From the sequence record NC_020851.1: a stretch of DNA of 64,000 nucleotides; one strand, given 5' to 3'. This document shows positions 1-64,000 of the stretch, piece by piece. Numbering within the stretch: the first letter of the stretch is position 1; each line of letters starts with the position of its first letter. Position numbers and translations under genes: made by a program. Below the pieces are notes generated by a model. It did not search any database. It had not been told where the DNA came from and saw only the letters and a program-made list of their open reading frames with translations.

Positions 1-1677
1 AGGTGTTTGACCTGGATAACCGATTTCGGCATCTTCAGCATCAGTTGAACCTTGAGAATAGGATCTTTTCTCAACATCCTTAGATGCTTTCTTTACATAA
101 GAACCCATAGTTCCTTTGGAAAGTTCGTCAAGTTGCTCAAATTCTTCATTCTTAGCACCTGACTTATGACGAACGGTTCCTTTCTCGTCAGTATAAGTTT
201 CTTTCTCCCTTCTAGGGGTTACATAACCAACACCAGGAACTACACCAGTCTTACCAGCAGCTCTCGCAGCATTTCTATCTGCTGCTCTTTGTGCTGCTCT
301 CTTACGGTTTTTATCATAAGAACTCATTGCTTCATCAACATTCTCTGACTCCACAAGTGCTTCAATCTCCTTCATAGTAAAGAGACCGGTTGCTTCGAGT
401 TCTTCTTGACGAAGCGACTTACGACGACGCTTCTCTGCTTGCTTAGGACTTACGGTAGCACCTTTACCTCTGTTTGCGTCTTTATCCCAGTTGGTAGGTG
501 GAGTATATTCTATCTTACTATTTTTAAACATTGCGATTCTATCACGAACCCCCTGATCACTCTTACCCATTTCATCAATATACTCTTCTTTCTTCATATT
601 AGCTTCCCTTCTCTTCGCAACATAGTCATGACCAAAGTCTTTTCCCTTGTCGTTAGTGCCTTCACGTTTTCTTTGTGCGGCAAGACGCTTTTCTCTTCTT
701 GCTTGCATTGCAGCAAGTGAATCTGCTTCATCAAGTTGCTCAGGTTCTTCTTCTTGATGATTACAAACTTGTCTATAAAGTTCTTTGATTGTTGCGAGTT
801 CTTTGTTGTAATTCATGTCCTCTTTCCTTGCTCTATCTGTAAGTGAATCAGCACCTGCCTTAACTGCACCAGCAGCAGCAGAAACACCTTTTGTAATGCC
901 TCTGACGACCTTCTTAAGTCCTCTCTTCAGAAGACCATCCTTTCTCTTTCTAGGTGCCGCAGAAGACGATCCACCACCACTAGAAGAACTGGAAGATGGT
1001 CCAGTGCCTGATGATGAAGAACTTCCACTGTCAGAAGAACTAGAAGAACCAGTGCCTGATGATGAAGAACTTCCACTATCAGAAGAAGAACTTGAAGAAC
1101 CTCCACCAGAACCTTGTCTTCCTCTCTCATATCCTTTCTTAGCAGCACTCTTGACTGCACTACCTGCTCTCACTGCAGTTCCTACTGCTCTTGTAGCAAG
1201 ACCTATACCACCTTTTGCTGCCTGACCTACTTTCTTAACTGCACCTTTAATTTGTGAAAGTTTTGATGCTTTCTTTTCGGGAGAAGCACTTCCAACTTTT
1301 TGCTTAGATACTTTGAGTTTTGCTCTAGCAGCTGCTCCAGCATCTCTGTCTGATTTCTGACCTTCTCCAGATGCTGCAGAGGTTTTATCCCTCATTCTCA
1401 TTGCAGCAACTTGTGCAGGATTTGTAACCTCAGTAAGAATTTCTAACTCGGTATCAACCGACTCACAAATCGTTTGCTCTACAATATCAATATCTAATCC
1501 TTCTTCCAAGCACTCTTCAAAGAATTCTGTTACTTGTTCTTCAATATATTCATCTGTAAGATCATCAAGATCTTCATCAGTAAATTCATCTAAAATACTT
1601 TCTGCAATATCAGGAGCATAAACATCCTGATATAAACTTCGAATTAGTCCATAATCAGACTGCGATAAAGATTTCAT
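1..1677 (-). CDS. Large Lys/Glu/Ser-rich low-complexity hypothetical protein (3' end runs off the window; >=559 aa), candidate head-internal polyprotein
   Basis: Not in the ORF track because it has no stop in the window. Translated by hand from ATG at 1677 (MKSLSQSDYGLIRSLYQDVY...) to position 1. Late promoter 29 bp upstream; repeated EQLDE/EYIDE/ENVDE motifs. Confidence 0.8.
   Translation of the reverse strand, partial: MKSLSQSDYGLIRSLYQDVYAPDIAESILDEFTDEDLDDLTDEYIEEQVTEFFEECLEEGLDIDIVEQTICESVDTELEILTEVTNPAQVAAMRMRDKTSAASGEGQKSDRDAGAAARAKLKVSKQKVGSASPEKKASKLSQIKGAVKKVGQAAKGGIGLATRAVGTAVRAGSAVKSAAKKGYERGRQGSGGGSSSSSSDSGSSSSSGTGSSSSSDSGSSSSSGTGPSSSSSSGGGSSSAAPRKRKDGLLKRGLKKVVRGITKGVSAAAGAVKAGADSLTDRARKEDMNYNKELATIKELYRQVCNHQEEEPEQLDEADSLAAMQARREKRLAAQRKREGTNDKGKDFGHDYVAKRREANMKKEEYIDEMGKSDQGVRDRIAMFKNSKIEYTPPTNWDKDANRGKGATVSPKQAEKRRRKSLRQEELEATGLFTMKEIEALVESENVDEAMSSYDKNRKRAAQRAADRNAARAAGKTGVVPGVGYVTPRREKETYTDEKGTVRHKSGAKNEEFEQLDELSKGTMGSYVKKASKDVEKRSYSQGSTDAEDAEIGYPGQTP
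1001..1099. repeat. Two near-identical tandem copies of a 48-51 bp unit encoding a Ser/Gly linker
   Basis: ccagtgcctgatgatgaagaacttccact at 1001 and 1049. Confidence 0.9.
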
Positions 1678-1705
1678 CTTAATTCTAAATTACCCTTTAT
1701 AAGGA

Positions 1706-1713
1706 TATTTATA
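1706..1713 (-). promoter_or_regulatory. T4-type late promoter TATAAATA
   Basis: Exact TATAAATA on the minus strand, just upstream of the ORF starting at 1677. Confidence 0.8.
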
Positions 1714-1739
1714 AAAAAAGGACTCCCTTAGGAGTCCTT
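1713..1739 (-). terminator. Rho-independent terminator after nrdAB
   Basis: GGACTCC-TAAG-GGAGTCC followed by a T7 run on the minus strand. Confidence 0.85.
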
Positions 1740-1808
1740 AGTATATGCTTCATAACCATCATAATCACCAAATAGAAAAGCATCGGATTTTGCTGCTTCT
1801 CTATACAT
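1728..1808 (-). CDS. Possible small ORF (MYREAAKSDAFLFGDYDGYEAYTKDS)
   Basis: Fills the gap between the nrdB stop and the terminator; start uncertain. Confidence 0.3.
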   Translation of the reverse strand: MYREAAKSDAFLFGDYDGYEAYTKDS

Positions 1809-1854
1809 CTCTAAAGCATCTTCAGTTTTTACACAGTTGCACTTACAATTTCCT

Positions 1855-3039
1855 TTACAAGGAGAACCCTGCAAATGTATCTTCGGTAACATCTTGTTTG
1901 ATTCCTCCGACGATGTAGGATTCAACTTCTGTCTCCTGAGGAGCAACTTGAAGACCCTTCGACGAAATCCAATGTTCTGTCCAGGGAAGTGGGTTATTCT
2001 TTGCGGGTACGTCATAGATCGGTTTAAGTCCAATTGATTTCATTCTACGATTGGCAATCCATTCCACATACTGCTGAAGCAACTTATCATTGAGACCAAT
2101 CATCGAACCATCCTTGAACAGATACTCTGCCCAAAGTTTTTCTTGATTTACAGTTTTCTCAAAAGTATTGATTAACCACTGCTCTTCTTCTTTGAAGATT
2201 TGTGCCATCTCAGGATCATCACCTTCTCTCCACTTCTTCAGAATATTCTGAGTAATGGCAAGGTGTTGATTCTCATCTCTGGCAATCAGTGAGATGATCT
2301 TTGCACTTCCTTCCATAAGTTTGAGTTCGCCAAAAGCAAAACTGCAAGCAAATGATACGTAAAATCGAATACCTTCAAGGATATTAACATTCGCAACTGC
2401 TTTGAAGAGTTTGCGTTTGAGTTCATATCTCGATTCTTGTGCATAAACAACTCCTTCTAATGCGTGTTGCCAATCATTACTACTATCATAATGATGTGCT
2501 GCATTAATAAAATCATTATATGCTTCTGTCACACTCATTGCGCGTTCTACAATTCGTTCATCATTCAGAATGTGATCAAACACATCCGAAGGGTCTGAAT
2601 AAACATTCTTAATGATATGAGTATATGAACGACTGTGGATCATCTCCATGAACCCCCAGACCTCCATACATGCCTCTAATTCAGGTAATGAACAGTAAGG
2701 GATAAAAGCCATCCCAGGACCACGCCCTTGTACAGAATCCAGCATGATCTGATACTTAAGATTGCTGGTAAAAATGTGCTTTTGCTCAGGGCGTAATGTC
2801 TGATAGTCCGCACGGTCTTTCTGGAGAGATACCTCTTCGGGTCTCCAGAAATATCCCAGTTGTTGCGTTGTAAGTTTATCAAAAATCGGATACTTGTAAG
2901 AATCGTATCTTTGAATACCTAATGGTTTTCCAAAGAACATTGGTTGCTTTCTAGTGTCTACCTCTTCTGCATTGAACACGGTCATAGAATCGACCAATGG
3001 TCTCTCCTCTTTATTTGTCTTAAATCTTACAAGACTCAC
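1855..3039 (-). CDS. nrdB: Ribonucleotide reductase class Ia beta subunit
   Basis: FWRPEEV, DSVQ, EMIHSRSY, LEGIRFYVSFA, RDENQH di-iron motifs; VAPQETE C-terminus. Confidence 0.97.
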   Translation of the reverse strand: MSLVRFKTNKEERPLVDSMTVFNAEEVDTRKQPMFFGKPLGIQRYDSYKYPIFDKLTTQQLGYFWRPEEVSLQKDRADYQTLRPEQKHIFTSNLKYQIMLDSVQGRGPGMAFIPYCSLPELEACMEVWGFMEMIHSRSYTHIIKNVYSDPSDVFDHILNDERIVERAMSVTEAYNDFINAAHHYDSSNDWQHALEGVVYAQESRYELKRKLFKAVANVNILEGIRFYVSFACSFAFGELKLMEGSAKIISLIARDENQHLAITQNILKKWREGDDPEMAQIFKEEEQWLINTFEKTVNQEKLWAEYLFKDGSMIGLNDKLLQQYVEWIANRRMKSIGLKPIYDVPAKNNPLPWTEHWISSKGLQVAPQETEVESYIVGGIKQDVTEDTFAGFSL

Positions 3040-5317
3040 AGTCTTCCTCCTCTGCGGTTTCTAATTGAGAAATTAAACTATCAAGTGACTCATTGGAATC
3101 ATCCATTTCATCAGTCTTGATGTCGTATGTATTTTGATAGTAGGATGTCTTCCATCCATACTTATATGTAGTTAATAGATCCTGTGCCATGATAGACACT
3201 GGAATTTCATTATTGGGATAATGTTCCGGATTGTAACTCCAATTACCAGAAATTGCCTGGTCAAAGAATTTTTGCATTACGGCAACAATATTAATGTATC
3301 CTTTATTGGATCTCATTTCCCAAAGAAGATCATAATTGTTCTTCAGTGTTCCATATTGTGGAACAATCTGCTTAAGAGGTCCTTTTTTGGACTTCTTAAT
3401 GGACAAGTATCCTCTAGGTGGTTCAATTCCATTTGTTGCGTTTGACACAACGGAACTGCTCTCTGAAGGCATCTGTGCGGACAATGTTGAGTTCCTAACT
3501 CCGTATTGATTAACTTGTGACCTAAGACTCTCCCAATCATAGTGAAGCTCATTTGGAACTATTTCATCCACGTCATTCTTATATGTATCAATCGGAAGAA
3601 TTCCATTACCATACTTAGTACGATGACTGTATTCACATGCACCTTTTTCCTTCGCAAGATTGACAGTTGCCTGAATGAGATAGTACTGGAATGCTTCTGT
3701 TAAATCATGAACAGACTTCCATGCCTCAGGATCCTCATACCTATGCCCGTTCTTGGCAAGGTAATGTGCAAGTCCGATATAACCAATACCTAACGAACGA
3801 CGTGCTCTTGTGGCAATCTCTGCTGCTCTGACGGGATATCCCTGAAAATCAATGAGTTCATCAAGACTCCTGACAGCAAGATCACAAAGAACATCAAGAT
3901 CTTCAAGATCCCTAATTTTACCAATATTAATAGCACTAAGGATGCAGAGAGCAATTTCACCATTTTCATCATCAATGTGCTGTAAAGGTTTAGTGGGTAA
4001 AGTAATCTCTTGACACAGATTGCTCATCTCAATCTTATCCATAAAGGATGAGTGAGAATTACAATGGTCAATATTCATGATGTAGATTCTACCAGTTTCG
4101 GCACGTTCTTTTAGAAGGTCGAAAAATAATTCTTGTGCCCCGATAGTCTTTCTTGGAACAGACTGATCTGATTCATAGTCCACATAGCAAGAGTCAAATG
4201 CATCAGTACCAAAAGCATCATAGAGACCTGGTACGTCATTCGGTGAGAATAAGCTAATCTGCTCATTCTTAATGAAACGTTCGTAGAAAAGTTTTGAAAT
4301 TTGGATTGAGTAGTCAAGTTTCCTCACTCGGTTGTCTTCTGTACCCTTATTGTTCTTAAGAACTAGGATGTCTTCGATTTCGATGTGCCAGATTGGAAAG
4401 TGGACAGTAGCACTTCCACCACGAATCCCGTTTTGTGTACAACTTCTGACAGTTGACTCAAATTTTTTGAGGAATGGGACAACACCTGTATGAATAACTT
4501 CTCCACCTCTGATTCTACTGTTGATGCCACGGATTCTGCCTGCGTTGATACCGATTCCCGCCCTTGCAGCAACATACCTAAAAATTGCAGCATCACTAGA
4601 CTCGATACTACGGAGGGTGTCATCAACATCAACCAGAACACAACTAGCATATTGTCGAAGTGGTGTCCGCACTCCTGCCATGATAGGTGTGGGAATGTTG
4701 ATTTTGTGTCTTGAGATTGCATCGTAATATTTCCTAACGTAATCTAGTCTCGTATCCTTTGGATATTTAGAGAATATGGTTGCGGCAATCAACAAATACA
4801 TGAACTGTGGAGTCTCATATACCTTACCATTAATCCTGTCCTGCACAAGATACTTATCACAAACTTGACGTAAACCTGCATAAGTAAACAAATAGTCCCG
4901 ATCATGATCAATAAAGGACTGAAGTTTATCAAACTCTTCATCAGAATACAGGTCAAGTATTTCTGCATCGTAAACTTCTTTAGCAACACATTGCTCAACT
5001 TGCTCCTTTACTGTGGGTGTTTCGTGCATACGACCATACAGTTGCTTACGAACAGCAAACAAAAGGAGACGTGCGGCAACAAACTGATAGTTAGGGTGAT
5101 CCAAACTTACCAAGTCTGATGCAGAACGAATTAAAATCTCCTGAATCTCATCTGTCGTAATACCATCATAAAACTGGATACCAGATTGAATTTCGACCTG
5201 ACTTGCAGATACACCGGCAAGATCTTTACATGCCTCTTCCACCATCACATGCAGTTTATTTAAATCAAGAGGTTCATTTTTTCCATTTCTTTTAGTTACC
5301 TTTGTCCCGTTGGTCAT
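3020..5317 (-). CDS. nrdA: Ribonucleotide reductase class Ia alpha subunit with ATP cone
   Basis: N-terminal VTKRNG ATP cone, TPIMAG, SNLCQEI catalytic Cys, SYYQ, C-terminal CESC. Confidence 0.97.
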   Translation of the reverse strand: MTNGTKVTKRNGKNEPLDLNKLHVMVEEACKDLAGVSASQVEIQSGIQFYDGITTDEIQEILIRSASDLVSLDHPNYQFVAARLLLFAVRKQLYGRMHETPTVKEQVEQCVAKEVYDAEILDLYSDEEFDKLQSFIDHDRDYLFTYAGLRQVCDKYLVQDRINGKVYETPQFMYLLIAATIFSKYPKDTRLDYVRKYYDAISRHKINIPTPIMAGVRTPLRQYASCVLVDVDDTLRSIESSDAAIFRYVAARAGIGINAGRIRGINSRIRGGEVIHTGVVPFLKKFESTVRSCTQNGIRGGSATVHFPIWHIEIEDILVLKNNKGTEDNRVRKLDYSIQISKLFYERFIKNEQISLFSPNDVPGLYDAFGTDAFDSCYVDYESDQSVPRKTIGAQELFFDLLKERAETGRIYIMNIDHCNSHSSFMDKIEMSNLCQEITLPTKPLQHIDDENGEIALCILSAINIGKIRDLEDLDVLCDLAVRSLDELIDFQGYPVRAAEIATRARRSLGIGYIGLAHYLAKNGHRYEDPEAWKSVHDLTEAFQYYLIQATVNLAKEKGACEYSHRTKYGNGILPIDTYKNDVDEIVPNELHYDWESLRSQVNQYGVRNSTLSAQMPSESSSVVSNATNGIEPPRGYLSIKKSKKGPLKQIVPQYGTLKNNYDLLWEMRSNKGYINIVAVMQKFFDQAISGNWSYNPEHYPNNEIPVSIMAQDLLTTYKYGWKTSYYQNTYDIKTDEMDDSNESLDSLISQLETAEEEDCESCKI

Positions 5318-6285
5318 ATTTTTTTCCAGTTGTTAAATTTAATTTTTGCTTCTAGTCCTGAATAGGTATTCAATTCTACCACAGACATAACATCATGTCC
5401 AGAAAGAACCATGTCATTGATATCTTTCTGTATTATATTCGTCGGCCAAATCACTATGGAGTTGCCATTATCGATTGTTCTACCGATTCGATTGACGATT
5501 TCTCGATTGCGTGGTTCGTTATCATAGATCCAAACAGGATTGCTAATACCCCAGTTACTAATATCAACGTCAGCTCCGCACATTGCAATCGAGTTGCAAA
5601 TGAATGTTGAGTCGAAAGGTCCTTCTGTAATATAAACGGCAATTGTTTTGTCAATTTTTTCAAGTCCATAAACCTTCGGTGCTTCCTCATCCAACATCAC
5701 GGTGATATATTTAGTGAATGATTTTCCCAGTGCTCTGCCCTGAAATCCAATGAGATTTTTACTTTCATCATACATTGGTATCACGATGCGACTCTCATCC
5801 CTAGTGATAGTGTCGAACGTTTGTTTCTGCGTATTCGTCCACTCCATAAACTTATCAGCATAATAAAACTTATCCGGATCTATCTTGCGATTTACAAGAT
5901 AATCATTGGCAAAAGAATTTGTAGATGCCTTTGGAAGATTGATTGATTTCTTGAATACCGGTTTTGTAAATTCAAACTTTGGTGCTTGAACGACAAAGTT
6001 TTTACCAGTATGACCTTCCTTAAACTTCTCAAGAGTATATTGCTTATGAAGATTTACATCAATCTCCTTTAGCAAGTTATTAAAGGACATACTCGCACCA
6101 CAATTGTGGCACTTGAAGTTAGTATTATTTTTGACCTGGTAGATATATCCCCGTGTCTTATTTTTATTCTTCTGAGAATCACCACAAATAGGGCAACGAA
6201 AGTTGTAGAGATTGTCTTTAACTCTCTTAAACTTCTGGAGACGAGAAGATACTAATCCAATATACTTGGAATCAACCAAATCCAT
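5314..6285 (-). CDS. gp61: DNA primase (T4 gp61-like)
   Basis: NFRCPICGDS...KCHNCG zinc finger, TEGPFDS Toprim, KDINDM. Confidence 0.93.
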   Translation of the reverse strand: MDLVDSKYIGLVSSRLQKFKRVKDNLYNFRCPICGDSQKNKNKTRGYIYQVKNNTNFKCHNCGASMSFNNLLKEIDVNLHKQYTLEKFKEGHTGKNFVVQAPKFEFTKPVFKKSINLPKASTNSFANDYLVNRKIDPDKFYYADKFMEWTNTQKQTFDTITRDESRIVIPMYDESKNLIGFQGRALGKSFTKYITVMLDEEAPKVYGLEKIDKTIAVYITEGPFDSTFICNSIAMCGADVDISNWGISNPVWIYDNEPRNREIVNRIGRTIDNGNSIVIWPTNIIQKDINDMVLSGHDVMSVVELNTYSGLEAKIKFNNWKKI

Positions 6286-6297
6286 TGCGTTTAAAGA

Positions 6298-6690
6298 CTA
6301 CTTTGTTGTGTCTATTATAACCTGCTGTGGGGTTTGAGTCAAGAAGTTTTGTAATAGTCTTTGACCTGGCACACTAACCATAAATGAAATCACAGTCAGA
6401 GAACCAGCAATAGTCCACATCTTCTTTTCCATAAGACGAAGACGTTCATCAATCTTTCTTATATCTCTTTCACATCCTTTCTTTATCTCGTCTGCTCTTC
6501 TATTTACTTCACGATGAACACTATCTACTTTCTCAAAGAGAACTGCATCAATTCTATCTTGCTTCTCTAACTTCTCATTATGAACTGCTAGAAGTTGTCC
6601 CATCTTTACAGAGTTATCCTGTAAGGATTCTACTACTCTTTCCAATCTTTCTAGTATTGCTGAATTTACGTTATTAGTAATGTCATCCAT
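6298..6690 (-). CDS. Hypothetical coiled-coil protein with a C-terminal transmembrane helix
   Basis: MDDITNN start preferred; heptad-like E/K/L pattern then MWTIAGSLTVISFMVSV hydrophobic stretch. Confidence 0.7.
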   Translation of the reverse strand: MDDITNNVNSAILERLERVVESLQDNSVKMGQLLAVHNEKLEKQDRIDAVLFEKVDSVHREVNRRADEIKKGCERDIRKIDERLRLMEKKMWTIAGSLTVISFMVSVPGQRLLQNFLTQTPQQVIIDTTK

Positions 6691-7141
6691 TTCTAAGTTT
6701 TTGCATCCAGGTTCTACGTGTTCCATATCGACCAATTGGTGTTGGTTTTCTTTTCTTTTTTAAATTTACAGGAGGTTCACCAGTCAACCCTGCAACACCA
6801 CCACCATCTCCAACAGAATTAGCAATTGCTTCTTCCTTAATAGATCTAACCATATTCATTATATTTGCCATTCTTTTATCATCTATCATATTCGTATACT
6901 CTTTAGATGCATCTACCATAGTATCTATGTCTGATAATGACAACTTTTGAACTGGATAAACATTAGAAAATCTATATTTTGCCTGTCCAGACTCTCCGGG
7001 TGTCTGATAATCTTGTGATAATAAATCTTGAGAGGGAGGGAACAAGAACTTATCATATGTTCCAATATCTCCACCACTAATATTATTAGTGGGTGTTTCT
7101 TTTAGGTTTCTAATTCTAGAAATAACCCTATCAATATCCAT
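6683..7141 (-). CDS. Hypothetical protein
   Basis: ORF in a tight operon; TGATG coupling at 7141. Confidence 0.7.
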   Translation of the reverse strand: MDIDRVISRIRNLKETPTNNISGGDIGTYDKFLFPPSQDLLSQDYQTPGESGQAKYRFSNVYPVQKLSLSDIDTMVDASKEYTNMIDDKRMANIMNMVRSIKEEAIANSVGDGGGVAGLTGEPPVNLKKKRKPTPIGRYGTRRTWMQKLRNG

Positions 7142-7512
7142 CAGATTTCTTTTAATTGTTGGAGACAATATTCATCTTCTTTTAATTCAGTAATTTTTGT
7201 TTTAGGATATTCGGGTATCCTATTTAAAAATACAAAGAAACTTTTTATGTAAGGCCAAAGTTCATCTTCAAGATTATAAAATAATAAAGGAACTGTAGCA
7301 TCATCAAAAACATTAAACAATACTGTTAAATGATTGAGTATGAGATGTGTTTTAAGTTCCCCAGTATTTTTATACCTTTTCAATAATCTTTTGATATACT
7401 TAATTCTTTTTAAGTCATCTTCAAAGTCATCTTTGGTGACTGCCTGTGGATTATTATAGAATTTTATAGCAAAGAGTAAATAATTACTCTCATTCAACTC
7501 TTCAAATCTCAT
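7141..7512 (-). CDS. Conserved T4-like hypothetical protein
   Basis: MRFEELNESNYLLFAIKFY...LILNHL; resembles a family I recall from cyanomyophages. Confidence 0.8.
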   Translation of the reverse strand: MRFEELNESNYLLFAIKFYNNPQAVTKDDFEDDLKRIKYIKRLLKRYKNTGELKTHLILNHLTVLFNVFDDATVPLLFYNLEDELWPYIKSFFVFLNRIPEYPKTKITELKEDEYCLQQLKEI

Positions 7513-7521
7513 ATCACATTA

Positions 7522-8076
7522 TCAACTATCTGGGAAAGGACCGTCATCTGGAGCATCAGATGTGGTTAGAATACCACCAGCAACTAATACCTCAGATTTA
7601 ACTCTCAATCTTCCGTGCATATCAATATAAGATGTGATTCCAACCCAACCAGAGTGAGCAACGGCATATGCTGTTGTTGCAGCAATTCCTGCTTCAATTT
7701 CATCTATTCCAAATACTCCAGTGAATACTGGACTTGTGGAGAAACCAGTTGTCTTTGATTCTGGTGCATCATAAGTAGAATCACCAAGTGTGTAAATTGG
7801 TTCTTGTGATACAAAATATGTGGTTCCTGCAGGAACTGTTGTTAATCCAGAAACAAAATTAGCAGTATCTGCAATAGAAATTGTTGTAGATGTAAATCCA
7901 CTTACAACTGCATAACCATAGGTTGCTCCAGTACCAACGGTTACAACATCTCCAGTACTAATACCAGAAGTCGTAAATGTGACAACACCAGCTACACCAG
8001 TTGCAATTTTAGAAGTCAAATTGACCGCAATTGTTCCAGCATCGTATACTAAATCTTTATTACCCCAAAGTGACAT
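7522..8076 (-). CDS. Putative virion structural protein (MSLWG... type)
   Basis: Thr/Gly-rich, beta-strand-like; late promoter upstream. Confidence 0.7.
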   Translation of the reverse strand: MSLWGNKDLVYDAGTIAVNLTSKIATGVAGVVTFTTSGISTGDVVTVGTGATYGYAVVSGFTSTTISIADTANFVSGLTTVPAGTTYFVSQEPIYTLGDSTYDAPESKTTGFSTSPVFTGVFGIDEIEAGIAATTAYAVAHSGWVGITSYIDMHGRLRVKSEVLVAGGILTTSDAPDDGPFPDS

Positions 8077-8108
8077 GTTCTATTACCTTATAATTCTTTT
8101 TATAATGA

Positions 8109-8116
8109 TATTTATA
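8109..8116 (-). promoter_or_regulatory. T4-type late promoter TATAAATA
   Basis: Exact match upstream of the 8076 start. Confidence 0.75.
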
Positions 8117-8320
8117 TTATTCAGTTTCTCTTGCTTTAATAGCATTTGAAACTACTTCAAGGAGTTTATCATCCATATCAGTTTTAGTCAGTTTAACTGC
8201 CTTACTAAGAATAACTAAACAAATCTCTACAAGTTTCTCACCCAGTTCCTCATTATCAGGAACTTTAGAAACTGCATCACCAATAATTTTTGATGCGAGT
8301 GGAAGTAAAAATGCTAACAT
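8117..8320 (-). CDS. Small hypothetical protein
   Basis: 67-aa ORF, amphipathic helices. Confidence 0.7.
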   Translation of the reverse strand: MLAFLLPLASKIIGDAVSKVPDNEELGEKLVEICLVILSKAVKLTKTDMDDKLLEVVSNAIKARETE

Positions 8321-8354
8321 AGTTTGAACCAGAAGTCTAAACTATATAGCAGAT

Positions 8355-9984
8355 TTACTTTTTATTTAATGACTTTACAAAATTTCCAAGTTTCTTATCA
8401 TAATCTTTTGCTTTAGGTTTTTTCCCCAATTATTATCTTTTTGACTTGGAGGTTTTTTATAATCAACCCTTGCACCCATTCCTCCCCTTCTCAAATACTC
8501 GTCTTTTTACTGTCGTATGCCTCTTCATCAACCATTTCACCTTCCATATCATAAGACATCTTGAGACCCATTGCTCTCAACTTGTTCTTTGCAAGATTGA
8601 TTTTAGTAGGCATTGACCTTGGATCTTCTTCATTCTTTGCAGGTTTAGAGTTTTCATCCCAATATTCTCCACCAGCCTTACACTCTTCTCTCGTCTCGTC
8701 CTTATCACAGGCAGGACAATAACGCATCGTTCCTTCACCTTCGGCAATAGTGTCACCTTCCAATTCATGAGATGCTGCGATTTCGGCACCACCTCTAACT
8801 GCTCTCATTTTATTTTGAAGAATTCTCAACTTCATCATCTTATCTTTCTTACCCTGCTGTGCGGCAAGTTGCTCTTTCTTCTTCTCATCATCTTGCTGCT
8901 TCATAGAAGCATCCTGTTCGGCAATTCTTTGCGACTTCAGTAAATCAAGTTCGGCACGAATACTTTCACCAAGACTTGGATTAATCTTTACAGTATTCTT
9001 TCCCTTTTTCATTACATCAAGTTTCTTATCACCATTATCCTCCTTCTCGTAGATGACTTCCTCAACATACTTAGAACGATACTGTCCACCAGTTGTCTTA
9101 TGAGTATCAGCAAGTTCTGCTGCTCTCGAATCAGCATACTTTCTACTCTTTACTGGTTTACCAATCTTCTTCTCCTTTTTTCCATCAGGAGAACCCATTA
9201 CTTGATAAGGTGCTTCATCAATATACTCTTCTTTTGCCATTCTTTTTTTGGCAGATTTAGTCATATACTTTTCTTTATAAGAAGACTCTTTCTTATAAGT
9301 TTCTTTAGGAAATGCCGATCCCTTCACATAAGTTTCTTCTTTTGCCATCGACTTTTTAATGGCACGATCCTTCACACCAGCATACTCATGACGATCTGGT
9401 TCTTTAGTTCCGTCTCCGTCTTTATCTCCAACAGTATTTTTTCCTTTTGAAGAACCATATTTTTTCTCATGCTTCTCTCCATAATTTGGTTTTGGATCAC
9501 CCTTATAAGCATCATCAACTTCTTTACGACCAGTAATCTCAACAGAAGAAATATTCTTATTTGCTCTTAGTTCTGAGATCTTAGCACGATCTGCTTTTCT
9601 ATATGATGTATTACCAGTTTCTCTATCAGTTACTCTTACTACAAACTTTCTTTCTTCTGCCTCAGAAAAAACTCTAGAATAAACATAAGACGAAGAATCT
9701 TTTACATGTTCAGATACAGAGACAACACCAGTATCAATCTGTTCTTTAAATAATTTCTTCTTCACAATTGCCTTGACACCACCAGGAGCAGAAGAAGATC
9801 CAAGAAGTTGTCTATAAAGTTGCTGAACTTGTCCAGGACTCATACTAGATCCCGACGTACCTTTCATTTTTTGTCTTGCCTTATATTTAATATCGGAAGT
9901 GAGTTGAGATGCTTGTTGCTCAAGACTCGTATTTCCGGCGGCATGACCTCTACGAGGTCCTTCTTCAAAAATATGGTTACTCAT
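8355..9984 (-). CDS. Lys/Glu-rich modular hypothetical protein; C-terminus broken by two apparent homopolymer deletions
   Basis: Track ORF 8491-9984. Adding one A at 8504-8508 and one at 8418-8423 extends it to ...KSLNKK-stop at 8355. Confidence 0.75.
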
Positions 9985-10002
9985 TGGAAAATCTAATAAC
10001 TC

Positions 10003-11234
10003 TTACTTTTTTCTATATTTATTTATAAATTGTTTGCCCCATTCACTTCCCGGAACCATTTTCTCCACATACTTTCGATGAGCATCAGTTCCTATAAGTC
10101 TTTGATCAGCAGGAACACCAGAAGGTGCATTACTATTAGTTACTGCTTCGGATACATCTTTAATCCAGGACTTAAACATAATGTTATCTTCGGTGACACA
10201 AATCAGGTAGTTAGTTCCACGACGAATAATCTTACCAACCAATCCAGTGTTTAAATTTTCCACTACACTACCAACGGCATAAACTTTATTTTTGATAAAG
10301 TTCTCACGAAGATTTTTCCAATCAAACTTAGGAGCAATCTCCCACATGTTCCACCCTTCTTTGATTTGCATCGCAGCACGAAGAGTGTTATAAAGGTCTT
10401 TTGTTTGCTTACTATTCATCGTAGAAGGAATACCTTTACGGAATGCTGCAAAGTCTCCTTCTGCTGCTGCTTTTCTTTGCTTTGATGCAGACATTCCTTC
10501 TGTTCCTTCTGCATCAGGATCTCTATCTCCAGCAGAAAGAACCTCTACATTATCAAAGGCATAAAGTTTTCCATTATAGTCATTTGATAATCTCTCAAAT
10601 TCCTGAACTCTATCTCCACCACCAACAATTCTTACATTTGTATATCCATCATTATGTGCCTTCTTCAGAACATCAAAGATTGTTCTATTCGCAGGATCAT
10701 TTACAATCTTCTCACTATGAGTCGGATACATCTGTCTCATTACTGAAACCTTTGTATCAGGGTCTAATGGATTCTTTTTCTTATTCTGACTACGTGAAGG
10801 TACAATAATATAATCACCCTCATCAGAACTTGCGGCAACCTTATCTAATAGTTTTTCGTGTCCTGTTGTTGGTGGATTAAAACGACCAAATGTAACTGTT
10901 AGTGTTCCCTTTGTTTTTCTACTGGTGGTGGTCCTTCTTGTGTAGGAGCATCTTGTGCGGCAGGTTGTTCTGGTGCTGCTGCTTTTTGTTGAGTCGGTTC
11001 TTGTGCCGGTTGTTTTTCGTATGTTGTTTGTGAAAGTTTCTTTTCTTTATCGGTTGATGGAGGATCTTGTTTTCCTACTCTCTGTCTCTTATTATAAAAT
11101 TTTAGAGTTCCTTTTACCGTCTTCGCAACAAACTCACCATCTTTATACCATCCACCATGCCCGTCTCCTTCAAGACCTAATCTTGCGGCCTGTTGTGCTG
11201 CAGATTCAAATAGAAATTGGAAGAAACTCTTCAT
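10003..11234 (-). CDS. Cytidylyltransferase-like (class I nucleotidyltransferase, HxGH family) protein; one apparent homopolymer frameshift at about 10916
   Basis: Joining the frames gives ...EKTKGTLTVTFGRFNPPTTGHEKLL...VGGGDRV...SAGDRDPD...MSASKQR. Confidence 0.85.
10020..10027 (-). promoter_or_regulatory. T4-type late promoter TATAAATA
   Basis: Exact match upstream of the 9984 start. Confidence 0.75.
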
Positions 11235-11461
11235 TACTCGTTCAGTTGTTTAATTATAGATTTTTCGTTTGTAACAATGTAACTGAGGACACTCTTCCTC
11301 ATTTTTATATATTTATCTATAATCTTATCTGCCTTGCTTGATGAGATTTTTTTATCAAAGGTCACATAGACGTATGCTAGAAAGTCATTATACTTCCTTT
11401 TGGGCGCCTTTGAGTCCGTTTCGAAGGATTGTAATAATTCTTTAACTTGTGGGTTCATCAT
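11234..11461 (-). CDS. Small hypothetical protein
   Basis: About 75-aa ORF coupled to both neighbours. Confidence 0.7.
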   Translation of the reverse strand: MMNPQVKELLQSFETDSKAPKRKYNDFLAYVYVTFDKKISSSKADKIIDKYIKMRKSVLSYIVTNEKSIIKQLNE

Positions 11462-12738
11462 CAATATCTTTTTGCACTAAGTCCTGGTTTTCCAAATACC
11501 TTAATAAAAGGTCCAGCAGTCGCAGATTCTTTTTTCATAGCATCAACCAGTACATGCATAAACATATCAAATTTTTTCTTCTTAGATATCATATAATATC
11601 GATGCAACCACTCCATTCCCCATAACTTAGCAGTTAATCTACTTCCAGCAGATCTACCAGTTTTTGTTCTTGCACCTCTTTGATCAGCAAGACATGCTTC
11701 ATTAAGTGCTGCTTCAAATCCCCTCTCAATTGGAGTAGTCCCTTCTTCATATTTTCCAGGTCTACCAAAATCTATTTTTTACCATCAATTGTAGCAGAAC
11801 TAAGAGTATTATATAATTTAATCCAATACTGTTTGTCAGCATCAGACCAAACTTGTCCAGCACTAGGAATATGTGGGTGTTTTGCTGGTGCAGGAACCTC
11901 AGATAAACCACATTTTTTACAAATGCATCCAACTTTTCGATAGATGCTTTACCAAGCATGGCACCTGTTCCTCCCGTAGGTTTTCCAGTATGTTGAGGTT
12001 TTTCTCTAGGTTGCTTTGCTTGAAATGTTCTTCCCTGTACATCAACTGACATCGCATCTCTACCAGCCCCACCCCTATCAACCATATTCCAAGAAATTTC
12101 TTGTGCAAATTTCCATTCATTCGCATTTGCATCCCATGCCAAATCACATGAAAAATTATCTGCAGTAAACTCATGAAGAGATCTTCTTTTTGCTTCTCTA
12201 GTCATAAGTTTAGAACTCATCTCAAAGGCGCCTCTTTCATTCTTACCAACTTTTTTAAGAGAAACTGGCATCAACGTTTTATCTCTAATATATTCTTCCA
12301 TCAAGGAATTCAAAGTATTTAAGTTTAATAGTTTATCACCAGTATCACACATCTCGATTATTCTTTTTTTATCTTTGACTCTTCTGATTTTTTTACGGCA
12401 ACAACATCCATGGGATTCCAACTATCAAGAGATCCAGTAATCCCACCTTTTTGTTGTGCGATTTTATTCAAGAAGTCCATCATACCACTCGCCTGATCTC
12501 TTGACCAAGACCAACCTGTCGTTGGAATACCTCTCGATATCATATAATTCATGAGACCAATAACCTGCTCATCATAACTTCTTCTCCACTCAGCATTTGC
12601 CTGAGGGTAAACCCCACTCTTACCAAATGCTTTCTTATCCAGATCAGAATATTGTTTATCGTTGAGATTAAATTTCTTATCACAGTGTTCTTTAAAGAAC
12701 AAAATAGAACAATCTTCTTGTTTCGCAGTGTTACTCAT
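11461..12738 (-). CDS. Hypothetical ~426-aa protein, possible PD-(D/E)xK-like nuclease; three apparent homopolymer frameshifts
   Basis: Fragments join after adding one A at about 12367, 11915 and 11778; motifs WNPMDVV, PVSLKK and C-terminal GPFIKVF; AATAAATA upstream at 12760-12767. Confidence 0.65.
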
Positions 12739-12773
12739 AACACATAATACTTTTTTAAGTATTTATTATGAAG

Positions 12774-12965
12774 TTATAATCCTTTGAGATAGTCTTTCTC
12801 TTTTTGATATGGAACTATCTCACCAGTATAATGTTTCCATCCTTCTTGAATATCGGGAACTAACCATTGGTCAACACGATAACAATATTTCCAGTTCACA
12901 GGTTGTATACAATTCATCACAACTACCGTCCAGAATGATATGAGATAGTTGAGAATTGTATACAT
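12774..12965 (-). CDS. Small hypothetical protein
   Basis: 63-aa ORF in operon. Confidence 0.7.
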   Translation of the reverse strand: MYTILNYLISFWTVVVMNCIQPVNWKYCYRVDQWLVPDIQEGWKHYTGEIVPYQKEKDYLKGL

Positions 12966-13153
12966 TATTCTTCCTTAAGTGCCTCTTCGATTTGTTCATC
13001 AAGACTTACAATTGCTTGACGAATATCAATCACACGTTGTGGACAAATCGTAGGATCATAAGTATACCCTTTCGTATCAGTAAACAATGACTGACGAACT
13101 GCTGCTGCCTGATAGACAGATAGTTCTAATGTTACTTTTTTATCTTGACTCAT
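12965..13153 (-). CDS. Small hypothetical protein
   Basis: 62-aa ORF, coupled. Confidence 0.7.
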   Translation of the reverse strand: MSQDKKVTLELSVYQAAAVRQSLFTDTKGYTYDPTICPQRVIDIRQAIVSLDEQIEEALKEE

Positions 13154-13374
13154 AAGTAGTTTTCTCCAAGAACAGCATCCTCCATTTCAATTAGTTCTTC
13201 ATGTTCTTCAGACCTTTTAATAAAATCTTCAGTCCACATTTTTATTCTCTTAAGAGAATTTAATCTCACATCTCGATAGAATTTTTCATCAGTTCTAATG
13301 TGATCCCACCTTTGAAGTTCACCAGCAACAGACTGCGAAAATCCACTTGTAAAGTCGTATTCTTTTTTAGTCAT
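13150..13374 (-). CDS. Small hypothetical protein
   Basis: 74-aa ORF with ATGA overlap. Confidence 0.6.
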   Translation of the reverse strand: MTKKEYDFTSGFSQSVAGELQRWDHIRTDEKFYRDVRLNSLKRIKMWTEDFIKRSEEHEELIEMEDAVLGENYL

Positions 13375-13600
13375 AATTACCCCTTTTGTTTTCTATTTTA
13401 TCGTAAATTTTTGATATTTCAGATTCAAAAAATTTTCTATCTCTCTTTATTTGATCCTGAGTATTAGTTACATAATCGTAATTATGAATATTATTTTTTA
13501 TAGCATACTCCAATTTATGAATACGAGATTGAAATTTAAGTATTTTAATATACAATATACCAATTATGACAATACAAACTCCTATTACGAATTCAGTCAA
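13367..13600 (-). CDS. Small hypothetical protein with an N-terminal TM helix
   Basis: FVIGVCIVIIGILYI hydrophobic stretch. Confidence 0.6.
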   Translation of the reverse strand: MTEFVIGVCIVIIGILYIKILKFQSRIHKLEYAIKNNIHNYDYVTNTQDQIKRDRKFFESEISKIYDKIENKRGNYD

Positions 13601-14001
13601 AGGTCTCCCTCAACACGGTTTTCAGAATAATGGACATCAAACTCACCACCAGGATATCTTGACTTGAGTTTATCAACATTCATCTCAATGATATCATCAA
13701 GAGAAATATTGAGACCCATACATGCCTGTGCCACATACCACATAATATCACCAAGTTCACGTTTGAGATGGAACAGATTCTCTTCGGTGACTGGTTTACC
13801 CTGAAAGATAATCTTCTTCACAACTTCAGTAAACTCACCTGCTTCGGCACACATACCAACAGAGGCAGTGAGGAGACGATGTGTTTCAAATCCTTCTCCA
13901 CGAAGTTCTTGAATGCGATGCTCAAAGGCATCAGCATCTTGACTGGGTTGAGATGTGACGGCATTCACAAACTCAAGATATGCGTCAGTATTTACGGTCA
14001 T
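13597..14001 (-). CDS. mazG: MazG-like NTP pyrophosphohydrolase
   Basis: EAGEF..VKK, KRELGDIMWY, NVDKLKSRYP motifs. Confidence 0.92.
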   Translation of the reverse strand: MTVNTDAYLEFVNAVTSQPSQDADAFEHRIQELRGEGFETHRLLTASVGMCAEAGEFTEVVKKIIFQGKPVTEENLFHLKRELGDIMWYVAQACMGLNISLDDIIEMNVDKLKSRYPGGEFDVHYSENRVEGDL

Positions 14002-15374
14002 GAAAATTTAAATCCCTCAAATGATTTCTTCGGTCTATCCTCGTTATTATACTCTTCTTCCTGTCCAGAGTCAAGTATATTATCTTGTGCTGACTGTTCA
14101 CAATCATAAAGACGCATCTTGGAACGATCAATTCCAATCACAAATCTCTTATTGACTACAGTATCATTGTATCTGTTCTTCAATTGCTTCACCATTATCT
14201 GTCCAATCTGCTCAAGTTCCTCAGTGCTAATAAGGGCAAACATAAGATCAGCAGTAGCAGGGAGACCAAAGGACTCAGAAGTGTCAGTAAGGTCAACGTC
14301 AGAGCTACCAAAACCAGAACGAGTGGTCTGGGTGGCAGATACGATAGGGACCTCGGCTTCGCCAGCCAACCCTCTAAGCTCCTCTGCAATAGATTTAATA
14401 TATGAATATGAATTGACAGACATCCCTGACTTATAACGGGAGGAAGCACATATATTAAGGTAATCAATGAAAATAATATCAGGTCTAAATGACTTCTTAA
14501 GTGCAAGCTCACTAAGAAGTGCTTTAAAATGTCCACTATGTGCAGATGCTGTAGGATATTCTTTAATTATAAGTGTGCCTTGAGTTTTTGCTGCTAACTT
14601 AGTTACTTTATTCTCAAACGTTGACTTAGGCAAATCTACAATGTTCTGAATAGCAACATCTAATAAGTTCGCATCAATTCGTTCAGCAATTTTCTCTTCT
14701 GCCATCTCCATTGTAATGTAGAGTACGTTTTTCCCTTGGAGCAACACGGAGCTAGCAACATGGCACATGAATAAAGACTTCCCGACACCAGTACCAGCAA
14801 GCGCGATAGTAAGAGTCTTATTAGATATACCCCCGCTCGTAATCTTATTAAGGTATTCGAGATCAAACGAAACCTTCTCCTCCTTCCTGTGATAGTACTC
14901 ATATCTTTCTTGATAGTTTTCTAAGTAGTCATGTCCAATGTTGTTGTCAAAAGAAACTGCCAGTGCATCAGAAAGAATAGAAGGAATCGCATCCCTACTC
15001 TTCTTCTCATCGTTTCCATCCGCAATATGAATAGATTCCATCAGTGCAAGATAAATCGCACGATCACGACACCACTTTTCGGTAGTATCTAATAACCATT
15101 CATTATCTACTGGAAGATCCGTAAACGAATTGCAGATATCTCTAGTTTCTTTAATCTCACTCTCGTTTAGATCTGTCCGATTCTCAACCTCAATATTTAG
15201 TGCTTCTGCTGTAATAGCAGAACCATACTTCACAATGAACTGAGTAATCTCCTCAAAGATTACTTTTTCACCTCTTTGCTCAAAATATGTTGGTTCTATA
15301 AATGGAATGACTTTACGAGAATAATTTTCGTTGCATATTAAGTTTCTGAGAATTGTAGTCTCAATCCGTTCCAT
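13998..15374 (-). CDS. gp41: Replicative DNA helicase (T4 gp41-like)
   Basis: AGTGVGKS Walker A, ITMEMAEE, IDYLNI, SESFGLPATAD, KQLKNRY. Confidence 0.96.
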   Translation of the reverse strand: MERIETTILRNLICNENYSRKVIPFIEPTYFEQRGEKVIFEEITQFIVKYGSAITAEALNIEVENRTDLNESEIKETRDICNSFTDLPVDNEWLLDTTEKWCRDRAIYLALMESIHIADGNDEKKSRDAIPSILSDALAVSFDNNIGHDYLENYQERYEYYHRKEEKVSFDLEYLNKITSGGISNKTLTIALAGTGVGKSLFMCHVASSVLLQGKNVLYITMEMAEEKIAERIDANLLDVAIQNIVDLPKSTFENKVTKLAAKTQGTLIIKEYPTASAHSGHFKALLSELALKKSFRPDIIFIDYLNICASSRYKSGMSVNSYSYIKSIAEELRGLAGEAEVPIVSATQTTRSGFGSSDVDLTDTSESFGLPATADLMFALISTEELEQIGQIMVKQLKNRYNDTVVNKRFVIGIDRSKMRLYDCEQSAQDNILDSGQEEEYNNEDRPKKSFEGFKFS

Positions 15375-16368
15375 AAGAGAAAATTTTCTTCGCGGCAGCA
15401 TCAAGTTGCTGCATTACTTCTTCTGTAAAATAAACTTCTGGGTCTTTTAGAATTGCCTTGGCATATACTTTTTTACCATCCATTTCATAACGACCGGCAA
15501 CGTTCTTCCACATTCCGGCAAGTTCACCTAACTCAAGTAAACCATAATACCTATCAAGACCCCGATGATCATAAAATAAACGAATAGTGACATCCTTGTT
15601 TTCTTTACTCAGACGTGACTTAGCAGTCTTTGCCTTGATAAGATTTCCAATGACTTCTGTTCCATCTTTTTCTTTCTTCTTGCTGAGATGAATAATGGTA
15701 CTGGCAGCATACTTAAGACCACTACCACCTCCCATCTCTTTAGTAGGAACATAAGAGCCGATAACGTCATAAGTGTGGTTGGTAACAATCATTGGAATTT
15801 TAGCCTGCCCTAACTTGAGTGTCAACATTCTGAAGGCACCCTTGATCAGTTGTGATTTTGTCATATCACGAACCAGTTTTTCGTTGAGTGCATCAGTAAT
15901 CTCTTTCTCAGTCGAAAGCATTCCTAAAGAGTCTAGCACAAACATGCAGGGTTTGCGTTCTTCCTCAGGTGCTTTTTGATACATATCCACTGCCTTGAGT
16001 GCTTTACTGCGGAACTCCTCAACAGTTACTACATTGACCACGACAAGACGTGTGAGATCAATTCCTCTGCTTTCTAAGAGTGACTTATTGACAGCTGCCT
16101 CAGTATCAAAATACAGGCAATATCCATCAGGATTAGAGTCCAGAAAATTCTTAACCACTGCGAGCGAGAAAAAAGTTTTTCCCGTAGAACTTTCACCAGC
16201 AATTGCAGTGATTTTATTACCAGAAACACCCCCACGGATAGAGCCAGATACAAGAGCATTAAAGATGAACGAACCAGTGTCAACGTATGTTTCAGTTTCG
16301 TCAATGTCTGCTGCCAGTTTGGTAAAGTCATCTCCGATTTCCTTTACGATGTCTTTTAAAAAATCCAT
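15361..16368 (-). CDS. uvsX: RecA-like recombinase
   Basis: GESSTGKT Walker A, FDTE, VLDSLG, GGGSGLKYAAS. Confidence 0.95.
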   Translation of the reverse strand: MDFLKDIVKEIGDDFTKLAADIDETETYVDTGSFIFNALVSGSIRGGVSGNKITAIAGESSTGKTFFSLAVVKNFLDSNPDGYCLYFDTEAAVNKSLLESRGIDLTRLVVVNVVTVEEFRSKALKAVDMYQKAPEEERKPCMFVLDSLGMLSTEKEITDALNEKLVRDMTKSQLIKGAFRMLTLKLGQAKIPMIVTNHTYDVIGSYVPTKEMGGGSGLKYAASTIIHLSKKKEKDGTEVIGNLIKAKTAKSRLSKENKDVTIRLFYDHRGLDRYYGLLELGELAGMWKNVAGRYEMDGKKVYAKAILKDPEVYFTEEVMQQLDAAAKKIFSYGTD

Positions 16369-18868
16369 TATACAAAAATAAATCAAGGTTTACTGTTTTC
16401 TCCACGTTCCACCCAATCGCATCAAGAATAGATTTGAGTGGGTCTAAAAAACTCTTTTCAAATTGTAGTTCATAATCTATGTATTTGTCAAGACCGAGTT
16501 CATGTGGAAAGTCTTGAATAAATGAGATGACATTCTCCTGAATGATATTTGGTTTCTTCAGATAAATGAACTTGATTTTCTCACCGTTATTGATAAGTGA
16601 GTATTTATTATCAAGTTTCTTCTCCTTAATATAATGATTGAACAACAATGCTCCACGACAATGAATAGGAGTTCCTTTACTATAGATGTTGGCATAAGAT
16701 CTATACTTCACGACATCCGATACCGAACGGGGGAATGCGATTTTCTCCGGAGGAAGTGCCTTGAATTCTTTACGGCAATTATCAATAAAGTCAATTACTT
16801 CTTCTTCAGTACCACTCATCATCAGTTTGAGACCATCCTTAATCATCGTTCTACACGGTGCCGGTGTAGATGATTTGACTGCCTCAATACCCATCATCTT
16901 AAGTTTAGGTTCTGAATACTGAACTCCTTCACTGTTCCATACGTTGAGAATATATCTCTTCTTCGCAGTCCAAATACCACGTTCTGATATATTCTCACGT
17001 TTCATAATCATCTTTTGTTCATATGCCGAAACGTAATTCGCAAGTTCCGTATAAGATTGTTCGATGAACGGTTCCAACTTGTCTTCGCAGATCTTATCAA
17101 GTAACTGAACAACTTTTGTTTTATCGTCAGACTTATGACTAAGAAATTTATCAACAAGAGGTCCCATATTAAGATAGATTGAGTCAGTGTCAGATGCGAT
17201 AACATAATCGACTTTCTCTGTTTGCAAAATCTTATTTAGAAATCCGTTCATCTTATTCTCAATCCAACGGATAGAGACTTGACCAGAAAGCGTAATCGCT
17301 TCCGCATTGACCAGTTTGTAGTAACGGAAATATTGATTACCGATAGCACCATATGCAGAGTTGAGTTGAATCTTGCGAGCCATCTGAATATTGTTACATC
17401 TTGCAATCTCCTTCTCCAATGCCTTAGTCGGAGTTTTTTCATAATCCTGTTTTGCAATAAGCATCTTCTTCTTATAGATGGTGCGATCCTTATAAATCTT
17501 CTCCATCAATTCAGGTAGGAACCCACGAACATCTTTACGATACATGGCACCGTTAGCACACACTGCACTGTCCTTATACAATTCAAAAGTCAGTTCTTCG
17601 TTAAGTATCTTATCAACTGTAACTGATGGGTGCCTGGTCTCTCGGAGTGTCTCTGGAGAGATGTTGTACTGCATGATAAGATGAGGATAAAGAGAGTTAA
17701 GGTCAAAAGACACAACCCAATCATACTTTCCCGGAAACGGTTCCTTAACATATGCTCCTGCATACTTGGCATCTTTGTCCGAACGTTCTTTGGGTGGAAT
17801 TACAATATTTCTCTTTTTAAGATAATTGTAAATGATCGCATCCCACATACGAACTTGATAAAACACATCATTATAATTCACCTTAGCATCATATGCCATA
17901 GTGATTGCAAGTTCAATCAATTTCATCTTGTCTTCCATACGGTCAACAAGTTCCACGTCAATGATATTATACTCTACAAATTTCTGCCACCCGTTAGTGT
18001 AGAAATCTTTAAATGTATCAAACTGAGAGTGATCAAGTTTCTTTTGCCCAAGTTCCACACTTGCAATATAATCCAACCGATAAGACTCTTGTGCTTTATA
18101 AGTAAACTTCTTATAGAGATTTAGATAATCAAGTTGTGTAATACCTCCAACATCATAAGAGATCTGTTTACGACCCATTACAATAGTCTCACGTTCAGTC
18201 ACCAAACCCCAAGGAGAAAGTCGTTTCATTAACTTCTCACCAAGAATGCGATCAATACGCCTCACCAAATAAGGCATATCATACAATTCACTATTCCATC
18301 CAGTCACAACTTCAGGAGTATTAGTCTCAATCATCCACCAGTTTATAAAGTCATTCAGTAACTCATATTCTGTTCTGAAACTTTTGTAGATAATATTCTC
18401 TTGCTTATTATTGAATGGTCCCTGACCCCAGGTGCGAATCTGTTTTGTAGTATAATCTTGCACAGTAATAAGAAGAACCTCTTCTGCAGCAGACTCTACA
18501 TCAGGGAATCCATTCTCAGTCTTTACCTCAATATCAATTGTAGATATTTTGATCTTTGTAGTGTCAAACTTGACTTCTTCTTCGGGATACATCTCAGAAA
18601 TATACTGATAGATGTATCGGTCATTACCATAGACCTTAAAGTTTTGGACACCATCATATTTCTTGATGAACTCTCTACAATCACGAACAGTTCCCGGATC
18701 TATTGATTCAACATAGTCTCCCTCAAGAGTTTTATATTTTGTTTCTTTATTAGAAGGGACAAATAATGTAGGATAAAACTTTTCTCTTGTAGCAAAATGC
18801 CTTCCGTTCTCATACCCACGCACAAGAAAGTGGTCACCGACCATTTGAACGTTTGTGTAGAACCGCAT
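16328..18868 (-). CDS. gp43: Family B DNA polymerase (T4 gp43-like); true stop probably about 16367
   Basis: DIE exo I, SFDLNSLYP, KIQLNSAYG, SDTDS, KKRY; one missing T at 16374-16378 would give ...LFFV-stop. Confidence 0.97.
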   Translation of the reverse strand: MRFYTNVQMVGDHFLVRGYENGRHFATREKFYPTLFVPSNKETKYKTLEGDYVESIDPGTVRDCREFIKKYDGVQNFKVYGNDRYIYQYISEMYPEEEVKFDTTKIKISTIDIEVKTENGFPDVESAAEEVLLITVQDYTTKQIRTWGQGPFNNKQENIIYKSFRTEYELLNDFINWWMIETNTPEVVTGWNSELYDMPYLVRRIDRILGEKLMKRLSPWGLVTERETIVMGRKQISYDVGGITQLDYLNLYKKFTYKAQESYRLDYIASVELGQKKLDHSQFDTFKDFYTNGWQKFVEYNIIDVELVDRMEDKMKLIELAITMAYDAKVNYNDVFYQVRMWDAIIYNYLKKRNIVIPPKERSDKDAKYAGAYVKEPFPGKYDWVVSFDLNSLYPHLIMQYNISPETLRETRHPSVTVDKILNEELTFELYKDSAVCANGAMYRKDVRGFLPELMEKIYKDRTIYKKKMLIAKQDYEKTPTKALEKEIARCNNIQMARKIQLNSAYGAIGNQYFRYYKLVNAEAITLSGQVSIRWIENKMNGFLNKILQTEKVDYVIASDTDSIYLNMGPLVDKFLSHKSDDKTKVVQLLDKICEDKLEPFIEQSYTELANYVSAYEQKMIMKRENISERGIWTAKKRYILNVWNSEGVQYSEPKLKMMGIEAVKSSTPAPCRTMIKDGLKLMMSGTEEEVIDFIDNCRKEFKALPPEKIAFPRSVSDVVKYRSYANIYSKGTPIHCRGALLFNHYIKEKKLDNKYSLINNGEKIKFIYLKKPNIIQENVISFIQDFPHELGLDKYIDYELQFEKSFLDPLKSILDAIGWNVEKTVNLDLFLYNGFFKRHRKGNRR

Positions 18869-19116
18869 CAGTTAATTTTTTCTAAGTAGTTTTTAAGTAA
18901 GTCTGGTTTAGGATCTGACATAGTAATGATTTTATCAGAACTAATCATAAATTCATTTTGATCTGTATACTCTCCCATCCAAGGAACTAAATCTTTTACA
19001 TCATATGGTTTAATCAGTTTACAGTCTGGTTCTCCAATTTCTGCCCCAACCTCATCAATTTCACTGATGATTTTTTCACTGTTCGTCAGTAGAATCACTT
19101 TGATCATCTTGTCCAT
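18868..19116 (-). CDS. Small hypothetical protein (Sm-like fold suspected)
   Basis: IKVILLTNSEKIISEI...CKLIKPY. Confidence 0.75.
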   Translation of the reverse strand: MDKMIKVILLTNSEKIISEIDEVGAEIGEPDCKLIKPYDVKDLVPWMGEYTDQNEFMISSDKIITMSDPKPDLLKNYLEKIN

Positions 19117-19429
19117 TAATCATTTCCTCGTAAAGGTTTTCAATTTCTTTTACTGGAGTTACAACAGTAACTATCCAGTCAGGTCTTACAGGTATCTCTG
19201 TATCCGTTGTAAGACATATCCACGGTGTAAAATTAACTCCTACATTTCTATCTTCTGATGGAGTTTGTCCTTCTTCCAAAAGAAGAACCTCTTCATTAGA
19301 TGCTAGATCTACAATGTAAGGTTTCTTGAACACATATACATAATTATTTTTATCAGAAATCAGTTCTTTAATTTTAATATCGGCAATTACTGATTCACCT
19401 GATTTCAATAATGCAATCCTAATCGACAT
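19076..19429 (-). CDS. Hypothetical protein (Sm-like fold suspected), possibly paralogous to the downstream gene
   Basis: MSIRIALLKSGESVIADI...FKKPY...FTPWI; start at 19429 follows SD GAGG. Confidence 0.75.
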   Translation of the reverse strand: MSIRIALLKSGESVIADIKIKELISDKNNYVYVFKKPYIVDLASNEEVLLLEEGQTPSEDRNVGVNFTPWICLTTDTEIPVRPDWIVTVVTPVKEIENLYEEMINGQDDQSDSTDEQ

Positions 19430-19450
19430 TTTTAATTTACCTCTCCGAAT

Positions 19451-19503
19451 ATTATAGCATAAAAAAGGAGGGGTTACAACTGGATTTTGCCAGTTACCCC
19501 TCC
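19451..19503 (-). terminator. Terminator hairpin fused to a sigma70-like promoter (TTGTAA-17-TATAAT, extended -10)
   Basis: GGAGGGGT...ACCCCTCC-T6-ATGCTATAAT on the minus strand. Confidence 0.7.
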
Positions 19504-19538
19504 GTCTGCGACGATATTTGGAGTTTACCCAAAAGTAT

Positions 19539-19973
19539 TTAGAACCAGACTTTCTTTTGATGATGTTCGGGAACAATTCTTCCCATAACAATACTCAACA
19601 ACCCATCCTCAAATTCAACTGATCTAACTTCCGTGTCCTCTGCCAGTGTCCAAGATCTGGTGAAAGATCGTTGAGCCATTCCTCTGTGGACATAAGTGGT
19701 TTCTGATTCGGTATCCTCTTTCTGTCCTTCGACAAAGAGTTTTCCGTCTTGTGTGTAGACATTTACTTCTGCTTTTCTAAATCCTGCAAGTGCAAGTTCT
19801 AGTCTTGATTCTACGTTGCTGACCGTGACTAGATTAAATGGTGGATAATTCTTCGTTGTTTCGTGGAGATTAAACAACCTATCGAAGTATTCATCCATTC
19901 CTATGCTATTCCTATTTATGCGTTCCATCAACGCAGGTAGGTCCGCAGCAGTATACCGTGCAAGGTTTCCCAT
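19539..19973 (-). CDS. hsp20: Small heat-shock protein (Hsp20/IbpA family)
   Basis: NYPPFNL, LELALAGF, HRGMAQRSF, FEDGLL. Confidence 0.95.
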   Translation of the reverse strand: MGNLARYTAADLPALMERINRNSIGMDEYFDRLFNLHETTKNYPPFNLVTVSNVESRLELALAGFRKAEVNVYTQDGKLFVEGQKEDTESETTYVHRGMAQRSFTRSWTLAEDTEVRSVEFEDGLLSIVMGRIVPEHHQKKVWF

Positions 19974-20008
19974 GATTCTTAGCTCCTTTAAAAGCGAGTT
20001 TGTGTTTT

Positions 20009-20029
20009 GTGGACCCCGAAGGCATCCAC
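20009..20029 (-). promoter_or_regulatory. UUCG-capped hairpin at the 5' end of the hsp20 leader
   Basis: GTGGATGCC-TTCG-GGGTCCAC directly after the late promoter. Confidence 0.65.
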
Positions 20030-20032
20030 CAT

Positions 20033-20040
20033 TATTTATA
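20033..20040 (-). promoter_or_regulatory. T4-type late promoter TATAAATA, overlapping an extended -10 TGTTATAAT
   Basis: Exact match. Confidence 0.75.
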
Positions 20041-20049
20041 TTATAACAT

Positions 20050-20074
20050 AAAAAAACGGAGTGTTGAACTCCGT
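20050..20074 (-). terminator. Rho-independent terminator
   Basis: ACGGAGT-TCAAC-ACTCCGT plus T run. Confidence 0.8.
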
Positions 20075-20090
20075 AGATTTTTATTCGGTT

Positions 20091-20576
20091 TTACTTAACC
20101 TCAAACTTCTCATATATAAATTTATTTTCTTGATCAGAATATGTTCGCAAAAGTATAAACTTCTTTATCTCATCATAATCAAGAACATAGTATTGAGATG
20201 ATGTCACTCCCGAATGCAACAACTTCATTATCCTATGCCTACCATCAATCATTCTATACTTATTATCATATGGATTAGGTGCATTTTCTAAAATAATTCC
20301 TGGATATGATGGATCAGCCTTTTTATTTTTAGGGTCACTCACTCCTTCACAACAGTAGCAATTATCTCCAGTATAATGAGGAAATAAATGTTTTCCTTTC
20401 CAGGCAATATCACAAAGATCTATCATTTTTAATCTAGAATCTATTAATAAGTGAAAGATATCTTTTATAAGAATCACATAAGCAAAACCAATCTTACCAT
20501 CAGACCTTGGAAACTCCCAATTACCTTCTTTTTTATTAAACTTTGCCAAATGAGCATGACCTTGATACCATTGCAT
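20091..20576 (-). CDS. ParB/sulfiredoxin-like domain protein
   Basis: YPGII...YRMIDGRHRIMKL matches the ParB-N IDGxHR motif. Confidence 0.65.
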   Translation of the reverse strand: MQWYQGHAHLAKFNKKEGNWEFPRSDGKIGFAYVILIKDIFHLLIDSRLKMIDLCDIAWKGKHLFPHYTGDNCYCCEGVSDPKNKKADPSYPGIILENAPNPYDNKYRMIDGRHRIMKLLHSGVTSSQYYVLDYDEIKKFILLRTYSDQENKFIYEKFEVK

Positions 20577-20607
20577 AAAATAAAAAATTTTATCTATATT
20601 ATAACAT

Positions 20608-20630
20608 AAAAAGAGGAGTCGCAACTCCTC
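20608..20630 (-). terminator. Rho-independent terminator after regA, followed by TGTTATAAT
   Basis: GAGGAGT-TGCG-ACTCCTC plus T5. Confidence 0.8.
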
Positions 20631-20638
20631 TCAAAATC

Positions 20639-21079
20639 TTATTCGGTTTCTTCTGTCCTTTTCTTCTTCGACCCAATATTGTATTTGGTCTCAAGGATCC
20701 AGTCTTGCTTATCTCTAAATGCAAGAACCTTAATCTGATTGAGTGGTGCGATGTCCTGAATTTTATCGGCATCTACAATACTAATCAGACCCCAGTCGGC
20801 AAGTAGTTGTGCAATACGATTACGTCTCTGGACATCATTCAATGTCAGATTTGCATGTTTACCATCAAGGGCAAATAGTTCCTTAAAATGCACAAGGTAA
20901 TATCTTCCTTGTTTGTGCAGAATGTGACAGGACTGATAGATTTTCCTTTCCTTTCTAGACGCAACTCCGATACGAGTCAAAGTCTCACGCACTTTCAGAA
21001 AGTCATCTGGTTCTCCTAGAACCACTTCTACCATTTGGTCTTGTGACCACTTCACTTCAGCTTCTCTAACAACACTCAT
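20639..21079 (-). CDS. regA: Translational repressor RegA
   Basis: DDFLKVRETLTRIGVA, QSCHILHKQG, VHFKELFALDG. Confidence 0.96.
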   Translation of the reverse strand: MSVVREAEVKWSQDQMVEVVLGEPDDFLKVRETLTRIGVASRKERKIYQSCHILHKQGRYYLVHFKELFALDGKHANLTLNDVQRRNRIAQLLADWGLISIVDADKIQDIAPLNQIKVLAFRDKQDWILETKYNIGSKKKRTEETE

Positions 21080-21459
21080 CCTTTTCCTCCAGTATCAAAT
21101 TTTGATTTAATAAAATTAAGTTGTTCTTTTGTTAGAATTTTCAAAGCCTGTTTTGCCTTTTCATTACTATAACCATAATAACGTTTGACATAATCTAGAT
21201 CTTTGATCTTATCTTGTCGGAGCCAGGGAGAAAATCTCTTCTTTTTCCTCACAATATTTATAAGGAAGTCGTATTGTAACTTCTTAGGGAGGAAATTATA
21301 CTTATTCATCTCATTGACAAACATCAAAGTATCAAGATGTCCAGAGAAACAACGATTGATAATATAAGGAGGATATTCTTTTTCGAGTGAAGGGTCTTCA
21401 TCAATCAAATGCTTCTTAGTTTGATTGATAGAATTAAGCCAGTCTTTAAGTTCAGTCAT
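21076..21459 (-). CDS. gp62: Clamp loader small subunit (T4 gp62-like)
   Basis: LKDWLNSINQTK, YPPYIINR, RKKKRFSPW. Confidence 0.92.
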   Translation of the reverse strand: MTELKDWLNSINQTKKHLIDEDPSLEKEYPPYIINRCFSGHLDTLMFVNEMNKYNFLPKKLQYDFLINIVRKKKRFSPWLRQDKIKDLDYVKRYYGYSNEKAKQALKILTKEQLNFIKSKFDTGGKG

Positions 21460-22342
21460 AAAGTAGAAGGTCAAGAACGTTTACAGTTTCTTTTTTAGTG
21501 GGATAGTTGGTGACAAGAAGTTCTGTCTTTACATTGTCTTGGGTATTCTTATCTCCACGATGAACCATGGAGTAACGCAGTTTCCAATATTCAAGATGAT
21601 AATCTTTATACAACTCAAGCAATCTATCATTCACATTATAAGTGATCATGAACTTGTGAGGACACTTATAAACATCTTCGGCAAACTTATCATGGTCAAA
21701 GAACTTGTGCATCTCACGGTCCTTACCATAAAGGAAGTCTTTGATATCATAAGGTGGGTCAAGAAATACGAATACATCCTCACCAGGAGCATTCATAACC
21801 TCCGAGTAATCAATATTTGTAATCTTCCATTTCTTAATTAGTTCAGAAAATTGTGAAAGTTTATCTGCACCAACCAGAGAAAAGTTGGAGTTGGCAGCAG
21901 TTCGTGAGAAAGTGCTGTTCTCTGTTAGTCCAGAGTAACTACACTTGTTCATAATGAAGAAAGCAACTGCCTTCCGAAAGTCATCATAGGTATCTAATTC
22001 ATTGGCATATTTATTAAACAAGTCCTTGGCAAACTTGTCCTTCTCATCCTGTGTACCCCTCTCAAGCATCTTTTCTTTTTGCTCTCTAACACCCTCAGAG
22101 AGGTCCTGACCACGATCACGCAGTTGGACCCAGAAGTTATACAGGGGCACATACAGGTCATTAATCCAAACAGGAATGTCTGGATTTGCCTTGGTCACAT
22201 CAATCGCAATAGATCCACCACCAATAAATGGCTCACGATATTCGGAAATGATCTGAGGATACCATTGTGAAAGGGTCTTAATCGCTTTCGATTTCCCCCC
22301 AGGGTAACGAATCGGTGTTTTAAGTGCTTTTACACTAGCCAT
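21452..22342 (-). CDS. dam: DNA adenine methyltransferase (Dam/D12 class)
   Basis: RYPGGKS, YREPFIGGGS, INDL, FLDPPY motifs; recognition site not determined. Confidence 0.9.
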   Translation of the reverse strand: MASVKALKTPIRYPGGKSKAIKTLSQWYPQIISEYREPFIGGGSIAIDVTKANPDIPVWINDLYVPLYNFWVQLRDRGQDLSEGVREQKEKMLERGTQDEKDKFAKDLFNKYANELDTYDDFRKAVAFFIMNKCSYSGLTENSTFSRTAANSNFSLVGADKLSQFSELIKKWKITNIDYSEVMNAPGEDVFVFLDPPYDIKDFLYGKDREMHKFFDHDKFAEDVYKCPHKFMITYNVNDRLLELYKDYHLEYWKLRYSMVHRGDKNTQDNVKTELLVTNYPTKKETVNVLDLLLYD

Positions 22343-22396
22343 AATAATTCAGTGTCAATGTTTTCATAAATCATTCCAATCTTTTCTAACCTTCTT

Positions 22397-22627
22397 TCAC
22401 CCAGATATAGAAGGCAACTCTTCAGATTCATAATCACGAGGATGATACTTCAAATATTCCCAGAAGGTCAATTTCATTTCCTTCTGAGTCATACCACAAT
22501 GTTTTGCGGCAGTAGGTAAATTCATTGTAGCACGAAAGAGTGCTTCATTTGCTTCTTTTACATTCTGGGGAGTCGTTTTGACTTTCTCCCCCACCAGTTT
22601 GCTTTTGTCAATTTTTAGTAGTCCCAT
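22397..22627 (-). CDS. Small hypothetical protein (possible HTH)
   Basis: MNLPTAAKHCGMTQKEMKLTF. Confidence 0.75.
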   Translation of the reverse strand: MGLLKIDKSKLVGEKVKTTPQNVKEANEALFRATMNLPTAAKHCGMTQKEMKLTFWEYLKYHPRDYESEELPSISG

Positions 22628-22983
22628 GAGAAAGTATTAGCAGTGTCTAAAAGTTCTGTAAGGTAATCCTGAAAACTCAGTGTGCTTTCTGCCATTACCC
22701 AATATCCAGTTCCGACATATAGTTGTCCCAATAAAACTGATGCTGTAGCAGTTCCCCAAAAGATATAGTAGAACTTGGACTTAACTTGACACTTTTTCGT
22801 TTGTTTCATCGTAAGTAATAATAATTTTTTAGTGATTTTACCAGTGTTATCGTAAGTAGAGGCATACTCCAACTTACCATTTAAAAGTGAAACTACATTA
22901 TCTAGTTGATATTGTGTTATATACTTTTTAAATCCATCATCCATCCAACTCTTATTTGATCCTGGTTCATTAAATCCTTCCAT
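22615..22983 (-). CDS. Probably two small hypothetical genes fused by a homopolymer deletion at 22825-22830; the second has a TM helix
   Basis: Adding one A ends gene 1 at ...KKIIITYDETNEKVSS-stop; gene 2 starts MKQTKK...FYYIFWGTATASVLLGQL. Confidence 0.6.
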   Translation of the reverse strand: MEGFNEPGSNKSWMDDGFKKYITQYQLDNVVSLLNGKLEYASTYDNTGKITKKLLLLTMKQTKKCQVKSKFYYIFWGTATASVLLGQLYVGTGYWVMAESTLSFQDYLTELLDTANTFSWDY

Positions 22984-23155
22984 TCTTAAACTCCTTTACT
23001 AAACGTTCTGATTGTTTTTTATCAATTCCGCAAGGTGCATTTCTTAAACAAATTATAATACACTCGGCATCACTGATTGTGGGTTTAATTGTAAATCCCC
23101 ATTTGTCAACTTCACCTTCGATAGGTGCTTCGCATGGGTCGAATTCATGTGGCAT
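22970..23155 (-). CDS. Small hypothetical protein
   Basis: 61-aa ORF, coupled. Confidence 0.7.
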   Translation of the reverse strand: MPHEFDPCEAPIEGEVDKWGFTIKPTISDAECIIICLRNAPCGIDKKQSERLVKEFKNGRI

Positions 23156-23430
23156 TATTCTACTCCTTGAGGGAAACTATCAATTTCAGTCAATTCATAA
23201 TACCAATCCTCCATTACAGTATTGGCAAGAAATCTACCACTCAATCTTGTCACTTCTTTGGCGGCATACTCTTTATCAGGTGCCTCAATCCAAATGTCAA
23301 TGACCTTACCTAACCTCAACTTTTTAATATCCAGTTCAGACAATCTCTTACAGGCATCTCTCACAGCATTACCAGGAGAGTCATCGACCTGAGATCTTAG
23401 ACGAATGAATACTAATGCTTTAAACTTCAT
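23155..23430 (-). CDS. purS: FGAM synthase PurS subunit
   Basis: VFIRLRSQVDDSPGNAV...LRLGKVIDI...LANTVMEDW fits the PurS pattern. Confidence 0.85.
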   Translation of the reverse strand: MKFKALVFIRLRSQVDDSPGNAVRDACKRLSELDIKKLRLGKVIDIWIEAPDKEYAAKEVTRLSGRFLANTVMEDWYYELTEIDSFPQGVE

Positions 23431-23638
23431 GGTCGTTCCACCTCTCATCAAGTGCTTCATTAACAATATCTTTCAATTCTCTACGTTCTTCGGGTGTGAA
23501 GATTGTACGATGCTTTACTGGCATTGGAGGGATATCCCTCTTAGAATTGGTATTACCCTTAGAGGGAATACTCATGCCTTGTGTATCAATTTTATCTTGT
23601 CTCATTTGTAGTAACTTAATAAACCATTCCAGTTCCAT
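23420..23638 (-). CDS. Small hypothetical protein
   Basis: 72-aa ORF between purN and purS. Confidence 0.6.
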   Translation of the reverse strand: MELEWFIKLLQMRQDKIDTQGMSIPSKGNTNSKRDIPPMPVKHRTIFTPEERRELKDIVNEALDERWNDHEV

Positions 23639-24175
23639 TTAATTTATATTCTCAAATAAATTGTTAATTACCATAGGAAGTAAACGATGTTCTGCTCTCT
23701 GAACTCTGTGATGTAAGGTCTCTTCTGTATCTCCTACACAAATAGGAACAGAAGAAGAATCAATACATCCCCCAGAGTCTAACTCTTCAGTCACATAATG
23801 AACTGTACATCCAGTGATTTTATCACCACTGTCTAATGCCTGCTTAACGGCATTAAGACCTTTATACTTTGGAAGTAATGATGGATGAATATTAATTATC
23901 TTATTCGGAAAGGCATTAATCAATCCCGGTGTAACAATTCTCATCCAACCTGCAAGAACTACTAAATCAACTTTGTGTCTATTAAGTTTATCAATGATTT
24001 TTTGTTCGTCAATACTCTTAATACGACAGTTAGGAATACCCAATCGTTCAGCCCTTTCTTGAGCACCACATCCTTTGATATTGTAGATCATAACTACAAC
24101 TTCATGGTCTGGACAATTCTCAACGATGTTCTCAAAGTTAGTTCCGTTTCCAGAACACATGACTCCAATTCTCAT
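23639..24175 (-). CDS. purN: Phosphoribosylglycinamide formyltransferase
   Basis: SGNGTN, LAGWMRI, INIHPSLLP, GCTVHYV..ELDSG. Confidence 0.95.
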   Translation of the reverse strand: MRIGVMCSGNGTNFENIVENCPDHEVVVMIYNIKGCGAQERAERLGIPNCRIKSIDEQKIIDKLNRHKVDLVVLAGWMRIVTPGLINAFPNKIINIHPSLLPKYKGLNAVKQALDSGDKITGCTVHYVTEELDSGGCIDSSSVPICVGDTEETLHHRVQRAEHRLLPMVINNLFENIN

Positions 24176-24375
24176 TGAAATTCACACTCCATGACATTAG
24201 GTATAGTAGGATAATTACCGACAGTAGAATATACACCATCATCATCCCCATATACTTCAATCACATTGTATTCATCATTGAATAGATTTATAAGGTCTTG
24301 ATGCAAATCACTAGAGTTAGATGATTTACTATGTTGGAAACCAGTGTAATCATCAAAAATAATCGTACAGTTCAT
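24172..24375 (-). CDS. Small acidic hypothetical protein ending in a copy of the gp44 C-terminus
   Basis: MNCTIIFDD...VMECEFQ-stop; ATGA overlaps at both ends. Confidence 0.6.
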   Translation of the reverse strand: MNCTIIFDDYTGFQHSKSSNSSDLHQDLINLFNDEYNVIEVYGDDDGVYSTVGNYPTIPNVMECEFQ

Positions 24376-24391
24376 TGAAATTCGCACTCCA
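24172..24391. repeat. 20-bp direct repeat (19/20 identical) at 24172-24191 and 24372-24391
   Basis: tcattgaaattc[a/g]cactcca. Confidence 0.9.
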
Positions 24392-25313
24392 CCATTATTT
24401 CAGTCAAACAGGCAAGTAAGTTTATTTCCTGGTCCGCCACAAATGCCATTTGATACTGATACTTAGCAAGGACAAGCACAGCAGCAGGAATACTATTCGG
24501 AACCAAGGAATCATAACAAGCATCGTAAATACGACGCAACAGGACAGTAGTATCATTGTCCAGGTTATTGACAACCCATTTACGTACTTCGGGAAAATTC
24601 TTCTCTTTAAGGTTTTTAACCAGTTCATTGACGGCAACATCTGAAAAAGTGGCAAGAATACCAGAGTCGATTTTCCCACTTACGGAATATCTTTGGCATT
24701 CATTAAGAACACGTCTCCAATCAGGAAAGTGCTTATTGATTAGTTCTACCAGGACCTTGTTATCATATTCAACACCTTCTGCATCCAAGATTTGTTGGAT
24801 ACGTTTGAAGAACTGTGCTGCAATACCCTGTCTTTCCTTTCCTTTGATTCCAAACTCAATGACGGCACATCGAGAGTGAAGGGGTTCAAGGATTTTGTTT
24901 TTGTAGTTGCAGGTGAAGATGAATCTGCAATTGCCAGCGAACTCCTCAATAAACGCCCGTAATAGGAGTTGTACATCGTTGGATGTGTTGTCAGCTTCGT
25001 CAATGATAATGACTTTGTGTTTAGAATCTGACGTAAGCGATACGGTCGAAGCAAAGTTTTTCGCATTATTTCTGACGGTATCAAGAAATCGTCCTTCATC
25101 GGATCCGTTGATGACATATACATCTACTCCAAGTTCTTTACATAGTGCCTTTGCTACTGTTGTTTTACCGATGCCTGGAGGACCGGCAAGTAGCATATTA
25201 GGTATCTCTCCCTTATCTAGGAAAGATTGAAAAGTTTTCTTTGTACTCTCAGGGAGAATACATTCTTCAATAGTTTGTGGTCTGTAACGTTCCGTCCAGA
25301 TGAAGTTGCTCAT
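24372..25313 (-). CDS. gp44: Clamp loader large subunit (T4 gp44-like)
   Basis: WTERYRP, GPPGIGKT, IIDEAD, PLHSRC, FPDWRR. Confidence 0.96.
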   Translation of the reverse strand: MSNFIWTERYRPQTIEECILPESTKKTFQSFLDKGEIPNMLLAGPPGIGKTTVAKALCKELGVDVYVINGSDEGRFLDTVRNNAKNFASTVSLTSDSKHKVIIIDEADNTSNDVQLLLRAFIEEFAGNCRFIFTCNYKNKILEPLHSRCAVIEFGIKGKERQGIAAQFFKRIQQILDAEGVEYDNKVLVELINKHFPDWRRVLNECQRYSVSGKIDSGILATFSDVAVNELVKNLKEKNFPEVRKWVVNNLDNDTTVLLRRIYDACYDSLVPNSIPAAVLVLAKYQYQMAFVADQEINLLACLTEIMVECEFQ

Positions 25314-25321
25314 AATCAAAT

Positions 25322-25567
25322 CTACTTGTCCTTTAGTATACCACAACCTTTCGGTTCTGTGTCCAAATCCATACCCTGTCCTTGATTGTCCGTTTTTGGA
25401 CTTCCCTCGTTTTTCTTTTCAGTTTTTTGAAATGAAATTCTTTTGTACCTGTTAGCAAATATATCAGGACACCAATAGGTCACAATCCAATTAACGGTAG
25501 GATTTAGTTCCATGTGTTTCTCAACACTATGTTTCATAATACCTATTTGAATGTATCCATCGTGCAT
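25322..25567 (-). CDS. Small hypothetical protein
   Basis: 81-aa ORF. Confidence 0.6.
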   Translation of the reverse strand: MHDGYIQIGIMKHSVEKHMELNPTVNWIVTYWCPDIFANRYKRISFQKTEKKNEGSPKTDNQGQGMDLDTEPKGCGILKDK

Positions 25568-25626
25568 AATACATCCACCACTCTCTAATGAAAAAAGATA
25601 AAGTGTTTTTATTTTTCTTTTTCACT

Positions 25627-26145
25627 CTATACCCATTCAGGTTTACGACTTGGTATTCTCAAATAATTCTTAGATACCCATGGTTTAGATGCAATGTACA
25701 TCTTATAAGCTTCGATGGTGCTTATATTTGTATCGAACTTAAACTCTTCAGGCATAGCACGAACAAATGGTGTCAGTTTTGAACGATGAATAGCATCTAA
25801 TGGGAAGATCTTATTTGCATGTGCAAGAGTATGAAGACATGAATGAATTTTTCCATATCGATTAGAATACTCCTCACATAATGCAAGACCGTGACGGATC
25901 AACCATCGGGCATTTGCTACCGTCTCATTTGCCCATATTGTGCAGGGATGATTACGGAAGGCACCCTTATCGGTCGCATATGGGGTTCCATCGGTCTTAG
26001 GAAGAGTTCCATATCCGTGCCCCCATTTATCTGAGGCAACGATAGAGAGCATCTGACAGCACTCTAAGGGCATTTTCACAATATGTTTATCAGGAAGAAC
26101 CTGTGCAGACTTGACTGGACTTTCATTTGTGACGAAAATGTTCAT
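25627..26145 (-). CDS. Pyrimidine-dimer DNA glycosylase (DenV-like) family protein
   Basis: MNIF...DKHIVKMPLECCQML, NHPCTIW, YIASKPW. Confidence 0.75.
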   Translation of the reverse strand: MNIFVTNESPVKSAQVLPDKHIVKMPLECCQMLSIVASDKWGHGYGTLPKTDGTPYATDKGAFRNHPCTIWANETVANARWLIRHGLALCEEYSNRYGKIHSCLHTLAHANKIFPLDAIHRSKLTPFVRAMPEEFKFDTNISTIEAYKMYIASKPWVSKNYLRIPSRKPEWV

Positions 26146-26357
26146 GTTAAGAGTTTGCTAAAACTGATTGCCAGTAGGAACATAAGCATTATAACCACAT
26201 CCCAAGATTTTGTCCTTATAAAGTAAGGAACTGAAATCATATCAGCAACAAAGTGAAGCATAACTCCAAGAGTTATATTGATATGAAGAACAACAAAATA
26301 TGCAGTAATCACTAGGATACTACCAGTTATTCTCATTGGGACATCAACTTTGGTCAT
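26142..26357 (-). CDS. Small membrane protein
   Basis: Three hydrophobic segments. Confidence 0.7.
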   Translation of the reverse strand: MTKVDVPMRITGSILVITAYFVVLHINITLGVMLHFVADMISVPYFIRTKSWDVVIMLMFLLAISFSKLLT

Positions 26358-26689
26358 TTCAAAGGTCGAGTAAAGATTTCAGATACAATGTCTGTTGCAC
26401 CCATTGCCTCATACATATAAGTCGCACCGGATCGTGGATTTGTATGGTCTCCACAGGTAAACACATCACATACTGCCATACCATTCTCCGGCCATGTATG
26501 AATACTAATGTGAGACTCGGCAAGAAGTGCTATGGCAGTTACACCATGAGGATCAAACTTATGTGATGAAATATCTAATAAGGTGCTTTCAGATAGTGTT
26601 GCAGCATTTGAAAGCACATTGCGAATATGTGCTTCATCATCTAATAATCCATATGGACACCCTTTAAGGGTGAAGAGAATGTGTCTCAT
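26354..26689 (-). CDS. speD: S-adenosylmethionine decarboxylase proenzyme
   Basis: HKFDPHGVT..LLAESHISIHTWPE...CDVFTCG (ESH self-cleavage site). Confidence 0.95.
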   Translation of the reverse strand: MRHILFTLKGCPYGLLDDEAHIRNVLSNAATLSESTLLDISSHKFDPHGVTAIALLAESHISIHTWPENGMAVCDVFTCGDHTNPRSGATYMYEAMGATDIVSEIFTRPLK

Positions 26690-27351
26690 CCGAATGTCGA
26701 ATCGGGTTCCAGAGCAATATAATACTTGAGATTGTGCTGCGTATTCGTGAATTGTGACAGAAGTTTAGAAGATACTACTACCTCATAAGCACCAGGAATA
26801 ATCTTGATGTTTTCTACCTTAAAGTTAAATTCAAACTCATCACTGGTTTCACCAACAACAATGGCATATTCATTAGAAGTATCGTTTTTCTTATCACGAA
26901 CGACAAGTTTAATAACACCATTCCCACCAATGGCAGACATATCAGGAAGTTGATATACTGCTGCTGCCTTTACAAGTTTATCAAGTGTTACACTATCCAA
27001 CTGGAAGCATACATCTTGAGATGGCAATGTAATCTCCTTCTCTGGAGGAGCAATAATTACATTCGGGTCGGCAAAGAAATACTTCACACGACGTTTTCCT
27101 TCTTTGATACTCAAGTAACTGTCTTGATTAAAGTCAAGGTCAGGATCCTGATGAAGACTCAAACCGTTCAAGAACTGGTTGAGATCATAAATCGCAAAGT
27201 CCCGTGGGAAATCTTCTTTGATTTCTGCTTCGGCAAGAATGTTCTTTGCCACAGAAATAGTGCGGAGTTTGTTGCCTTGCTTTACAAGAATAGAATTGTT
27301 AATACCCGCAAAGTTCTTAAGGATAGCAAGTGCGTTGTCAGACAGTTTCAT
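26686..27351 (-). CDS. gp45: Sliding clamp (T4 gp45-like)
   Basis: MKLS...ILKNFAGINNSI, FAIYDLNQFL, YYIALEPDS. Confidence 0.95.
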   Translation of the reverse strand: MKLSDNALAILKNFAGINNSILVKQGNKLRTISVAKNILAEAEIKEDFPRDFAIYDLNQFLNGLSLHQDPDLDFNQDSYLSIKEGKRRVKYFFADPNVIIAPPEKEITLPSQDVCFQLDSVTLDKLVKAAAVYQLPDMSAIGGNGVIKLVVRDKKNDTSNEYAIVVGETSDEFEFNFKVENIKIIPGAYEVVVSSKLLSQFTNTQHNLKYYIALEPDSTFG

Positions 27352-27374
27352 TGTGTGTTCTTTGAGTTTCATTA

Positions 27375-27767
27375 TTATTGAGGGTACGTTTCACGTTTTG
27401 CATTCTTATCGTTGAAATGCATAAGAAGAACAGCATAGTGAAGGATCTTAATTATATCACGTCGTGCTGATCCTTTCTTATCATATCGTGAAGCATACTT
27501 AAGAATATTAGATCTACAGAATGGTTCACCATCTCCACAAGCTTCAATCAAATCCAATGTCTGAATTTTATCGTCACCAGCAGAGTAATGTTGCCTATAA
27601 GTTCCTCTAATATACTCAAGAAGTTCTTTTACGATCTCCTCCTCATTATATTTAAAAGGAGTTGCTGAGGTTGGAATAAAATCAATAGGACTTTGTTGCG
27701 TAATCAAATTAGTGTTTTTATCCATTTTTAAAATTTCATCATAAAGCATAGTCCAAGAGTTAGTCAT
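27375..27767 (-). CDS. Conserved hypothetical protein (DUF3310-like)
   Basis: FKYNE...HY...QTLDLI...NILKYASRY.KKG...D..KILHYA. Confidence 0.8.
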   Translation of the reverse strand: MTNSWTMLYDEILKMDKNTNLITQQSPIDFIPTSATPFKYNEEEIVKELLEYIRGTYRQHYSAGDDKIQTLDLIEACGDGEPFCRSNILKYASRYDKKGSARRDIIKILHYAVLLMHFNDKNAKRETYPQ

Positions 27768-27778
27768 AACTTATTATA

Positions 27779-28893
27779 TCAAGAAAAGTTGTGTGCGTCA
27801 AGAGATTCTTTTTGCTGCTCTTCAGTAGGCAACACAAAGTCAGCATCAACCTTATCATACAGTTCCAGGAAAGACTGTTTAGTATCATCATCAAAACGAC
27901 TCACACAAACTTGGATTGCTTTTGCCTTATCTTTGAAGATACTAAAGGCACGGATGATATGAACCAAACGACGGGTGCTGATAATTTCATCAATACCACC
28001 ATCATAGAAAGTTTTGCGAATGATGTCTGCCCAATCTACAAGACGTTTGCAGAAGTCACGATCTTCCACTCCAAGATCCAAAGCAATACCCTCAAGAATT
28101 TTCTGTTCAGTCGCAGGAGTTGGATATGACTGCTCAAAGGTTACTGGGAAACGTTCCAAGAATGCTTCGTTAAGAACATTAGTGCCGATAAAACGACCAT
28201 CTTCAGAACCTTTACCTTTTGTGTTCGCAGTAGCAAATACATTGAAACCTTTTGTTGGTTTTACATACTTACCAATTTTCTTCAGGAACACACCTTTACC
28301 TTCAAGGATGGACTGGAGACAGAGGATTTTATTACTAGCAAGGTCAACTTCATCGAGTAACAGGATTGCTCCCCTCTGGAGTGCTTCAACGACAGGTCCA
28401 TCCTGCCAAGTAGAAACTGTATTTCCATTGGGATCACTGAGACGGAAACCACCAATAAGATCATCCTCATCTGTCTCAATAGTGATATTCACCCGGATCA
28501 ATTCACGTCCAAGTTGAGCACAAGCTTGCTCTACAGATAACGTTTTACCATTACCCGAAAGACCCGTAATGAACGTTGGATAAAAAAGACGGGACTGAAT
28601 AATTTTTTAAGATCACCAAAGTTACCAAACTTGACGAAAGTATCATCTTTATCAGGAATCAAATTTTGCTCAATAATAGGCATGGCAGGAGGTGCCTGGT
28701 AAGTTTGTTCAAGTTTTTCTTGAATATTCAAGTTCCACTTACCACGACCAACTTTATAATCAGCAATTTTATTTGTAACTGTTTGATAATTAGACCCATT
28801 CATCGCACACCATCCACGAATATCAGAACCGGTTACAGACTCCCCATAAAGTTCCTGTAAGGAAGTGACGATGTAATCAGCAGAAAGAGACAT
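27779..28893 (-). CDS. MoxR/CbbQ-type AAA+ ATPase ('CobS-like'); one apparent homopolymer frameshift at 28603-28608
   Basis: Joined frames give GDLKKIIQSRLFYPTFITGLSGNGKT; LLLDEVD, ATANTKG, AFLERF. Confidence 0.9.
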
Positions 28894-28923
28894 GATCTTG
28901 TTTTGTTGGTTTCAACTGAAGTT

Positions 28924-28981
28924 ATTATACAATAAAAAAGGGGTCTCAACGACCCCCAGTGGACAGTTTAAGAATTGGTCA
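28924..28981 (-). promoter_or_regulatory. Palindromic element + hairpin/T-tract + TATAAT upstream of the AAA+ gene
   Basis: TGACCAATT-N4-AACTGTCCAC, GGGGTC-loop-GACCCC-T6, TATAAT at 28924-28929. Confidence 0.6.
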
Positions 28982-29240
28982 GATGCTCTTTCAACTCTTT
29001 AATCAATTTTCTACGTGAATGTCTCCTATCCAGTTCAATACCAACAGTTCTACCATACTCTTCAAGTTCATCCTTACTCATTTCATCGATAGAAACATCA
29101 CTCCCAAAAACCTCTTGAGTAGGTTCAGGAGCAATTGCTTCTACCGGTTCTGAAGGAACTGAAACTGGAGTAGGTTGTGCAGGTGCTGCTGGAGCTGGTG
29201 CCGGAGTTTTTCCTCCTAATAAATCTCCAAATCTAGACAT
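28968..29240 (-). CDS. Hypothetical protein: Pro/Ala linker plus a small helical domain
   Basis: MSRFGDLLGG...MSKDELEEYGRTVGIELDRR. Confidence 0.75.
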   Translation of the reverse strand: MSRFGDLLGGKTPAPAPAAPAQPTPVSVPSEPVEAIAPEPTQEVFGSDVSIDEMSKDELEEYGRTVGIELDRRHSRRKLIKELKEHLTNS

Positions 29241-29270
29241 TCTTAATACCTATTATTATAGAAATATTTA

Positions 29271-31372
29271 TCAGGCAACAAGTCCCACAAACTCATTTAG
29301 AATTTTCTTATTCATTTTTTATTCTTCAAACTCTTCATAAAAGATTTTTTGATTTGAGTTTTAGAAGCATCTTCTGATACCTCAAATTCAGATTCACTTG
29401 CGAGAGTTGTTGCCGAAAGTGCAATATAAGAGTGATAACCAGAATTTTTGATAGAGAATGATTTCTCCTTTTTCCACTGGTTTTGTATTTGCTCTTTTAA
29501 TTTATATTCACCCAAAGTATAACGACTAATAAAACGATGAGAATCACGAGACTCAAGAACACGAATACCAATAAAATTAGTATCAGTAAAATTGTCTCTC
29601 AAATTTTGAATTAAAATATCAGTATAATCATCCCATATAGAATCTAAAGAATAAGTGTTTCCTGTTTTACGATCACGAAGATAACAATTATCACCAATTC
29701 TTCCAAGTCCAATAAAAGGTTCAAACTCCCATGAACGTTGAATCTCACGATGATAAGTAAGTCCATAACCCTCACCATCACTCAATACGACACACTGAAC
29801 TTTTTGAACTTTAGTATTTTTCTTGAATTGTGGAATAATTTGATGAAGTGCAATCATCGTCTCATTCAAGGGAGTTCCGGACAATCCCATTCCAACAGGT
29901 ATAGGATATCTTCCACCGAAAGTAATATATTGTGCAAGACGGAACATATTCTTCAATTGTTTTTCCAAAGTTTTAGAATTGACTTTGTGTGACAAAATGT
30001 TCATCAAAGAAAACTGTTCTCCAACCTGCATCAAACCATCTTTTTTCTCATAAGGTCTTTTACAGCAAAGTTGTTCTCCATCATCACTCATTAATGGATA
30101 TTCATTCGTGAATGCATATACCTCAAATGGAATAGAAACTTTCTTACAGAACCATACAAGATTGAATAACTGTTTCATAGTATCCATCATTACATGGGTC
30201 ATCGAACCAGACCAATCAAGAATGAAAATCAATCCATGGTCTTTACCATCGGCAAGTGTGGTTACTTTCTTGAACAAGTCTTCGTTGTATTTGTAGGTGT
30301 GAAGTTTAGAGCAGTCCAAAACTCCAGTACGACTGGTAGTAGCACGAGCATAACTATTGGCAGATTTTTTACACTCAAATTCTTTAACAAGATAATTTAC
30401 CTCTTTCTGTGCTGATTTTTTAAATTTCAGAAACTCACTATCAACATAATCGAACAGATAAGGATCGTGTGGATTGCCCCAGAGTTCATCACATTTATCA
30501 TGAATCTCTTTATTTGGAACAATAATATCATCAAGATTAACTTGAGGAAGTTCTACATAGACATTCTCAAACCCATCCATTGATGCAAGTTTTTTAATTG
30601 CATTCTCTAATGCGTCCATCGTATCGACTTTAGGTTCGGAATTAGTTTCTCCACCCTGATTAACATGCTCGGTGTCTTGCTCGGTGTCTTGCTCGGTATC
30701 AGCACTATCTTCAGATTCTCCAGGTTGCTGTTGTTGCTCCATAGAGTTATCAGACTGCTCTTCGGATGAACCAGAACTTTGTGATTCTAATGAATCCATA
30801 TCAGTCTTGGTTTCTGTATTCATCTGATCCTGACAATACTTATAGAGTGCCTGTGCCGCAATCAGAACATCATCAAAATCCTCACAACCCTCAATCATGC
30901 GAACGATAGGCATCTCTACATATTCACCAAAAGGAATATCAACAAAGTTACCAATTTTGAAGTGAAGATTTACACGGTCGGCAAGATTCATCTTACTTAC
31001 ATCTTCGCACTCAACACCAAAGAAATCCTCATCGGCAAGAACATTATATCCTTTATAGAAGGTCTTAGAGATTCCAGCATAACGACGCTTCATCATTTTC
31101 TCAATGCGAACATCCTCCACCACATTCACAAACTGTGGAGGAATCTTATATTCTTTTATCCAATCACGATCTGGTGTATAAAGTGCATGACCCACTTCAT
31201 GTGCCACCAACATATCATATATCTCATTACCTGCTTTATCCCAGTTCGGCAGTGTCAGCACACGAGTATGGACATTGAAACATGCGGTCTCAACATTCTT
31301 ATTCTCTACCACAAGGTCTTCAGTGGCAAGAAGTTTGGCAAGTTGAGATTTGATTTCGTGCCTGACGGTCAT
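29271..31372 (-). CDS. Metallopeptidase-motif + vWA domain protein (CobT-like partner); last codons frameshifted at 29315-29320
   Basis: HEVGH, EDVRIE, FILDWSGSM MIDAS, GTPL, LSDGE; adding one A restores ...KKMNKKILNEFVGLVA-stop. Confidence 0.88.
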
Positions 31373-31541
31373 TGGTTTGATGCGTATGAATGTAGTATAC
31401 AAAAGAACCTCCCTTTTTGGGGGAGGTCATGTGACGGTTCTTGAAGTGTCTCAGTGCTTCCTTTCGGGAACGCATTGCCTGAGGTTTCAGTTTTCGTTTC
31501 TGTTCTTTCTTAGAGTGGTGCTTCCAATTTGGGATTTGCAT
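31320..31541 (-). CDS. Small basic hypothetical protein
   Basis: MQIPNWKHHSKKEQKRKLKPQAMR; 3' end uncertain (overlaps the next gene). Confidence 0.55.
   Translation of the reverse strand: MQIPNWKHHSKKEQKRKLKPQAMRSRKEALRHFKNRHMTSPKKGGSFVYYIHTHQTNDRQARNQISTCQTSCH
31394..31452 (-). promoter_or_regulatory. Palindromic element + hairpin + TATACT upstream of the peptidase/vWA gene
   Basis: GAGACACTT-N4-AACCGTCAC, ACCTCCC-loop-GGGAGGT, TATACT at 31394-31399. Confidence 0.55.
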
Positions 31542-31555
31542 TGTTCTTTGATGTA

Positions 31556-33268
31556 TCAGGACATCATACGGGAAAAACCTTTGACTTTCTCGAAACGGAT
31601 GACACTTTGGAACTTGTCATGTAAGTCTGACTTATGAGAGATGACGAATATATTAGCATCCTTTATCACATAACGAATAATTTTTAGGAACTCTTCGGTT
31701 CCAAATCCATCGAGTGAAGAATCAAATACTTCGTCCATAATCAACAGGTTAGTGTTTACGGAATTTTTGAGTCTCGCAACTTCTCTCCAAGTGAAGAGTA
31801 GAGCCAAATCTACACGCATTTTTTCACCTTCACTAAAAGAACTATAAGAAAAGTTTTCGTGAATAGGTGACTCAATGGTTTCACCGAACTCCTCATCAAG
31901 TTTGAAGTTGATGTAGAAGTCCATCATTTGAAGATAACGATTAACCTGCTGATTGATGAATGGAAGATACTTCTTGATGATTTTTGTTTTTACGCCATCG
32001 TCCCGAAGAAGGGAATAGGCAAAATCGTAATGAACGATTTCTTGTTTTTTGTCTGAAAGATATTCAATTGTCTTTTGGAGATTTTCTTTAAACTGCTCTA
32101 ATTTCTCATTTTCAGTATTTCTGTTTTGTAAGTTACTGGTAATAGTTTGAATTTCATGTTCAAGATCTCTGATTTGTCTCTGGTTGAGGGAAATCCGAGT
32201 ATTGTTTTGAGAAATGCCATGCGTTAACTTTGTAATCTCCTTAGATAGGGAATTGAATTGACGCTCTCGTTCCTGTTCGAACTTAATTGTTTCTTCAAGA
32301 TCTTCATAACCTTTCTTGAGTTCCTTTGCTTTATTTTGAGCGTCACTAATTCTATTTACACGAAACTCTTCTTCTATGTCTTGTGTACAGGTAGGGCAGA
32401 CCGTATTTTCTGTAAAGAACTTATGCTCTTTAGTAATGGTTGCAACCTTCTGAGAGATTTTACCTTTAAGATTGTTTAGTTTTGATAACTTCTCACGAGC
32501 ACCAATAACTTCTTCCTGTTCTTTTGTAACCTTATGAATGTCTTCTTCTATGACAGCATTATCTCTCATGTAAACTTCAACTTCACTATCTAACTTATCA
32601 ATTTTATCATTATTGGATTTTATATTTGCATTACCACGACTTTCGAGTTCTTCAATAAACTCTTGCTGCATCTTCATCTTATCTTTGAGATTATCTTTTT
32701 TGATATCTAAAGATTTGATTTGTTCTTTCTTTGTGCGAATATTATCTTTGATAAGACTATTCATCGCAGAGAAGATACGAATATCTAATAAGTCCTCAAT
32801 GACCTCACGACGATTAGCGGTCGTCAATTGCATGAAAGGCACAAAGGTGCTACTACCAAGTATAACAATTTGTGTAAATGATTTATAATTTACCTTGAGA
32901 ATACTTTCTTCAAGAATGCGTTGATTGGCACGATCATCTGCTTCCTTATGAAGTGGATTACCATTCACTTCAATATCAAAGATATTTGGTTTGATTCCAC
33001 GACGAACCAAATAGTCACGACTATTCACAGAGAACTCAATCTCTACTAAACAATCCCTCTCATTTGTGGCATTCGCAAGTTGTGGTTTGTTAATCTTACG
33101 AAATGGTTTATTGAATAATACAAAGGTAAGTGCATCTAACATCGTAGATTTACCTGCACCATTTGTTCCAATAATCAAATTAGTATGATGTTGTTGAAAA
33201 TCAATCTCTGTAAACTGATTGCCGGAACTTAAAAAGTTCTTATATCTAATTTTTTGAAATGTTATCAT
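31556..33268 (-). CDS. gp46: Recombination endonuclease ATPase subunit (gp46, Rad50/SbcC-like)
   Basis: GTNGAGKS, CPTC zinc hook, FSEGEK signature, MDEVFD. Confidence 0.96.
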   Translation of the reverse strand: MITFQKIRYKNFLSSGNQFTEIDFQQHHTNLIIGTNGAGKSTMLDALTFVLFNKPFRKINKPQLANATNERDCLVEIEFSVNSRDYLVRRGIKPNIFDIEVNGNPLHKEADDRANQRILEESILKVNYKSFTQIVILGSSTFVPFMQLTTANRREVIEDLLDIRIFSAMNSLIKDNIRTKKEQIKSLDIKKDNLKDKMKMQQEFIEELESRGNANIKSNNDKIDKLDSEVEVYMRDNAVIEEDIHKVTKEQEEVIGAREKLSKLNNLKGKISQKVATITKEHKFFTENTVCPTCTQDIEEEFRVNRISDAQNKAKELKKGYEDLEETIKFEQERERQFNSLSKEITKLTHGISQNNTRISLNQRQIRDLEHEIQTITSNLQNRNTENEKLEQFKENLQKTIEYLSDKKQEIVHYDFAYSLLRDDGVKTKIIKKYLPFINQQVNRYLQMMDFYINFKLDEEFGETIESPIHENFSYSSFSEGEKMRVDLALLFTWREVARLKNSVNTNLLIMDEVFDSSLDGFGTEEFLKIIRYVIKDANIFVISHKSDLHDKFQSVIRFEKVKGFSRMMS

Positions 33269-33521
33269 TCTTAGGAGGGATCACAATGTCATTAGGTGTA
33301 ATAATCGTATACTTGTAGGAATGATGTTTACAAGTTTTTATAGCAAGTTCATCATCAACTTCTACAATATCCATATCAGCATCTTCTTCGTCATATAGCA
33401 TCATAGCATATCTTTCGGCATCATCCTCCTCTTCAAACAAAAATAACACTTTATGTCCGTGATTATCCTGAACGGCATAAGCACCGTCATCTTTACCATC
33501 TTTGAGAGTTAGAAGATACAT
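33246..33521 (-). CDS. Conserved hypothetical protein
   Basis: GAYAV...LFLFEEEDDAERYA. Confidence 0.78.
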   Translation of the reverse strand: MYLLTLKDGKDDGAYAVQDNHGHKVLFLFEEEDDAERYAMMLYDEEDADMDIVEVDDELAIKTCKHHSYKYTIITPNDIVIPPKNDNISKN

Positions 33522-33688
33522 TATCTAATATCCATATCAAACCACTGCATTAATTGTTCTTTAGATAAATTTGTATCATTCTGTTTGATATATTCATTTA
33601 TAACAATTTCTTTCCAAAGAAGGTTATTTTTTCTTTTAAGACTCCACATCCAATCATCGTCCCATTGAGTTCCAGTAAGATCGAACAT
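33521..33688 (-). CDS. Small hypothetical protein
   Basis: MFDLTGTQW... start just after the gp47 stop. Confidence 0.5.
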   Translation of the reverse strand: MFDLTGTQWDDDWMWSLKRKNNLLWKEIVINEYIKQNDTNLSKEQLMQWFDMDIR

Positions 33689-33689
33689 T

Positions 33690-34724
33690 TTATTCCACCT
33701 CGCAAGCCTGACTATACAAATCTTGGAAGATACCCCTGATAATGTTTTTATCAAGATCAAATTCAGATTCATCAATATATCGATTTAGAATTGAAAGTGT
33801 ATTCTCTTCTTCATCAATATCAAATTCTTCAGACTCTTGAATTTCAAAGTTCTCGATTATCTTTAAATCATGAACTCCAACCGTATAAAGTTTATCGATA
33901 AACTTCTCAAAATCTTTTGGTTTTGATTTTTTACGAACAATAACTTTTACAATCTTGTTCGCATATTCAGTTGCATTGAAGAGTTTATGATTGGTATCTT
34001 CGTAATAGATGTTATAAAATAATTTATAAGGATTATTAACTGGAGTATGAGTGAGGGTTTCCGTATCAAAGATGTGAAAACCTCTTGTATCATTTACATC
34101 ATTCCAATACATCTCATAAGGATTTCCTAGGTAGAAGATTTTTCCGTTGTCTGATCGAGTGTGATAGTGTCCCGAGAATACCTTTTCGAACTTCTCAAAT
34201 AATTTGCAGTCCATACCGTCTTCCATGACGTGGCCACGATGAGCTCTGAATCCGTTGAGCTCAAGGTGCCCCATCGCACATATGCTAGATGTATTTTTAA
34301 TAGATTTGACAGTATTCTCAAAGTTCTCTGCATTGATCCAAGGTATAAACAGTATTTTTAATTTATCTAAAGTAATCTCTGATACTTCACTATATGTCTT
34401 AATATTATTATAAGTCTGTAGAAGAAGTTCTGGAGAGTTTACATTATTAGTATTCTTATAATAACAATCATGATTACCAATAATCATATGAACATTACAA
34501 TTTTTGAGTCTATCAAATACAACTCTCTTTGACCACTCAAGACTTTGATAATCAATTGACTTGCGACTATCAAAGGCATCACCCATATGAACAACAGTAT
34601 CAATTCCTTCTGCTTCTAAAGTAGGAAAGAATACATCATCATAGAACTTCTCAAAATGATCATGCAGGTGCTTGGATCCCTTCCTTGCACCATAATGTGT
34701 GTCCGTCAGAATTGCAACCTTCAT
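33690..34724 (-). CDS. gp47: Recombination endonuclease nuclease subunit (gp47, Mre11/SbcD-like)
   Basis: DTHYG, GDAFD, GNHD, GHLE, SGHYH. Confidence 0.96.
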   Translation of the reverse strand: MKVAILTDTHYGARKGSKHLHDHFEKFYDDVFFPTLEAEGIDTVVHMGDAFDSRKSIDYQSLEWSKRVVFDRLKNCNVHMIIGNHDCYYKNTNNVNSPELLLQTYNNIKTYSEVSEITLDKLKILFIPWINAENFENTVKSIKNTSSICAMGHLELNGFRAHRGHVMEDGMDCKLFEKFEKVFSGHYHTRSDNGKIFYLGNPYEMYWNDVNDTRGFHIFDTETLTHTPVNNPYKLFYNIYYEDTNHKLFNATEYANKIVKVIVRKKSKPKDFEKFIDKLYTVGVHDLKIIENFEIQESEEFDIDEEENTLSILNRYIDESEFDLDKNIIRGIFQDLYSQACEVE

Positions 34725-35245
34725 CGATTTTTATATTGAATTGCATCTTTGATACTATTATACTCCGAACTATGTCCAGAAAGCAAGCTATCGTCAATAA
34801 CCATTACTTCATCAAATCCAGTCTTCTCAATAATCTTGGTTTTTATTTCCAACTGCTTCTTCTCCTTCTGTATGCGTCTCAGGAAGGCATAATGTATAAT
34901 CTGGGTAAAGTATGCAAAAGGATTCGTAGACCTTGCTGGGTCGAAATTATGAATGTATTGAACGCAATTTTCTATCCCATCAGAAATCATATCTTCACGG
35001 AACATATAGTTCACAAAGTTGGGTTTGTATGAGAGGTGTGTCGCAATCTTAAGAAAACACTCACCAAGATAATCTGGAATACGTGGTTTACCTTCCCATC
35101 TCTTTCCTCTTTCCTGTTTCGGAAACTCAGTGAGGTCTTTATTGAAAGTCTTCATGTATGATTTTTCTACCTTGGTTCGATAGACAATCATTGCCTCCAA
35201 TAACTCTTTATTGTTTACATAATGTTCTGATTTCTTTTTGGGCAT
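34721..35245 (-). CDS. gp55: Late-transcription sigma factor
   Basis: HYVNN, YLGECFLKIA, EDMISDG, NPFAYFTQI..AFLRRI. Confidence 0.96.
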   Translation of the reverse strand: MPKKKSEHYVNNKELLEAMIVYRTKVEKSYMKTFNKDLTEFPKQERGKRWEGKPRIPDYLGECFLKIATHLSYKPNFVNYMFREDMISDGIENCVQYIHNFDPARSTNPFAYFTQIIHYAFLRRIQKEKKQLEIKTKIIEKTGFDEVMVIDDSLLSGHSSEYNSIKDAIQYKNR

Positions 35246-35278
35246 AATCCATTACTCTTTAAAATATAAGTTATATTA

Positions 35279-35289
35279 ATTATACCACA
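35279..35289 (-). promoter_or_regulatory. Extended -10 promoter (TGTGGTATAAT) for gp55
   Basis: TG-n-TATAAT 33 bp upstream of the gp55 start. Confidence 0.6.
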
Positions 35290-35302
35290 CTTTTAAGGGA
35301 GC

Positions 35303-35331
35303 TTGACAGAACCCTCGATTATCAGTAGAAT
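35303..35331 (+). promoter_or_regulatory. Near-consensus sigma70 promoter pointing antisense to the gene direction
   Basis: TTGACA (35303-35308), 17-bp spacer, TAGAAT (35326-35331). Confidence 0.65.
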
Positions 35332-35358
35332 ACCTTTGTTAGGGTTGAAGAGAGGGGC

Positions 35359-35796
35359 TTAGCTTTCTTTAGTATCTTCAAGTTTAAAGATATTCTCTAG
35401 AGTCTTTCTTGCTTCTTCTACCGTCGATAAGTATCCCATCTTCCTAGAAGGTCTAACATCACCTTTAGGTTTTTCATTAGAGGAAGATTGAGGACTGTAA
35501 ATATCCATATCATCTTCATCTTCAAGATAATTAGTATATATCTCAATCATTCTTTCATCATGAGTTTCTGTCATGGTAAGAATTTTATCAGGTCTTACAA
35601 TAAAGAAATCATCAGATGCTAATTCCATCCATGATTTAACTTTAACATGCATTCCATTTCGAGAATGGAGAAGTTTCATAGTAATTGGATTCTGCATCAC
35701 AACTAGAGGATCACCATCATTCTCATCTATTGAGACCAGTGATAATACTTCTTCACCAGATACTAGTTTTATAATTGCGTAAAATTCATCTCCCAT
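35359..35796 (-). CDS. Conserved hypothetical protein (Sm-like fold suspected)
   Basis: FYAIIKLVSGEEV...QNPITM...KSWM. Confidence 0.8.
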   Translation of the reverse strand: MGDEFYAIIKLVSGEEVLSLVSIDENDGDPLVVMQNPITMKLLHSRNGMHVKVKSWMELASDDFFIVRPDKILTMTETHDERMIEIYTNYLEDEDDMDIYSPQSSSNEKPKGDVRPSRKMGYLSTVEEARKTLENIFKLEDTKES

Positions 35797-37259
35797 TAGT
35801 TCTTTAGTGGTATGTTTACAATATCGTAATTAAAATTCTCTTCGTTATAAACTTTAATTCTTTCGATTAGATGATTAAGTGTATAGTTCCTCCTGGATTT
35901 GTAGGATATGTCGTCAGCAATGTCATAGAGAGTTGCCTTGGTCTTGTTATTGCCTTTCCTAAGCACCCTTCCAATAGACTGAAGATTCCGAATTCTAGAT
36001 TTGGATGGAGAAGCAAAAATGACATTGTGGAGATTCTTGATATTAATTCCTGTACTGAATGTTCCGTATGATGCAACAATAATCGCATTATTTTCTTTTT
36101 CAGTAATCTCCCTTACGTGTTCTCGATCCTTTGTATCTACTCCACCATGGACAAAAAATACTTGCCTTTCATCAACCGTATTATTATTTATCATGTGATA
36201 TAGTGGTTCACCATGACCCTCAACTCTTGCAAAAAGAACCAGAGTATTTCCTTTGAGATCTAGTGCGAGATTTCTTATAAACTTATTTCTACGTTCATGA
36301 TTGATAATATACTGAACTTCTTCTTCAAAGTTTTCAAACTTATGTGCTGGGTGCTTCAGTAGAAGTACATTGATATCCAGTTTAGCAACATGACCCTTCG
36401 CCATTAACTCTTCGGTACGAATGATTTTATACGAAGCACCAAACAATCCCTCAAGAACCCATTTATGAGTTTGTGTTCCATCAAGTGTTCCAGTAAAACC
36501 AAAACGATATTTTGCATCAGCAAGTTTAGACATTATAGATATTAATGACTTTGATTTAAACTGGTGTGCTTCGTCTCCGATAACTACATTAAATCGTTCA
36601 AAATATTTGCGGGGAAGTTTGTAGATAGACTGCCAGGTAGTGATGATAACTTGAGAATCTGTTTCTCTCTCCTTCCCCGCATAGATCTTGTGACAATATG
36701 AACCTACATCCCAACCATAGTCTGCAAAGTCTTTATACATCTGCTCTACTAGCGAAGTCGTCGGAACGACTATCAGAATATTTTGTTTCTTCTCAACGTA
36801 ATATCTCACAAGAGAATATATCATCAGAGACTTTCCAGAAGCAGTTGGGGATATCAACAACTTTCTATTATGTTTTAAAGCGTCGTATACTCCCTCAACT
36901 TGGTAATCTCTCGGAGAATACTTGCAAATAGCATTCATATAATCTTTTACACCTTCCTTTGAGATAAAGTCATTCGTCTCAAAAGGAAGACCATAATACT
37001 TATTATCTACAAACTCATAAGTATATCCATGGTCATCACAAAACTTTGTAACCTTATCCAACAACCCAACATAAATCTCTCCAGTTTGGGTATTAAATAA
37101 TCTTATCTTTCCGTCCCAGTATTTACTACGATACGAGGACATAAACTTTGCACCAGGAACCTCAAAGGTAAACTGGTCTGATAATTCGTAGTATACATGA
37201 GGTTCTGCCTTAACCTGTAAATATACTTCATTCTTTTTTGATATAATCAAATGAGACAT
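35796..37259 (-). CDS. uvsW: SF2 DNA helicase UvsW
   Basis: PRDYQ, SPTASGKS, DEAH, GFTGT, QSIGRVLR. Confidence 0.96.
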   Translation of the reverse strand: MSHLIISKKNEVYLQVKAEPHVYYELSDQFTFEVPGAKFMSSYRSKYWDGKIRLFNTQTGEIYVGLLDKVTKFCDDHGYTYEFVDNKYYGLPFETNDFISKEGVKDYMNAICKYSPRDYQVEGVYDALKHNRKLLISPTASGKSLMIYSLVRYYVEKKQNILIVVPTTSLVEQMYKDFADYGWDVGSYCHKIYAGKERETDSQVIITTWQSIYKLPRKYFERFNVVIGDEAHQFKSKSLISIMSKLADAKYRFGFTGTLDGTQTHKWVLEGLFGASYKIIRTEELMAKGHVAKLDINVLLLKHPAHKFENFEEEVQYIINHERRNKFIRNLALDLKGNTLVLFARVEGHGEPLYHMINNNTVDERQVFFVHGGVDTKDREHVREITEKENNAIIVASYGTFSTGINIKNLHNVIFASPSKSRIRNLQSIGRVLRKGNNKTKATLYDIADDISYKSRRNYTLNHLIERIKVYNEENFNYDIVNIPLKN

Positions 37260-37284
37260 AACTCATAGTTTCACCTATAAGTAT

Positions 37285-37467
37285 TTAGTTCATGTTGTCA
37301 AACTGGTGCTCTAAAATAAGTCGATAGAAATTATCTCTCATCGCAATTAAGTTTATTTGTTCTGCTGGATCTCCACCAGACCATTTTTGAACTGCTTGTC
37401 TAAGACCTTCATGAATGAGACGAATACCATGAATATTTAATTCAATATTATAATAGTTTTCTTCCAT
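37285..37467 (-). CDS. Small hypothetical protein
   Basis: 60-aa ORF. Confidence 0.65.
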   Translation of the reverse strand: MEENYYNIELNIHGIRLIHEGLRQAVQKWSGGDPAEQINLIAMRDNFYRLILEHQFDNMN

Positions 37468-37898
37468 TAGTTAAATCCTGCTTGGAATTTGTGCCAGTCT
37501 ATTGAGTTTTTGATTTGAAAAGTTCTATTCGAAACTGTTTTGATAATCTCTTCTAAGAATTTGAGCATCACATCATAATAACGAACTTTGAGGTCAATAG
37601 TATTTAACTTCTCATCGGCATCCATATACCTCTGTAATGCTTCTTTATCTCTAACTTTGTATGGGAATGGTTCTTCTGCATAAACCTCTGCTGTTGCCTT
37701 TCCTGTGTAGTAGTTATATCTTTCCAATCTTACTCGATTATAAGTTCCTCTTGCCTTCTCTCTCAAAAGAGTTATGGTATTATATAGGGTATAATATTTT
37801 GAATGAAGTTGTGGAATTTTTAATGATTCATCGTGTAGATTATCAGGGTCGATTTGAGAATCCTTTTCCCACATCTCCTGAATTTGATCAAGGTTCAT
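37467..37898 (-). CDS. uvsY: Recombination mediator UvsY
   Basis: WEKDSQID..LHDESLKIPQLHSKY...RTFQIKNSIDWHKF. Confidence 0.9.
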   Translation of the reverse strand: MNLDQIQEMWEKDSQIDPDNLHDESLKIPQLHSKYYTLYNTITLLREKARGTYNRVRLERYNYYTGKATAEVYAEEPFPYKVRDKEALQRYMDADEKLNTIDLKVRYYDVMLKFLEEIIKTVSNRTFQIKNSIDWHKFQAGFN

Positions 37899-38443
37899 AA
37901 GGGTGTTCTGTTATCAGCAGCTAAGACATTGTAGATAGTATACTTGAAAGTGACCTCTGCTGTAAAGTAGCTGATGTCAGTATCACTTGCCTCAAAATCT
38001 AAGGAGGTCAAATATGTTGGAAATAAATCTCTAAACTTTACAATAGCAACATCTCTGAAATTGCTATTTAAAATATGAAGACTTCCATCACTGAACTGTT
38101 CTTTTAAATCTCTAACCCCATCATCATTTGTAACTAAATCTTTAAATTGTTGAGTTGTTTCTGGAAATCCTAATCCAGTCAACCAATTATGAACTGCCAT
38201 ATAATTTTCCATATTCTCATCAACTAAAAATCTTAAGGAGAAATCTCCGTAAGATAACTTATCACCAGGAACATCTAAATCCTTAAGATACGTTGGTTGA
38301 ATTGCAGAACCTAAACTAATTTCTGGTATTCTTGCCGAATTACAGAAAAAGGGAATCTTTGGATTTTTTGATAGAGTAAACTTAAAACCAACCGGTGCTA
38401 GAAAGTTTCTATTGTTTATTTGGTTGGGAAAATTGCAGGCCAT
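37895..38443 (-). CDS. gp3: Tail completion / tube terminator protein (T4 gp3-like)
   Basis: NFLAPVGFKF, F.VDENMENY, FRDLFP.SL, YFTAEVTFKY. Confidence 0.88.
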   Translation of the reverse strand: MACNFPNQINNRNFLAPVGFKFTLSKNPKIPFFCNSARIPEISLGSAIQPTYLKDLDVPGDKLSYGDFSLRFLVDENMENYMAVHNWLTGLGFPETTQQFKDLVTNDDGVRDLKEQFSDGSLHILNSNFRDVAIVKFRDLFPTYLTSLDFEASDTDISYFTAEVTFKYTIYNVLAADNRTPL

Positions 38444-38460
38444 TTTTATTTTATTTAGAT

Positions 38461-38485
38461 AAAAAAGACCCCCCGAAGGAGGTCT
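38461..38485 (-). terminator. Rho-independent terminator (UUCG loop) after gp23
   Basis: AGACCTCC-TTCG-GGGGGTCT-T6. Confidence 0.9.
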
Positions 38486-38512
38486 GTGAGTGTGAATGCC
38501 CGTAGGCAAATA

Positions 38513-39868
38513 TCACATGAGGTTTTGAACCTTGACTCTTCTGTAGTAAGTGTTACTGTTGGTTTGGAGTCTTCCCAAACCTTCAGTGGTTCCTTCTGCG
38601 AAGGGGTTAGCAACCAAACCGTAACGGGTCTTGAATCCAATCTTAGGCTGGAAGGTGTTCTCTCCAACTGCACGAACCATCTGAAGAGGGACGTAAGGGC
38701 AATAGAACAGACCTGCGTCATAAGGTGAAGAACCTTTATAACCAGCAACGTAGTACTGAGCACCAGATGCGTTAGGGGAGTTTGCAGAATAAGGATCGAT
38801 ATAGACCTTATACTTACCAGCAAGTACACCTGCGAAGGTGTTACCAGTGTCATCAACATTCAGGTTTGCATTAAGTGCAGGGGTGTAATCAAGTACACCA
38901 GCCATTGTCAATGCGGAAGCAACGTCTGCGGAACACAGAATCATGTTGCCCTTTCCTCTACGAGTTTCTTGTGCGATTGCGTTTGCATCGCGCTCGATTT
39001 GGAAAATAAGACCTTTGAACTTCTCAACAGACCAACGACCGTTGGAGTCAACGTCTAAGTCGAAGGTGCCTTGAGTTGCAACATTCTGTTGAGCACCGGG
39101 TTTAGCAACCTGATAGATGGTTCTGATGACTTCTCTGTTGATTTCCGCAAGGATTTCAGTGGAGAGAATGTTGGCAAGTTCTGCCTCGGCATTCAAACCA
39201 TGAATAGCCTTGAGGTCTTGTGCCAGTTCCAGAGAATACTCTGCTTTCAGAGCACGGGACTTGGCAGTAACGGTGACTTTCTCAATCGAGAATGCCATCT
39301 CGTTGAAAGCTGCAGATGCGCTGCCTTCGAGACCTTCAGCACCGGCAGTCTCCATACCAGCGGATACATTATAAGTATCAGGGGGGGAACTGTTAAGAAG
39401 ACCAGGGTTGCTTCCACTCTGAGCAGCAGTAGTACCAACACCAACTGTACCAGCATAAGGAGTTTGTGGAAGGGTTCCTCCAACATTCTGACCAGAGAAT
39501 CTAGTATCTGCTTCGTCGAAGAGTGCTTCGGTTCCACTTTGATTCGTGTAACGTGAACGCATTGCGAAGATCAGTCCAGTAGGACCGTTCATCGGTTGAA
39601 CACCTGCGAGGTCATATGCGACCAGGTTAGGCATTGCGCGTCTGATCAATGAGATCAGAACGGGATCGAAGTTATCAATACCAGCTCCGGTGGAGTTGGT
39701 AGGTGCTTCAGAAAGGAATTCTCTTTCCTCTCTGATTGTTCTTTCTTGATTCTCCAGAAGAACTGCGGTAACCATTCTCTTATGAGCATCATTGATGCCT
39801 CCGAGACCCTCATGGTTGAGGATAGGTGCCCACTTCTCCTGAAGGTGTTCAGCATTGAAACCTTGCAT
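38513..39868 (-). CDS. gp23: Major capsid protein
   Basis: EKWAPIL, LIRRAMPNL, GVQPMNGPTGLIFAMRSRY, KSRALKAEYS, KIGFKTRYG. Confidence 0.98.
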   Translation of the reverse strand: MQGFNAEHLQEKWAPILNHEGLGGINDAHKRMVTAVLLENQERTIREEREFLSEAPTNSTGAGIDNFDPVLISLIRRAMPNLVAYDLAGVQPMNGPTGLIFAMRSRYTNQSGTEALFDEADTRFSGQNVGGTLPQTPYAGTVGVGTTAAQSGSNPGLLNSSPPDTYNVSAGMETAGAEGLEGSASAAFNEMAFSIEKVTVTAKSRALKAEYSLELAQDLKAIHGLNAEAELANILSTEILAEINREVIRTIYQVAKPGAQQNVATQGTFDLDVDSNGRWSVEKFKGLIFQIERDANAIAQETRRGKGNMILCSADVASALTMAGVLDYTPALNANLNVDDTGNTFAGVLAGKYKVYIDPYSANSPNASGAQYYVAGYKGSSPYDAGLFYCPYVPLQMVRAVGENTFQPKIGFKTRYGLVANPFAEGTTEGLGRLQTNSNTYYRRVKVQNLM

Positions 39869-39915
39869 TTGAATTTACCTTGTTAAAAATTTTAGTTTGA
39901 TTTATAATTAAAAAA

Positions 39916-41040
39916 TCACTTTTTAGAAACTCTAGTCAGAGTATCGAGATATGATTCCATTAAACCAGTTACTGGTTGTGCAATGGACTCTGAACTCTCA
40001 GAGATATTCTCTGAAGTGTCTCTTTGAGAACCGACAGTTTCTGAGAAATAAGAATTCTTCAGAGTTGTAAGTTTCTCTCTATAGTTCTCTTCACTATCAA
40101 ACTCAACATTTTCTGCAAGATCGGCTAATCTATCCCTTTGTGAAAGTGCAAGACCTTCGGAGACATCGGAGAGGATTGTTTCGGCAACCGACTCAGCTAA
40201 TCTTTGATTAAGAGCAATATTAGACTTAATTTGCTCGTTGAGTTTATATTCCATTTCATCTAATTTTTCTACCATTGCGGTAGTTACATCATATTTCTCT
40301 TCAGGGATGTTTACATAATGATCTTCAAAAAGACTTCTCATTCCAGTCAGGAATGATTCTGACATTTCTGCCTTGAGACCTTGCTCAACTGCGAGTTGAT
40401 TTTCAGTAATCCACTCTGAGGCAACATACTCAAGGTATGCATCAACTCTATCGGTGAGTTCTTCTTTAATAAGAGTAACTTCTTCTTCAAGAGTTGTTTC
40501 ATATTGTGCTTTCAGTTCTTCTTGAACTTCGGCAACTTTTGTCTTGATAGCAGCTTCGAAAATGGTACGTGCTTTCTCTTGGAATTCTTCGGAAAGTTCT
40601 TCACCCGCAAGCAATGCATTAACATCTTCTTCGATGTCATATTCTGCTTCGATGACTTCTTCTTCAGATACAACTTCTTCTTCAGAAGTCTCTTCCTCAG
40701 AAACTACATCTTCGGCAGATGCAGTGGTCTCTTCCTCTTCGACGACTTCTCCTTCAACTTCCTCTTCTTCCTTCATACCTTTAGGCATGGGTTCGGCAGG
40801 TTTTGCACCTCTATTCACAATGTCTTTGACAGTTGCGATTTTGGGTTCTGCGAGTTTAGCAGAGTTGTCGTCTACTTTATAGTTTTCTGGAGTCGGACCA
40901 CCGAGATCTTCCCAATTGCCAGTTTGGCCTGGTGCTAAAACACCGGAAGCATTGCTCCCTGCCTTTGACATTGGTTCAGATGCAGCAGCTCCTTTAGTTA
41001 CTACGTTTTCCATTTCTTGTAAATTGCTACCAACGGACAT
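39916..41040 (-). CDS. gp22: Prohead core scaffold protein
   Basis: Acidic coiled coil; LSEEFQEKARTIFEAA; position between gp21 and gp23. Confidence 0.93.
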   Translation of the reverse strand: MSVGSNLQEMENVVTKGAAASEPMSKAGSNASGVLAPGQTGNWEDLGGPTPENYKVDDNSAKLAEPKIATVKDIVNRGAKPAEPMPKGMKEEEEVEGEVVEEEETTASAEDVVSEEETSEEEVVSEEEVIEAEYDIEEDVNALLAGEELSEEFQEKARTIFEAAIKTKVAEVQEELKAQYETTLEEEVTLIKEELTDRVDAYLEYVASEWITENQLAVEQGLKAEMSESFLTGMRSLFEDHYVNIPEEKYDVTTAMVEKLDEMEYKLNEQIKSNIALNQRLAESVAETILSDVSEGLALSQRDRLADLAENVEFDSEENYREKLTTLKNSYFSETVGSQRDTSENISESSESIAQPVTGLMESYLDTLTRVSKK

Positions 41041-41073
41041 TTGATTTTATTAGATTTTTTATACTAATATATT

Positions 41074-41081
41074 TATTTATA
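41074..41081 (-). promoter_or_regulatory. T4-type late promoter TATAAATA
   Basis: Exact match upstream of gp22. Confidence 0.8.
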
Positions 41082-41083
41082 AT

Positions 41084-41737
41084 TTAAAGATTTGATAAGA
41101 ATTCGTTGAACAAGTTTAACTTATGTTCATCGAGAATTCTTTGATCAACAAGAGTATTAATTCTCTTCTGAGTTTTTTCTGCGAGTTGTTCACGAAGAAT
41201 TCCTCCTTCCCAAATCCACTCTTTTCCTTCCATAATTCCTGATACAAATGCATCAGGTGCAGAAGGATCGGCAACGATATCAGCAGCAGTTGCTAACATG
41301 AAATCTTCACCAACAACTTTGCATCCACCACGATCTTCTTTTAATGAACCAACACCACGAGAAGAAACTCCAAGCATGACACCTTCATCTAAAAGTGAAG
41401 ATGCAATTTTGCCCATAGGAGTATTGAGGATTTGTGCCTTACCTCTAAAATTACTACCCTCTTGAGTGAGTGAAGTAATCTTATGAGAAACACGGTCAAG
41501 ATTTACGGTAGGACCATCAGGATGACCAAGTTCTCCAAGAGCACGTCCCTTATTAACAAAAGTTTCACAATAACGATTTACTTCACGGGAAAGAGTATCC
41601 ATAGGATACATTCTTCCATTACGATTTTTAAGGTCTCCTTGTAAGAAAACTCCCTCAATGTATAGTTTTTGAGGTTCTCCTCTCTTACCTTCCTTAATAA
41701 TCTTTACGTTTGAAATTTCTTCTGTGATGAGTTTCAT
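41084..41737 (-). CDS. gp21: Prohead protease
   Basis: NRNGRMYP, ALGELGHP, GVSSRGVGS, DIVADPSAPDAF. Confidence 0.97.
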   Translation of the reverse strand: MKLITEEISNVKIIKEGKRGEPQKLYIEGVFLQGDLKNRNGRMYPMDTLSREVNRYCETFVNKGRALGELGHPDGPTVNLDRVSHKITSLTQEGSNFRGKAQILNTPMGKIASSLLDEGVMLGVSSRGVGSLKEDRGGCKVVGEDFMLATAADIVADPSAPDAFVSGIMEGKEWIWEGGILREQLAEKTQKRINTLVDQRILDEHKLNLFNEFLSNL

Positions 41738-41783
41738 TTTATCTATACTTTTTAATAATTATTTAGTTATGCGTATATTATAT

Positions 41784-42845
41784 TTATGGATTGTGAGCAA
41801 CAGTCCAACCTTTTGAGATTAAGTTTGCGTAAGCAGTGTTAGCGGCAGCACTCCAGGTTGTCTTGGCAGCACTTGTTCCACCAGATATAGAAGTGTTGAT
41901 ATTTGACTTTCCAGCAGTATCTAAAGCAACCAAAATATTTTCAATAGATTGTACTGATAAGGCACAATTTAACCAAGTATTAAAGCAATAAAGAACATTG
42001 GAATAATCAAGCACTGGGAATGTAGTGAGTGAAGTACAACCACTCCAAGCATTAGACATGTTTGTTACTGAAGAAGTATCAATCACTGGGAATGAAGTAA
42101 TTGAAGAACAATCATTCCAAGTGTAGGTTAATGTTGCTACCGAAGAAGTGTCAATCAATGGGAAACTTGTAAGGTTGGTACATCCCTTCCAAGTGTATTG
42201 GAAATTTATTCCTGAAGAAGTATCAATCAATGGGAAACTTGTAAGGTTGGTACAGTTCCACCAAGTACCTTGGAAATATGTTACTGAAGAAGTATCGAGC
42301 AATGGGAATGAAGTAAGTGAAGAACAACCGAACCAAGCAAAGGAAGCGAGTGATACCGAAGAAGTGTCAATCAATGGGAAACTTGGAAGGCTACTGCAAT
42401 TTTGCCAGGTGCGTCGTATATCTGTAATATTACTTGTCACATCAAACGGACATACAAATGAAGTCATGTTATTTGCACCCCACCAAGCATTTTGAATATC
42501 AATCCCCAAATTAGCATCAGCACCAATAGTAACAGAAGTAATCTGTTCTGAGTCACTGGAAATATTTGCAAAATATGGGTGATAAGCATCATCACTATCA
42601 ATAGTAATAGTGTAATCACCAGCAGTATAAGTATGAGTTAATGCGTTGGATGTGCTGCTTTCAGAATTACCATCACCCCAATTAACAGTATAATTGACCG
42701 TGCCATTAGACCTAAGAACAAAATCACCACCAGTATTTGTGATGGTATAGTTAATATCTTGTAGTTCGGGTACAGTATTGGTGATGTTTCTACTAAACTT
42801 TTCTGACCAAGTATAAAATCCTAATCCCAAAAAAGGATGAGTCAT
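41784..42845 (-). CDS. PKD-like domain + BspA/DUF285-like leucine-rich-repeat protein
   Basis: VNWGDG...THTY PKD motif followed by about 7-8 repeats of DTSSV-x6-W-x2-C-x2-LTSFP-x-I. Confidence 0.8.
   Translation of the reverse strand: MTHPFLGLGFYTWSEKFSRNITNTVPELQDINYTITNTGGDFVLRSNGTVNYTVNWGDGNSESSTSNALTHTYTAGDYTITIDSDDAYHPYFANISSDSEQITSVTIGADANLGIDIQNAWWGANNMTSFVCPFDVTSNITDIRRTWQNCSSLPSFPLIDTSSVSLASFAWFGCSSLTSFPLLDTSSVTYFQGTWWNCTNLTSFPLIDTSSGINFQYTWKGCTNLTSFPLIDTSSVATLTYTWNDCSSITSFPVIDTSSVTNMSNAWSGCTSLTTFPVLDYSNVLYCFNTWLNCALSVQSIENILVALDTAGKSNINTSISGGTSAAKTTWSAAANTAYANLISKGWTVAHNP
41990..42430. repeat. 72-bp-period coding tandem repeat (24-aa LRR units)
   Basis: gaagaagt[a/g]tc recurs at 42070, 42142, 42214, 42286, 42358. 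Confidence 0.92.
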
Positions 42846-42847
42846 GA

Positions 42848-43051
42848 TTATCCCTCCTCTAGATTAGGTTCTTCTGGTTCTACATAACCGAGTTCTTTTG
42901 CTCTTGCTAAACCAGATGCCTCATCATCAAACTCTTCACAGTTTGGTTGTCCTGTAGACATCGCACTGCCAACAGGCAAATGCATAAAATGAACTACTTC
43001 TGGTCCGTGACATACGAACCACTTATCAGTATCAAATGGTCCCATTATCAA
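42848..43051 (-). CDS. Small hypothetical protein
   Basis: 67-aa ORF, coupled. Confidence 0.65.
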   Translation of the reverse strand: MIMGPFDTDKWFVCHGPEVVHFMHLPVGSAMSTGQPNCEEFDDEASGLARAKELGYVEPEEPNLEEG

Positions 43052-43326
43052 GCACCTTCATATACAATCTTAGAAGTACTTGTGAGTGCTTTTGCATAAA
43101 CATATGCAGCACCAGCGTCATGTGATAAATCAGTAACTGTCTTTTTCATCTCTCCTTCAAATCTATTATAAATCATTCCTTCAGTAGATGTTGCTATTCC
43201 AGCACTAGTTGTTGCAATACCAATCACCACGGGAGTACTACTCTGACACTGAAAAGTTATAGTAGTAACATTATTTCCAATAAGAACATATGAACTTGGT
43301 GTAAGTTCTGTGGATGCTAGTGCCAT
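43048..43326 (-). CDS. Small Thr-rich hypothetical protein (possible structural)
   Basis: 92-aa ORF, coupled. Confidence 0.65.
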   Translation of the reverse strand: MALASTELTPSSYVLIGNNVTTITFQCQSSTPVVIGIATTSAGIATSTEGMIYNRFEGEMKKTVTDLSHDAGAAYVYAKALTSTSKIVYEGA

Positions 43327-43493
43327 TATTCTTGATCCTCTGATTGTGATTCATCGCCAAACATGGACGCACCAACTACTGGTCGAACATTATCAATATG
43401 TCCTGCTGCTTTTGCATACAAGATATCTTTGATTTTGTCACTAATATCAGATGCCGATGAATCGGATCCAATTAAATTTACAATTTCTTCCAT
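43326..43493 (-). CDS. Small acidic protein after the portal (possible prohead core, gp67-like position)
   Basis: Read by hand: MEEIVNLIGSDSSASDISDKIKDILYAKAAGHIDNVRP...; TATAAATA at 43519-43526 upstream. Confidence 0.7.
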   Translation of the reverse strand: MEEIVNLIGSDSSASDISDKIKDILYAKAAGHIDNVRPVVGASMFGDESQSEDQE

Positions 43494-43521
43494 GAAATTT
43501 TAATATATCTATATTTTATAT

Positions 43522-45177
43522 TTATATCTCGGCAGCTTTGCCGTCTACTTCAGTCATTCCACCATCTACTTCAGGTTCCATCGGAACATCACCCATCATT
43601 CCCTGCTCACCTCCTTGTGGTAATGGTTCTCCAGTTATAGGATCAATAGCACTCGGATCGGGAATAATACCATCTTTGATTTCTTGTTCAATCTGCTCAT
43701 CCATTTCAATCATTTCTCCATCAGTCTGACGAAGAACTTTACTACGAACCCACTTCTGGGAATAATACTTACCGATATATGGTTCAATAGTTGCGAGAAC
43801 ACCAAGTCTCTCATTCAACATTTCGGTTTCTTTCAGTTCCGCAAACTGATTATCATATAAGAAATCATATTGGATATGATCACTAATTCTATCCCAGTCT
43901 TCTACGGAAACAATATTCTTAAGGATTAACTGTGTCTTCAACATATCATTGAACATCTGAGCAAATCTCTTTCTCAGACGACCAACAAACTTGGCAAATT
44001 TAAGTTCATCTCTTAAGATTTCAGAAGAACGACCAAGATTAAAACCACCATCAGCAGCAATTCTTGATTCTGGAACTCCAAGTGCTCTATAAAGTTTCTT
44101 TTGAAAATACTCAATATCAGCAAGTTCTCCTAAGTTTTGACCACCAGGAAGAGTTGTGATTTCTGTGCCACGACCACCTTCTCTACGAGGAAGCCAGAAG
44201 TCTTCCATCATACTCATAAATTTACGATCATCACGGATTTCTCCGGTGTTCGCATCATAAACTTGCTTGTTACGATAACGATTCATAACATCACGAAGAT
44301 ATTGTTCTGCCTTTACTTTAGGGAGATTACCAACATCAATATAAAAAATACGACGTTCTGGTGCTCTTGATAATCTATAGATAACCAAAGAATCCTCAAT
44401 CATTCTAAGTTGATTGAGTGCCTTAATTGCTTTATGTAGATAAGAAAGAACATTTCCTTTGTTCCTATCTACAAGACCTGAAGTGCAGTATGTGATTGCA
44501 TCTTTTGCAATCTTAGTTCCTTTATTTCCACCACCACCAGTTAAGTTTCCGGTTGGATAGTTTGGTTTTGGTGTATAAACGAAATACTCTTCAATCTCAG
44601 GAGCAATACCATTTTTTGATTCATCACGACCAGCAATATTTGGTCCAATAACATTCTTATCTTTTTTCTTTTCTTGGCGGACAAACCGCATCTTCATTGG
44701 ATCAATATACCTCAGTTCTTTAATTCCTTCCTGAGGTTTCTTGAGATCAATTACTTTATGGTAATAAAGTCTTCCATCAACATACCAATTTCTAAAGATT
44801 TCGTGTGACTTCTTATCAAAATCTAAAATTTCTTTAATATACTTAAATTCTTGTCTGATTGCTTTCTTTAAATTATCCGTAGCATTTAAATTGGACAATT
44901 CAATTTCAATTGGAGAATCATAAAGATCACTCACAATTGCTTCATTTACAACATCTTCGATGGCACCATCCGCTTCTGGATGAAGTGACATCTCTCTATA
45001 TCTTTTTATTAAATCAAATTCTGTTCTATATTGACCTTCAATATCTACAAAAGAACCATAAAATCCACTACTAATATAGTTATCAACCCCATCCTCGTTA
45101 TTCACGGGGACAGGGGAAACTACAGATTTGGATTTCTTTTCTGCATCATCAATAGAAAAACCAAAAAGTTTTGCCAT
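43522..45177 (-). CDS. gp20: Portal vertex protein
   Basis: MAKLFGF, RNWYVDGR, NQLRMIEDSLVIYRLSRAPERRIFYIDVGNLP, EDFWLPRREGGRGTEI. Confidence 0.98.
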   Translation of the reverse strand: MAKLFGFSIDDAEKKSKSVVSPVPVNNEDGVDNYISSGFYGSFVDIEGQYRTEFDLIKRYREMSLHPEADGAIEDVVNEAIVSDLYDSPIEIELSNLNATDNLKKAIRQEFKYIKEILDFDKKSHEIFRNWYVDGRLYYHKVIDLKKPQEGIKELRYIDPMKMRFVRQEKKKDKNVIGPNIAGRDESKNGIAPEIEEYFVYTPKPNYPTGNLTGGGGNKGTKIAKDAITYCTSGLVDRNKGNVLSYLHKAIKALNQLRMIEDSLVIYRLSRAPERRIFYIDVGNLPKVKAEQYLRDVMNRYRNKQVYDANTGEIRDDRKFMSMMEDFWLPRREGGRGTEITTLPGGQNLGELADIEYFQKKLYRALGVPESRIAADGGFNLGRSSEILRDELKFAKFVGRLRKRFAQMFNDMLKTQLILKNIVSVEDWDRISDHIQYDFLYDNQFAELKETEMLNERLGVLATIEPYIGKYYSQKWVRSKVLRQTDGEMIEMDEQIEQEIKDGIIPDPSAIDPITGEPLPQGGEQGMMGDVPMEPEVDGGMTEVDGKAAEI

Positions 45178-45210
45178 ATTATAAACTAACTTAGACTACT
45201 ATTTTATTAT

Positions 45211-45807
45211 TTAGGAGATATCTTCACCACCTGCTGATGGTCCATTACCTTTATATGCTTCCCAATAGTGGACTTGCATTTCCACGGTAAACTCCTGAAT
45301 AGTATCAGTCGTCTCATAACTTAAATCAATTGTTGAGATGTTAGTTGGGAAAACATCCTTAAAAACATATTTTCTAAGAACTGTTCCGGTACGATCTAAT
45401 TGATTTACTTTAGCATCCACTTGATAAAGTGCGGGATCTGTTTCACCAGTTCCGTTGTCCAATTTATTAATATAGTTCATCCACTTCTCAAATGCAGATC
45501 TGATATTGAATGAAGTATCATTCATTACAGTGATAGTCCATGTTTCGAATGTTCTATCACCTGCAATTTTCAGGATTCTTCCTCTAAAAGGAATATCAAT
45601 TGGTGCTACTGTTGAAGAAGGTAGTGCTGCTGCTTTTACTAAAAATCTAGCATTATCAAGAACTTCGTTTTCATCTTGAACACCAACACCCGAAGGGAAA
45701 GTTAATTCCACTTCGAATAGATTGGGTCTTGCACCACCACCTTTTAATTTACTTTTAAAATCACTAATAGTTCTTAGTGGTAAAGTATTTACTTGTTGAC
45801 GAGCCAT
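45211..45807 (-). CDS. gp19: Tail tube protein
   Basis: GGARPNLFEV, PFRGRILKIAGDRTFETW, FP..IS.IDL. Confidence 0.95.
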   Translation of the reverse strand: MARQQVNTLPLRTISDFKSKLKGGGARPNLFEVELTFPSGVGVQDENEVLDNARFLVKAAALPSSTVAPIDIPFRGRILKIAGDRTFETWTITVMNDTSFNIRSAFEKWMNYINKLDNGTGETDPALYQVDAKVNQLDRTGTVLRKYVFKDVFPTNISTIDLSYETTDTIQEFTVEMQVHYWEAYKGNGPSAGGEDIS

Positions 45808-45826
45808 TGTTTCTTAAACCTCTAGA

Positions 45827-47995
45827 TTAAACGTTACCGATTACTTCATCAAATGAAACACCAGTTCTGGTGGCAACAAACGTAAGACCGATGAAGTTGA
45901 TTGATCTTGCGGGTTTGATAAAGATGTCTGCTACAAACTCATTATTATCTATAATAGCAGCAGTGTTATTTGTCTCATCACAAATAACTACAAAGTCAAA
46001 GATTCCTCTCTTTGCCTGGACATCACGAAGGAATGGTTCGACAATGTTCACAAAGTTAGTTCTTGTGATTTCATCATTAAACTCAAAGAGTTGATCTCTT
46101 GCCGCAGCAGAGATTGCGTCCTCAAGATAGATAAACAATCTACGAACGTTAATACGATCAAATGCCGACGACTTACCAAATCCAGTCTTATCCCCAAAGA
46201 GAACAATACCGGCACCAGGTGAGAAGATTACTGGATTGACTCTATTCGAATACAATCTATCTCTCTGTGCTTTAGATGGAGTATATGCAAGTTTAACTGC
46301 ATTTAGAATTCCACCACGATTTGTTCCTGCTGGTGAGAACCATGGGAAGTTGTTTGCATCATTTCTGGCACAAAGTCCGGCAATGTCTCCGTTTAGTGGA
46401 ACATATCTGAAGGTATTTGCAAACCTATCAAACATATACTTGTAACCACTATCAAAGATTCCATAAGTTGTTGAAGTGATGGGAGAATAGAAACTAATTA
46501 CATTTTCAGTAATTGTCTCATCTGAATTGATGTTTACTGCCCTATCATCACTAGTATCAGTAATTGCAGCACCTCTATATGGTGAGATGAATGCAACTGC
46601 ATCCTTTCTTGTTTCAGCAACTGCAATACACTTATTCGCAAGTGCCTGTGCTTCTTCTTTACCATATCCGGCAGATCCCATAAGAATGAAATCTACATTA
46701 TACTTTTCAGTATTCTCAAACAATCCGTAACCAGTAACCAATCCATCTAAACCAGAACTTAATGCACCATCATTTTCTATGTTGCCTGCTCCATCATAAT
46801 TCCAACCACCACCTAATGTGTTGTTAGAATTACCAGTTGCAGCAAAGGTAATACCTTCAGCATTTTGATCCCAAGATACATCAGTCTCAGGATCGAATCC
46901 AGTTCCACCACTAACAAATCCAGTTGTTACAATACCTGCTGGTGCCGAACCTGCAAAAATGTTAGGTGAACCATTTGCAATATACTTTCTCCAGTATGAA
47001 GGAGATCCGAGAGAGAATTCAGCATCTTTTGCTTTTGATAGTGATAGATGCTTCTCAAGAACTGTTCCAGAGTTTCCAGTGATATCTCCATCACCATCAA
47101 CTACGACAACATGAACTTCATCAAATCTAGAACCTCTTGCTGCTGCATACTCGGAAGTTCCTGGACGATCTGCAAGTTGATTCCACTTAACAGTCGATGA
47201 AGAAGTTAAAGTAAGTGATTGTTGATCGAACCAATCTGCCTGTGCAGTAAGAGAAGTAGTCGCGTATGATGCTGCTTGTCCACTAGTATGAATTGCTACA
47301 CTTCCACTTCCAGAGAATGCATAAACACCGGATGGTTGGTAATCAACTTCAGTTACAGTTCCTGCTGCAGAGACATGCTCAAGAACTTTTACATAAGCAT
47401 CTACACCAGCAACCTGAGTGACGATACCTTTTAAATATCCATCAAGAACTGAAGTAGTTCCTGCTCCTGGAAGTGTTGAAGAAATTGCTTGAGTAACTCC
47501 CATTCCAACAGCAAATCCTGCAGGTGCTGCAGAAAGTGTAAGAATTTGATCTGCCTTGGAATCAATAATACCAACTCTTAAACCATTTGCCCAAGAACCG
47601 GGATTTCTGGCGGCAACAACTACATTAGTAATAGGATTTTCATCATATCCTAGTTCTTCGTAGTGCTCAAGACTTTTTATTTTGATGCTTGCGGCAGTAC
47701 CAACAAACCCGTTCTGAAGACCAGTATCATCTGCTCTTACAACACTAAGTGAACCACCATATGCCAGATAAGAAGAAGCAACTAACCAGTGCTCATAGTG
47801 CTTATCTGTACCGTATGGTTTTCCGAAGACATCTAATAAGTCTTTCTCGCTTCCGATTACTGTAGGAAGATCGACAGGACCTTGTGCAAAAGGTGCGACA
47901 ATCGCACCGATGCCACCGGAGGTTGGATCAACCCTACCGACAGTTAAGTCTACTTCTCTTACTACAATACCAGGAGATGCTAAATTTAGTGGCAT
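45827..47995 (-). CDS. gp18: Tail sheath protein
   Basis: SPGIVVREVDLT, WFSPAG.NRG, SAFDRINVRRLF. Confidence 0.97.
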   Translation of the reverse strand: MPLNLASPGIVVREVDLTVGRVDPTSGGIGAIVAPFAQGPVDLPTVIGSEKDLLDVFGKPYGTDKHYEHWLVASSYLAYGGSLSVVRADDTGLQNGFVGTAASIKIKSLEHYEELGYDENPITNVVVAARNPGSWANGLRVGIIDSKADQILTLSAAPAGFAVGMGVTQAISSTLPGAGTTSVLDGYLKGIVTQVAGVDAYVKVLEHVSAAGTVTEVDYQPSGVYAFSGSGSVAIHTSGQAASYATTSLTAQADWFDQQSLTLTSSSTVKWNQLADRPGTSEYAAARGSRFDEVHVVVVDGDGDITGNSGTVLEKHLSLSKAKDAEFSLGSPSYWRKYIANGSPNIFAGSAPAGIVTTGFVSGGTGFDPETDVSWDQNAEGITFAATGNSNNTLGGGWNYDGAGNIENDGALSSGLDGLVTGYGLFENTEKYNVDFILMGSAGYGKEEAQALANKCIAVAETRKDAVAFISPYRGAAITDTSDDRAVNINSDETITENVISFYSPITSTTYGIFDSGYKYMFDRFANTFRYVPLNGDIAGLCARNDANNFPWFSPAGTNRGGILNAVKLAYTPSKAQRDRLYSNRVNPVIFSPGAGIVLFGDKTGFGKSSAFDRINVRRLFIYLEDAISAAARDQLFEFNDEITRTNFVNIVEPFLRDVQAKRGIFDFVVICDETNNTAAIIDNNEFVADIFIKPARSINFIGLTFVATRTGVSFDEVIGNV

Positions 47996-48076
47996 CTTGT
48001 TTTTTCCTCGCATCCAATTTACCTAAAAATATTTAGGAAAAGGGGCATTTCTAGTGGGGAAACGATGCGTGAATAC

Positions 48077-48297
48077 TTACCAATCAGGATATTCCCACAA
48101 CAAAGTGCTCTTTCTGCCTCTACTCACTCTCTTAACCGTACATTCTTTACATTCATATGAATATGCCGATGGTAGTGTTTTTCTACCTTTTCGAGTTAAA
48201 TAGAAATCATCCATTAAACTTTTAACCACCCCACAAACTCTACATTTACGATCAAAAATAATAAATGTTCTAATTCTATTTCGTCATCAATAGACAC
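48077..48297 (-). CDS. Small zinc-finger protein (CRVC...CKEC); homopolymer frameshift at 48254-48258
   Basis: Adding one T gives ...LLFFDRKCRVCGVVKSLMDDFY...YECKECTVKR...EYPDW-stop. Confidence 0.7.
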
Positions 48298-49943
48298 TAC
48301 TTATAATCCCACATATAAGACATATCACCATATTCATCTGCATACCATCTATCTCCAGAATCATCTACAAAACTTGCTTCCCTATTAATTCCATCCTCAA
48401 TAAATCCAAATGGTGCCATGTCCTGGTCAATTTGATTTTTCTGTTCTTCATATATTCTCTTTCTTACATCATTTTCTGTCATCTCCTTGAAATACTCTTG
48501 TGCAACTAACCAAGAGAATATTACAAGACACATTGCTAAATCATCATTACATCCTTCCTCCGCTTCAAAGGAGTTTCCTTTCTGTGAGAATGTAGTTAGT
48601 TCTGAGATAATTTCATAATCGGATGCAAGTAATTTATCATCTTCTACAAGAGTTTTGAGATTTGAACATCCCAATTTTTTGACTGCTGAAGTTGTGCGAA
48701 CTCCAAGTTGAGATTTCTTACCACTGAATCCCGATCCTACAACCTGACCGTTTCTACCTCTCATGGCACACATAAGAATATTTTCATATTCTAAATCATA
48801 TTGCATAATACTAGCAACCTGATCTCCAATATCATTAACCTCTATCAATAACCAAGAATAATTATACCCTTTTGCTACATCAAATATGATATTTGGAAAT
48901 AACATTGGTTTGATTTCATTATTTCTATATTTTGCAACTACCTTATAAGGAAACTCTGTGATATCAAAGACAATAAATGCGGAATAATCATTACCAAGAC
49001 CACGAGCAACATCAACCGTAATTAGATAATTGTGTTCTGGAATTGGATTTTCATAGACATCCAATCCAGCATTTCTCTGTATGGGATCATCATATATTAA
49101 AGTTTTGAGTTTTGACGGGTTGATAAGAGTATTGACAGAACCTAAGAATTCACATTCAAACTCAACACGGAACTGTTCTTCTGATGTGTTTGCAATTGTC
49201 TGCTCTTTCCAAACAACATCTCTACCAGGAACTTCTGACCAGTGAACCTCTGTGGGAATATATTCGTTTTTATTTCTTTCGGCATCATGCCACATACGGT
49301 AGAAGTGATTCATACCGTGTGGTGTGGATACAATAATTACTTTTGTGTTTTTACCAGAAGTAATAGTAGGATAAACAGATGCAAAGAAGGAGTCAGCAAC
49401 ATGATTCGGGACGAATGCGAATTCGTCGAGAAAGAGGATATTGAACGACATGCCTCGGACAGCACTTGCAGATGTAGAAGCTGCCAATATCTTACTGCCA
49501 TTTTCTAATTCGATGTTTCCTTTGTTCCATACCAAGATACCTTGTTGCATCCATTTTGGCAAGTTTTCGAATGCAGTTGCTAATCTCCCTAACAGTTCTC
49601 TAGCAGTAGATGCCTTGTTTGCCAGAATACCAATGTTTACACTGTCATTAAAAAGTGCATAATGTAATAGATATGATACCACAGTGGTAGACTTACCAGT
49701 CTGTCGTGGCATCTTACAGATATTAAATCTGTTATTATGAAAATTGTGAATTAATTTTTCTTGAAAATGATATGGATGAAACTGTGTTAAACCTTCATCA
49801 AGAGAAACAATTTTAATATAATTATTTGCAAAATAAATTGGATCTTGTTTACATTTTAGATACTCAATAATTTGTTCTTCTGTAAACTCAATCGCAGTGT
49901 TTGCTTTTTTTAATAATGGATTGCCAAGATATACGTCACTCAT
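48297..49943 (-). CDS. gp17: Terminase large subunit
   Basis: YLGNPLLK, PRQTGKST, FLDEFAF, VSTPHG, VDVARG, DDLAM. Confidence 0.98.
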   Translation of the reverse strand: MSDVYLGNPLLKKANTAIEFTEEQIIEYLKCKQDPIYFANNYIKIVSLDEGLTQFHPYHFQEKLIHNFHNNRFNICKMPRQTGKSTTVVSYLLHYALFNDSVNIGILANKASTARELLGRLATAFENLPKWMQQGILVWNKGNIELENGSKILAASTSASAVRGMSFNILFLDEFAFVPNHVADSFFASVYPTITSGKNTKVIIVSTPHGMNHFYRMWHDAERNKNEYIPTEVHWSEVPGRDVVWKEQTIANTSEEQFRVEFECEFLGSVNTLINPSKLKTLIYDDPIQRNAGLDVYENPIPEHNYLITVDVARGLGNDYSAFIVFDITEFPYKVVAKYRNNEIKPMLFPNIIFDVAKGYNYSWLLIEVNDIGDQVASIMQYDLEYENILMCAMRGRNGQVVGSGFSGKKSQLGVRTTSAVKKLGCSNLKTLVEDDKLLASDYEIISELTTFSQKGNSFEAEEGCNDDLAMCLVIFSWLVAQEYFKEMTENDVRKRIYEEQKNQIDQDMAPFGFIEDGINREASFVDDSGDRWYADEYGDMSYMWDYK

Positions 49944-49948
49944 AATAA

Positions 49949-50704
49949 TTATTCAGTTTGATTTTGTATAAGTAAAATGCAAAAAGTTGCTGCACATTTC
50001 ATATTATTTGTGTCAGAATATGCTCTGATTTCACAATCACTTTTTTCTTCAACTTTTAATGGAAACTTGTAATTTCTTTCAATATCGTTTTGATTTGTAT
50101 GTGCAACATCATGAGATCTCCATGTTCCATTATCATTATGACCTCTACATACTAGAAAAACATCACCGTCAGATTTTGCAGTCGATATATCCCATTGATA
50201 AATGAAACCTGTATAACCTGCAGGAACAGTATATATGGACATAAATGTCTGACCCAATCCTGTTGAAGTTGGAGATCCTACAGTACGAATTTGTGCTAAT
50301 GTTGTTGCACCAGAAGCAATTGAAATTGTTCCTTCATTTGTTCCACTAGAACCAGAACTTGCAACAAAAGCACGAAATACTCTAAAAAATTCTACACTAC
50401 CAGCAGAACCACCAACGGTTAAGGTTTCTGATACTTGATTATAGTTTGCGTCTAATCCCTCGACAGTTACAGTTCTTGCACCGGTTCCTGCTGCCGCATC
50501 ATCACCATCAGTGCTAGTGACTGTTACTACTGCTGCTGCTGTGAGATATGTATATAATCCACCACCATCCCAGATAGTTTCCATGGAACCATCAATATCA
50601 AGATTTTCTCCAAACTTGATGATATGAAAAGCACCACGAACTTTACCACGAGAAACATTCAATTCCCATGCTTCGTCCCATAAGTAATTTTTAAATCCCA
50701 TCAA
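49949..50704 (-). CDS. Hypothetical Gly/Thr-rich protein (probable virion protein)
   Basis: KFGEN.DID...ETIWD.GG.Y...GTGARTV.VEGLD.NY. Confidence 0.75.
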   Translation of the reverse strand: MMGFKNYLWDEAWELNVSRGKVRGAFHIIKFGENLDIDGSMETIWDGGGLYTYLTAAAVVTVTSTDGDDAAAGTGARTVTVEGLDANYNQVSETLTVGGSAGSVEFFRVFRAFVASSGSSGTNEGTISIASGATTLAQIRTVGSPTSTGLGQTFMSIYTVPAGYTGFIYQWDISTAKSDGDVFLVCRGHNDNGTWRSHDVAHTNQNDIERNYKFPLKVEEKSDCEIRAYSDTNNMKCAATFCILLIQNQTE

Positions 50705-51009
50705 TCACTCCACGATAATCTTTCAGGTTGATACCTTTGAGAATTTTTAATTCTTGAAGTATTTACCTCACCAGGATAAACATTATGAACCATTGCTCCG
50801 GGATATTCTCCTTGAATTTGCTCTGCAAGTTCTTTCTTCGAAAGTATTTTACCTTCTACTTCCAAACGATACATCTTACCTTCCCACACAATATCTGCAG
50901 AATAAGTTTCCTGCTGTTGTTGTGGTTCGGAACCTCCTACATTTAGAGTTCCATTAAAATCACCATTAATAGTGATGCTTTCTGAGAGAAATTGTTTGAA
51001 GTTTTTCAT
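50701..51009 (-). CDS. Hypothetical protein with a capsid-targeting-like N-terminus
   Basis: Begins MKNFKQFLSES. Confidence 0.75.
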   Translation of the reverse strand: MKNFKQFLSESITINGDFNGTLNVGGSEPQQQQETYSADIVWEGKMYRLEVEGKILSKKELAEQIQGEYPGAMVHNVYPGEVNTSRIKNSQRYQPERLSWSD

Positions 51010-51010
51010 A

Positions 51011-52338
51011 TCAGCAGTTCCACGCTCTAAGGGACTTATTGATTCTACTATCTGGATCTCTTGCAGTTTTTTTGGATGTTAATTTCTTTTTCATGCCTTT
51101 CATTCTTGCACAGAATGATGCTCTCCTTTTGTTACCTTTCTTTTTAGATGGTGCTTTTAGGTCAGAACCGGGATTTTCTCTTTCATAAGACCTACGTCCC
51201 TTTTCATTTAGTCCACCAGACTTACTCTTACCTGATTTTTTAGTCCATGCAGCACCTTCATCAAGTTCATTTCTCCAATCTGAAGCACCTTCAAATCTTA
51301 CCTTTGGTTTTAATTTCTTACCATCAGGTGAAGGAACAAACTCTCCTGTCTCTGAAGACTTCATATCATCAGTATCTACATCACCATCAACATCAGCATC
51401 GACTCTTCTTACTGCTTTTGCTACAAGTTTTTTTAGATTGCTACCGTCAATTTTGGATTCTTCTTTTTCTTCTTCAATCTTCTCACCTTCAAGTTCTACA
51501 TGTGCTTTTACACAAGAACCCTTTTCTCCTGGAATAGAACCTTTTTTCTCTTATACCCTTTCCAGCACTTTAGTTCATCAATCTGCTCCTGTCCACCTTT
51601 GATTGGTTCTGCTTTGATAATATCAACGAACTCATATTCCATTGCCTTAAAATCATCTCTCCAATCAGAATACTCTACAGACTCTGACTTATTACCATAA
51701 TTAGCAGCCCCCTTCTTACGACACTGTACTAATCTACCTGATGCATATGCAGAAGGCCATACCTTTGCACTTGCTTTTACTTTTTTGTAACAAGCATCTT
51801 TTTTACCTTCATCTACAAGGATACCTTCTGATTCGAATGAATTTTTTTGAGTCACAATTTTTGCCTTTCCTTTTCTATCGGGATTTGGATCTTCTTTGCG
51901 TTTTTTAGCAGCTCTTTTATCTCTTTCATCCTTACTCATTGCAGCACGATCATCTGAATCACGGCAATATGGTTTAGTTGTTTGACCTGGTTGCTTTGCA
52001 CAGGGTTTACCATCATATTTACCACCAGCCTGTTTCCAACCACCACCTTTAAACCAATCACGAAGAGAATATCCTTTATCTTTTGCAGACTTGCCATCAA
52101 GTTTTTCTAATATAGTGCTTTCACTCATTCCACCTCCGTTGGATCCGCCATTGCCACTCCCACTACCATTACTACCATTGCTATTACCATTACTATTGGT
52201 ACTATCATCTCCATCATCTTCAGAGTTGTCATTTTCTTTGCGAAGATATCCGCTAGATGCTATACGATAACCGGATGGAATTCGTTTGCATTTTTTATCT
52301 GTATAACAATAATAATATCCTTGCTTACACGTTTTCAT
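51011..52338 (-). CDS. Modular basic/Cys-containing hypothetical protein; homopolymer frameshift at 51542-51547
   Basis: Track ORFs 51508-52338 and 51011-51364 join as CWKGYKRKKGSIPGEKGSCVK...DDMKSSETG. Confidence 0.78.
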
Positions 52339-52352
52339 CGATGAAAAGTAGT

Positions 52353-52768
52353 CTATTCTTTATTATTTAGAAAACCTTGCTTGAGCATTTTTTGAAGTTC
52401 TGATGTGGAACCAACAAACACTGCATTATTGGTAACATTGTTTGTAGTTTTTTTGTTTCGTCTTCTACTTCTTTTAGTTTCTTCTGTAAATCAATTAACT
52501 TATCAGTAGTATCCGCAACACTCTTAATCAACTGCCCTGCGACCTCATATGCCCTTGGACTGCCTCCTTCCCCTGCTACCTCCATAATGCCGTTGATTGC
52601 CTCCTGACCTTTCTCTATGAGGGAGTAGAGGTTCGCACGACTATAGACATAATCCTTCTCTATATCATCATCCTTCGATTTTACAATCTCAGGTTTTTTA
52701 ATTGGTTTTGACTCGACAATATCACTCTCAATATTCAGAGCCTCATCGATTGAATCATAATTACTCAT
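52353..52768 (-). CDS. gp16: Terminase small subunit; C-terminus frameshifted at 52448-52454
   Basis: DY.YSRANLYSLIEKG, PRAYEVAGQLIK; adding one A gives TTNNVTNNAVFVGSTSELQKML. Confidence 0.9.
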
Positions 52769-52774
52769 GATAGA

Positions 52775-53573
52775 TTAAAAATCCTCTTTTTTAGTGGGAC
52801 TGAATTCTTTAGAGTCTCCTAAAAATTCCCAACTTTCTGTAAATCCAAAATCATCTCCAGGTTCCGCATCAATTGGGTCAGGAACAGCAGTATACCTCAT
52901 TTCACGTTTTGCGGTCTTAGTATTTGTATCAGCATACAAATCAACCTGAACTTTTTTAATAAGTCCATCAGTGCTATCTGCAACAGGACCGAATATGTAA
53001 GTTTTTGCAGTAAATCTTAAAGTGTAAATTAATGCTCTACGAGTTTGAAATGAACCCTCATAATCATCTTGAAAATCAATACTATCTAAAACAATAGGAA
53101 CATCTTTTTTTCTCCAATAGATTCTACTAAATCAACTGTAACATTAAATGATGGTTGGAAAAATGGTAGTATTTGCTCAACTATTTGAAGGGCATCATCA
53201 TTTAATTTGGTGAAAATATTTAACTCAAATCCAATATTATAAGGAACTGGCATAAAAACTTTTTTACCTTTCCATTTTTATCACATGCCTTAAATGTCTG
53301 TACTATTCCAGTTTTTCTTGGCGAATCATATTGAATACTAGTCATCTCAAAAGACATTCTTGGTAAGGTAATCGCAACAGGTTTTGTTAGATCTTCCTGC
53401 TGCTCAATTTTTGCAAGAAATTTCTGCATTGGTCCATAGGAAAGACCAACTCTCATATCAGAAATTACATCTTCAGAATTATCTTTATGTTTGATATGAA
53501 TATCATTAAAAAGAGTTCCAAACGATATAATTGTTTTTCTAATTATTTCGTTATAATAGTATGTTCCTAACAT
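52775..53573 (-). CDS. gp15: Tail sheath stabilizer / completion protein; two homopolymer frameshifts (53260-53265, 53105-53111)
   Basis: YYYNEIIRKTIISFGTLFN, LPRMSFE; joined frames continue MPVPYNIGFEL...QIVEQILPFFQP...DDYEGSF. Confidence 0.92.
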
Positions 53574-55048
53574 TAATATGTACCAAATGGATTTGATTCT
53601 GTAAAGTCTAATATTTTGTCTGCTTCTACCTCAAATTCGTCATTATCTGAATATTGATCACTTGATGAAGTATCCGAGTCTAATGATTTTAAGGTGTAGA
53701 TTGCTGATGAAGCAGAACCAACTATATTTTCTCCTTCACTAAATGTTCCACTATTTAGTGAAACTCTGAGAATCTTATCAATATCTTGTCCTGGATTAGT
53801 CCAAGATTTGACTTCTGCAGTAACTCCAGAGAGAGAACCAGTGACTGTTTCCGAAACAATAAAGGTTCCAATTCCTACAGCAGGTGGTGGAGAAACTGTG
53901 ATATTTGGTTTAGAAGTATATCCAGAACCTGCATTTGTTAATAATACTTCTGATACTCTTCCATTGAAAATTCTAGAGATTGCCGTTGCAGTTGTTCCTC
54001 CGCCAACTGGTGGATCTATTGTGATAGTCGGTGCTTCATAATATCTATCTCCCTTATCTGTAATTTCAATTTTAAGAATTGGACTTTCTGATATAACACA
54101 AGTAGCAATTGCTCCAGAACCACCTCCTCCAGCAATAGTTACCGTAGGAGGTTCAGTGTATCCATATCCTGTATTTGTAATGACTATCTCTTTGACAGAT
54201 AATGCATCTCCAACTGATGTAGTTATTGCAACTGCAGTAGCTGTCAAAGAAAATTCATCAACTCCTATGGCACCAGTAATAGTACTAACATCTACATCTG
54301 CAAAAAGTGGAGATCCAAGTCCTGGAGGACTTATTGTTACCGTAGGTATTCCAGTGTAATTGTATCCATCATTCAGTAAAACAACATTAGTAACACCTGA
54401 AAAACCAGGAACAAGTATTGAGTCACATTCTGCAGTTCCACCAAAGGCAACCAATTTCAAATCTGTGATATAACCAACATCTTCTAGAACATCATCTATT
54501 TCAGGAATTCCGGTATCAATTTCCTCATCTTCATATTCGAAGAGTTCGCATGATAATTCGTAAACATAATTCCTACCTAATTGATAGAATGGTTTTTCTA
54601 CTTCAACTCTTTTAATTTCAAAAAATCTTTCTCCTAAAGGAAAATAAACTAAGTCTCCTTCTTTTGGTCTATCGACAAATGCCAGATCTTCTCCTGGATA
54701 ATATACTCTAGATATTGAAGCAATTTCTGCCAAATATGGTGAAATTGATTCTTCAAATCTTTCTTTGGAAAGAACTAAAGTTATTTCATTTTTAAGTCTT
54801 AGACCAAACTTGGTCATGATATCACTATCTGGAGCATAACCATCATAATTATTTAAATATGCCTCAATTATAAAACTCGAATCAAATTTTGATGATTGAA
54901 CTTCATTCAGTATATCATCAGTTTTTAATAGTTTTCTTGGAATATAGTAAACCTCTATTCCATACATTTTTAATTGTTCATTAACTAAGTCTTGTACAAG
55001 ACTCTGTTCACCAGATGAACCTTGGAGAAAATAGGGATTCAGTGCCAT
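53573..55048 (-). CDS. gp14: Neck protein gp14 with an internal Gly/Thr-rich repeat insertion
   Basis: MALNPYF, FGLR, PKEGDLVYFPL, FYQLG, C-terminal DFTESNPFG. Confidence 0.92.
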   Translation of the reverse strand: MALNPYFLQGSSGEQSLVQDLVNEQLKMYGIEVYYIPRKLLKTDDILNEVQSSKFDSSFIIEAYLNNYDGYAPDSDIMTKFGLRLKNEITLVLSKERFEESISPYLAEIASISRVYYPGEDLAFVDRPKEGDLVYFPLGERFFEIKRVEVEKPFYQLGRNYVYELSCELFEYEDEEIDTGIPEIDDVLEDVGYITDLKLVAFGGTAECDSILVPGFSGVTNVVLLNDGYNYTGIPTVTISPPGLGSPLFADVDVSTITGAIGVDEFSLTATAVAITTSVGDALSVKEIVITNTGYGYTEPPTVTIAGGGGSGAIATCVISESPILKIEITDKGDRYYEAPTITIDPPVGGGTTATAISRIFNGRVSEVLLTNAGSGYTSKPNITVSPPPAVGIGTFIVSETVTGSLSGVTAEVKSWTNPGQDIDKILRVSLNSGTFSEGENIVGSASSAIYTLKSLDSDTSSSDQYSDNDEFEVEADKILDFTESNPFGTY

Positions 55049-55050
55049 AA

Positions 55051-55890
55051 TTATCCAATTAGATCTAAAGGTGGTAATTCATATTCAGAAGACATTCTTT
55101 GTTTTATATCTTCCAAATCTCTTTGTGCATCTTCATATATTTGTCTTCCGTTTAATTCAATTCCGCCGGGAAGTTTGACACCATTAAATTTAATTAAGTT
55201 TTGACCCCATTGTCTTTTTATTAATGCAGTCAAGTATTTTTTTACGAATGAATCATTATATACTTGAGTAAATGATTCAGGATCTAATGCTCTATAACAA
55301 TCGATTACAAAAAAAGTATCTTTAGATTGTGCTTTCCAGTCTATATCTAAGTATAATCTATCTTGTCTTTTGTTATATCTTATCTGTTTATCTGTGGTAA
55401 GTAAAAAATCAATATCTTCAAGATATGTTTTTGTCATTGCATAAGTTAGTAAGTCAACAGAACTAAAGTAATAAAGATCATTTAAGAAAAGTTGATATTT
55501 AATACTAAACATTCCTCCAGAAATTGCACTAGTATCAAACTTAAATATTTTCTCAACTCCTATTACAGAATCTGGAACTTGTATATAATTCGAATTTTCG
55601 TAGAAATTAAAAGTAGTTGCAGTTCCTACAATATTTGAAGTTCCAGTAGTTGTTACAATTCCAACTCCATCTGTTCCACCTGCCTTTCCTCTATCAATAT
55701 CATCTTGAGATACTTTGTACTTTAAGTACATTCTCTCGACACCATCATAATGTCGTTCATTAAAATATTGAATAGCATCATCAACTAAATCATCTATCTG
55801 ATCATCATCAACGTTGATTTCTAAAACTGGTGCTCCCAGTTTTCTGAGACAATAGTCAATTAATCCTTGTCTTGTACTTGGTTTTGCCAT
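55051..55890 (-). CDS. gp13: Neck protein gp13
   Basis: YCLRKLGAPVLEINV, KRQWGQNLIKF, LPGGIELNG. Confidence 0.94.
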   Translation of the reverse strand: MAKPSTRQGLIDYCLRKLGAPVLEINVDDDQIDDLVDDAIQYFNERHYDGVERMYLKYKVSQDDIDRGKAGGTDGVGIVTTTGTSNIVGTATTFNFYENSNYIQVPDSVIGVEKIFKFDTSAISGGMFSIKYQLFLNDLYYFSSVDLLTYAMTKTYLEDIDFLLTTDKQIRYNKRQDRLYLDIDWKAQSKDTFFVIDCYRALDPESFTQVYNDSFVKKYLTALIKRQWGQNLIKFNGVKLPGGIELNGRQIYEDAQRDLEDIKQRMSSEYELPPLDLIG

Positions 55891-56369
55891 CAGTATTCTC
55901 CTCCATCAAGGATGCTAGTCCAAGTAACAATTCCAGTTGGTTCATCGGTTGTTAATATAAAATTACTTGTTTCTATTGCACTAAATGTACTTCCACTACT
56001 TACTAATTTTCCTTCTGTAGTAAAATACCCAACACCATTTGGTCCATTGAAGTTATTTTCATAAATTAAATACTCATCAACATAAAGATCTGAACCTACA
56101 AATAAATCACCTCTAAATGTAGTGATACCAATAACATCAAGATTTTGAGTTGTTGTTGTATCAGTTACATTAATATTTTTTACAAATCTAAATGTATCGG
56201 TGGTGATAAATTTAGAAGTATTTGCATTATATTCTAAAAAGAAACCATCTGCTAAAGATGATACATCAACATCACTCAGATCTACAATTTTAGATACTGA
56301 TGACCCACTAATATTTGAGAGGACTTTTATTACCCCCTGTCCACCAATTCTATCTGGTATACTTGGCAT
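55890..56369 (-). CDS. Hypothetical virion-associated protein
   Basis: LSDVD..SLADG..LEYN...KF motif; ends LDGGEY. Confidence 0.7.
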   Translation of the reverse strand: MPSIPDRIGGQGVIKVLSNISGSSVSKIVDLSDVDVSSLADGFFLEYNANTSKFITTDTFRFVKNINVTDTTTTQNLDVIGITTFRGDLFVGSDLYVDEYLIYENNFNGPNGVGYFTTEGKLVSSGSTFSAIETSNFILTTDEPTGIVTWTSILDGGEY

Positions 56370-56719
56370 TACCTTGTTACTCCCGCTCTTACTAAAGCCA
56401 TACCCTCAAATGCTTTATATTTTTTTCCTCCAGAATCTAATCCCCCGATTTCAACTAGAACATCATAAACATATCTACCAGGGTTTATATTCAGAGTTTG
56501 TTCATCAGTTAATGATAGTTCAATAATACCAACTTCAGGATCTAAAATTGTCGAAGCAAAAGAAACTGATTTTGAACTAGAGGGACTTTTTCTTAACTGT
56601 GCAGTAACACCATATCCAGTAATATTAAGACTGGAATTAGTTCTAGAGTCACCTAAGGCAAAAGAACTGGAAAAATCAAATCCCTGCTCGATCACAATAT
56701 TAGATGCATAAACTGCCAT
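56369..56719 (-). CDS. Small virion structural protein
   Basis: IEQGFDF...AQLRK...GIIELSLTDEQT..INPGRYVYDV. Confidence 0.75.
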   Translation of the reverse strand: MAVYASNIVIEQGFDFSSSFALGDSRTNSSLNITGYGVTAQLRKSPSSSKSVSFASTILDPEVGIIELSLTDEQTLNINPGRYVYDVLVEIGGLDSGGKKYKAFEGMALVRAGVTR

Positions 56720-56746
56720 TATCTTTATGAATTATAATCCTTTAGA

Positions 56747-56754
56747 TATTTATA
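56747..56754 (-). promoter_or_regulatory. T4-type late promoter TATAAATA
   Basis: Exact match upstream of the 56719 start. Confidence 0.75.
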
Positions 56755-56771
56755 TGAATTATTGGTAGTAG

Positions 56772-56975
56772 TTATTTGTTTAAAAAATCTTTGAGTAAAT
56801 TTTTTATTTCTTCAATATCTTTTTTCATATTATTTAACTCTTCTTTCTCAGAATTTTTTCGTTTCACTCTATTCTTGTATCTGTCATAAGCAATATCATC
56901 ACAATTAACAATTGCTCCAGTATCCTCATCTCGGTAAAGATGAGGATGATCTTTAACTTTTATTAGATTCTTCAT
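56772..56975 (-). CDS. Small coiled-coil hypothetical protein
   Basis: IKVKDHPHLYRD..TGAIVN. Confidence 0.75.
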   Translation of the reverse strand: MKNLIKVKDHPHLYRDEDTGAIVNCDDIAYDRYKNRVKRKNSEKEELNNMKKDIEEIKNLLKDFLNK

Positions 56976-59900
56976 GCTAATGCAATTGTTCTAAGATCAC
57001 TAATAATTGGTGCATTTGCCTGATCAGTTCCTGACATAATAATTTTGATAGAATATCCACTAAATTCTCCTAAATTATCAGCACTAAACTCATATTCTAA
57101 GAACTGATTAGCAGAACTTGCTGGAACTTTGACATCAGATTTTCCATTATTTAGAGATGGATCAACAACTCTGAATCCACCATCAGAAGTTGTTTCAAGA
57201 TTCTCATATCCAGGGAACAATTCAAATTCTTGTTCAATTTCAGATGAATCATCTCTAACGAGACTATAAAGAACTCTAATGTCAGAAGAAGCAGGTCTAT
57301 ATGCTCCAAGTATAACTTTCAAGGAAGATGCTGGTTTAGATAGTCCAACAGTATCAGAAACATAAATTGCTGAGTGTGGATCATCTAAAATAGAATTTAC
57401 TCTAGAATCAGTAGCAAAGTTAGTAACAGGTCTATTTAAATAATTTGATGCGAATTCAATAGTAGAATCTTCAAGATTTATAATTGGAGATAAATTTTCA
57501 TCCGTACTGTTTAATGTAACTGCTGTGGTAAATGATCTTCTACCAGAAACATTATTGAATACTGGTTGCTGCAATTCATTCACTCTAGAGCACACTATTC
57601 TAGTAGATTTCAAATTATTGAAAGAATTTAACTCAACAGGTTCTACTTCATTTAGAAGTTGGAAAGAAGTTTCAGTACCATCAATACTAGTTCCAGTTGT
57701 TGTTCTGATTACGGCACTTACTGAAGTTGAATCTCCAGGTGCCTGAACAAAGAATCTTGGATTTACGGAATTGAATTGAATATTCTCAGTTGCATAAACA
57801 TTATTTCCACCACCAACAAACTGTCTATTAAATGATAGTTGTGGTAAAGTTGCAGTATCTTCAGATCTATTTACTCCATATGTAGCACTTCGATCTACTT
57901 CAACATAATATCCATTAGAGTCGATTCCAGTATCAGAAATATCATAAATTACATTATTAATTCTTCTTAAAGATACTCCACTAAACTCATATTTTTGAAC
58001 CTTAGATCTAACTTCATGAGATTCAGTTTTTCCTTCAATACCTCTAGTAAGATCTCCTAACTCATTTGAAGATGCCGTTTCGTATGAGATAATTTCATCT
58101 CCAATTTTTACATATCCTGGATTGGAATTGCTAACAGGAAGACCTTCAAAAGTTTCAAAGACAGAAGAATCTTCAACAAATATTGTACTTCCTTCTGTTG
58201 ATAATAAACCAGCAGTAAGAGTTGTTGGTGAAATATCAGATTCAACACCACTCAATTGTAATTTATTATTATTGGCATACATTCCATGATTGAAATGACT
58301 TACCTCTAAGAAATTTCCGGAATTTGTACCTGATCCTTCGGTCACACTTGTAATTACAGTACTACCTAAAGATACAATAGTTGTATCTGTATCATAATAA
58401 CTTACTCCAATACCAGTTCGGAATGCTCTTGGTGAAGAGTCACCTTCACCTTGAACATCAGTCAAGTAAAGTGTATCTCTTCCAGTAATTGCACTAACAG
58501 TAATTAATGCGCCTCTTCCCGTTGTACCACTAGTAACAGTTACTACATCACCAACTTCATATCCAGTTCCATTAGAAGTTCTCGTGACCCCAGTAATTAC
58601 TCCATTTGTCTGTGCAATAGTTAGTCTTAATCCACTACCATTTCCAACAATATTAGTTGTTGCTAAATCGGACTGAGTTGTATAATTTTCCCCACCATTA
58701 GTAACTGTTGGTGTACCACTAACTGGTCCACCCGCATACTCAATATAACCATAACTATTTGGAATAGAACCAGCAATTTTTCTACCAGTATTTAAAATAT
58801 CAATCAGACCAGAATCTGTGAATGTTGTGACTCCAAGATTAATTGTTTTTGGAAGACCTGTAACTGGGTTTGCAAGTAAATTATTTACATATCCATTACT
58901 TTGATCTAAAGGTGGATTTCCAAAATACGCAATACCAGTGTTTGCAGTGAATTTTGCTTTATAAAGTTTAAATTTAAGATCTAATTCTTGTGTAGGAGTC
59001 CAAATAGATCCATTTTGAGACTTAAACAAACTACCAAGTGCGAATTGCTTGGTATAAATGACTGCTTCTGCATCAGGTAGAGATTGTGTATTAACAGTTC
59101 TCTCTCCCATTTTTGCAATCCAAACTTCATATTCATCTGAAGTAGGTGCAAGTAAAACTACAGCATATTCATTTCCTGGGGCAAGATATTTTGGTTCATC
59201 AAATGTAACTCTTGTTGCAATTTCTCCAGTTGCTGATGTTGTAATTTGATCTGGATATAATGTTTTAGATTCTCCAACCAGATTTAAAGTTGGAATACCA
59301 AGTTCCACTGTTCTTATTTGAACTTCAAGAGGTTCACTACCTGCTGGTTTGTTAGCAAAATAGATATCTAATTCAGTAAGAACTACACCTTTATCATCAC
59401 TACTAAATCCATTTAAATCGGGAGCATCAATATCTCTACCGACAACAAATGACTGTGCAAGAGGATCAGATCTTCTAGCTCTAACAACCTCACGTCTAGT
59501 TGTTGTTATAGTTGTAGTGCGTCTTACCGTAGTGTCAATAGTTGTCGTTACTGTGGTTTGTATTTGTCTAGTTAAGAGAGTTCCAACAGCACTATAAGAT
59601 CCTTGACCGGTGGAAATTAACTTACTTCCAGGTAATGGTTTCTTATTCGTAGAACTACTAGTCAATAAGTATGTCTTTTTACCAGTAAGAAGTCTTGGAT
59701 TTGGTGCTGGATTTGTATGTGGATTTTTGATAAAGAATGATCCAAATAAATCTCCATAATTATCAGTTATCAATCTTAAATCTTTTACATATGCAATTGC
59801 ACCACTTGTCTGTCCAACGATCTTTGCACCTTTGGTAACATATCCAAAAAATCTTCCTTGTGCTTCATCAGATAATGAATTTAGGTCAATATTTAATGTT

Positions 59901-62900
59901 TTGGATGATTGGCTATATGAAGTTGGTAGGTTTTCGGATCTCACATAAGGATTGATATTATATGTTCTTGATGGAGAATTGAAAGTTCCTTCTTTGTGAT
60001 TAGAATTCGCAAGTCTAAAACGACCTGTTTCTCGACCATCTTTATATACTTTTACTGTTTCACCTGATGTAAATGATCCTTGTAAAGTACCAGAAGTTTC
60101 TAAAGATGTGCTATTAGCAATCTCCAAAAGTTTTGGTATGAAGTCTACATTACTATGATTATCTAAGAACTGATAATGTCTTGTTAAAGGTTTCAGTGAT
60201 CTTCCAAAGAAAGAAACATTTCTAGATCTGATATACTGCTCATCACCACTTGAGATTAGAACATCTCTAGATCTTACATTAACTCTAGTTCTAGAACTTA
60301 TTGAAGTTTGTGTGGAAGAATTTGTGCTACTTCTCCAATCTGTTCGTTGTCTTATATTAAATAAGATCGTTCCTACTCTTCTCCTTGTTCCATTTCTGGG
60401 TGTACCAATCCATCTATTAAAAGTAATTGTTCGCGTTGCTGATTCTAATGGTATCGATACTGTATTTCTAACAGTGTTAGTAACAACATTGGTAGTTCTT
60501 CTTGTTATATTCTGTACAGAAGGGGGAATATAAATGGTTCTAATCCAAAAATCATTTTCTGGAGATAGTTTTACACTTCCAACATATTCTACTACATGGA
60601 ATGGATTGACATTTTCAACACGAGTAGCAAGTGGTTGCTCTAACCAACCGATAGAATCATATTTTAGAGTAACAACATTTCCAGTTTTTTGGATATTTGG
60701 GTCTAATAACTCAAAGTTAGTTGTCAAATCTAAATCTTCTTCAGAAATTTCCGATGAAGGTAAAACTCTTTGTCTTAAGGAATTGGAAAGAAGTCTTGGT
60801 CTCAATTGACCTTCACTAATATCTGCTGATGTTAGATTTTGATCACTGTTCGTTTGATCAATAAAATTATCTACAAAGAAACCAGACTTAAATCTATTAT
60901 TACCATCTTCATCTTCAATACGCAATGCTTCAGTACTCACCTCCAATAAACTTAGAGATGTAACTCTTTCCAAGTTTTCTATCCTATCCTCAAGTTGACC
61001 GATATCCCTCATGGTATATCTTCTATTATCGACCAAATTAATAGAAACATCATCAGGATCATAAAGATATGGTGGAAGTATAATGGTTGCTAATTCCATC
61101 AAACTTTGATCATTACTTGGAGATGCTTTTGGATCTTTTGCCGAAACACCTTTACTAACGATAAGATTTTCAAATTTATCAAGATATAATTTATCAATTC
61201 TTGGGAGATAAAAATTAAACCCAATCAGTGAACTTTCTCCAGGTTTTAAGTTATAATCTGTAGTAAATGTTCTTGAATTAAAATCAAATGGTGAAGCAGT
61301 TGTTGAAGAATAATTGACAACTCTTGGTCTAAAGTCTAATGTATCAGAAGCTCTAACATCATTAGGTCCAATTGTAGGAATATCATTTAAAAATCTATCA
61401 GAATCATAACTTAAAACTGTAAATACATCTCCAGTATCTGATGCAGGAACTATATAATGATCAAAAACGACCAATAGTCTCTTAGATGGTTCTGAATCTG
61501 ATGTTCTAATCAATCTCGAATAATCATAATATTCATTTTTCTGTCCACCATCAAGAACAAAATTATCTGTTACATTATTATATTTTCCTAATGTAATAGA
61601 CTGAACAGTAGATATAATATTAGATTCTTTAAATGTTACAGTTTCTCCAGCAATGAAGGTATTTTGGTTCAGATAAACTACACCTAGTTTATTGACACCA
61701 CCTGACGATGGTGAAGAACTATTATTTGTTACAACTCTTCCAACTGCTCCACTCTCAGACCCGATGATATTTTCTCCAATAATAGCATCTGTTCCTACAT
61801 TAGATATTGGAGAAAATTCTATTGCGTCTAATGTAGGATCTGCAGTATTCGTTGATTCATATACTACAAGAACTTTTGAGACATCAGGAACATTTAATGA
61901 AATTTGATCATCTTGAACTCTGAGTCCATAATATGGATTGTAGGTTAATCCATCACTGATTGATATACTAGATGCAGATCCAGATTGTGCTAATTTTGAT
62001 AACTCGACTACTTCTATTGCACTTCTAGTAAATTTTTTAATTTTACTTTGAATTCCATTCTTTTTGAGAGTCGTGTTGACAACAACATTTGATCCATTGT
62101 CCAATCCTTTAATGGTTACATTATTATTTGTCAAATTAAAAGAATCGGATGTGATTGTTCCAATTCCACCACCTGAAGCAGTAGTGTAATGTATAGAATA
62201 TCTTTCTTGATCAAATGATTCGAAGAATGCACTTGTAATACCTGTTTTAGAAATATCAAAAGTTAAAGTATTGCCAGATACATTTAAATTATCACTTTGA
62301 TCTATTTGTTTTGTTATTGCTAACTGTGAATTTGAAAGATCTACTAAAGAGATATTAGATTCTGGAAGATTTGCATAAAGAAATCCATTTTCACTATTTC
62401 TTATTTGTGCTTTTCTAAGATTTGCTGTATAATCTCCATTAGAAATTGCGGTTCCAGTAAATACTCCATTAACACTAGGAATATTAGTAATAGTTAGTGA
62501 TGCCAGATCTGAAGAAACGGTTACAACTCTATTATACCTCAAACTATTTCCTTGCACTACGCTAATTAAATCACCTTCTTTAACTCCGGAGAATAATTTT
62601 CCTGGACTTGTTACAGTTGTAGAAGCAACATTAATTTCTGAAATTCCATTAGAGAACTTTTTAGAAATTAATACTGCATCTGCAGAGAAATCTGGAAAGT
62701 TTGATATTCCTGTTTGTTTAACGGATTTGAGTTGGTCAATTGTATTTTGAGTAACACTTGCAATTGTCAATGCTGTTTCAATTCCATTAACAATTAGTTT
62801 TTCTCCTGTTACAAAAGTTCCTGAAGTTTGACTGAGATCAAAAGATGTTGAAGAAGAACCAGAAACAACAAAACCACTCGCACCACTACTCTTTCCTTTT

Positions 62901-64000
62901 ATAAAAGCAGATGTTAAGAGTGTTGTGCTTACATTAAAAATTACATTTGTATAAGTTTGAATATCATAAAGATATAAGTCCCACTGAGTTGCTGCACCAG
63001 AATATGCAGCATCAGTCAAATTAAATGTATATACTCTCGCAGCACCAATTTTTGTTCCTGCCGTCCCATCATCTTGAAGTTGATTATATAAATCTAAAGT
63101 TTCATTTTCTTTTGGAGCACCACTGACATTATTAACTCTAAGTAAATGCCCCATCTCAAATGGGATATTAGCACTACTTATACTTTCCGTATCTCTTGGT
63201 TTTTCTACATCTATAGCAGTTTCTGCGTCTATTGTGACATCATATCCATCAACATATGCTCTTCCAGGACTTACCTGTAGACACATTAAGTCATCTGATG
63301 GAGTATTTCCCTGTTCTGTAGTTTCTCCTTCTAAATATAAACCATCATTATCGATTTGATCATTTAATGAATTGAGTGCTTTAACATCAAACTCATCTAC
63401 GGTATAATGACCAGATTCATCAAATGTTCTTTCGGCAATATAATCCCTTATTAAATTATAGACAGGTTTATTTTCAATTTTTTAATTTTTCCTTCATCTA
63501 CTCTTAAAATCTCTACAAAATCAGTGTCTGTATTATTAGATATTTCTTTTTTGTAAGTGTTAGTGCTATTTTTAATCTATCTGCTCCTGGTGCCGCAAAA
63601 TTAGTAAAACCACTGGCATTATCATACAAAGATGAATCATCTTTTGCATTTACAATCGTTTCAGATATTTTTAATCCTACTCTATAAGAAGGAGTATTTG
63701 TATAATAGTCTAATATAAGTGTTTGCTTGGAAACCTCTACAAATGTTCCTCTAATAAAGTAAACTCCGTTATCAATAAATGCTGCTGAACCTGTAGATGT
63801 TGCTTCTTGAGAAATTAATGATGCAAAAGCAGTTCCTGCACTAATTGTAGTATTGCCATATGTAACATTTTCACTTGCAAATAACTGTTCCCCATCTTGA
63901 AATGTATCTACTTCTGCATCCTCTCCAGATTCTCCATATTTTACATAAATTGTAATGTCAGTTACTAAATCACTATCAGATGTAAGTGCAACTTCCTGAA
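56972..64000 (-). CDS. Giant virion structural protein (DUF4815-like, >2300 aa; 5' end outside the window; two homopolymer frameshifts at 63478-63483 and 63547-63552)
   Basis: Track ORF 56972-63286 plus upstream frames read by hand (APGADRLKI...RTFDESG); PGRAYVDGY, DFRP, LPRID, NRFKSGFFVDNF, LAQSF, DLKFKL motifs. Confidence 0.88.

Follow-up and report, generated by a model that had tools for sequence, protein, structure and literature searches.

The locus under study lies on the minus strand of a window of 64,000 nucleotides, by which we mean the whole stretch of DNA that was analysed, and this window is 100% identical to the record of Synechococcus phage S-SKS1 (NC_020851 / HQ633071), a window position being the record position minus 62000. 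A gene occupies positions 10003–11234, spread, as deposited, over two reading frames: the first runs from 11234 to 10899 and encodes 111 amino acids up to a TAA stop at 10899–10901 (table 11), and the catalytic motifs, FGRFNPPTTGHEK among them, sit in the −1 frame, which is open across 10003–11046 and has no ATG, GTG or TTG upstream of a Met at 10740. An earlier, sequence-only reading of this DNA had described the interval as one enzyme gene; all the motifs that it listed are indeed found on the minus strand, but it had read through the change of frame without remark. The change occurs at a T5 run (A5 on the coding strand, in the context GAAAAAC) at 10914–10918, that is, 72914–72918 of the record, where the deposit is one base short and gives rise to an apparent −1 frameshift, and GenBank skips the locus tag SWZG_00093 at 10003–11234.

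This break is an assembly or homopolymer error in the record, and the gene is intact, forming once corrected a single ORF of 410 codons, to which the first frame contributes 107 residues and the second 303. Two public runs from one sample, possibly the source sample of S-SKS1, were compared at the break, and the contig of the run with depth 73 has the extra base, whereas that of the run with depth 11 equals the deposited A5. In an alignment, Marine virus AG-345-L05, which among the isolate-like relatives is the closest, has A6 (GAAAAAAC) and one unbroken ORF of 413 amino acids; the metagenomic homologs, of which there are >8000 with 83–97% identity, are 396–442 residues long, and the junction VEKTKGTLT is present in all six of those examined, one of them on a 204-kb, near-identical, S-SKS1-like contig; relatives from a seawater metagenome and from a metatranscriptome likewise have one more T behind 10913. 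It is the sixth A in the deeper run, together with the relatives being in frame, that makes the split a record error and the true protein one of 410 residues. That the break might be genuine, either as a pseudogene or as programmed −1 or transcriptional slippage at the A-run with a leader-bearing product of 111 residues beside the full-length one, is very unlikely, for although A5 is present in both the deposit and the shallower contig, falls within a homopolymer, where slippage is possible, and lies in a locus that GenBank leaves without annotation, the run of greater depth from that sample and all the relatives, the 204-kb contig included, speak against it (programmed frameshifting at the A-run being rejected on their account), the zero-frame codons GAA AAA CAA contain no X XXY YYZ heptamer, and locus tag _00096 of the same record has also been skipped, over a stretch that holds only overlapping ORFs in different frames. 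This last case suggests that the S-SKS1 record may contain further errors of the kind. A neighbouring stretch, at 11616–12774, is unannotated as well. The enzyme copy of S-SKS1 is without annotation because of the frame error, which in this way conceals a core gene in the reference record.

In the corrected frame, and always on the minus strand, the protein begins with a leader, MKSFFQFLFE (codons 1–10; 11205–11234), ending in a putative gp21-type site, L-F-E|S, and it continues with a small N-domain specific to this clade (residues 11–50; 11085–11204), predicted by AF2 as a helix and three strands with pLDDT 85–89, and with a GDGHGGWY motif. The N-domain matches weakly the N-terminus of phrog_3561 and is missing in S-SZBM1, P-TIM40 and the short-leader members of the family. 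There follows a disordered linker rich in Pro, Ala, Gln and Glu (residues ~51–106; 10919–11084; pLDDT 37–59), in which the Pro/Ala/Gln linker of the earlier reading can be recognized, and whose length varies among the orthologs. The rest is formed by an HxGH-type nucleotidyltransferase core (10369–10908; FGRFNPPTTGH...GGGDR...SAGDRDPD...MSASKQR; PF01467; pLDDT >90), a small C-terminal beta-barrel of the KOW/Tudor/SH3 type (10144–10272; strands at 325–364, pLDDT ~90), and a basic tail of low confidence which, according to the model and the ORF, reaches with the stop codon from 10143 to 10003. In the AlphaFold model, made from an alignment of 60 sequences, the leader has a pLDDT of 51, the linker is disordered over residues 52–108 and the Rossmann-like core (110–290) is very confident. 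The barrel was matched by the VIA structure search to the KOW domain of NusG (Z 7.8, rmsd 1.3), Tudor domains match it too, and the match to phrog_4808 spans residues 308–363; some relatives in the family are fused to long extensions, including a glucosaminidase. Pfam gave no match for the N-domain, for the neighbouring genes or for SWZG_00151, an ORF to which we will return. The protein has, in essence, three parts, a leader, an NMNAT/PPAT-like HxGH core and a KOW/Tudor-like barrel, and in this clade the N-domain and a floppy linker are placed between leader and core.

The assignment of the core to the HxGH nucleotidyltransferases, already made in the sequence-only reading, is confirmed by PF01467 (CTP_transf_like; 35 bits against a cut-off of 21), by the motifs TTGH and MSASKQR and by the Rossmann-like fold, and the protein also matches phrog_395, “cytidyltransferase”, with an E-value of 2.5e-108. 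A tblastn search retrieved 565 phage records, nearly all of T4-like cyanophages, where the usual annotation is “cytitidyltransferase”; the enzyme is a member of the cyanophage core family T4-GC190, whose gene was present in all 16 cyanomyovirus genomes compared, according to Sullivan et al. (2010; PMC3037559). With regard to structure, Foldseek finds the core closest to PPAT, NadM, NadD and archaeal NMNAT (TM ~0.65–0.70 on the target), and the VIA search, which is independent of Foldseek and was run on a shorter family member, gives Z 10–13 for NMN/NaMN adenylyltransferases, with one PPAT among them at Z 12.0, and only 8–9.6 for cytidylyltransferases. Of the three folds with which a comparison had been proposed, NMNAT and PPAT therefore match, and are tied, but TagD is weaker (Z 9.0 over 110 residues), and no NCBIfam model of TagD is matched. 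The scores against the NadM/NadR/NadD equivalogs are 20 bits for a cut-off of 341 (TIGR01526), 20 for 112 (TIGR00482) and 12–19 for 181 (TIGR01527), and that against the PPAT (CoaD) equivalog is 17 for 103 (TIGR01510). A phmmer search with the single protein against the PDB sequences found no match, and a profile search against the same sequences found weak matches only (MJ0951, archaeal NMNAT, an NMNAT; E 0.01–0.7). Since all the NCBIfam equivalogs lie far below their cut-offs, the T4-GC190 enzyme is an orphan branch of the HxGH superfamily, and, on the modelled folds, it resembles an adenylyltransferase most; the name “cytidylyltransferase” is probably a misnomer. The papers on S-CREM2 and S-SCSM1 refer to it as an NMNAT homolog (PMC10665884; PMC9602691). 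Its function may be NMNAT-like, with scores below those of NMNAT membership, and NMNAT chemistry in the specific sense is a tentative proposal to which we would give somewhat less than even chances; a role in countering NAD-depleting defences is speculation. The catalytic motifs are almost invariant over thousands of homologs.

In phage T4, the major capsid protein gp23 is cleaved after Glu65, and the internal proteins IPI, IPII and IPIII, as well as Alt, are packaged via a capsid-targeting sequence and trimmed by gp21, the proteins with this sequence being injected. The likeness of MKSFFQFLFE|S to the start of IPII and IPIII, on which the sequence-only reading was built, is borne out by the T4 record (NC_000866), in which ipII and ipIII start with MKTYQEFIAE|A, and ipI starts with MKTFKEF and has a propeptide that ends in ITE|A. 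The same can be said of the likeness to the maturation site of this phage's own gp23, EFLSE|A, which aligns with FLTE65|A66 of T4 gp23. The gp23 gene (38513–39868, minus strand; PF07068, 499 bits), where the propeptide ends in this motif after Glu54, is accompanied in the window by that of a gp21-type prohead protease (41084–41737, minus strand; PF03420, 120 bits, in addition to its annotation), the presumed processing enzyme; as the gp22 scaffold is also annotated in S-SKS1, the gp21/gp22/gp23 head set is complete, and the phage has a full complement of T4-type head and tail genes (portal, sheath, tube and terminase too), and within the window every one of these genes is on the minus strand. 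The leader and its T4 counterparts have in common the pattern M-K-x-(F/Y)-x-x-F-(I/L)-x-E with Ala or Ser behind it. A strict leader pattern matches two of the 270 S-SKS1 ORFs, against ~0.003 predicted from composition by a rough estimate rather than a computation, and, as far as a sequence pattern can tell, the leader at the N-terminus exceeds chance by a wide margin. The further cleavage sites that had been noticed within the protein, IKE|G, LRE|N and VSE|A, are present, but with seven internal (L/I/V)-x-E sites for some four expected they are not enriched and carry no weight.

The leader is retained in the close homologs, and also in distant cyanophage orthologs in which everything after it is different: in S-SM1, MKKFSAFLNE|A precedes an N-domain of another kind, in S-SZBM1 (MRFRQFIIE|A) and P-TIM40 (MRFLDFIKE|A) nothing more than a short linker comes next, and the orthologs of P-TIM68 and S-CREM1 keep it as well. 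A search of 1.84 billion cluster representatives yielded 4285 related clusters, of which the best 150 were examined; a Met start together with the core motif is found in 133 of these 150, the representatives having been clustered below 50% identity. A loose form of the leader (basic/aromatic ... hydrophobic-x-Glu within the first 16 residues) is present in 109 of the 133 (~80%), compared with 61 of 1239 ORFs taken as background from five phage genomes, and behind the Glu 42 of the 109 have Ala and 14 have Ser; conservation among orthologs, on which the earlier proposal had been made to depend, is therefore what we find. The leader occupies the N-terminus of the polypeptide whether the core starts ~4, ~100 or 300–520 residues later. 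Solved homologs align only from the first strand, at residue 13–15 of a second model, that of a shorter family member, where the leader is a helix (residues 4–12) with a pLDDT of 75; and the homologs of the jumbo phages 121Q and PA5oct and of P-HM2 have no leader. From this fixed terminal place at any distance from the core, from the solved homologs that begin at 13–15, and from the leaderless versions, it follows that the leader is an add-on at the start of the polypeptide, outside the enzyme fold.

The same leader is found on ORFs that have nothing to do with the enzyme. The second strict match in S-SKS1 is SWZG_00151 (50701–51009, minus strand; phrog_1742), an unrelated ORF of 102 amino acids that starts with MKNFKQFLSE|S and has its place between the two terminase genes, small and large; in S-SZBM1 its homolog retains the leader, and S-SZBM1 has another leader ORF, of 165 amino acids (MKTFKQYITE|A). 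AG-345-L05 has two unrelated leader-bearing ORFs, and in the OM43 myophage Melnitz four consecutive genes have leader-like starts, the last of them being its version of the enzyme, which in the family often adjoins, or is fused to, the ligase-like T4-GC71/DUF6267 protein. When the same scan was applied to T4, it recovered ipI, ipII and ipIII, and also gp61.1, which belongs to an early-gene region, so the motif by itself must be taken with caution and is no proof of packaging. The small leader ORFs of S-SZBM1 are absent from the 30 virion proteins tabulated for this phage (PMC9146016). Taken together, a modular leader of predicted T4-type capsid-targeting and gp21-cleavage character, widespread in marine T4-like phages, is well supported by sequence.

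The start codon of the enzyme gene and the stop codon of the ORF before it overlap (TAATG), the gene is preceded by no more than GATAAATA, at −83, and the late-promoter motif is inconsistent among the orthologs, so that a motif scan with comparison of orthologs found no clear late promoter before the enzyme gene; scans for sigma-70 promoters and terminators gave background levels. A perfect T4-type late-promoter motif, TATAAATA (10020–10027, minus strand), stands 43 nt ahead of the start (9984) of the downstream gene, which encodes SWZG_00092, a highly charged protein of 497 amino acids (8491–9984, minus strand), and in four of four genomes, S-SKS1 and three other phages, the gene in this position is preceded by NATAAATA at −32 to −43. 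In S-SZBM1 the positional counterpart, gene 139, encodes a virion protein (PMC9146016). SWZG_00092 has no BLASTP similarity to S-SZBM1_139 or S-SM1_191, and consequently its tie to the counterparts is one of position, together with the shared late-promoter motif. In the literature searched, the one paper that brings late genes together with a cytidylyltransferase names a “glycerol-3-phosphate cytidylyltransferase”, which could not be tied to the T4-GC190 gene.

That the enzyme occurs in CsCl-purified virions is known for orthologs in at least five cyanophages (S-SM1, S-SZBM1, S-CREM2, S-SCSM1 and S-CBWM1), all identified by mass spectrometry. Purified S-SM1 virions gave 25 peptide counts for T4-GC190 as against 5–6 for gp14 and gp53, whereas it was not detected in the virion proteomes of S-PM2 and Syn9 (PMC3037559); it was one of the 30 proteins of S-SZBM1 virions purified with CsCl (PMC9146016), was found in those of S-CREM2 (PMC10665884), and was found as “NMNAT” in those of S-SCSM1, in a paper that also cites the S-CBWM1 detection (PMC9602691). 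In the same sources, carriage in the virion and entry into the host had already been proposed for the enzyme (PMC3037559; PMC10665884; PMC9602691), as well as the caution that a soluble enzyme, if abundant, could accompany the virions through CsCl purification (PMC10665884; PMC9602691). We regard virion carriage as highly probable. As to the leader, the available portions of the papers on T4-GC190 mention no N-terminal targeting or cleavage signal (PMC3037559; PMC9146016; PMC9602691; PMC10665884), and no cyanophage paper is among the matches listed for “capsid targeting sequence”, so that the link of a T4-style targeting and cleavage leader to this enzyme appears to be new, as far as the literature searched shows.

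If we accept these elements, the following course can be envisaged. The leader would most likely work as the T4 capsid-targeting sequence does, directing the protein to the scaffold core as the prohead is being assembled; a gp21-type protease would then remove it after Glu10 (L-F-E|S); and the trimmed enzyme would remain in the DNA-filled head and would probably enter the cell with the DNA. Once there, it would use ATP to transfer a nucleotidyl group to a small phosphorylated compound, the leading candidate being NMN or NaMN on the way to NAD. Targeting by the leader, cleavage, injection and substrate are steps that we infer, and the model as a whole is, in our judgement, the probable one, with less assurance than virion carriage itself.

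An alternative is that the leader is a conserved amphipathic N-terminal helix, serving in oligomerisation, regulation or membrane contact, that we are dealing with an ordinary auxiliary metabolic enzyme that acts within the cell, and that its detections in virions are carry-over of an abundant protein. This we consider unlikely, even though in most members of the family just ~4 residues separate the helix from the first strand, and it is modelled with moderate confidence (pLDDT 75, helix 4–12), T4 gp61.1 shows that N-termini of this type exist outside known virion proteins, and, in the proteomics papers, S-PM2 and Syn9 virions were negative and contamination was a concern of the authors of two of them (PMC10665884; PMC9602691). 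Against it, the leader keeps its terminal place with the core 100–520 residues away, appears on unrelated proteins of the same genomes, and is dispensed with in the solved homologs and in the 121Q, PA5oct and P-HM2 versions, and its last residues form the motif hydrophobic-x-Glu|Ala/Ser that the maturation site of gp23 also has. Carry-over is likewise opposed by the detection of the enzyme in five independent virion proteomes, with counts in S-SM1 that exceed those of gp14 and gp53.

Another possibility, which we hold to be still less likely, is that the enzyme is packaged by its leader but acts inside the head, as an assembly factor associated with the core or the DNA through the KOW-like barrel, with no injected effector and with an enzyme activity that is perhaps secondary; the near-invariance of the catalytic motifs across thousands of homologs, which argues for selection on catalysis, and the established injection of the T4 proteins that bear a targeting sequence are both contrary to this. 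The presence of the barrel and of the basic tail would be in its favor, as would the long fused extensions of some relatives, the glucosaminidase included, and the occurrence of the gene, like that of an assembly component, in all 16 cyanomyovirus genomes compared (PMC3037559).

Returning to packaging by the leader followed by delivery, a wider and more speculative generalization, which we hold to be rather unlikely, is that MKxFxxF(L/I)xE could be a general cargo tag of the marine T4-like phages of cyanobacteria, SAR11 and OM43 hosts, sending varied enzymes into the capsid to be delivered with the DNA. The cargo would comprise the NMNAT-like enzyme, the long fusions in which it takes part (a peptidoglycan hydrolase domain being present in some of them), T4-GC71/DUF6267 and several small proteins, and the enzyme and the ligase-like protein would form an injected module of the first minutes, restoring NAD or an adenylylated cofactor in the face of NAD-depleting or nucleic-acid-damaging defences.

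T4-like cyanophages kill a large share of the main photosynthetic bacteria of the ocean. One of their core gene products has been found repeatedly in virions by a route that was left unexplained, and the T4-style leader offers a concrete mechanism, which predicts a mature N-terminus at Ser11 in S-SKS1 and at Ala11 in S-SM1. The leader also flags further candidate packaged proteins in the genomes of cyanophages, pelagiphages and OM43 phages, and it suggests a tag with which foreign proteins might be loaded into cyanophage capsids.

In comparison with known systems, the enzyme shares with the NMN/NaMN adenylyltransferases and PPAT the Rossmann-like fold and the GRFxPxxxGH and SxSxxR-type motifs; its SxQ....NPL resembles the SAQ....NPF of archaeal NMNAT, and, like PPAT, the enzyme has Thr in place of the first His of HxGH. 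It differs from them in an identity of just 11–19%, in scores of 12–26 bits against equivalog cut-offs of 103–341, and in its additional leader, N-domain and KOW-like barrel. With TagD, the source of the usual annotation, it has in common the PF01467 family, but the structural match is weaker than that to the adenylyltransferases and no TagD model is matched. In relation to T4, the S-SKS1 cargo is an HxGH nucleotidyltransferase instead of a small basic internal protein or an ADP-ribosyltransferase, and beyond the leader it has no sequence similarity to the internal proteins. What the two have in common is a leader of ~10 residues at the N-terminus, as in the IPs and Alt, that ends in (L/I)-x-E before a small residue, homologs of gp21, gp22 and gp23 encoded in the same genome, with a gp23 maturation site that can be aligned, and, as with the internal proteins of T4, the presence of this leader on unrelated proteins and the occurrence of the orthologs of the enzyme in virions.

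The enzyme occurs in several forms. Many of its marine homologs are long, at 600-1100 aa, as in P0181 (L060, 904-3912), P0154 and P0258 (L061, 4969-8301), and in these an N-terminal leader and the HxGH core are followed by long extensions, which carry a glucosaminidase (peptidoglycan hydrolase) domain in one homolog and DUF5824 in another. In phage P-HM2 (L066, 692-2425), the enzyme is split over genes 163 and 164, that is, a 183-aa core gene that has no leader and a separate gene with the KOW-like barrel, the small C-terminal domain of the S-SKS1 enzyme; short versions, of 552-570 nt, are present in three of 16 genomes in the table of Sullivan et al. (2010; PMC3037559).

The gene directly upstream of the enzyme is, in many relatives, T4-GC71, as in S-SM1 (L017, 1309-2283), S-SZBM1 (L018, 1209-2402), Methylophilales phage Melnitz (L063, 1359-2615) and contig L061 (631-1860, assigned by Pfam to DUF6267), the last two with leader-like starts. 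In S-PM2 (L067), T4-GC71 and the HxGH core form one in-frame fusion, and the S-SKS1 homolog sits away from the enzyme, at record position 145632-146522. The T4-GC71 motifs, NTHLEHLED and KWDG, look like those of a ligase or capping-enzyme nucleotidyltransferase. In Melnitz, leader-like N-termini are found on all four of the consecutive genes 15-18 (L063, 290-4953), namely MQGFKTFLSE/A, MLTLINFSKYITE/D, MKKFSELTSELIE/R and MKKFSEIIE/A (the slash marks the putative cleavage site), and to judge by these termini the four may constitute a block of capsid-targeted cargo.

As regards the S-SKS1 record itself, a second stretch, at 11616-12774 of the window (minus strand), is without GenBank annotation, and the locus tag SWZG_00096 is skipped. 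It holds two overlapping minus-strand ORFs in different frames (12358-12738 and 11762-12421), the latter with an end that reads as nonsense-looking sequence, and probably contains one or more homopolymer frame errors, further to the one that splits the enzyme gene. The shallow run X1, from a possible source sample, is one base short relative to the window at ~10007, in the T-run just past the enzyme gene's stop codon, and this, too, points to homopolymer noise affecting the source-run data.

The exact motif TATAAATA occurs eight times in the window, in every case on the minus (coding) strand (1706, 8109, 10020, 20033, 21255, 41074, 43519 and 56747), a total that is no excess over chance. One site lies 43 nt upstream of SWZG_00092, the next gene downstream of the enzyme, and that at 41074-41081 falls in the gp21-gp22 gap; although their number is unexceptional, the strand and placement of these sequence matches fit T4-type late promoters. 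T4 itself encodes, in its early primase region, the 54-aa hypothetical protein gp61.1 (NC_000866, 18966-19130, minus strand), whose N-terminus, MKTFKEFIKE/D, reads as a near-perfect capsid-targeting-like leader.
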